IMG/VR virus record: IMGVR_UViG_2671180609_000027
Reading direction: 5' to 3' (one strand)
From: a virus
Taxonomy: Duplodnaviria; Heunggongvirae; Uroviricota; Caudoviricetes
Length of the DNA: 8,582 nucleotides
A model generated the notes under the pieces. That model made no database searches. It was not told where the DNA came from and worked only from the letters and a program-made list of their open reading frames with translations. The position numbers were made by a program, and so were the translations under genes. How positions within the stretch are numbered: position 1 is the stretch's first letter; the number at the start of each line of letters is the position of its first letter. Below are positions 1-8,582 of the stretch, one piece after another.

Positions 1-390
1 TATCCAACCATCCGGAGTTACCGGATAGTTGGTTGACGTTTCCGAGATTTCCCGAAAATTATTGGTTGACGAACCCTTATTTTCCCGAAAGTTTCCAGCC
101 TGAAGCATGGCGGCGCGGTGACACCAGATAATCCAGCCAAGCGCCATATCCCATACCATGTAATCTCTATCGCCATTTTTTGCTCTGCGGCGATCTACAG
201 ATTCTCCGAAACGCTTCTCCATAAATAATTCATAGGCTGCTCGTTCATCCGATACTGCTGCCAGTGATGCCAGCGCAATCCGTGCCAGCTCTTCCGCTTC
301 TTCTGCTGGAAGCACAACGTTGCTACCCGGTCCGTATGTTTCGCGCCAATGCTGGATTGTCAGCAGTCGATCTTTGGTAATAGTGGTCAT
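1..390 (-). CDS. Partial CDS for a hypothetical phage protein; N-terminal 130 codons present, 3' end lies beyond the left window edge
   Basis: ATG at 390-388 sits 2 nt after the stop of the upstream gene, with SD-like AAGGTG 8 nt upstream. Frame stays open to position 1 (my own translation: MTTITKDRLLTIQHWRETYG...). Not in the ORF track because no stop lies within the window. Confidence 0.5.
   Translation of the reverse strand, partial: MTTITKDRLLTIQHWRETYGPGSNVVLPAEEAEELARIALASLAAVSDERAAYELFMEKRFGESVDRRRAKNGDRDYMVWDMALGWIIWCHRAAMLQAGNFRENKGSSTNNFREISETSTNYPVTPDGWI
4..95. repeat. 29-bp near-perfect palindrome (CCAACCATCCGG-agtta-CCGGATAGTTGG, 4-32) followed by two ~33-bp-spaced direct repeats (TTGGTTGACG at 29-38 and 62-71; TTTCCCGAAA at 48-57 and 81-90)
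   Basis: Read directly from the sequence; the repeats lie inside the partial CDS and show up in the protein as the internal repeat NFREISETSTN / FRENKGSSTN. Confidence 0.5.
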
Positions 391-392
391 AG

Positions 393-584
393 CTATTTCA
401 CCTTAATCTCAACATTTCGCAGCTTTAGCTCTACTGGCATGTCTGACTTTCCTGTTAATGCTAATGCGAGATTTTCTGGAGTAATGAGAGCAGTTATTGT
501 TTTCCCCATCGCCAGACGAATAATCATTCGTATTTCGCGATCGTCACATGCTCCTGGTCGAACAATTGATATTTGTCCGTTCAT
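393..584 (-). CDS. Hypothetical small phage protein (63 aa)
   Basis: ORF with ATG at 584, 1 nt after the stop of the upstream gene (586-588); SD AAGGAG about 7 nt upstream. Same strand and tight coupling with neighbours. Confidence 0.5.
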   Translation of the reverse strand: MNGQISIVRPGACDDREIRMIIRLAMGKTITALITPENLALALTGKSDMPVELKLRNVEIKVK

Positions 585-585
585 C

Positions 586-1023
586 TCACTCTCCTTTGAT
601 GCGAATGCCAGCGACGCGTAATGCGTGTTCTAGGTCAATCAGGTAAAGCCAACTGCCATTTTCTTTAGGTATCATGACATGTCGCTCATCTGCATTTATC
701 GGGTGTCCATATCGAAGGTCGTAGCGAGTCGGTAATTGAACTTCCCGCGCTTCCAGTTCAGCAATACGCTTGCTCCCATCAGAGATAACGCCTTCGTAAT
801 ACTCACGCTGCTCGTTGAGTTGTGATTTTGCTTCTTCCAGTCCATCCAGCAAATCAGCGATAATATCCGCTTCCCGATGACGGATGTGACGCTTAAACGC
901 AGCAAGAGCCGCATCACAATCCCGTTCAGCATTTGGGCTGTCCGGGGTAGCCTGATACCACGCCAGCGTCGATTGATAGTTTTGTGCTGCCTCACGCAGT
1001 GCCTGATAGTCAATCTTGCCCAC
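586..1023 (-). CDS. Hypothetical phage protein (145 aa), predicted coiled-coil rich
   Basis: ORF with GTG start at 1023 preceded by a strong SD AGGAGG (spacer 6); overlaps the stop of the upstream gene by 14 nt. No recognisable catalytic motif. Confidence 0.55.
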   Translation of the reverse strand: MGKIDYQALREAAQNYQSTLAWYQATPDSPNAERDCDAALAAFKRHIRHREADIIADLLDGLEEAKSQLNEQREYYEGVISDGSKRIAELEAREVQLPTRYDLRYGHPINADERHVMIPKENGSWLYLIDLEHALRVAGIRIKGE

Positions 1024-1327
1024 TGGCTGCCTCCTTTGCCGGGATTTCTAACTTTTGAGTGGTTGTATCAAATTCAAACAACTTAACCACGTCATCAAAC
1101 AGGACATAATCACCATCAGGATCTTCAGTCATATCAGCGCCACAATCCTGACCGCACGAGTCGCAACCTCCCATATCAAGCTCGTATCGCTTCAGGTTCG
1201 CGATATTTGATAAATTCAGCGCCAGTATAGCCAGATCATTAACCTCGTCTGCGATATACCCTGCACCATGTCCATACATTTCAATGCGGGATATGATTTC
1301 TTCTACACGTTGTTTTGTGATCGTCAT
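1010..1327 (-). CDS. Hypothetical phage protein (about 105 aa; alternative TTG start at 1351 gives 113 aa)
   Basis: ORF 1010-1351; ATG at 1327 with upstream GGAG/AAGAGA. Contains a Cys/Asp-rich segment (CDSCGQDCGAD). Start choice is uncertain. Confidence 0.45.
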   Translation of the reverse strand: MTITKQRVEEIISRIEMYGHGAGYIADEVNDLAILALNLSNIANLKRYELDMGGCDSCGQDCGADMTEDPDGDYVLFDDVVKLFEFDTTTQKLEIPAKEAASGQD

Positions 1328-1598
1328 TTTTCTCTTCACTCCGATATACAAGGATTACTACACCCCCTCTGCTGATTGCGCGAGCTGGATCCCCTGGTTC
1401 CATGCCGTCAATTCCGAAGGCTTCGAAAAATGCATCCATTGCCTTCTGGCGTTGCTCCTGCTTACGGCGTTTATTCCATTTTTTCATGAACAACAGTGAC
1501 AGCCATCGTCCGCTGCAGAACATAATGTAGAAATAACCAAGAAGTGCCAGGCCGGCGTTCAGGGCCATATCAATCGTTATCGCCGGGTCAATATTCAC
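1281..1598 (-). CDS. Putative small membrane protein (105 aa)
   Basis: GTG start at 1598 with a strong SD AGGAGG 5-6 nt upstream. N-terminal hydrophobic stretch (ALNAGLALLGYFYIMFCSGRWLSLLF) followed by a basic KKWNKRRKQEQRQK segment, consistent with one transmembrane helix. The 3' end overlaps the next gene by about 47 nt, so the true extent is uncertain. Confidence 0.45.
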   Translation of the reverse strand: MNIDPAITIDMALNAGLALLGYFYIMFCSGRWLSLLFMKKWNKRRKQEQRQKAMDAFFEAFGIDGMEPGDPARAISRGGVVILVYRSEEKNDDHKTTCRRNHIPH

Positions 1599-1890
1599 TG
1601 CCCACCTCCTGAAAAATCACCGCATGGCCCGGTTTCTCCTCCAGTGCCAGCTCAGCCCCTGCACCTGCCGACTGCTGCCAGCCTTTCAGCATGTAAACCG
1701 CATCCACGCAACGGAGCATTGCCATGCAAATATCCATGTAGTGTGGCTGAGTCAGCCCGTCCGGAAGTACTGCCGGGTTTAAAACGGTATGCCCTTCCCG
1801 TTTCAGCACCTCTTCCGTTTTGTGAAATGCCTCGCGGTTAAAATTTTCATATCCCGTCATCGGACCGGCGATATAAACCCTCACCCTCAC
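1588..1890 (-). CDS. DUF4406 / nucleoside 2-deoxyribosyltransferase-like protein (100 aa)
   Basis: N-terminal VYIAGPMTG motif and central GWQQSAGAGAELALEE segment resemble the Rossmann-like deoxyribosyltransferase/DUF4406 fold (recalled, not searched). GTG start at 1890 with SD AGGAGG; start overlaps the upstream stop in a GTGA arrangement. Confidence 0.6.
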   Translation of the reverse strand: MRVRVYIAGPMTGYENFNREAFHKTEEVLKREGHTVLNPAVLPDGLTQPHYMDICMAMLRCVDAVYMLKGWQQSAGAGAELALEEKPGHAVIFQEVGSEY

Positions 1891-2141
1891 TCCTGAACCC
1901 TCCTGTCGAAATAAACGTAGTTATTCACTGCGCCCAACTTCATCCCAAACTTTTCGGCAATTTCCCGTCGGGGTACACCACGCTGATGCAGTTGCCACGC
2001 CAGCTCAATATCACGCTGTGAACATTTGGCTGACTGGTGATAATCACCCCGTAACATCATGCTGATACCCAGTTCCCGCGCTTTCGTCCTGACGGCTGAC
2101 TCACTACGGCCAATCAGATAACCGATGCTTTCGACTCTCAT
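1887..2141 (-). CDS. Small helix-turn-helix DNA-binding protein (about 84 aa)
   Basis: ORF 1887-2291; the first ~50 codons from the GTG at 2291 are low-complexity and overlap the upstream gene, so ATG at 2141 is preferred. HTH-like segments GRSESAVRTKARELGIS and VPRREIAEKFGMKLGAVNNYV. Confidence 0.45.
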   Translation of the reverse strand: MRVESIGYLIGRSESAVRTKARELGISMMLRGDYHQSAKCSQRDIELAWQLHQRGVPRREIAEKFGMKLGAVNNYVYFDRRVQE

Positions 2142-2200
2142 CGTTCCCGCACACTGCCGGAGTATCAGGATTTCAGCCCAGCGCCACTTCTTCCAGCCAC

Positions 2201-2917
2201 TCACCGCTGCTGCTCTCTGGTGGCGGTAATATCCCGGAGAATATCCCTGTGTTTGTTCAGTTCCCGTAGCGCAGCACAGACTCGCTCCCACTTCTGAACA
2301 TTACTTTTCGCCCGGCGCAGCTCGCGGTTAGCCACATGCAGCGATGGTAGAATCAGGTCATCTGCTTTCGCTTCAGTGAACGATTGCTGCAACTTCACAA
2401 TGTCCTCCACCGCTTCTGTTTTAATTTCTTCCTGTGCAGCCGTTTCCTGGACTGGTAACGCAACACCAGCTGGCTGAGGAAGGGCTTTACCCTCCGTTTC
2501 AGCTACGGATGCTGCTTTCGGCTCTGCCGGTAAATCAACGCCCGGTATGCAGTAACGAAATTTACCATCCTGATTCACGCGAATCAGACACCCTTTGCTG
2601 ATTGCCATTGCCAGCGATGAATTCGCCCGGCGGGAGGTAATTCCGAACATCAATGCCAGTTCATCCGCCGTTTGTGGGCCATGTTGTTCAATCGCCTCTG
2701 TCAGCATTTGCGCCGTCACTTTCGGTACCGGTGACACCGGTTCACTTTCACCAGCCTGAGTCAGCCACCATATCGCCCCCTTGTTATCCGCTTCTCCACG
2801 GCGTTTCAGTTTCCACAGTTCGTTGACAGCCTCTTCACGACTAATTCCAAGGCGAGCTGCCACCACATGTGAAGAGGCTCTTTTCAGTGCTTTCAGTGCG
2901 TCAGATACGGTTTCCAT
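2201..2917 (-). CDS. Phage protein with two winged-helix/HTH-like segments (about 238 aa)
   Basis: ORF 2201-2935 (TTG); ATG at 2917 with SD GGAGG about 9 nt upstream. HTH-like [26 protein letters not shown] and [27 protein letters not shown], a Pro/Ala/Glu-rich linker and a basic C-terminus. Confidence 0.6.
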
Positions 2918-2950
2918 TAAAATTTCCTCCGACAAAATCGTTTCTCAGAT

Positions 2951-3362
2951 TCAAACAAAACCAGCCGCCTTCCGGCGCTCGTATTCCTGTTTCAGTAATT
3001 CAATTGGCGTTGGCCCTTGCGGGCACTTCGGCGATGCGAGTTGTCTCCGGATCGGGGGAATACTCATCCCGTTACCAACTTGCTTTGCCCATTTCGTCAG
3101 TTGCCGTTCTGCAAGTCGTTTTAACTCACCTTCCGTCATCTGCCGCTCAATCCCTCTGTCACGCATCTCGAGGCAAATGTGGTACAGCACCGGCTGTGGC
3201 CACGGGTATTTATCACTCCCGTCGTACCGCCAGGATTCATTCCTCCAGCGACGGTACTCCTCCATCACGGCATCCACCGTCAGGCCAAATGGATTTGCCC
3301 CGCTCTCCGAAATCAACGCCACAAACTCAGCCAGGTCCGGAGGCCACGTTTCACCCGCCCGG
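2951..3362 (-). CDS. C-terminal coding fragment abutting the assembly gap (136 codons before the stop at 2951-2953); either the C-terminus of the YdaU-like replication protein or a separate gene whose start is lost in the gap
   Basis: Open frame from the gap edge to the stop; sequence is protein-like (PDLAEFVALISESGANPFGLTVDAVMEEYRRWRNESWRYDG...). Frame relation across the gap cannot be determined. Confidence 0.45.
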
Positions 3363-3460
3363 NNNNNNNNNNNNNNNNNNNNNNNNNNNNNNNNNNNNNN
3401 NNNNNNNNNNNNNNNNNNNNNNNNNNNNNNNNNNNNNNNNNNNNNNNNNNNNNNNNNNNN
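3363..3460. other. Assembly gap: run of 98 N
   Basis: Literal n characters in the sequence; true length and content unknown. Confidence 0.99.
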
Positions 3461-4142
3461 CAGGCTCAGGCAGAGCCATACCCCACAATGCAGCCCGCTG
3501 TCGAAAATCCAGCGACGGCCGCCAGACACCAGTCATCGGAAATTTCCCGATCGGTTCGCTCAGGCCATCCGGGTATTCAGGTTCTGCTGTCTGCAACGGC
3601 GCGCCATTCGACTCACTGGCTGGAGCACTCTCGCGCATGCGCGCGTTATGTGTGGGGTTTAATTCTTTATCTGTATCTGTATCTGTCGTGACTTGTCGTG
3701 ACATATGCGTGACGCGTCGTGACTCATCGTGACAATCAGTGTTCTGCTCCCGCAGTCTTTCCCGCTCCCGCTGCGCTCTCTTGCGCTCTGCCGGGGATTT
3801 TGCGGTTTGCGAAACATTACCGTTATCCTCCTTCATCACCTGGCGTTTTTCCCATCCGGAAATAAGATCGCCATCCAGAACTCGCCCCTGCATTGCATGC
3901 AAAATTGAATCAATCACGTCTTCCGTCACATCAAGCGCACTTGCTAAATCTTCCGTCGTGACATCAATGTGACCACGTAGTGACTCGCCGTGACATTTCG
4001 TGACATTTCGTGACGCACTCACCAGAAGGTGGATATACACCGCCATCACTGTTGCGATTGGCTGTCCTGAGACCCTGGCAATGGTTCGCCATTTGGGATC
4101 ATTTGGCATGTCATGCCACAATCTGAGCCAGGCATTAGCCAT
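3461..4142 (-). CDS. Phage replication initiation/replisome-organizer-like protein (DUF1376/YdaU-like), N-terminal portion truncated by the assembly gap
   Basis: N-terminus MANAWLRLWHDMPNDPKWRTIARVSGQPIATVMAVYIHLL matches the W-x-[RK]-[LW]-x-[HD]-x(3-5)-D-P-K ... I/V-Y-I-x-L-L pattern I recall for phage replisome-organizer/DUF1376 N-domains. Position right after ydaS-ydaT matches ydaU in Rac. ATG at 4142 with SD GAGGTG (alternative GTG at 4148). Iteron clusters lie inside it. Confidence 0.6.
3671..3734. repeat. Iteron cluster 1: CTGTAT x3 (3671-3686) followed by five CGTGAC copies starting at 3687, 3697, 3708, 3718 and 3728 (10-11 bp spacing)
   Basis: Counted directly in the sequence; helical-repeat phasing; lies inside the replication-protein gene, as lambda ori lies inside gene O. 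Confidence 0.6.
3951..4016. repeat. Iteron cluster 2: six phased copies of CGTGAC or one-mismatch variants (starts 3957, 3968, 3979, 3989, 3999, 4009; includes CGTGACATTT x2)
   Basis: Counted directly; 10-11 bp periodicity; same core as cluster 1, about 225 bp away within the same gene. Confidence 0.6.
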
Positions 4143-4210
4143 ACTCACCTCATCTGATACCGAACTTTACCCTCGAACATCCGGAAGAAATCCGGCATGA
4201 ATATTGTTGG

Positions 4211-4636
4211 TCAATGCACGACAACAGCATTACCAGGCTGACCCCCACTGTTAGTCAGGGTGCCCCAGGCGATCGCCGCTGCGACAAAATCATCCACATC
4301 TTTCACCAGCCGATCCCTCCGTTCGACGATCTCACGGTAATATTCAGAGCTGTGACTGCGCATACGGGCCACCAGCAGAGGCGGCATTGCCTTTTCGATC
4401 GCCGGTAACAGAGCCTGCATTTTTTCAACAGCATCAGGGGTGTCTTTATCCAGCCAACGGAAAATTTTCTGGGTATTACGAGCCAGGGCTTCCGGATGGC
4501 TGTCGTCGTACAGTTCCGGGAACGTCATCCCCAGTTCGAAATAAGTCCGGGCTATTTCAGCTGCAGGAACTTTCTCACCATCAGGATATGCCCAGGCATT
4601 CATCGCCATGCGGATGTGCTCATGTTTGATTTTCAT
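4211..4636 (-). CDS. ydaT: YdaT-like protein (cII-like regulator of Rac-type prophages; reported toxic when overexpressed), 141 aa
   Basis: Begins MKIKHEHI, which I recall as the YdaT N-terminus; located 13 nt downstream of ydaS as in Rac; ends ...VVVH; ATG at 4636. Confidence 0.7.
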   Translation of the reverse strand: MKIKHEHIRMAMNAWAYPDGEKVPAAEIARTYFELGMTFPELYDDSHPEALARNTQKIFRWLDKDTPDAVEKMQALLPAIEKAMPPLLVARMRSHSSEYYREIVERRDRLVKDVDDFVAAAIAWGTLTNSGGQPGNAVVVH

Positions 4637-4943
4637 GAATCATTTGCCTCTTGATGCTTCGGGTATGATCGTTTTCGTCATTTGGTTGCTTCATCGACAT
4701 ATTCTGCGAATAACATGACGAGCGTCGTAAGTATGTCCAATCAACATCAGGACGAAGTTCTTCACACAGGACACCACCTTTTGTTGCTCGTTCAATCGCA
4801 GGACATCTCTCAGCAGGCAACTGACGTACACCTTTGATCCATTGATTTACGCTTGGAGGAGATACACCTAAAAGCCTAGCCATTGCTGATTGCCCACCGA
4901 CAACAGCACAAGCTCGTTTGAATGAATAGTTATCTTTTTTCAT
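4620..4943 (-). CDS. ydaS: YdaS-like Cro-type HTH regulator, about 107 aa from the ATG at 4943
   Basis: Segment KRACAVVGGQSAMARLLGVSPPSVNQWIKGVRQLPAERCPAIERAT closely matches what I recall of E. coli Rac YdaS. ATG at 4943 with SD GGAG about 8 nt upstream; the track ORF extends 7 codons further, to 4964. Divergent from the repressor gene. Confidence 0.85.
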   Translation of the reverse strand: MKKDNYSFKRACAVVGGQSAMARLLGVSPPSVNQWIKGVRQLPAERCPAIERATKGGVLCEELRPDVDWTYLRRSSCYSQNMSMKQPNDENDHTRSIKRQMIHENQT

Positions 4944-4964
4944 CGAATGAACTCCAAAAAACAC

Positions 4965-5067
4965 ACAATAATATTAGGCTTAGCCTAATGCAATTGTCAA
5001 TAGGCTATGCCTAACGCTTCGAGAGTAGGTATTGCCTAATGCGATGCGCATAGGAGACTATTAAGCA
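4965..5067. promoter_or_regulatory. Divergent immunity-region control region: leftward promoter for ydaS (-35 TTGACA at 5000-4995, 18-bp spacer, -10 TAATAT at 4976-4971) overlapped by operator palindromes TAGGC-TTA-GCCTA (4975-4987) and TAGGC-TAT-GCCTA (5001-5013); a degenerate site CCTA-N12-TAGG containing palindrome ATGCGCAT lies at 5035-5054 next to the racR RBS AGGAGA (5052-5057)
   Basis: Hexamers and palindromes read directly from the sequence; operators overlap the -10 and abut the -35 of the ydaS promoter as expected for repressor control. The rightward racR promoter could not be placed confidently. Confidence 0.6.
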
Positions 5068-5544
5068 ATGCTTAGTGGTAAAGACTTAGGCCGAGCGATA
5101 GAGCAGGCCATTAACAAAAAAATTGCATCAGGAGCCGTCAAATCAAAGGCGGAAATCGCACGTCATTTCAAAGTCCAACCACCATCAATCCATGACTGGA
5201 TTAAGAAAGGTTCGATAAGTAAAGACAAACTTCCAGAACTATGGCGTTTCTTTTCTGATGTGGTTGGTCCAGAGCATTGGGGGCTTAACGAATACCCCAT
5301 ACCAACCCCATCCACTTCAGATACAAAAAGTGAACTTTTAGACATAAACAGCCTTTATCAAGCCGCCTCTGATGAAAAAAGAGCAATTGTGGCTTTCCTC
5401 TTATCTGGAAATGCTACGGAGCCTAGTTGGGTTGATCATGACGTTCGTGCCTACATTGCCGCAATGGAAATGAAGGTAGCTAACTATCTGAAAAATCAAG
5501 AATCAAAACGGAAAAGCCAGAACATCACCAAGACAGGAACTTAA
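5068..5544 (+). CDS. racR: RacR-like prophage repressor (CI functional analogue), 158 aa
   Basis: Length and position (divergent from ydaS) match Rac racR. HTH segment SKAEIARHFKVQPPSIHDWIKKGSIS resembles the YdaS HTH. RBS AGGAGA 10 nt upstream of ATG 5068. Confidence 0.75.
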   Translation: MLSGKDLGRAIEQAINKKIASGAVKSKAEIARHFKVQPPSIHDWIKKGSISKDKLPELWRFFSDVVGPEHWGLNEYPIPTPSTSDTKSELLDINSLYQAASDEKRAIVAFLLSGNATEPSWVDHDVRAYIAAMEMKVANYLKNQESKRKSQNITKTGT

Positions 5545-5558
5545 ACTTATATGGTCCG

Positions 5559-5580
5559 ACGGGAAATTCCTAGTTCCCGT
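5559..5580 (+). terminator. Candidate stem-loop terminator after racR (ACGGGAA-attcctag-TTCCCGT)
   Basis: 7-bp perfect stem, 8-nt loop, 15 nt after the racR stop; only a weak T tract follows (TAGTTAA), so intrinsic-terminator status is uncertain. Confidence 0.25.
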
Positions 5581-5639
5581 TAGTTAACTCCTACTACCTC
5601 TCCCACAAACCATCACCTATTAGGTCGCACCCAAATCAT

Positions 5640-5681
5640 TAGGCGTAGCCTATTGACAAGCAATTAGGCATTTCCTATAGT
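5640..5681 (+). promoter_or_regulatory. Second operator-promoter region: palindrome TAGGC-GTA-GCCTA (5640-5652) abutting -35 TTGACA (5653-5658), 17-bp spacer containing a degenerate TAGGC half-site (5665-5669), -10 TATAGT (5676-5681); rightward, toward ydaF-xis-int
   Basis: Near-consensus sigma70 hexamers with optimal spacing, read directly; same 13-bp operator consensus as at 4975-5013. Confidence 0.55.
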
Positions 5682-5859
5682 TTTCCCATACCAACCCATC
5701 CCGTCCCACACAATACAGGGCAATACCTAGAGTTACCCGGCAGTGGTCAGGGATTAAGTAGCCAGCCCGAGGCGTAAGAACATGACGGCAGGGTTCAACT
5801 TTAACTATGCAGCAGGTTTTTGTTCCGCTACCCCGGCGTTAAGGGGATATGAGGTCAGC

Positions 5860-6012
5860 ATGGATACTCTTGATCTTGGCAACAACGAATCTCTGGTGTG
5901 CGGCGTGTTTCCCAACCAGGACGGCACGTTCACCGCGATGACGTATACCAAAAGCAAAACGTTTAAAACCGAATCTGGCGCGCGTCGCTGGTTAGCAAGA
6001 AACTCTGACTAA
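5860..6012 (+). CDS. ydaF: YdaF-like small protein (DUF1391 family), 50 aa
   Basis: Sequence MDTLDLGNNESLVCGVFPNQDGTFTAMTYTKSKTFKTESGARRWLARNSD resembles the Rac/Qin small DUF1391 proteins as I recall them. SD GAGG 5 nt upstream of ATG 5860; an alternative start at 5782 would add 26 residues. Confidence 0.55.
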   Translation: MDTLDLGNNESLVCGVFPNQDGTFTAMTYTKSKTFKTESGARRWLARNSD

Positions 6013-6063
6013 TGAAATCTGGTAATTAAGGAATCCTCCACGGGGGGAGAGTGGTGCACACGC

Positions 6064-6087
6064 GCCGGACACAAGCAAGCATCCGGC
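6064..6087. terminator. Stem-loop between convergent genes (GCCGGA-12 nt-TCCGGC), possible bidirectional terminator
   Basis: 6-bp GC-rich inverted repeat between the ydaF stop (6012) and the stop of the minus-strand gene (6127); no clear U tract on either side. Confidence 0.2.
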
Positions 6088-6126
6088 ATGCTCTTTAACA
6101 ATCTGGATATCCATAACAGTAAAAAT

Positions 6127-6618
6127 CTACAGATTGCCGTTCAGTTTTCTGGCCAACTCTTCAATAGATGGAGGTGATACGTAATCCGGATTTTTATTCA
6201 TAAGAAACTGATTTTCACAGTACAGGCACCTGCTTTTATGAAAAAATTCATATTCTCTAACCGGGAATGGCTGAAGTATCGATACTATCTTTTGTCCAAA
6301 ACATTTTGGACAAAGATGCATGATTATGCTGCCGCCGTTCACGGTTACCTCCTTCGAGTACACAAAAGTTCCCGACTCAAGTTGGCTAAGGATATAACCT
6401 TCCGTCTGAGCCTCAAAGTTTTCAAATTCTGCAATTTTAGCTTTGAGAGAAGCATTTATTTCTTGATAAGTGCCCACCAGCTCAACGAGAGACACGCATT
6501 CGCGCTGAATAGATGCAAGCTTTGAGTTCAGTTCACCAATAGCCGCATTTACTTCAGCTTGAGTTTTTGCCTCGTTCATTAGTTTTGCAATCTGGGCGGT
6601 TTCACGAATAGCCGTCAT
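6127..6618 (-). CDS. Hypothetical protein (about 163 aa) with an N-terminal predicted coiled coil and a C-terminal CxxC-x21-CxxC zinc-ribbon-like motif; AT-rich accessory gene (moron) on the strand opposite to its neighbours
   Basis: ORF 6127-6795; upstream of ATG 6618 the translation is low-complexity, so ATG 6618 (or GTG 6642 with AAGAG upstream) is the likely start. Heptad-like N-terminus (IAKLMNEAKTQAEVNAAIGELNSKLASIQRE...), then HLCPKCFGQK...SRCLYCENQF. Visibly lower GC than flanks (by eye, not computed). No transmembrane segment. Confidence 0.6.
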   Translation of the reverse strand: MTAIRETAQIAKLMNEAKTQAEVNAAIGELNSKLASIQRECVSLVELVGTYQEINASLKAKIAEFENFEAQTEGYILSQLESGTFVYSKEVTVNGGSIIMHLCPKCFGQKIVSILQPFPVREYEFFHKSRCLYCENQFLMNKNPDYVSPPSIEELARKLNGNL

Positions 6619-6656
6619 TGCTGCCGTTAATTCAGCGATCACATTCAATACTCTTA

Positions 6657-6702
6657 TTGTTGTTGGGGATATCCAGATTAACAAGATCCTTGTTGTTGGG
6701 GA
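6657..6702. repeat. 13-bp direct repeat TTGTTGTTGGGGA x2 (6657-6669 and 6690-6702), 33 bp apart
   Basis: Exact match read from the sequence; lies between the start of the AT-rich gene and the truncated exonuclease frame. Confidence 0.6.
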
Positions 6703-6726
6703 ATAACGGGGACCACCTCGCCTGAC

Positions 6727-7164
6727 GTGGTAAAAAGCAGGCACACAACACGAAAGCACACGGCGAGGGACACCATTAAATGGTGGCTTAAGCAATCACG
6801 CGAAGCGCAATCTGCCATTATGACCGATGAAATCCCGTTAGATGATGCACTGTTACAATTGCGGGAATTTATCGACGAAAACTCCGGTGAATTTTTTGTT
6901 CAGGTCTGGGGAAATGGAGCCAACTTCGACAACACGATTTTGCGCCGTTCATACGAACGGCAGGGGATCCCCTGCCCGTGGCGTTACTACAACGATCGCG
7001 ATGTACGCACAATCGTTGAGCTGGGGAAAGCCATAGACTTCGATGCCAGAACGGCTATTCCATTCGAAGGTGAGCGCCATAATGCACTTGATGACGCCCG
7101 TTACCAGGCAAAATACGTTTCAGTTATCTGGCAAAAACTGATCCCGAGTCAGGCTGATTTTTAA
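6727..7164 (+). pseudogene. 5'-truncated DEDDh-type (DnaQ-like) 3'-5' exonuclease remnant; conserved part starts near 6820
   Basis: Contains Exo II-like VWGNGANFDNTIL and Exo III-like ERHNALDDARYQAKY (H-x4-D) motifs but no Exo I (D-x-E) motif. The frame opens only at 6682 after a TAA at 6679-6681 and has no ATG before 6820 (track start is GTG 6727); the expected ~60 N-terminal residues are absent. Confidence 0.6.
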
Positions 7165-7225
7165 TGTTCAACCGTCGCCAGTTGTCGTTGATATTCTGCA
7201 ACTGGCGCGTTCCGGAGTGATAGCC

Positions 7226-7495
7226 ATGAGCGAACAGTACCTGATAACGCTCGACGAGTGGAAACCAAAACGGTTCAGTCTCCCAATAACAAACACTACC
7301 CTGGTGAAATACGGAAAACTAGGATACATCGTTCCAAGACCACAAAAAATTCGTGGGCGTTGGCTGATAGATCGCCGAGCAGTATTTGTTGGGCCTGGTG
7401 AAACGGGAATTGCGCCGGAAATTCATACTGGCGATGATGATGCACTGAAGGAGATTTTAACTCATGTCACCGAGGCCACGAAAAAACAGCACTGA
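7226..7495 (+). CDS. xis: Excisionase (lambda Xis-like), 89 aa
   Basis: N-terminus YLITLDEWKPKR resembles lambda Xis YLTLQEWNARQR. Immediately upstream of int and overlapping it by 32 nt, as xis and int overlap in lambda. SD GGAG (7213-7216) 9 nt before ATG 7226; the track ORF begins at GTG 7217. Confidence 0.7.
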   Translation: MSEQYLITLDEWKPKRFSLPITNTTLVKYGKLGYIVPRPQKIRGRWLIDRRAVFVGPGETGIAPEIHTGDDDALKEILTHVTEATKKQH

Positions 7496-8582
7496 CGTAG
7501 CCGGTCTTTACGAAAAGTTTGATCGCAGAACTGGCAGAGTTTACTACCAGTATAAAAATCCTGTGACTGGAAAATTTCACGGACTCGGAACAGACAAAGG
7601 TAAGGCAGAAAAAATCGCTTCCACAGCCAATCAGCGAATAGCTGCAGCAGAAGCTGAATATTTCATGCGCAAAATTGATGAAAGTCCGTCAGCAACAAAA
7701 CGTCGGGGTATCAGATTAAAGGCATGGGTTGATCGATATCTGAAAATACAGGACACGCGACTGAAAAATGGAGATATTGCAGCTACAACTCACAAAGAAA
7801 AAACTCGAATGGCTGCATACCTGGTTTCCCGTCTGGGAAACCACCCATTGAAAGAACTGGAAGTAAGAGACTTTGCATTAATACTGGATGAGTGGCTGGA
7901 TAAAGACATGGTCAGTACAGCGAGAGTAAATCGTGGATTATGGGTTGATATTTATAAAGAAGCACAGCATGCAGGGGAAGTTCCTCCTGGATGGAATCCT
8001 CCGGAGGCTACCCGTAAACCGATCCCTAAAGTAACCAGAGCCAGGCTCACCATGGAAGACTGGCAAAAAATTTACAATGCAACGCCTGAAAAACACTTTA
8101 TCCGTAACGCAATGCTTCTTGCGATTGTTACTGGTCAGCGCCGTGATGACATTTGCCACATGCGTTTTTCAGATGTGTGGAACGAACACTTGCATATCAC
8201 CCAGGGAAAAACCGGAATGCGTCTGGCGTTACCGCTTACACTACGCTGTGATGCCATTGGGATAACGTTAAAAGAAGTTATTGATGGGTGCCGAGACAGA
8301 ATATTAAGTCCATATCTAATCCATAGTCGGCACCAGAAACAACCGAAGCCGATGAGTAAAGACAACCTGAGCGACTACTTTGCCAAAGCACGGGATCTGG
8401 CTGGGGTAATTCCACCAGCAGGAAAAACTCCGCCAACATTTCATGAACAACGCTCTCTATCAGAACGGCTGTACCGTGCACAGGGTATCGATACAAAAAC
8501 ATTACTAGGACATAAAGTCCAGGCAACCACCGATCGCTATAACGATACTCGAGGTCAGGAATGGGTTAAGTTGGTTATTTGA
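7464..8582 (+). CDS. int: Lambda-family tyrosine integrase (site-specific recombinase), 372 aa
   Basis: C-terminus FHEQRSLSERLY...LLGHKVQATTDRYNDTRGQEWVKLVI parallels the lambda Int C-terminus as I recall it (FHELRSLSARLY...LLGHKSDTMASQYRDDRGREWDKIEIK), including the H-x-x-R box, LLGH and the catalytic Tyr. Complete ORF ending with TGA at the window edge. Confidence 0.9.
   Translation: MSPRPRKNSTDVAGLYEKFDRRTGRVYYQYKNPVTGKFHGLGTDKGKAEKIASTANQRIAAAEAEYFMRKIDESPSATKRRGIRLKAWVDRYLKIQDTRLKNGDIAATTHKEKTRMAAYLVSRLGNHPLKELEVRDFALILDEWLDKDMVSTARVNRGLWVDIYKEAQHAGEVPPGWNPPEATRKPIPKVTRARLTMEDWQKIYNATPEKHFIRNAMLLAIVTGQRRDDICHMRFSDVWNEHLHITQGKTGMRLALPLTLRCDAIGITLKEVIDGCRDRILSPYLIHSRHQKQPKPMSKDNLSDYFAKARDLAGVIPPAGKTPPTFHEQRSLSERLYRAQGIDTKTLLGHKVQATTDRYNDTRGQEWVKLVI

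Follow-up and report, generated by a model that had tools for sequence, protein, structure and literature searches.

A likely prophage replication origin embedded in its own initiator gene, with a second iteron array in the codons of the DNA-binding domain

The 5′ part of the initiator gene of an Escherichia coli O157:H7 prophage carries two same-strand arrays of a 6–7-bp word, (T)GTCACG(A/C), repeated once per ~10 bp, and the comparison of homologous genes shows that both arrays are maintained as DNA within coding sequence. It is likely, in our view, that the prophage has its replication origin here, within the gene that encodes its initiator, with one array (the linker array) at the core and the other (the N-terminal array) serving as an auxiliary platform. 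The preliminary description of this DNA had placed a candidate origin inside the initiator gene, and the proposal is now supported by sequence evidence: DNA-level conservation of the repeats, covariation of the two arrays, an AT-rich neighbour and a position at the junction of protein modules.

The window, i.e., the whole 8,582-nt stretch of DNA that was analysed, is 100% identical to NZ_CP033605.1 and belongs to an E. coli O157:H7 lambdoid prophage adjoining potC. Related modules were found in 698 of 5,426 complete E. coli genomes, at up to four places per genome; O157 genomes hold three to four copies of this module at most. The initiator gene (CDS WP_001262323.1, annotated in NZ_CP033605.1) lies on the minus strand, and its 5′ part, encoding aa 1–227 of 345, occupies positions 3461–4142. 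A run of 98 N (3363–3460) stands in for 398 nt of real sequence and hides aa 228–345 of the initiator. Next to it, at 2951–3362 on the same strand, is the 3′ part of a gene for a lambda-P-like helicase loader, which is 153 aa long in the complete record and is recognised by Pfam Phage_lambda_P (E = 2.7e-15), by phrog_109 (P-like helicase loader) and by its annotation. Read along the minus strand, the gene order is as follows: a pR-like promoter, the cro-like ydaS, ydaT in the cII position, the initiator gene, the lambda-P-like loader gene and a DUF1627 gene, while racR is divergent. The pR-like sigma-70 promoter (TTGACA-18-TAATAT; 4971–5000, minus strand, upstream of ydaS) is predicted by consensus match alone, and no other promoter-like site was found between 3461 and 5100. 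Transcription from this promoter would cross ydaT and the initiator gene, including both arrays. No known RNA or tRNA was detected at the region, and no Rfam family matched it.

Ten exact copies of CGTGAC, which reads GTCACG on the coding strand, are present in the window against 3.35 ± 1.66 expected, and none of 200 dinucleotide shuffles reached this number. Nine of these copies lie on the plus strand in two groups, starting at 3687, 3697, 3708, 3718 and 3728, and at 3957, 3989, 3999 and 4009. Two one-mismatch units read from the sequence, TGTGAC at 3968 and AGTGAC at 3979, complete the second group to six units spaced 11, 11, 10, 10 and 10 bp apart. The units are described here on the coding (minus) strand of the gene: the linker array (3687–3733) consists of five GTCACG units spaced 10, 10, 11 and 10 bp apart and encodes aa 137–153 of the inter-domain linker, and the N-terminal array (3957–4014), with its four exact and two one-mismatch units, encodes aa 43–62. 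All of the array units share one strand at 10–11-bp spacing, and a gap of 224 bp separates the two clusters. Tandem Repeats Finder (TRF) reported a period of 10 at 3684–3733 and at 3989–4014, as well as a period of 6 (TCTGTA, 3.8 copies) at 3664–3686. In 300 first-order Markov simulations of the window, no hexamer ever occurred five times on one strand within a 60-nt span; the highest count was four (2/300). Thus, the eleven exact or one-mismatch copies in two clusters at 10–11-bp spacing, counted in the preliminary description, were recovered as described there, and so was the 6-bp tandem next to the first cluster. The two-part layout, put there at about 225 bp, proved to be conserved and is no accident of the O157 prophage (see below). 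About 30 nt downstream of the N-terminal array, an inverted iteron core (3925–3929; GTGAC on the coding strand, within the codons L-D-V-T-E) could also be read from the sequence. In four homologues (L005, L014, L099 and L100), it is a full inverted hexamer, CGTGAC, and constraints at the DNA and amino-acid levels are inseparable at this place.

An obvious concern about repeats of this kind is that they might simply mirror a repeated peptide, and V-T codons had indeed been named as a possible cause. On the coding strand, the GTCACG units begin in codon phases 2, 0, 1 and 0 in the N-terminal array and 1, 2, 0, 2 and 0 in the linker array. Since the units occupy all three phases, repeated DNA here encodes a non-repeated peptide, and an amino-acid repeat is ruled out as the cause of the hexamers. 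A synonymous-site comparison leads further. The set comprised sequences from E. coli, Aeromonas phage pAEv1818, Pseudomonas phage phita81A and two metagenomic contigs, with locus G+C contents of 47–62%. With the hexamer mask taken from one E. coli sequence only, codons having their third base inside an N-terminal-array hexamer were identical in 8 cases out of 8 in every pair, whereas other synonymous codons of the same domain were identical in 34–47% of cases (p = 0.0007–0.005 per pair). Nucleotide identity in the same homologue set was 92–100% within the hexamers vs. 57–69% elsewhere, and the spacers between units held almost no information. The sixth base, G, which was outside of the search pattern, was conserved in 81% of units in the N-terminal array and in 98% in the linker array. 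The check proposed in the preliminary description, i.e., hexamer conservation at the nucleotide level beyond amino-acid need, was thereby passed.

The same layout recurs throughout the family. In thirteen homologous genes from E. coli and from Aeromonas and Pseudomonas phages, both arrays occupied matching gene positions, and ~10-bp-spaced repeats were found at both places in 89 of 94 unique homologues, a count that overstates the number of independent events, as these homologues are related. A 5-mer or longer word was common to both arrays in 70 of the 89, while codon shuffles yielded 0–1 such cases; when the pairing was permuted among genes, 33 turned up on average and 47 at most. The word itself differs across the family, at least five being in use: along with GTCACG, we found (C)GAACGC (L095–L097, L263), (TG)TAACGC (TGTAACGC in L098), GTGACG (L161, L175) and GCAACGC, with one word at both arrays of a gene. 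In Ralstonia phage Firinga, for example, GCAACGC is found at nt 130/140/151/161 and again at nt 401/411/421/431. The two main classes, GTCACG and GAACGC, were never paired with each other in one gene. TL-2011b carries one 18-nt element, CAGCGTTACAAAAGGAGT, twice, once at each place, and the two copies differ in reading frame, being translated as SVTKGV and as ALQKEL.

Independence of the word changes was judged from a short neighbour-joining tree of low resolution, built on the domain with the loop masked. GTCACG appeared on it in two separate groups, in one of which the array had moved to the other side of a conserved Arg-Gly, and GTGACG and TAACGC were scattered. Such a topology suggests several independent word switches; the automatic word-class labels and Fitch counts, derived from ambiguous k-mers, are noisy. 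Neighbour genes also vary among relatives (a P-like loader or a DnaB-like helicase, ydaT present or absent), as do the C-termini (DnaT-like, LvrA-like and other). The only gene feature always accompanying the arrays was the N-terminal domain of the initiator. A distant homologue from a Microcystis phage (36% identity) had no obvious arrays. We also observed that, in some genomes, the N-terminal domain is fused to an HNH nuclease; the fusion keeps four GTCACG units, and its gene adjoins an initiator of another specificity. The fusion could be an origin-directed nuclease or a homing element.

The surroundings of the linker array have an origin-like anatomy. This array was recognised as a ~10-bp-spaced repeat in 89 of 94 homologues, with 3–8 units across the family, and it was always followed by an AT-rich tract. 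In the O157 prophage, the tract is a hexanucleotide repeat, ACAGATACAGATACAGATAAAGAATTAAA (3655–3686, minus strand; TRF period 6 at 3664–3686), AT-rich and, on the coding strand, purine-rich; it encodes TDTDTDKELN and is our candidate for the DNA-unwinding element. The most AT-rich 30-mer of the gene coincides with it (3657–3687; 73% vs. the gene mean of 46%). A purine-rich and AT-rich (GATAMA)n tract, translated as D-K/D-T repeats, is kept beside the linker array in all word classes, with variable length. It is also important that this place is a junction of protein modules. In tblastn searches, phages Evi and Tritos shared with the initiator solely aa 1 to ~150/195, while the YdaU of Rac-SA53 and others shared solely aa ~148–345, and the nucleotide breakpoints of this exchange of N- and C-terminal modules fall in or just after the hexanucleotide tract. 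We infer that the linker array and the (GATAMA)n tract form a lambda-like core origin. Where the exchangeable C-terminal module begins, just past the AT-rich tract, there is a GC-rich palindrome, CGCGCATGCGCGCG (3632–3645). It was found solely in relatives sharing the same C-terminal module and, therefore, does not belong to the origin in general. We also considered, and rejected, an internal promoter or terminator as the cause of the N-terminal array; the terminator-like matches correspond to this palindrome, read on the antisense strand.

Equivalence of the two arrays is improbable. The N-terminal array has 2–6 units across the family; most relatives have four, and the O157 prophage has six as a result of a 21-nt (7-aa) in-frame insertion, which equals two units. 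In five lineages keeping a clear linker array and tract, the N-terminal array is absent. Because of this variable copy number and its absence in five lineages, it is probably an auxiliary element. The distance between the arrays ranges from 158 to 271 bp, and no helical phasing between them was detected at periods of 10–11 bp (resultant length ~0.27, n = 24). A rigid loop set by a fixed inter-array distance or phasing is thus unsupported. In the structural model, the N-terminal array corresponds to the end of helix 29–45 and a low-confidence loop or hairpin just before the helix-turn-helix. This stretch is the most variable part of an otherwise strongly conserved domain, and we infer that the gene tolerates the array because the codons concerned specify a variable loop on the protein surface.

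In the initiator itself (345 aa), a linker joins a replisome-organizer-like N-terminal domain to a DnaT-like C-terminus. The protein is annotated as a ‘DnaT-like ssDNA-binding domain-containing protein’, its close homologues are named ‘phage replisome organizer’ by NCBI, and the PHROG replication-initiation families phrog_1408 and phrog_3729 match along its length. A Pfam scan of the full 345 aa at E ≤ 1 gave a sole match, DnaT PF17948, at aa 201–267 (E = 4.5e-17; 62 bits against a cut-off of 25), leaving the N-terminal half without a match. The score against the NCBIfam DnaT model, 91.8 bits, is below the cut-off of 201 bits; thus, the initiator is a domain relative and not DnaT itself. Its N-terminal domain was matched neither by Pfam Phage_rep_O, as far as that model was included in the library, nor by Phage_rep_org_N. 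By sequence, the protein is outside of the lambda O family, though it functions like O in our reading. Its assignment to SPP1-type replisome organizers is weakly supported, the PHROG matches of this kind being weak (‘replisome organizer’ phrog_4880, E = 3.4e-4; ‘DnaD-like helicase loader’ phrog_10469, E = 4.8e-8).

Structural comparison of the N-terminal domain adds a little more. The AlphaFold model (mean pLDDT 79) has a helix-helix-hairpin at aa 63–96, in which a helix-turn-helix-like pair (63–70 and 74–84) is followed by a wing. Foldseek matches in the PDB were mostly winged-helix proteins (CAP, MarR, GntR and the RepA_N initiators 4pta/5kbj), and all were weak (E > 0.1, TM ≤ 0.38). Sequence search returned no solved relative of this domain, and none of the model phages carries it. 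Overall, a winged helix-turn-helix is a plausible reading of the modelled fold.

Keeping all of this in mind, we propose the following scenario. The N-terminal domain would bind each unit as a monomer, and the bound initiators would line up on one face of the helix. Their oligomerisation at the linker array (3687–3733) would then distort and open the adjacent tract (3655–3686). Recruitment of host DnaB would fall to the DnaT-like C-terminal domain along with the P-like loader encoded downstream, in the way that O and P recruit it at the lambda origin. The N-terminal array (3957–4014) would hold extra initiator ~160–270 bp away from the core array, with which it would probably cooperate by looping or wrapping of the intervening DNA, and it may also capture initiator made in cis. 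Such an array may enhance firing, by looping or by capturing newly made initiator in cis, or it may restrain it, as a roadblock to transcription, by titration or as a fork barrier.

Restraint is the essence of a rival scenario, in which the linker array and tract are the origin, as above, and the N-terminal array is a negative control element. In one variant, RNA polymerase arriving from the pR-like promoter would be halted by initiator bound ~130 nt inside the initiator gene, so that this gene and the downstream ones would be repressed; in another, the array would act by titration of the initiator or by handcuffing, like the control iterons of plasmids P1, F and R6K. Iteron plasmids commonly use a second set of iterons for control. 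The N-terminal array lies in a 5′ segment of the gene that is transcribed and is downstream of the sole promoter-like site. This location would suit such a function, and so would the array's dispensability in five lineages, its copy number of 2 to 6 and its lack of a fixed phase or distance to the core array. However, lytic phage replication gains little from a limitation of copy number, and most lineages by far retain the N-terminal array, phages that are apparently virulent or environmental among them. Overall, we regard negative control as unlikely.

Two other rivals seem to us far less probable. One of them treats the N-terminal array as a fork barrier or mode switch, where bound initiator would stall the leftward fork and make replication unidirectional or shift it from theta to rolling circle. 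That all units lie on one side of the AT-rich tract in one orientation would agree with this, and the role has a precedent, having been proposed for gp38 bound at SPP1 oriR (PMC6316719). Nevertheless, SPP1 oriR is ~13 kb away, not ~200 bp, and we consider this barrier, proposed by analogy, very improbable. The last rival denies that the repeats are protein-binding DNA sites and takes them either as acting at the RNA level or as neutral microsatellites, prone to slippage and kept alike through gene conversion between the arrays. Both arrays are always transcribed in one orientation, so their conservation by itself fits DNA or mRNA equally, and the changes of copy number do resemble slippage. 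Neutrality is at odds with the synonymous sites held across Escherichia, Aeromonas and Pseudomonas and with the reappearance, in several lineages, of arrays made of new words at these two sites; an RNA role finds no matching family in Rfam; and the ~10-bp period, the adjoining AT-rich tract and the domain-junction position are the anatomy of a DNA origin. We give hardly any credence to this explanation in either form and prefer the origin with an auxiliary N-terminal array.

Inside this preferred origin reading, there is one further idea to mention. The surface loop encoded by the N-terminal array carries the invariant Arg-Gly. It is tempting to suppose that the loop touches DNA, so that the binding site and its reader would share nucleotides and a change of the word would automatically change the protein that reads it; we regard this as rather improbable. 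If true, new origin specificities could arise along a self-referential path, which would account for the repeated appearance of five or more words within one family. Where several prophages reside together, each initiator would, moreover, be bound to its own genome.

Among known systems, lambda is the closest in overall plan. At the lambda origin, the middle of gene O holds iterons and an AT-rich tract, and in Stx phages two extra iterons add 13 aa to the protein (PMC7466680). As we propose for the O157 prophage, the origin of lambda, like that of the Stx phages 933W and P27 with their six iterons, is placed within the initiator gene, where the N-terminal DNA-binding part meets the C-terminal part that recruits the loader. 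In both systems, extra iterons lengthen the protein, by 13 aa in Stx phages (PMC7466680) and by 7 aa in the O157 prophage initiator. Common to both as well are the repeated initiator sites (putative in the O157 prophage) followed by an AT-rich tract, the P-type loader gene downstream, and the gene order pR, cro-like gene, cII-position gene, initiator, loader. Lambda iterons are ~19-bp units with internal symmetry, to which O dimers bind. Unlike them, the units of the O157 prophage are 6–7-bp direct repeats, one per helical turn. Moreover, lambda has one array, while the initiator family described here has a second one within the coding sequence of the DNA-binding domain, and both the DnaT-like C-terminus and the N-terminal domain without a Pfam match set this initiator apart from lambda O.

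SPP1 resembles our system in another respect. Its oriL, located in gene 38, is made of direct repeats as well as an AT-rich unwinding element, and a second set of initiator sites is found at oriR (PMC6316719). Direct repeats together with an AT-rich element within the initiator's own gene are thus shared by the gp38/oriL system and the O157 prophage. The second site of SPP1, however, is a separate, intergenic, origin-like region ~13 kb away, whereas the second array of the initiator family shares one gene with the first, lies ~160–270 bp from it and lacks an AT-rich tract. Two separated clusters of one initiator-binding repeat are also typical of two-set iteron replicons, such as P1 (incC/incA), F (ori2/incC), R6K and the satellite phage P4 (ori/crr). 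In these replicons, one cluster marks the unwinding site and the other is an enhancer or control element acting via initiator-mediated pairing. In contrast to the family studied here, their sets flank the rep gene or lie outside of it, not in the codons of the initiator's DNA-binding domain, and the protein families differ.

Finally, we would like to comment on the Rac prophage, since the gene had been called ydaU-like in the preliminary description. This name holds for aa ~148–345, which are 82% identical to the YdaU of Rac-SA53, and does not for the N-terminal domain, which is of a different family. The tract GATACAGATACAGAT and the junction sequence are common to both genes, and Rac and the O157 prophage also share the racR–ydaS–ydaT neighbourhood. 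Rac is credited with an active origin, oriJ, in PMC3945230 and in Potrykus et al. (2000), as the latter is cited in PMC11014345. The N-terminal domain of YdaU is DUF1376 and, unlike in our initiator, comes with other repeats, TGTTCAA in Rac-SA53 and ACAAACGTT in L265. DUF1376 (YdaU-type) initiators have the same two-place layout with words of their own.

How much of this is new? An origin inside the initiator gene is, in itself, ordinary, being textbook knowledge for lambda, and a second set of iterons is already known from plasmids, from P4 and, at a distance, from SPP1. What appears to be undescribed is a second array placed in the codons of the initiator's own DNA-binding domain, with its word switching in step with that of the core array. 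Our search of the literature on the origin of this family, GTCACG iterons, oriJ/ydaU and bipartite phage origins found no description of it, and an earlier in silico mention in Weigel and Seitz (2006) is possible.

The initiator family is widespread: E. coli prophages (of O157 and of other strains) carry it, and it is also present in phages of Aeromonas, Pseudomonas and Ralstonia and in many metagenomes. A protein code and a phased binding-site code share bases in it in all three reading frames, which makes it a clean natural system for studying the co-evolution of initiator and origin specificity and the tolerance of overlapping codes. With it also comes a straightforward rule by which origins can be annotated in prophages by the hundred. 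Since O157 genomes carry several copies of the module, iterons shared among these copies could cause cross-firing or interference, letting one induced prophage fire or disturb its neighbours.

The layout in which repeats occupy two places within the initiator gene was also found, each time with its own words, in the DUF1376 (YdaU-type) initiators of two related loci, L265 and the Rac-SA53 prophage (L264). The L265 initiator gene (2660-3487) carries ACAAACGTT at gene nt 143/154 and 358/380, followed by (GATACA)x6, and ydaU of Rac-SA53 (L264 733-1803) carries TGTTCAA at nt 149, 360 and 426 and, inverted, at nt 451, followed by GATACAGATACAGAT. A second N-terminal domain family may thus share the bipartite design, and so may the region of oriJ, the known origin of Rac.

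The N-terminal domain of the initiator also occurs fused to a nuclease. In fusion genes of L265 (2100-2660), L266 (536-1096) and L100 (1501-2046), the linker and the C-terminus are replaced by an HNH nuclease (Pfam HNH, HNH_5), and four GTCACG units are retained at gene nt 132-163. The fusions of L265 and L266 lie directly upstream of a DUF1376 initiator with another repeat word; in L095, a further related locus, the same position is taken by a free-standing HNH gene. These fusion proteins might act as origin-directed nucleases or as homing endonucleases.

In the loop that the N-terminal array encodes (window 4016-3957, aa 43-62), an Arg-Gly pair is nearly invariant across the family alignment A1. 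Its register relative to the iterons differs between word classes, and the pair is retained in five lineages lacking the N-terminal array. Thus, its conservation looks like a constraint acting at the protein level, with the pair possibly being a DNA contact. About 30 nt downstream of the same array, an inverted iteron core (window 3925-3929) falls within the codons for L-D-V-T-E, and an inverted copy is present at the equivalent site in L005, L014, L099 and L100. Moreover, several inverted CGTTGC copies were found in the Ralstonia phage Firinga (L261 nt 165, 195 and 271), and TL-2011b has a GTAACGC/GCGTTAC pair. By analogy with iteron plasmids, the inverted copies could form a dimer-binding operator, or they could simply follow from conservation of the amino acids.

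Directly beyond the AT-rich tract lies a GC-rich palindrome, CGCGCATGCGCGCG (window 3632-3645), reminiscent of the one on the right-hand side of the lambda origin. It is part of the exchangeable C-terminal module, and relatives with other C-termini lack it. The hexanucleotide tract following the linker array reaches 10-15 or more copies in five viral contigs from relatives (L106, L107, L120, L125 and L128), where the expanded tracts are translated into stretches of 20-30 residues made up of D-T or D-S dipeptides. The putative unwinding element thus varies in length in the manner of a microsatellite.

The end of the initiator gene overlaps with the P-like gene, and the P-like product, annotated as 'replication protein P' (window 2951-3362; 4191-4652 in the complete prophage sequence L001), comprises only 153 aa. 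It matches the 236-position profile of P-like loaders only over positions 74-235, meaning that, in comparison with lambda P, the N-terminal third is missing. Between the immunity region and xis/int there is an annotated 3'-5' exonuclease pseudogene without its N-terminus (window 6727-7164; L001 8303-8704), and this truncation fits a prophage that has decayed in part.

A run of 98 Ns (window 3363-3460) stands for 398 nt of real prophage sequence (L001 4603-5000), masking initiator residues 228-345 with most of the DnaT-like domain, and also the first part of the P-like gene. In the databases, too, many homologues are 'partial', lying at the ends of contigs. The probable reason is that assembly breaks at this multi-copy module.

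O157:H7 chromosomes hold two to four places matching the initiator region, with three in the best record (NZ_CP033605.1), so co-resident O157 prophages may have a common iteron specificity. If so, cross-activation or interference between them would be possible on induction.

Follow-up and report, generated by a model that had tools for sequence, protein, structure and literature searches.

A RacR-type operator set in an Escherichia coli O157 lambdoid prophage and a candidate OL/PL equivalent beyond racR

The region between the divergent racR-like and ydaS-like genes of an Escherichia coli O157 prophage is very probably the right-hand operator/promoter of a lambdoid immunity switch, in which an N-terminal helix–turn–helix (HTH) domain would enable RacR dimers to recognize the 13-bp palindrome TAGGC-n3-GCCTA. 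The stretch of DNA that we analysed, 8582 nucleotides long and hereafter called the window, contains six such sites in two clusters. Four lie between racR and ydaS; the other two lie beyond the racR stop codon, at a strong match to a promoter, and may be the counterpart of the lambda OL/PL region. That RacR operators lie over the ydaS promoter is already known from experiments on the Rac prophage of K-12 published between 2017 and 2025, and this part of the finding, taken as it stands, matters little: the O157 prophage carries sites that have been established in K-12. A sequence-only reading of the same DNA had proposed two palindromes over the ydaS promoter as the sequence that defines the RacR operator. 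Both sites are real, and their reading as RacR operators is upheld by the K-12 experiments and by the comparative tests described here; as a definition of the operator the proposal is a rediscovery, and a motif search of the whole window showed that two sites give an incomplete picture.

Results

Identity of the prophage

The window matches one E. coli O157 chromosome at 100% identity, in which the gene at 5068–5544 is annotated racR (RefSeq) and in which xis and int end the prophage and adjoin potC. To judge by its gene content, this is a lambdoid prophage of E. coli O157 distinct from Rac itself, because its early-left arm is only ~2 kb, far shorter than that of K-12 Rac, and its replication genes are of the O/P type rather than ydaU/ydaV. 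Between the two prophages the racR–ydaS module is ~87% identical and the racR–ydaS intergenic region 94% identical. They share gene order, the −35 and −10 hexamers of the ydaS promoter with their 18-nt spacer, the four site distances and the half-sites; they differ in the n3 spacers, in the length of YdaS (98 aa in K-12 Rac as compared with 107 aa in the O157 prophage) and in parts of the racR promoter considered below. The YdaS_toxin and YdaT_toxin Pfam matches fall on the two genes divergent from the racR-like gene, and the Pfam and PHROGs assignments agree with the assumption of the sequence-only reading that the leftward promoter reads into ydaS–ydaT. The putative YdaT box of the window, TTGATTTTCATGAATCAT, occupies the position equivalent to that of the published K-12 YdaT-box (PMC11879457); a match at such looseness is not significant alone, two or more matches being present in 39 of 200 shuffles.

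The block formed by the intergenic region, racR and the downstream operator pair occurs in 1086 of 5426 complete E. coli genomes, its parts always together, no counted match covering less than 80% of it. The allele of the window is found in ~460 of the 5426 genomes and the K-12-type allele in ~600. A second racR copy was sought in the O157 genome and a single copy only was found, so the presence of homoimmune prophages within one O157 cell is not supported.

Table 1. Positions of genes, candidate operators and promoter elements in the window.
Feature	Position	Strand	Remarks
ydaT-like CII-type regulator gene, 141 aa	4211–4636	−	Pfam YdaT_toxin; phrog_163 CII-like activator, 3e-47
ydaS-like Cro-type HTH gene, 107 aa	4620–4943	−	Pfam YdaS_toxin 3.8e-30, P22_Cro 1e-08; phrog_35
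YdaT box TTGATTTTCATGAATCAT	4626–4643		Spans ydaT start codon; one mismatch to TTGATT-n6-AATCAA
ydaS–ydaT promoter	4971–5000	−	−35 TTGACA 5000..4995, 18-nt spacer, −10 TAATAT 4976..4971; 10/12 match
Operator O1 TAGGCTTAGCCTA, perfect	4975–4987		2-bp overlap with ydaS −10; fills promoter spacer
Operator O2 TAGGCTATGCCTA, perfect	5001–5013		Abuts −35 of ydaS promoter, beginning one base past −35
Operator O3 TAGGTATTGCCTA, one mismatch	5026–5038		Right half holds TTGCCT 5032–5037, likely racR −35
PracR3 −10 equivalent	5054–5059	+	GAGACT here, GAGAAT in K-12 (alignment)
Operator O4 TAAGCAATGCTTA, two mismatches	5062–5074		Spans racR ATG 5068–5070 and leaderless start
racR-like repressor gene, 158 aa	5068–5544	+	RefSeq RacR; ~92% identity to RacR-named proteins
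Downstream operator TAGGCGTAGCCTA, perfect, OL2-like	5640–5652		Abuts −35 of rightward promoter
PL-like promoter TTGACA-17-TATAGT	5653–5681	+	−35 5653–5658, −10 5676–5681; 11/12 match
Downstream operator TAGGCATTTCCTA, one mismatch, OL1-like	5665–5677		2-bp (TA) overlap with PL-like −10
ydaF-like gene, DUF1391	5860–6012	+	Pfam/PHROGs

Palindromes over the ydaS promoter and the racR start

Two perfect 13-bp palindromes, O1 and O2, lie where the sequence-only reading had placed them, and the leftward TTGACA-18-TAATAT promoter whose −10 and −35 they were said to overlap and abut was found independently by a consensus scan, in which it was the sole promoter-like site between 4800 and 5200 (Table 1). 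From this promoter, transcription of ydaS would start near 4964. A chance origin of the palindromes is excluded by shuffling: TAGGC-n3-GCCTA without mismatch is found three times in the window, as compared with 0.00 expected (200 shuffles), and with at most one mismatch five times, as compared with 0.13 expected, a total of five being reached by none of the 200 shuffles.

Site quality in the intergenic region is graded, with perfect sites over PydaS and imperfect ones over the racR promoter and start. The four sites are at −93, −67, −42 and −6 from the racR ATG, positions that are identical in K-12, and the centres of O1, O2 and O3 are 26 and 25 bp apart. TTGCCT within O3 is likely to be the racR −35, since it lies 16–18 nt upstream of the published PracR3 −10 position; at this place (−41/−42) TAGG(A/T/G)ATTGCCTA is kept in all informative relatives. 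O4, although two bases away from the motif, is still a perfect palindrome, with one G-to-A change in each half. K-12 has the identical site, published as ‘O3’, with the ATG within its n3 spacer (PMC9638921), and a site at −6 is conserved among relatives. The C.Csp231I off-target box CTAAGCATTGCTTAA at 5061–5075 overlaps O4, and the published site of lethal cross-talk with the C.Csp231I regulator is present intact in the O157 allele.

No sigma-70 promoter for racR passed the consensus scan, which is consistent with the weakness of the published racR promoters. The −10 of PracR3 reads GAGACT here and GAGAAT in K-12, and that of PracR2 (AGTAAG in K-12) is not conserved, the window having TCGAGA; the strength of racR transcription may therefore differ from that in K-12.

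Relation to the published K-12 Rac switch

Three palindromic TTAGGC/GCCTAA repeats were described in the 123-bp intergenic region of K-12; RacR formed three complexes with this DNA in EMSA and a single complex with a 49-bp fragment carrying one repeat, was enriched there in ChIP-qPCR, and repression by it was assayed with an IGR-gfp reporter fusion (Krishnamurthi 2017, PMC5700373). Primer extension gave a single ydaS start with −35 TTGACA and −10 TAATAT, and mutation of the −10 abolished activity. In DNase I footprints, RacR protected the ydaS promoter (O1) at the lowest concentration, and protection reached the racR-proximal region as the concentration was raised. The same work gave the operator consensus as (T/A)TAGGC-n3-GCCTA(T/A), placed one operator across the racR ATG, found the main racR promoter (PracR3) to be leaderless, and reported that the repeats are conserved across several Enterobacteriaceae (Mruk laboratory, NAR 2022, PMC9638921). 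The intergenic region has since been described with ‘four operators’ (Mruk laboratory, NAR 2025, PMC11879457).

The O157 prophage has the features that characterize a RacR-type immunity region. Repeats of the published consensus lie between racR and ydaS, one of them across the ATG; the repressor is orthologous to RacR (P76062) and its gene is divergent from ydaS–ydaT; and the ydaS promoter, overlapped by O1, has hexamers identical to those of the validated K-12 PydaS. Together with the K-12 data, the identical half-sites and the near-invariant DNA-binding domain suggest that RacR would bind the O157 sites and repress ydaS, and near-identity further suggests that the order of site filling seen in K-12, with the accompanying repression of ydaS, would transfer to the O157 prophage.

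Conservation of the sites across loci

The operators were compared in 12 loci with RacR relatives of 58–92% identity, together with three distinct loci in which the repressor carries an S24 peptidase domain (S24-type loci) and one duplicate. The RacR-relative loci come from E. coli, E. ruysiae, Mixta, Proteus, Klebsiella and Achromobacter, and from MAGs labelled Nitrosomonas, Aeromonas and Pseudomonadota. A search of 63 kb (14 loci) gave 58 motif matches with at most one mismatch, as compared with ~1.9 expected; 57 of them were inside the two clusters, and in locus L009 the remaining match preceded the downstream pair by 74 bp. Both clusters are conserved out to Proteus, Mixta and Pectobacterium, and the intergenic cluster also to beta-proteobacteria.

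Within the intergenic cluster the distances to the repressor ATG are fixed, and they hold out to Achromobacter and Nitrosomonas: distant relatives have sites at −66, −41 and −6, to which the E. coli types add a further unit at −93. Wherever the layout of a relative is recognizable, the position that aligns with O2 (~−66) has a site that is perfect or nearly so. In the three-site loci the leftward promoter has its TTGAC −35 directly next to the −41 site and its TAATAT −10 in overlap with the −66 site, which is the E. coli cassette minus one unit. The 25/26-bp spacing follows from this arrangement, since a 13-bp operator, a 6-bp −35 and 6 or 7 bp to the next operator (17- and 18-nt promoter spacers) make up one unit.

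Comparison of the O157 and K-12 alleles gave the same picture at the level of single bases. They differ at none of the 52 consensus half-site positions and at 64 of the 309 remaining non-coding ones (one-sided Fisher p = 1.6e-5); within sites, the only changes are in five spacer bases and at two positions where the site was degenerate beforehand. In O1 the half-sites are identical and all three spacer bases differ.

RacR and its DNA-binding domain

The racR product is ~92% identical to RacR-named database proteins and to RacR of K-12-type loci. RacR gave no sequence match in Pfam (including HTH_3 and Peptidase_S24), in PHROGs or in the PDB, and the combination of an N-terminal HTH_3 domain with a C-terminal self-cleaving S24 peptidase is not found in it. 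An AlphaFold2 model (40-sequence alignment; mean pLDDT 81) is all-helical, with a five-helix N-domain at residues ~4–71, a disordered linker at 80–90 and a helical C-domain ending in a long helix. Nearly all of the top Foldseek matches of this model were lambda-repressor-like or XRE HTH domains, among them the lambda cI N-terminal domain, Xylella Cro, HipB and the restriction–modification controllers C.BclI and C.Esp1396I; TM scores, normalized to the target, were 0.5–0.66 over 60–78 columns, and none of the matches was individually significant (best E = 0.075). The model thus gives a weak but consistent indication that the N-domain has the lambda-repressor-like HTH fold.

The strongest argument that this domain reads the sites is a natural domain swap. 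Residues 1–74 are near-invariant across three unrelated C-terminal halves, namely the helical half of RacR, a Nitrosomonas type and an S24 peptidase, and all loci with the RacR-type N-domain keep the −66/−41/−6 layout, whichever C-terminus is attached. Thus the repressors P0101 (Pectobacterium aroidearum), P0102 and P0114 are 70–86% identical to RacR over its first ~74 residues and continue into a LexA/CI-type S24 peptidase (PF00717). Their loci, like those of the closer RacR-type relatives, also retain the downstream operator/promoter cassette, and differ in having two extra genes before it. Because some relatives with the same N-domain carry S24, we regard RacR as a C-domain-swapped offshoot.

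Two other readings of the intergenic palindromes have to be weighed against their use by RacR. In one, they are primarily operators of the Cro-like YdaS, or are read equally by both proteins, and the layout reflects YdaS autoregulation. A YdaS-family gene is indeed the divergent partner in 11 of the 13 site-bearing loci, YdaS has been reported to autorepress (PMC9638921), and in the related CP-933P switch the footprints of YdaS and of the repressor overlap (PMC8630535). Yet RacR alone footprints these sequences in K-12, and YdaS is reported not to repress racR although O3 and O4 cover the racR promoter (PMC9638921). Moreover, the HTH region of YdaS varies (45–85% identity), and the half-site does not, as neither does the RacR N-domain; this favours RacR as the primary reader, with shared use by YdaS possible. 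Shared use fits our explanation and exclusive use by YdaS does not, and we consider the YdaS reading quite improbable. In the other, the palindrome at 4973–4989 would act as a minus-strand RNA hairpin or intrinsic terminator rather than a protein site, as suggested by the consensus scan, which marks ATTAGGCTAAGCCTAAT followed by ATTATTGTGT as terminator-like on that strand. The stem is, however, the operator palindrome itself and lies upstream of the ydaS start, hence outside the ydaS mRNA, and the T-tract that follows it is poor. Between alleles it is the ‘loop’ that varies, with invariant half-sites and no compensatory changes in the stem, and a terminator role would not explain five more copies of the palindrome at promoter-defined positions. 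We rejected this reading, to which we attach next to no probability, and retain the palindromes as RacR operators.

A second operator cluster at a PL-like promoter

The downstream pair lies past the racR stop codon (5544), ~640–690 bp from the intergenic cluster, and accompanies the best promoter match in the neighbourhood, which reads into the ydaF-like gene, an exonuclease remnant, xis and int (Table 1). In terms of sequence, therefore, the prophage appears to have a second operator set at an early-left promoter beyond the repressor gene, as lambda has at OL. A third downstream candidate at 5621–5633 (TAGGTCGCACCCA) was not counted, having three mismatches and an off-register spacing. An Rfam scan of the whole window at E values up to 1 gave no match, the conserved C-rich leader at 5687–5800 having been considered as a nut-/put-like RNA. 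In the S24-type loci the pair is 765–1010 bp past the repressor stop, after the two extra genes, which are co-directional. This order recalls lambda, in which rexAB lie between cI and OL.

In K-12, depletion of RacR raises expression of ydaF, ydaG, kilR, ydaE and racC 40- to 70-fold and of xisR and intR ~100-fold, and Rac excises; the papers reporting this induction give no cis element and note that xis and int are far from racR (PMC6765115, PMC11014345). Rho-dependent silencing of kilR is documented (PMC4150792, PMC12482147), and silencing of this gene has been attributed only to racR-promoter read-through and a Rho terminator (PMC4150792). We found no mention of the downstream pair in the accessible Rac, RacR and kilR literature, and the literature yielded nothing usable on RacR binding across the genome or on an sbcA-mapped early-left promoter.

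The pair could instead be a relic or a recombination joint, with the early-left genes governed only by racR read-through and Rho termination. This would agree with the kilR literature, which explains silencing by a Rho terminator and by transcription that originates at the racR promoter, without a separate promoter (PMC4150792), and the sequence 5687–5800 is common to more than 2000 E. coli genomes without racR, which implies a module boundary nearby. However, in six lineages in which the flanks have diverged completely the half-sites and the TTGAC −35 are invariant and a −10 that starts with the terminal TA of the operator is retained; TAGGCGTAGCCTA is preserved between diverged flanks in K-12, E. 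ruysiae, Mixta, Proteus, a Pseudomonadota MAG and the S24-type loci. The pair is kept in the S24-type loci despite the two genes that separate it from the repressor. The geometry exactly mirrors that of the proven ydaS promoter, one operator ending at the −35 and the other sharing 2 bp with the −10, as O1 does, and invariance all the way from E. coli to Proteus and Pectobacterium is not what a relic would show. A relic is, in our judgement, unlikely.

We favour reading the downstream cassette as a so far undescribed equivalent of OL/PL, through which RacR would directly repress the early-left operon and which could loop with the right operator. We combine this with the proposal that the DNA-binding domain of RacR and its operators form a portable module that is also used by S24 repressors, RacR being a version of an SOS-inducible repressor that would have lost inducibility; for the two taken jointly we regard the case as evenly balanced. 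In Rac, the early-left operon under the predicted PL would most likely comprise ydaG/F, kilR, recET, xis and int; in the O157 prophage it would comprise ydaF, exo, xis and int. The rise of early-left transcripts after RacR depletion could also be indirect, via YdaS or YdaT. A racR-IGR-ydaS deletion is viable in K-12 (PMC5700373) and kilR is toxic, and so the transcription predicted from PL must terminate before kilR.

Discussion

The arrangement of sites suggests how the switch may work. O1 and O2 sandwich the strong leftward promoter, so that bound RacR would exclude RNA polymerase and silence the Cro-like ydaS, the CII-like ydaT and the replication genes that follow. O3, over the racR −35, and O4, at the start and ATG, would fill only at higher RacR levels, leading to negative autoregulation. 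RacR bound at the downstream cassette would most likely repress the early-left operon, with ydaF, the exonuclease remnant, xis and int. Operators are 25–26 bp apart within the clusters, and the clusters are ~640–690 bp apart; cooperative binding by RacR oligomers, or looping between the operator clusters, may contribute.

In its general plan the region resembles lambda OR and OL. The repressor and cro-type genes are divergent, with several spaced palindromic operators over both promoters; site strength is highest over the lytic promoter and lower over the leaderless promoter of the repressor, a gradation in line with the order of site filling published for RacR; a leftward-type promoter past the repressor gene carries a second set of operators; and the N-domain of RacR probably has the same HTH fold. 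The operators of lambda are spaced 23–24 bp centre to centre and those of RacR 25–26 bp. In contrast to these likenesses, lambda has 17-bp operators, three plus three, and RacR 13-bp operators, four plus two, without sequence similarity between them. Unlike lambda CI, RacR has an all-helical C-domain without S24 peptidase, and RecA-stimulated self-cleavage is therefore not expected of it. Nor is the switch a strict copy of the CI/Cro pair, since YdaS, unlike lambda Cro, is reported not to repress racR (PMC9638921).

The PaaR2/YdaS switch of CP-933P (E. coli O157:H7) offers a further comparison. It comes from the same host lineage, has ydaS–ydaT as its lytic-side genes and has four equally spaced intergenic palindromes; in addition, OL operators and a PL promoter past the repressor operon have been identified and tested there. 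It differs in its unrelated repressor, PaaR2, in its operators, which are likewise unrelated and are 18-bp palindromes with the half-site consensus GTTTAGTAA, and in a toxin–antitoxin pair that is co-transcribed with the repressor gene (PMC8630535).

The O157 prophage, which lies at potC in O157 and related strains, shares its immunity specificity with Rac, a different prophage. Since different prophages have the same RacR operator specificity, RacR-type prophages should be homoimmune across backgrounds. The downstream pair offers a simple and direct candidate mechanism for control by RacR of kilR, recET and xis–int, and hence of excision. If this is correct, it would show directly why kilR, xisR and intR rise 40- to 100-fold, so far without explanation, and why Rac excises when RacR is depleted, and it would revise the view that kilR is silenced solely by Rho acting on racR read-through. 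The association of one operator set and a 74-residue DNA-binding domain with three different C-domains is a clean natural case of modular repressor evolution.

An operator-promoter cassette downstream of racR

Downstream of racR, a near-consensus rightward promoter (TTGACA-17-TATAGT) is flanked by two RacR-type operators. This cassette (window 5640-5681) is kept across E. coli, Proteus, Mixta and Pectobacterium, and we found no description of the operator pair in the accessible literature. It is likely, as judged from the sequence, to be the equivalent of the lambda-type early-left operator and promoter (OL/PL) in control of ydaF, exo, xis and int.

The leader that follows matches, at 89–93% identity, unannotated stretches of >2000 racR-negative E. 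coli genomes; in sequence terms it is a module common to different immunity regions and positioned downstream of them. It is possibly a Rho-loading or nut/put-like element; Rfam returned no match for it.

Features of the immunity region and early-left arm (window coordinates)
Feature	Position	Strand	Remarks
YdaT box	4626-4643		TTGATTTTCATGAATCAT; one mismatch to TTGATT-n6-AATCAA; spans ydaT start codon
C.Csp231I off-target box	5061-5075	-	CTAAGCATTGCTTAA; published form CTAAG-n5-CTTAA
Second RacR-type operator pair and promoter	5640-5681	+	sites on both sides of TTGACA-17-TATAGT
Leader	5687-5800		C-rich, G-poor; after PL-like promoter, reaching first ATG (5782)
Opposite-strand ORF	6127-6642	-	annotated length, 171 aa; phrog_1244 (unknown function)
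3'-5' exonuclease gene	6763-7164		Rv2179c-like domain; RefSeq: pseudogene without N-terminus

Genes of the early-left arm

The ORF that begins at 5782 (5782-6012; RefSeq annotates only 5860-6012) joins a ydaG-like start to a ydaF-like DUF1391 reading frame, whereas ydaG and ydaF are separate in K-12; from this comparison the body of ydaG appears to have been deleted here. The opposite-strand ORF lies between the PL-like promoter and exo-xis-int, in the place that sieB occupies in Rac. A moron or an exclusion gene is one possible identity for this ORF, and it would collide with early-left transcription. The exonuclease pseudogene and the very short early-left arm together suggest a decayed, cryptic prophage. 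Within the replication genes (DnaT-like/O-type gene), 98 bases are masked as N (3363-3460), and ORF calls spanning this run are artefactual.

RacR and its regulation

The 74-residue N-terminal domain of RacR is also found joined to an S24 (LexA/CI-type) peptidase domain, in the relatives P0101 (Pectobacterium aroidearum), P0102 and P0114, and the S24-type loci (L015, L016 and L018) have the same operator layout as RacR loci. Given this shared domain and layout, RacR looks like a C-domain-swapped relative of an SOS-type repressor, and is probably non-cleavable. The YdaT box covers the first codon of ydaT, a position also published for K-12 Rac (PMC11879457) and for CP-933P, a cryptic prophage of E. 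coli O157:H7; with this placement, a CII-like feedback element seems to be kept in this prophage.

Two −10 elements of racR differ from those published for K-12: that of PracR2 is TCGAGA rather than AGTAAG (window 5017-5025), and that of PracR3 is GAGACT rather than GAGAAT (5054-5059). With both altered, racR expression may be set at a different level in this allele. The box for C.Csp231I, a restriction-modification regulator, overlaps the ATG-spanning RacR operator. This off-target box has been published, and cross-talk between the C protein and RacR has been described as lethal in K-12. Because the box is intact here, the same lethal cross-talk should be expected in O157 strains that carry this prophage.

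Follow-up and report, generated by a model that had tools for sequence, protein, structure and literature searches.

A predicted RacR-repressed early-left promoter and operator pair downstream of racR in a lambdoid prophage of Escherichia coli O157

Positions 5640–5681 of the DNA analysed here are best explained as a RacR-occluded early-left promoter/operator, the equivalent of PL/OL, in a lambdoid prophage with RacR immunity; the probability of this reading is put at about 85 %. RacR binding at the two operators, the activity of the promoter and the extent of its transcript are predictions. The whole stretch analysed (8582 nt), referred to below as the window, gave a 100 % identity match to a lambdoid prophage of E. 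coli O157, with an integration site beside potC. The RacR operator code is already known, but only for the ydaS side of the repressor gene; the left pair is an element of an expected kind. No promoter or operators downstream of racR were found described in the literature, in which an older description is possible, and the region downstream of racR is not discussed in the OxyS/kilR paper. The overall reading of an initial annotation of this DNA was partly supported; its core, an OL/OR-like bracketing of the repressor gene, holds.

Layout of the module and its surroundings

The repressor gene, the genes on either side of it and the sites described in the text are collected in Table 1. The arm of the window prophage that runs from ydaF to xis and int is heavily deleted, with sieB, kilR, racC and recET missing relative to K-12 Rac, so the left element could be functional and yet matter little in this particular prophage. 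A scan of the whole window against Rfam matched 0 families.

Table 1. Positions of genes, operators, promoter elements and other features in the window.
Feature	Position	Strand	Remark
YdaT-family gene	4211–4636	−	Annotation
YdaS/Cro-like helix-turn-helix gene	4620–4943	−	Annotation
ydaS promoter	−35, 5000–4995; −10, 4976–4971	−	Consensus scan
Right operators, perfect	4975–4987 and 5001–5013		Motif scan; K-12 counterpart region footprinted (PMC9638921)
Right operator, 1 mismatch	5026–5038		Motif scan
Weak fourth operator, TAAGCAATGCTTA	5062–5074		2 mismatches; racR ATG inside its spacer
racR, repressor gene bracketed by both operator clusters	5068–5544	+	158 aa, 92 % identical to K-12 RacR
Hairpin past the racR stop codon	5558–5581	+	8-bp stem, −10.9 kcal/mol
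Conserved island, CATCACCTATTAGG	5612–5625		Everted half-site-like pair, ACCTA / TTAGGT
OLa, perfect predicted RacR operator, TAGGCGTAGCCTA	5640–5652		Adjoins −35; approximately −48 to −36 from predicted +1
−35 hexamer TTGACA, predicted early-left promoter (PL analogue)	5653–5658	+	Immediately 3′ of OLa at every module-bearing locus
OLb, second predicted RacR operator, TAGGCATTTCCTA	5665–5677		1 mismatch, T for G at position 9
−10 hexamer TATAGT	5676–5681	+	17 nt past −35
Predicted start A5688, within CATAC	5687–5691	+	Predicted from mosaic joint
Leader of predicted early-left transcript	5688–5859	+	ydaG-like ATG at 5782
DUF1391 gene (YdaF/YdfA family), first annotated gene of the operon	5860–6012	+	Pfam PF07151, E = 1.9e-30
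Opposite-strand gene, 171 codons, no annotated function	6127–6642	−	Between DUF1391 gene and xis/int
Truncated 3′-5′ exonuclease gene	6763–7164	+	Annotation and Pfam
Excisionase gene	7226–7495	+	Annotation and Pfam
Integrase gene	7464–8582	+	Annotation and Pfam

The perfect TAGGC-N3-GCCTA palindrome and the TTGACA-17-TATAGT promoter that it abuts (5653–5681), both noted in the initial annotation, can be read directly in the sequence. The bases 5665–5669, which had been listed as a degenerate half-site, are in fact the left half of a full operator; this site, OLb, lies in the promoter spacer and extends two bases into the −10 hexamer (approximately −23 to −11 from the predicted +1). The promoter scored 11 of 12 in a consensus scan and was the sole plus-strand match in 4500–6300. 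The same kind of scan returned no promoter in 5680–8582, and a plus-strand terminator search of that interval gave none ahead of 8108, a position inside int.

Exact copies of TAGGC-N3-GCCTA occur three times in the window (at 4975, 5001 and 5640) and in none of 200 dinucleotide shuffles. When one mismatch was allowed, five sites were obtained against 0.13 expected, every one of which belongs to one or other of the clusters flanking racR. With two mismatches allowed, the count rose to six against 2.35 expected, a number reached by 5 of the 200 shuffles; this excess is marginal, only weakly above chance and not significant by itself, and it was not used as evidence. Operators are spaced 25 bp start to start in the left cluster, and 26 and 25 bp in the right cluster. 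OLa and OLb have the predicted specificity of the right-hand cluster: their half-sites are identical to those of OR1 and OR2, and the operators adjoin or overlap promoter hexamers. The clusters had been placed about 650 bp apart, with racR between them as cI is in lambda; the bracketing holds, and the distance from OR1 to OLa is 665 bp, start to start. A third canonical left operator was not found at ±25–26 bp from OLa or OLb, the best candidate near them being 5621–5633 with 3 mismatches.

On the other side of the gene, the ydaS promoter has the order operator, TTGACA, N7, operator, TAATAT, in base-for-base alignment with the plus-strand module. It lies on the minus strand and fires away, whereas the left promoter stands 3′ of racR, with both on the plus strand. 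The weak operator at 5062–5074 is the K-12 'operator 3' of PMC9638921 and has 1 mismatch in diverged lineages. K-12 RacR gives footprints on WTAGGC-n3-GCCTAW repeats in the racR-ydaS region (PMC9638921), and the K-12 ydaS promoter, which is repressed by RacR, reaches approximately 25,000 Miller units in reporter assays (PMC9638921, PMC11879457).

Upstream of OLa, an ATTAGGT is present at 5619–5625, where a degenerate half-site had been marked; rather than a simple half-site, however, it is part of a conserved, non-canonical island (5612–5625). This island is identical to K-12 in 14 of 14 positions, the neighbouring segments being 47–58 % identical, and its centre lies 26 bp from that of OLa. 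It is kept in 38 unique Escherichia-type variants among the matches listed, some of which read GCCTATTAGGT, with left flanks in at least three unrelated versions. Conservation is confined to Escherichia-type loci, the island being absent in diverged lineages. It could represent auxiliary RacR half-sites or a site for another factor; ATTAGGC has been proposed as a RacR monomer site (PMC9638921).

Between racR and OLa, the hairpin just past the stop codon was considered as an intrinsic terminator and rejected: its folding z score is −0.67 (−1.65 in K-12) and it has no U tract. Its stem is conserved, and it is retained as a weak candidate for part of the racR termination region. The DNA from 5545 to 5639 has a C:G ratio of 31:12, and the whole tract 5545–5750 is rich in C and poor in G. 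Such a composition is compatible with a Rho-dependent terminator like trac, which was reported in K-12 racR and blocks read-through into kil (PMC4150792).

Conservation, repressor and transcription start

Relatives of racR were gathered by protein similarity, together with two phage records, and their DNA was scanned only afterwards, which avoids circularity. The operator/−35/N6/operator/−10 module was present downstream of racR homologues in 10 of the 13 loci found by protein similarity. Module-bearing loci include those of E. coli, E. ruysiae, Mixta, Proteus, a Pseudomonadota MAG, Klebsiella phage KpF5 and two Achromobacter, and their repressors include proteins only 56–67 % identical to RacR. 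In all ten, the operators are 25 bp apart, start to start, TTGACA follows directly after the first, and a −10 hexamer overlaps the second at its end. Phage genomes carry the module too, as seen in the records of Escherichia phage vB_EcoS-683R6 and of the KpF5 phage just listed. No left operator pair was detected in the 3 kb fetched for each of the loci L010, L012 and L014, even at 2 mismatches; in these the pair may have been lost, or may lie farther out. The earlier proposal of a second operator–promoter set downstream of racR and codirectional with it is thus strongly supported by comparison across loci.

The same module is found in K-12 Rac, the element with which the initial annotation had suggested that the region be compared. 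K-12 Rac aligns through the region at approximately 87 % identity; within 5638–5681, 41 of 44 positions are identical, against 47–68 % in the adjoining segments. Of the three positions that differ, one is in the OLa spacer, one is between −35 and OLb, and one is the position of OLb that is already mismatched. Over seven independent lineages, mean pairwise identity was 0.95 for the half-sites, 0.95 for the −35 hexamer and 0.78 for the −10 hexamer, as compared with 0.38 for the N3 spacers, 0.55 for the stretch from −35 to OLb and 0.27 for the 60-nt flanks. This pattern is that of selection confined to the putatively protein-contacted bases and the promoter hexamers. In the lineages of L008, L009 and L011, OLb is fully palindromic; in most enterobacterial copies it is imperfect. 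The −10 hexamer is TATAGT in Escherichia-type loci and TAATAT, TAACAT or CTATCG in other lineages.

A pattern scan of viral contigs identified the module in at least 120 of them. One module per strand, facing outward, was seen in 89 of the 120 contigs listed; these outward pairs are mostly 627–630 bp apart, and about ten are at 1.2–2.2 kb. Among the 75 unique modules in the matches listed, the −10 hexamer is TATAGT in 35, TAATAT in 20 and TAACAT in 9. Outside the search pattern, these 75 non-redundant copies conserve an A/T before each site, the right half of OLb as nCCTA and the final T of the −10 hexamer; their flanks have no information content. The promoter spacing class is consistent in Escherichia-type loci, with N6 on the left side and N7 on the ydaS side.

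Conservation of the half-sites is matched in the protein. Residues 28–73 of RacR, in the N-terminal domain, are almost invariant in seven lineages, with complete divergence after about residue 77, and the recognition region PPSIHDWIKKGS is invariant wherever the half-sites are; the published recognition helix comprises residues 38–47 (PMC11014345). RacR of the window has no Pfam match and no significant sequence relative in the PDB, and it lacks a C-terminal Peptidase_S24 domain (Pfam). The Achromobacter homologues have the same N-terminal domain joined to Peptidase_S24 (E = 2e-14 and 7e-15) and retain both operator clusters. One DNA-binding domain and its operator code are therefore common to repressors with entirely different C-terminal domains.

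The position of the transcription start was approached through loci with other immunities. Thousands of E. coli genomes match the window solely from about 5687 onward. The region was aligned by placing three prophages with other repressors beside RacR-type loci: MNCRE44 (a LexA-family CI), O111 (an unrelated 139-aa protein) and K-12 Qin (DicA). The three have an identical gene order at this region, and each carries its own operator/−35/operator/−10 cassette in the same register; that of O111 has two perfect TACCCATGGGTA palindromes on either side of TTTACT. CATAC is unchanged in all five aligned loci, which have four different repressors among them. Downstream of it, the leader is common to MNCRE44 and O111 and partly to Qin; upstream of it, no similarity was detected between prophages of different immunity. 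The joint lies 6–7 nt past the −10 hexamer, where a transcript should begin, and for this reason we infer a transcription start at or near A5688.

The predicted leader is homologous to leaders of operons of the ydfA-dicB type. Its first 60 nt or so are rich in C and poor in G (C:G = 25:12 in 5682–5750; GC skew down to −0.49). Folding gave no stable structure in the leader (z = +1.0 and 0.0), which is predicted to be unstructured. A search for antitermination of the N/nutL type gave no Rfam match, no stable conserved leader hairpin and no annotated N-like gene. N/nutL antitermination is typical of lambda and P22 and is not universal among lambdoid prophages.

Proposed regulation and competing explanations

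According to the preferred reading, RacR dimers would occupy OLa and OLb, 25 bp apart, and with OLb overlapping the −10 hexamer the bound repressor would occlude RNA polymerase from a near-consensus σ70 promoter. OLb is imperfect in Escherichia-type loci, so repression there may depend on cooperativity with OLa. The 25-bp spacing resembles that of lambda, whose cooperatively bound operator pairs have their centres 24 bp apart. When RacR falls, transcription would start near A5688 and proceed rightward, codirectional with racR, across the shared leader and into the DUF1391 gene; in the shortened prophage, the truncated exonuclease gene, xis and int are probably transcribed next. Loss of the repressor would thereby be coupled to excision. 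With neither another consensus promoter nor a plus-strand terminator before int, the left promoter is the obvious candidate for the driver of xis and int, at a distance of only some 1.5 kb. A single transcript would then extend to int, and it may need help in reaching it because of the opposite-strand gene at 6127–6642 and a leader that looks Rho-sensitive.

In K-12 depleted of RacR, the increase is approximately 40 fold for ydaF, ydaG, ydaE and racC and exceeds 70 fold for ydaC, kilR and ralA (PMC6765115); xisR/intR rise approximately 100 fold, after which Rac is excised (PMC11014345). No responsible site is named in these papers, and the 2023 study puts xisR/intR far from the repressor (PMC6765115, PMC11014345). 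Derepression of the K-12 left arm fits a RacR-repressed promoter at this position. All mapped RacR sites lie across racR; the left module would provide a physical basis for both derepression and excision, and a RacR-occluded promoter here would make the derepression of ydaG, ydaF, kilR, racC, xisR and intR direct. An element of this type is predicted by the lambdoid paradigm and is useful rather than surprising, as it would close a gap in the RacR regulon. The immunity cassette would further appear as one exchangeable unit, comprising the right operators, the repressor, and the left operators with their promoter, and with one joint exactly at the start of the left transcript.

A real promoter might instead be silenced mainly by Rho termination in the C-rich leader, by the Cro-like YdaS or by nucleoid proteins, with the RacR sites playing a minor part. 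In vivo, the ydaS promoter shows hardly any activity even when RacR is missing (PMC9638921, PMC11879457), Rho and NusG are required to silence kilR of Rac (PMC4150792, PMC12482147), and in CP-933P both PaaR2 and YdaS regulate PL933P (PMC8630535). The leader, rich in C, poor in G and unstructured, would suit such silencing, but its C-richness is not conserved beyond Escherichia-type loci. The half-sites, on the other hand, are as conserved as the −35 hexamer across Enterobacterales and Burkholderiales while their surroundings have diverged, which requires selection on repressor binding, and lowering RacR alone is enough to raise left-arm RNAs of K-12 40–100 fold; silencing chiefly by factors other than RacR is accordingly regarded as unlikely. 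The degraded state of the prophage (truncated exonuclease gene, shortened left arm) and the great similarity of the left and ydaS-side modules would also be expected if the left module were a decaying duplicate of the ydaS-side operator–promoter, or a mere roadblock to racR read-through, devoid of promoter function. This is considered highly improbable: in 10 lineages the −35 and −10 hexamers have been conserved along with the operators, two phage records carry the module too, the mosaic joint falls exactly at the predicted start, and the consistent difference between N6 and N7 on the two sides speaks against a recent duplication.

It has also been proposed, by analogy with lambda, that the two clusters interact by looping. 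In such a model, a RacR octamer would bridge the OLa/OLb and OR1/OR2 pairs in a loop of approximately 665 bp and so tighten repression of both divergent arms. The model extends the early-left promoter reading and is not an exclusive alternative to it. Each of the two clusters has an adjacent operator pair 25–26 bp apart, and the two-sided layout persists at 1.2–2.6 kb and with a C-terminal S24 domain of the CI/LexA type. In size-exclusion chromatography K-12 RacR ran at 151 kDa, 148 kDa being expected for an octamer (PMC11014345), and PaaR2 of CP-933P, a prophage with an analogous PL/OL, is likewise reported to be octameric (PMC8630535). The authors of PMC11014345, however, attribute the octamer to the four intergenic repeats between racR and ydaS; the word 'loop' is absent from that paper, as is 'looping' from PMC9638921 and PMC11879457. 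RacR and CI have unrelated C-terminal domains, that of RacR matching nothing in Pfam or the PDB, and no third canonical left operator is available to pair with OR3. Two promoters need two operator sets with or without a loop, so that the two-sided arrangement is not itself evidence for looping. The model is for these reasons held only tentatively, and we lean somewhat against it. If it were true, long-range looping of the lambda kind would have evolved on another protein scaffold, and the loop would govern the tightness with which both ydaS-ydaT and the xis-int arm are silenced, and hence the threshold for excision. The left pair in any case allows a second reading of the octamer, in which it would serve operator pairs flanking racR in place of four intergenic sites. 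The Achromobacter S24 fusions, which occur on the same operator layout, make both scaffolds comparable on identical operators.

Comparison with known systems

The closest characterized counterparts are lambda OL/PL, Qin dicBp and PL933P of CP-933P. A further reference is the racR-ydaS region of K-12 itself, the operators of which (O1–O3/O4) share half-site consensus, layout and repressor with the left pair. They lie on the other side of racR, where they control ydaS-ydaT and racR itself, and binding to them was demonstrated by EMSA and DNase footprinting (PMC9638921), whereas the left pair is known from sequence.

In lambda, as in the window, two operator clusters bracket the repressor gene, and the left promoter follows that gene in the same direction. 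Both have an operator between −35 and −10 and another beside −35 and build both promoters to one design; the left operon of lambda ends in xis and int, as would the predicted one of the window. They differ in their operators, which are 13-bp TAGGC-N3-GCCTA sites in the window and 17-bp sites in lambda, with two left operators as opposed to three, and in the separation of the clusters (665 bp, compared with approximately 2.4 kb in lambda). RacR resembles CI in its N-terminal fold, by published prediction only, and its C-terminal domain is unrelated; as RacR lacks the S24 peptidase, RecA-driven self-cleavage is not expected. In contrast to lambda, no N/nut system was identified in the window.

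CP-933P of E. coli O157:H7 has a Rac-like immunity region, with a repressor facing ydaS-ydaT as in the window. Its second promoter beyond the repressor operon, PL933P, has PR-like operators and is repressed by PaaR2 and YdaS in reporter assays (PMC8630535). The repressor belongs to a different family, the repeats are of the GTTTAGTAA type, three left operators (OL1–3) are reported, and a toxin–antitoxin pair is inserted between the repressor and PL. CP-933P is thus an experimentally tested system, as compared with a window read from its sequence.

Qin of K-12 differs in its repressor and operators, without similarity upstream of CATAC, and its leader is mostly shorter and unrelated. Its gene order is dicA - dicBp - ydfA-ydfB-ydfC-dicF-dicB, of which dicF and dicB are missing from the window. 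Like the left promoter described here, dicBp is situated between the repressor gene (dicA) and a DUF1391 gene (ydfA/ydaF). It is an analogue of PL with operators, is repressed by DicA, starts the ydfA-dicB transcript and increases 22 fold on deletion of dicA (PMC10448788). The transcription unit that it serves is homologous to that of the window: CATAC, the ribosome-binding region and the start of the DUF1391 gene can all be aligned between the two.

Mosaic joint and the flanking island

Alignment of the prophages placed an exact recombination joint at the sequence CATAC, at which immunity-specific DNA meets a common early-left leader; the joint coincides with the predicted transcription start. 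Upstream of CATAC, each prophage was found to carry its own operator/-35/operator/-10 cassette in identical register, in prophages with four different repressors. Farther upstream, the island CATCACCTATTAGG contains two half-site-like elements in everted orientation, and its centre lies 26 bp from that of the first left operator. Among the Escherichia-type loci the island was invariant, although the flanks are unrelated, and was not found in the compared loci of other genera.

One operator code with different repressor C-termini

In two Achromobacter loci and some viral contigs (L054, L076, L078, L080, L095 and L125 among the matches listed), the RacR-type DNA-binding domain is joined to a C-terminal part of about 280 residues, and a Pfam scan of both Achromobacter proteins (n=2) identified a Peptidase_S24 (CI/LexA-type) domain within this part. 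The fused repressors use TAGGC-N3-GCCTA operators, arranged on two sides as in the RacR type. The C-terminal domains are unrelated and the operators and layout identical; these repressors therefore have one operator code in common.

Features of the window and of the compared loci
Feature	Locus	Position	Strand
YdaS-like/YdaT-like overlap	window	4620-4636	
Masked run	window	3363-3460	
C-rich tract	window	5545-5750	plus
Upstream island	window	5612-5625	
CATAC joint	window	5687-5691	
Shared early-left leader	window	5687-5691 and onward	
Mosaic-joint region	L137	2501-2832	
Mosaic-joint region	L138	2501-2832	
Mosaic-joint region	L139	3727-3905	
76-codon ORF	window	5782-6012	
DUF1391 part, 50 codons	window	5860-6012	
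171-aa protein, function unassigned	window	6127-6642	minus
Fused repressor gene	L011, Achromobacter	3001-4101	
Fused repressor gene	L013, Achromobacter	3001-4089	
384-aa protein	L016, Klebsiella phage KpF5	4649-5803	
Small interval ORF	L076, viral contig	8377-8697	
Small interval ORF	L113, viral contig	7062-7493	
Small interval ORF	L111, viral contig	7981-8928	

Early-left leader and downstream genes

The plus strand around the promoter is strongly C-rich and G-poor (C:G 31:12 ahead of the operators and 25:12 over the first 69 nt past the -10; GC skew as low as -0.49), and the leader within this tract was predicted by folding to be unstructured. The tract resembles a Rho loading region, and it fits the silencing of the Rac left arm by Rho and NusG that has been reported (PMC4150792, PMC12482147).

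The 76-codon ORF starts at the ATG corresponding to the K-12 ydaG start and continues in frame into the DUF1391 gene; of this ORF, RefSeq annotates the DUF1391 part alone. In K-12, ydaG and ydaF are separate genes. The 171-aa protein, with a predicted coiled-coil-like N-terminal half, gave one weak, sub-threshold Pfam match; its gene and the early-left transcript are convergent, and the gene stands where K-12 Rac has sieB. In this prophage the YdaS-like gene shares 17 nt with the YdaT-like gene, whereas about 22 nt separate ydaS and ydaT in K-12 Rac. The replication-gene region includes 98 consecutive masked N; ORF translations spanning them contain X and are unreliable.

Genes between the repressor and the left operators

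Some relatives carry additional genes in this interval: the KpF5 protein has a type I restriction HSDR_N nuclease-like domain, and two of the small ORFs (L076, L113) encode signal-peptide-like N-termini. The interval may serve as a site for cargo, either defence or lysogenic-conversion genes. Lambda carries rexAB at the place corresponding to that of the extra genes in these relatives.

Follow-up and report, generated by a model that had tools for sequence, protein, structure and literature searches.

A Rip1-family anti-phage candidate at the sieB position of a RacR-immunity prophage of Escherichia coli O157:H7

The window, by which we mean the whole 8,582-nucleotide stretch of DNA that was analysed, matches Escherichia coli O157:H7 at 100% and represents a RacR-immunity lambdoid prophage inserted beside potC. 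An intact minus-strand open reading frame, evident from the ORF call and its translation, ends at position 6127. Its previously called extent, 6127-6618, captured a real gene with the wrong start: the coding sequence, which we assign to the Rip1 family, spans 6127..6642 (minus strand; PGAP CDS WP_000559928.1) and encodes 171 aa from a GTG at 6642 to a TAG stop at 6127-6129, rather than 163 aa from an ATG at 6618. The GTG is preferred because the MIAEL N-terminus is kept in homologues, PGAP chose the same start, and a Shine-Dalgarno-like AAGAG lies ahead of it (6651..6655, minus strand; 8 nt 5' of the GTG and kept in five cassettes). Compared with three alleles, the gene has a dN/dS of 0.12-0.22, reaching 0.12 even against the closest allele, and is therefore a protein-coding gene under purifying selection. 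A preliminary description of this DNA had remarked on its visibly lower GC content. At 41.9%, against 48.6% for the window, the gene is indeed modestly AT-rich, but it is not unique in this respect, given values of 42.6% for racR and 45.3% for int.

The gene is convergent with a DUF1391 (YdaF/YdfA-like) gene (5860..6012, plus strand), which occupies the place of ydaF beside sieB in K-12 Rac, and it lies, as was noted before, on the strand opposite to racR, an exonuclease remnant, xis and int. Downstream of racR is a strong sigma-70-like promoter (5653..5681, plus strand; TTGACA, 17-nt spacer, TATAGT). Judging from the gene order, this is probably the promoter of the early-left operon, and transcription from it would cross the Rip1-like gene in the antisense direction. 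The exonuclease remnant (6767..7164, plus strand) is the 3' part of a gene for a Rv2179c-like 3'-5' exonuclease, identified by Pfam (PF16473), PGAP and blastn. It had been recognised as truncated from the outset, and it matches positions 47-177 of 177 of the Pfam model and is called by PGAP as a pseudogene without its N-terminus.

That the space between the immunity region and xis-int seemed to hold a single gene is a peculiarity of the O157 copy. Relative to intact potC prophages, the window has a 2948-bp deletion with its junction at 6766..6767: by blastn, positions 5700-6766 correspond to 4686-5752 of the potC-site relative L007, and 6767-8580 to 8701-10514. The annotation of L007 and of a second relative, L006, shows what was lost: dicB, a DUF1482 gene and 2.07 kb from the 5' end of the exonuclease gene. 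Beyond the Rip1-like gene, intact potC-site relatives have dicB, the DUF1482 gene and a full-length exonuclease of 823 aa. The emptiness beside the gene is the result of this 2.9-kb deletion, which left nothing of dicB or the DUF1482 gene and only the end of the exonuclease gene. The deletion ends 124 bp upstream of the start codon of the Rip1-like gene and leaves both its cassette and a sas-like element whole. The decay of the host prophage, with the 2.9-kb deletion and a rearrangement 124 bp from the start codon, is an observation that speaks against a functional reading of the locus.

An AlphaFold (AF2) model of the protein (pLDDT 90.8) resembles a soluble helical hairpin followed by a zinc-ribbon-like domain. 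The N-terminal helices comprise residues 3-24 and 28-79, and the C-terminal part is beta-rich, with six strands and the cysteines Cys111, Cys114, Cys139 and Cys142. The helical character of the N-terminal part had been anticipated as a coiled coil of about 100 aa, which the model shortens to about 77 aa (residues 3-79). Likewise, the two CxxC motifs described before are present, but their spacing is CPKC-x24-CLYC, not CPKC-x21-CLYC. No transmembrane segment or signal peptide is predicted. The hydrophobic moment (Eisenberg, 18-residue windows) is 0.27-0.44 in residues 1-54 and lower beyond, values that are moderate and agree with amphipathic helices without being diagnostic of them. The four cysteines of the two CxxC motifs are invariant across 23 close and 41 distant homologues. 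In the 41 diverse members, which include HkaP of phage HK620 and gp30 of Pseudomonas phage JBD30, Y83 is invariant together with C111, C114, C139 and C142, and L66, Y95, S121, L123 and Q124 are nearly so, the last three forming part of an SILQ motif.

The family to which this protein belongs can be named. A Foldseek comparison of the predicted structure with the PDB, a check that had been proposed with the preliminary description, returned chains L and M of entry 9oox as the sole significant matches (E 2.8e-7 and 6.6e-7). The next match had an E of 0.19, with no other chain below E 0.1. The entry, released 2026-02-04, is by its title Rip1 of phage HK446 bound to the small terminase of T6. The model aligns with 9oox_M over 120 columns with a probability of 1.0, TM-scores of 0.55 (query) and 0.71 (target), an rmsd of 3.6 A and 28% identity. 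Sequence comparison gives the same answer: phmmer matches the 9oox_L sequence at E 3.6e-7, a profile of close relatives at E 3.6e-23 (residues 16-160 of 164) and a wider 41-member family profile at E 5e-35 (chain residues 15-159 of 164). In these alignments C111/C114 and C139/C142 fall on the pair of CxxC motifs in HK446 Rip1. By tblastn the window protein is 31% identical to JBD30 gp30 (E 7e-11), which itself matches HK446 Rip1 at E 2e-18. It is 30% identical to HK620 HkaP, and it matches phrog_1244 of PHROGs over its whole length (E 2.7e-56). By these sequence criteria, HkaP and JBD30 gp30 are members of the Rip1 family. An exhaustive profile search found 3362 cluster representatives of the family, nearly all of 145-180 aa and with a common layout.

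Most other libraries are silent on this protein. Searches of Pfam, NCBIfam and PADLOC gave chance-level coiled-coil matches only; the only match in PADLOC-DB v2 (2023), a library older than Rip1, was at chance level (E 0.033). A Pfam scan of the 41 family members assigned no family and gave weak zinc-ribbon matches in two of them, and a fold search of BFVD returned nothing below E 1e-3. The protein has no PF14163 match and no meaningful similarity to K-12 SieB (BLASTP E 40), and Pfam, NCBIfam, PDB sequence and fold searches revealed no significant similarity to DNA- or RNA-binding families.

Rip1 ("ring interacting pore 1") was named in entry 9oox and described by Patel et al. (2026, Nature 651:1060), as cited in the review PMC13434031, and the account given there is of an experimentally characterised prophage defence. 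According to that review, Rip1 surrounds small-terminase or portal rings of the infecting phage and makes pores, which results in the early death of the infected cell. By the same account it is harmless alone and confers phage resistance, escape mutations fall in terminase or portal, and its C-terminal half touches the protein ring. The review, the PDB title and a conference report together describe 12 Rip1 protomers around an 11-mer small terminase ring, followed by membrane permeabilisation. The review also traces Rip1 to Casadabanvirus prophages of Pseudomonas aeruginosa (the JBD30/DMS3 gp30 family; Patel et al. 2026). An undescribed function, for which this gene had been put forward as the best candidate of the window, is therefore not what we find; as far as the review relays it, the family was described by Patel et al. 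(2026). The window protein is a new member of the already known Rip1 kind and not a new type of system.

The resemblance to HK446 Rip1 extends over nearly the full length (171 aa here, 164 aa there). Both proteins combine long N-terminal helices with a C-terminal four-cysteine beta domain that carries the SILQ motif, each is the product of a single prophage-borne gene that runs against the operon around it, and HK446 rip1 has the same sieB/sas-type leader as the window gene. Differences are nevertheless substantial. Identity is 28% to HK446 Rip1 and 31% to JBD30 gp30, the window protein groups in a separate enterobacterial clade that has a C-terminal tail (...NPDYVSPPSIEELARKLNGNL), and the prophage that houses its gene, at potC, is defective and of the RacR-immunity type. 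At such levels of identity to the characterised Rip1 proteins, the trigger specificity of the window protein, and even its activity, could differ. HkaP has the same slot and leader as the window gene, and its record, like that of phrog_1244, is best seen as an earlier unnamed entry for the same family ("unknown", "putative superinfection exclusion protein") rather than as a separate system. In full-text literature hkaP surfaced only in a paper on phage engineering, which made use of the intergenic regions on either side of it.

Other phage-borne defences were considered as identities and set aside. Tab of JBD26 (gene 31; Patel et al. 2024, PMC10884400) is likewise a prophage-expressed defence against a late virion-assembly protein and occupies the same Pseudomonas slot, but it is an unrelated protein of 83 residues, without reported similarity to known proteins or homology to the window protein. 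It makes no pore; it acts by way of the tape measure protein to keep tails from being assembled, and it requires an anti-Tab partner (PMC10884400). Zip (JBD26 gene 61) is a different, PilZ-targeting gene, and the Fc02 exclusion genes belong to a repressor locus at another position.

Between DUF1391 and the early-left genes the window gene occupies the exact sieB position of Rac, and likewise of lambda and P22. The preliminary description had counted sieB in a long leftward operon of Rac, but K-12 Rac sieB is itself on the opposite strand at exactly this position, beyond the immunity region and ydaF/DUF1391. HK446 rip1 and HK620 hkaP are similarly on the opposite strand, between N and cIII, and in potC and DLP12-like prophages the Rip1-like gene runs counter to the early-left operon that encloses it. 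An independent transcription unit within a lytic operon is an arrangement seen also in HK446, HK620 and, between the terminase genes, JBD30.

The likeness to sieB includes the regulatory DNA. Upstream of the Rip1-like gene is a region homologous to the P22/lambda sieB promoter and sas antisense RNA. A candidate promoter at 6670..6707 (minus strand) has a -10-like GTTAAT (6682-6677) and a weak -35 overlapping the first CCCCAACAACAA repeat, and transcription would start near 6670. It aligns with the annotated "sieB RNA start site" promoter of the P22 record OQ031658 and is, on this homology, probably the promoter of the Rip1-like gene. Its GTTAAT, which lacks the key A at position 2, aligns with TATAAT in the L006 allele and TAAAAT in HK446. 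A generic sigma-70 promoter and terminator scan found neither element for the gene. On the plus strand, 6632..6759 is homologous to the P22 sas RNA (sequence from PMC13397905, Table 2), and a transcript of it would be antisense to the start codon, Shine-Dalgarno, leader and promoter; the alignment covers the full 127 nt of P22 sas, of which the 3' 45 nt are nearly invariant. A sas homologue is present in 140 phage records, those of lambda, HK446 and HK630 among them.

Two sequence elements mark this leader. A core conserved motif, CCACGTCAGGCGAGGTGG (6713..6730, minus strand), lies in overlapping GCCTG/CAGGC and CCAC/GTGG inverted repeats and has a single occurrence in the window, where 0.01 would be expected. 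The repeat CCCCAACAACAA (6657..6702, minus strand) is present in two exact 13-nt copies (plus-strand 6657-6669 and 6690-6702), one over the -35 region and the other in the leader beside the Shine-Dalgarno. Its equivalent in P22, HK446 and HK620, CCCCTACAG, is likewise present twice. The conserved leader motif is absent from K-12 Rac sieB. Several further regulatory features were sought and discarded. Rfam found nothing in the window or three relatives, and no DicF. A conserved RNA structure in the sas-like region is without covariation support, with one of 15 pairs compensatory and a folding z-score of -0.34, and pairing of the mRNA ends is not supported, since the 13-bp inverted repeat on the two sides of the ORF (6100-6112 / 6667-6679) shows no co-variation in the L006 allele, a divergent one. 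Nor is there a likely internal start of the Esc type, as M9 and M23 are not conserved among homologues.

How far the parallel with SieB goes depends on the level considered. Like SieB/Esc/sas of P22 and lambda and the sieB of K-12 Rac, the window gene has the identical slot and a homologous promoter, leader and sas region. SieB is a prophage-expressed abortive-type defence, of about 160-190 aa in this class, and the window protein is a putative one. The window protein nevertheless differs in having no SieB similarity, no predicted membrane spans and no conserved Esc-type internal start. What is held in common is, from the alignments, shared regulation and position, not protein homology. In other phages this leader is followed by a 193-aa ORF with a PF14163 match (E 2.5e-22). 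Of 109 ORFs scored behind the core motif in IMG/VR, 18 are Rip1-like and 15 are SieB, and the motif also precedes at least five other small families of unassigned role (phrog_5286, a 108-aa membrane protein, phrog_6315, an 81-aa zinc-ribbon protein and phrog_8894). In enteric lambdoid phages, Rip1 genes have taken the place of sieB behind the same promoter and antisense-RNA leader.

Leader, coding sequence and 37 bp of 3' flank together make up a mobile cassette of 661 bp (6090..6750). It is common to unrelated DLP12-like and PhiR49_1 prophages at 93.6% identity, with otherwise different flanking DNA, and is present in 682 of 5426 complete E. coli genomes (about one in eight), many sampled O157:H7 genomes among them. 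The gene does keep its place in intact potC prophages, as a conserved core gene would, but it travels as a swappable cassette and is not part of a core.

Might the O157 copy be an idle passenger, an intact cassette that is unexpressed or triggerless in a decaying prophage and has no present role? The prophage is defective, the gene adjoins the 2948-bp deletion and an exonuclease pseudogene, the scan found no consensus promoter or terminator, and the candidate -10 GTTAAT is without its key A at position 2. We nonetheless consider this unlikely. The ORF is intact, and a 748-bp query containing the cassette has matches of 99% identity or better in no fewer than 288 complete genomes. The dN/dS of 0.12 holds even against the closest allele, the entire leader including the promoter region is kept across cassettes of different prophages, and the deletion spares both the cassette and the sas-like element.

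Our preferred interpretation, which we regard as likely, is that the window gene encodes an anti-phage protein of the Rip1 family and is swappable cargo (a moron) that took up the sieB slot in a defective lambdoid prophage with RacR immunity in E. coli O157:H7. The initial guess of a superinfection-exclusion or anti-phage defence cargo is supported by the family membership, the slot and the sieB-type leader. By analogy with the characterised proteins, we infer expression in O157, a trigger and pore formation for the window protein. If the analogy is correct, the prophage's own weak promoter would supply a protein that is harmless alone. Late in the growth of another phage, the small terminase (or portal) would assemble into a ring, around which the C-terminal four-cysteine domains of about twelve protomers may bind. 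The long, putatively amphipathic N-terminal helices gathered in this way would then form an inner-membrane pore, and the cell would be permeabilised or lysed before virions mature, so that the infection is aborted and neighbours are protected. When a phage that has this leader grows lytically, Rip1 synthesis may be damped by the sas-like antisense RNA or by early-left read-through.

A quite different mode of action would be classical superinfection exclusion, in which DNA entry is blocked at the envelope instead of a pore opening late in an abortive response. JBD30 gp30 is listed as a moron that "blocks phage genome injection" by Valentova et al. (2024), citing Tsao et al. (2018), HK620 hkaP is annotated as a "putative superinfection exclusion protein", and the window gene sits in the sieB slot. 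Even so, we view an entry block as very improbable: the hkaP annotation is based on position only, SieB is itself an abortive system and not an entry block, and the model predicts a protein without transmembrane segment or signal peptide. Moreover, by the account in PMC13434031 the family binds small-terminase rings and is escaped through terminase or portal, which are late cytoplasmic proteins. Scarcely credible, finally, is a nucleic-acid-binding zinc-ribbon regulator of prophage or host genes, built as a coiled-coil dimer with a Cys4 finger, for although coiled coils with Cys4 are frequent in regulators, the gene adjoins the immunity region and two of the 41 members have weak Pfam zinc-ribbon matches, no DNA- or RNA-binding family is matched in Pfam, NCBIfam, PDB sequence or fold searches, the one strong match, Rip1, uses its C-terminal half to bind a ring of protein, and the location of the Pseudomonas phage members between terminase genes is a poor fit to immunity regulation.

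For a "hypothetical protein" encoded in those 682 of 5426 complete E. coli genomes, assignment to Rip1 provides a named family and a testable mechanism, namely ring-triggered, pore-forming abortive infection. It is also relevant to phage therapy and the biocontrol of EHEC, since such a gene could abort infections by phages with recognised packaging proteins. The replacement of sieB by Rip1 behind a shared leader points to a ready-made route to regulation and self-immunity. One attractive but tentative possibility, which we would not yet favour over its negation, is that the sieB/sas-type leader, with its promoter, two CCCC-ACA repeats and antisense-RNA 3' hairpin, is a portable chassis for expression and self-immunity behind which lambdoid phages swap unrelated defence cargos, the sas-like RNA or early-left read-through silencing Rip1 for kin phages. 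If this is true, the other small cargos behind the leader would be new defence proteins, and kin phages would be immune to the resident Rip1. The slot itself is a small hotspot that can be located from its sequence and searched for more defence cargos.

The gene on the minus strand at 6127-6642 of the window encodes a Rip1-family protein, because its predicted fold matches a solved Rip1 structure and the sequence searches agree. The preliminary description could name no family for it, and scans of the protein with Pfam, NCBIfam and PADLOC indeed returned only chance coiled-coil matches, but the fold and profile searches it had proposed do supply a name. The AlphaFold2 model built from the alignment (mean pLDDT 90.8) has helices at residues 3-24 and 28-79 and then a domain of six strands that carries the cysteines, and Foldseek found only two significant matches to it in the PDB, both to Rip1: chains L and M of 9oox (E 2.8e-7 and 6.6e-7; probability 1.0, 28% identity, TM 0.71 on the target; next match at E 0.19). 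This entry is entitled [quoted passage not shown], and its Rip1 chain has 164 residues, compared with 171 in the O157 protein. Chain L ("ring interacting pore 1 (Rip1)") was recovered by phmmer with the target sequence (E 3.6e-7), by a profile of the close enterobacterial clade (E 3.6e-23) and by a profile of 41 diverse members (E 5e-35, chain residues 15-159 of 164); HK446 Rip1 is itself matched by JBD30 gp30 at E 2e-18. The likeness to Rip1 thus covers sequence, fold, architecture and context.

The family is large. PHROGs places the protein in phrog_1244 (E 2.7e-56), listed there as of unknown function, and all 109 relatives from a word-indexed search are annotated "hypothetical". When 1.84 billion cluster representatives were searched exhaustively with a profile, 3362 relatives emerged at E <=1e-3 (1843 at E <=1e-10), nearly all of 145-180 aa and matched over their full length. 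Among phage genomes, tblastn found relatives at 94% identity in PhiR49_1 and PhiR29, two induced ECOR phages, at 51% in Klebsiella phages, and at 30% in HK620 (hkaP), HK629 and HK630. Y83 and the four cysteines are invariant among the 41 members, and L66, Y95 and the S121, L123 and Q124 of an SILQ motif are nearly so. The cysteines form the two motifs noticed earlier, CPKC at 111-114 and CLYC at 139-142, which are separated by 24 residues rather than 21.

The reading frame, whose 3' end lies at 6127, has a dN/dS of 0.12-0.22 against three alleles and is therefore a selected protein-coding gene. PGAP begins it at GTG 6642, giving a 171-aa "hypothetical protein" (WP_000559928.1), and the homologue alignment backs this choice: the N-terminal residues MIAEL are conserved, and an AAGAG is found 8 nt before the GTG. 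The ATG at 6618 initially taken as the start is codon 9. GC content is lower in the gene (41.9%) than in the window (48.6%), as had been remarked, but the difference is modest and shared with racR (42.6%).

Many E. coli O157:H7 chromosomes, EC4115 among them (NC_011353.1, 1485217-1488799), match the window at 100% identity; it represents one end of a lambdoid prophage whose insertion adjoins potC. On the plus strand, racR (5068-5544; NCBIfam RacR, E 8.8e-74) and a DUF1391 gene (5860-6012) precede the target; beyond it, also on the plus strand, lie what PGAP calls a pseudogene, the truncated Rv2179c-like 3'-5' exonuclease (about 6767-7164), and then xis and int, so the gene's opposite orientation and damaged neighbor were described correctly. 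Between racR and the DUF1391 gene is a near-consensus sigma-70-like promoter (5653-5681, plus strand; TTGACA, 17-nt spacer, TATAGT; 11/12 matches), probably that of the early-left operon, and its transcripts would cross the whole Rip1-like gene in antisense. ORF calls are unreliable across 3363-3460, where 98 consecutive N (masked or unknown bases) interrupt the replication-gene region, at the DnaT-like gene of the EC4115 annotation.

Comparison with two intact prophages at the potC site, L006 and L007, clarifies how this arrangement arose. Both carry, in order, the repressor, DUF1391, a target homologue on the opposite strand, dicB, a DUF1482 gene, an 823-aa 3'-5' exonuclease gene, xis and int, with ydfB and an RNA-binding protein additionally beside DUF1391 in one of them; as for the proposed survey of related prophages, these two have a homologue in the same place. 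By blastn, window 5700-6766 aligns with L007 4686-5752 and window 6767-8580 with L007 8701-10514, from which it follows that 2948 bp are gone from the O157 copy at 6766|6767. Within the lost segment (L007 5753-8700) were the dicB and DUF1482 genes and, from its 5' end, 2.07 kb of the exonuclease gene, and the junction lies 124 bp upstream of the Rip1-like start. The gene was thus already present before its flanking DNA went missing. In K-12 Rac the order is racR, ydaG, ydaF (DUF1391), sieB (opposite strand), kilR, recE, recT, which puts the target at exactly the sieB position; of the earlier proposal that it sits where Rac has recET, kilR and sieB, this part holds, but recET and kilR were not replaced by it, the deletion lying beyond the gene. 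In the intact prophages, the Rip1-like gene and dicB are separated by about 525 bp that carry no annotation (L006 5579-6103; L007 5630-6157). K-12 Qin has the dicF sRNA ahead of dicB; Rfam found no DicF in this gap at the gathering threshold.

Although the protein is no SieB homologue, its slot is that of sieB and its leader is of the sieB/sas type. Window 6632-6759 (plus strand) aligns with the whole 127-nt P22 sas antisense RNA (Table 2 of PMC13397905), which in the literature pairs with the start of the sieB mRNA and shifts translation from SieB to the shorter product Esc. The region upstream of the target is the homologue of the P22/lambda sieB promoter and leader, on the strand opposite sas; the deletion junction falls just past it. 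P22 sas matched 140 phage records by blastn, including lambda (94%), HK446 (87%) and HK630 (84%). The block TGCCTG(T)CTTTTAACCAC(A/G)TCAGGC..GGTGG and two CCCC-ACA repeat copies are kept upstream of the target, the L006 allele (76% identical CDS), HK446 rip1 and HK620 hkaP, although the last two proteins are only ~28-30% identical to the target, and the 3' 45 nt of the sas-like sequence are nearly invariant among O157, P22, HK446 and HK620 despite differing or similarly divergent proteins downstream. The evidence here is primary-sequence conservation, a specific RNA fold in the sas-like region having neither covariation nor thermodynamic support. A P22 record (P22virB-3, OQ031658) places a promoter labelled "sieB RNA start site" between 38 and 68 nt ahead of the sieB ATG, and transfer by alignment gives a candidate -10 of GTTAAT at 6682-6677 (TATAAT in L006, TAAAAT in HK446) and a start of transcription near 6670; upstream of this promoter, within the 3' part of the sas-like RNA, is the conserved hairpin block. 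The same record (127-705) describes P22 Esc as SieB without the initial 24 codons. Codons 9 and 23 of the O157 gene also encode Met in frame; since neither is conserved across the family, there is no evident counterpart of Esc. The sequence TTGTTGTTGGGGA (plus strand; it contains CCCCAACAACAA on the gene strand) occurs as two identical 13-nt direct repeats, at 6657-6669 and 6690-6702, one over the -35 region and the other abutting the Shine-Dalgarno sequence; at equivalent places P22, HK446 and HK620 each carry CCCCTACAG twice. Possible roles for these repeats are operator, Hfq-type (ARN)n site and translation enhancer.

Leader and gene together behave as a moron cassette. DLP12-like prophages and phage PhiR49_1 carry, at 93.6% identity, a 661-bp block corresponding to 6090-6750 (the CDS with 108 bp of upstream and 37 bp of downstream sequence). 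Its neighbors there are a cI-type repressor on one side and the yfdP-yfdT operon on the other, and the surrounding DNA is otherwise unrelated. Within the cassette, a perfect 13-bp inverted repeat surrounds the ORF (AATCTGGATATCC at 6100-6112, GGATATCCAGATT at 6667-6679) and extends to 26 nt at 81%. Pairing of the mRNA ends through it is not supported, because the L006 allele is changed in the upstream copy only; it may be a protein-binding or recombination site.

The 18-nt core of the leader, CCACRTCAGGCNNGGTGG (6713-6730, minus strand), is absent from K-12 Rac sieB and was found by a scan of IMG/VR at no fewer than 120 loci (L010-L129), 109 of which had a scored downstream ORF of at least 45 aa. 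These ORFs include at least 18 Rip1-like proteins, at least 15 each of SieB (PF14163, E 2.5e-22) and a 150-aa family (phrog_5286), at least 13 of a 108-aa membrane protein, at least 6 each of a 164-aa membrane protein (phrog_6315) and an 81-aa zinc-ribbon protein, and at least 2 of phrog_8894, the remainder being other small groups and singletons. Because the same motif precedes unrelated groups among the matches listed, the leader is a common front end for exchangeable cargo, and these loci look like a hotspot in which the regulatory front end stays fixed. Most of the cargos among these matches have no known function.

The function attached to this family was described by Patel, McCarthy, Taylor et al. 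(2026, Nature 651:1060, doi 10.1038/s41586-025-10075-1), as recounted in section 5 of a 2026 review (PMC13434031) with which a conference report agrees. In that account, Rip1 is a P. aeruginosa prophage protein, encoded between the terminase genes and non-toxic by itself, with homologues widespread in proteobacteria, chiefly in prophages. Infected cells round up, suggesting inner-membrane disruption, and phages that escape are mutated in the portal if they infect Pseudomonas and in the small terminase if they infect E. coli. Cryo-EM places 12 Rip1 protomers around an 11-mer small-terminase ring, contacted by the C-terminal half, the N-terminal part being an amphipathic helix; pores formed by these complexes let dye out of liposomes and perforate cells. 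An older secondary statement on JBD30 gp30, in Valentova et al. (2024), citing Tsao et al. (2018), is that it "blocks phage genome injection", a reading superseded by the structural and genetic work on Rip1 and a poor fit to a protein with no predicted membrane segment. Tab, which fills the equivalent slot in JBD26, is unrelated to the target. The O157 protein, whose family membership, domain layout and conservation are established by the comparisons, would, by homology, act as sensor and effector in one, with accumulating ring-shaped packaging proteins as the trigger for late abortion of infection; each of these steps we infer. The original suggestion of a defense role was right in kind, though that of an undescribed function is out of date, and the O157 protein is best regarded as a further Rip1-family member and putative defense protein.

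The sas-type leader suggests that control by sas may have come to Rip1 cassettes with it, which could provide self- or kin-immunity, and the company they keep suggests that the uncharacterized cargos may be further defense genes. The region holding the cassette (6013-6760) is matched in 682 of 5426 complete E. coli genomes, and how common the gene is in E. coli, O157 included, adds some interest, as does the sas-type leader. If the defense reading is right, a hypothetical protein of O157 would become a late-acting phage defense of a known type.
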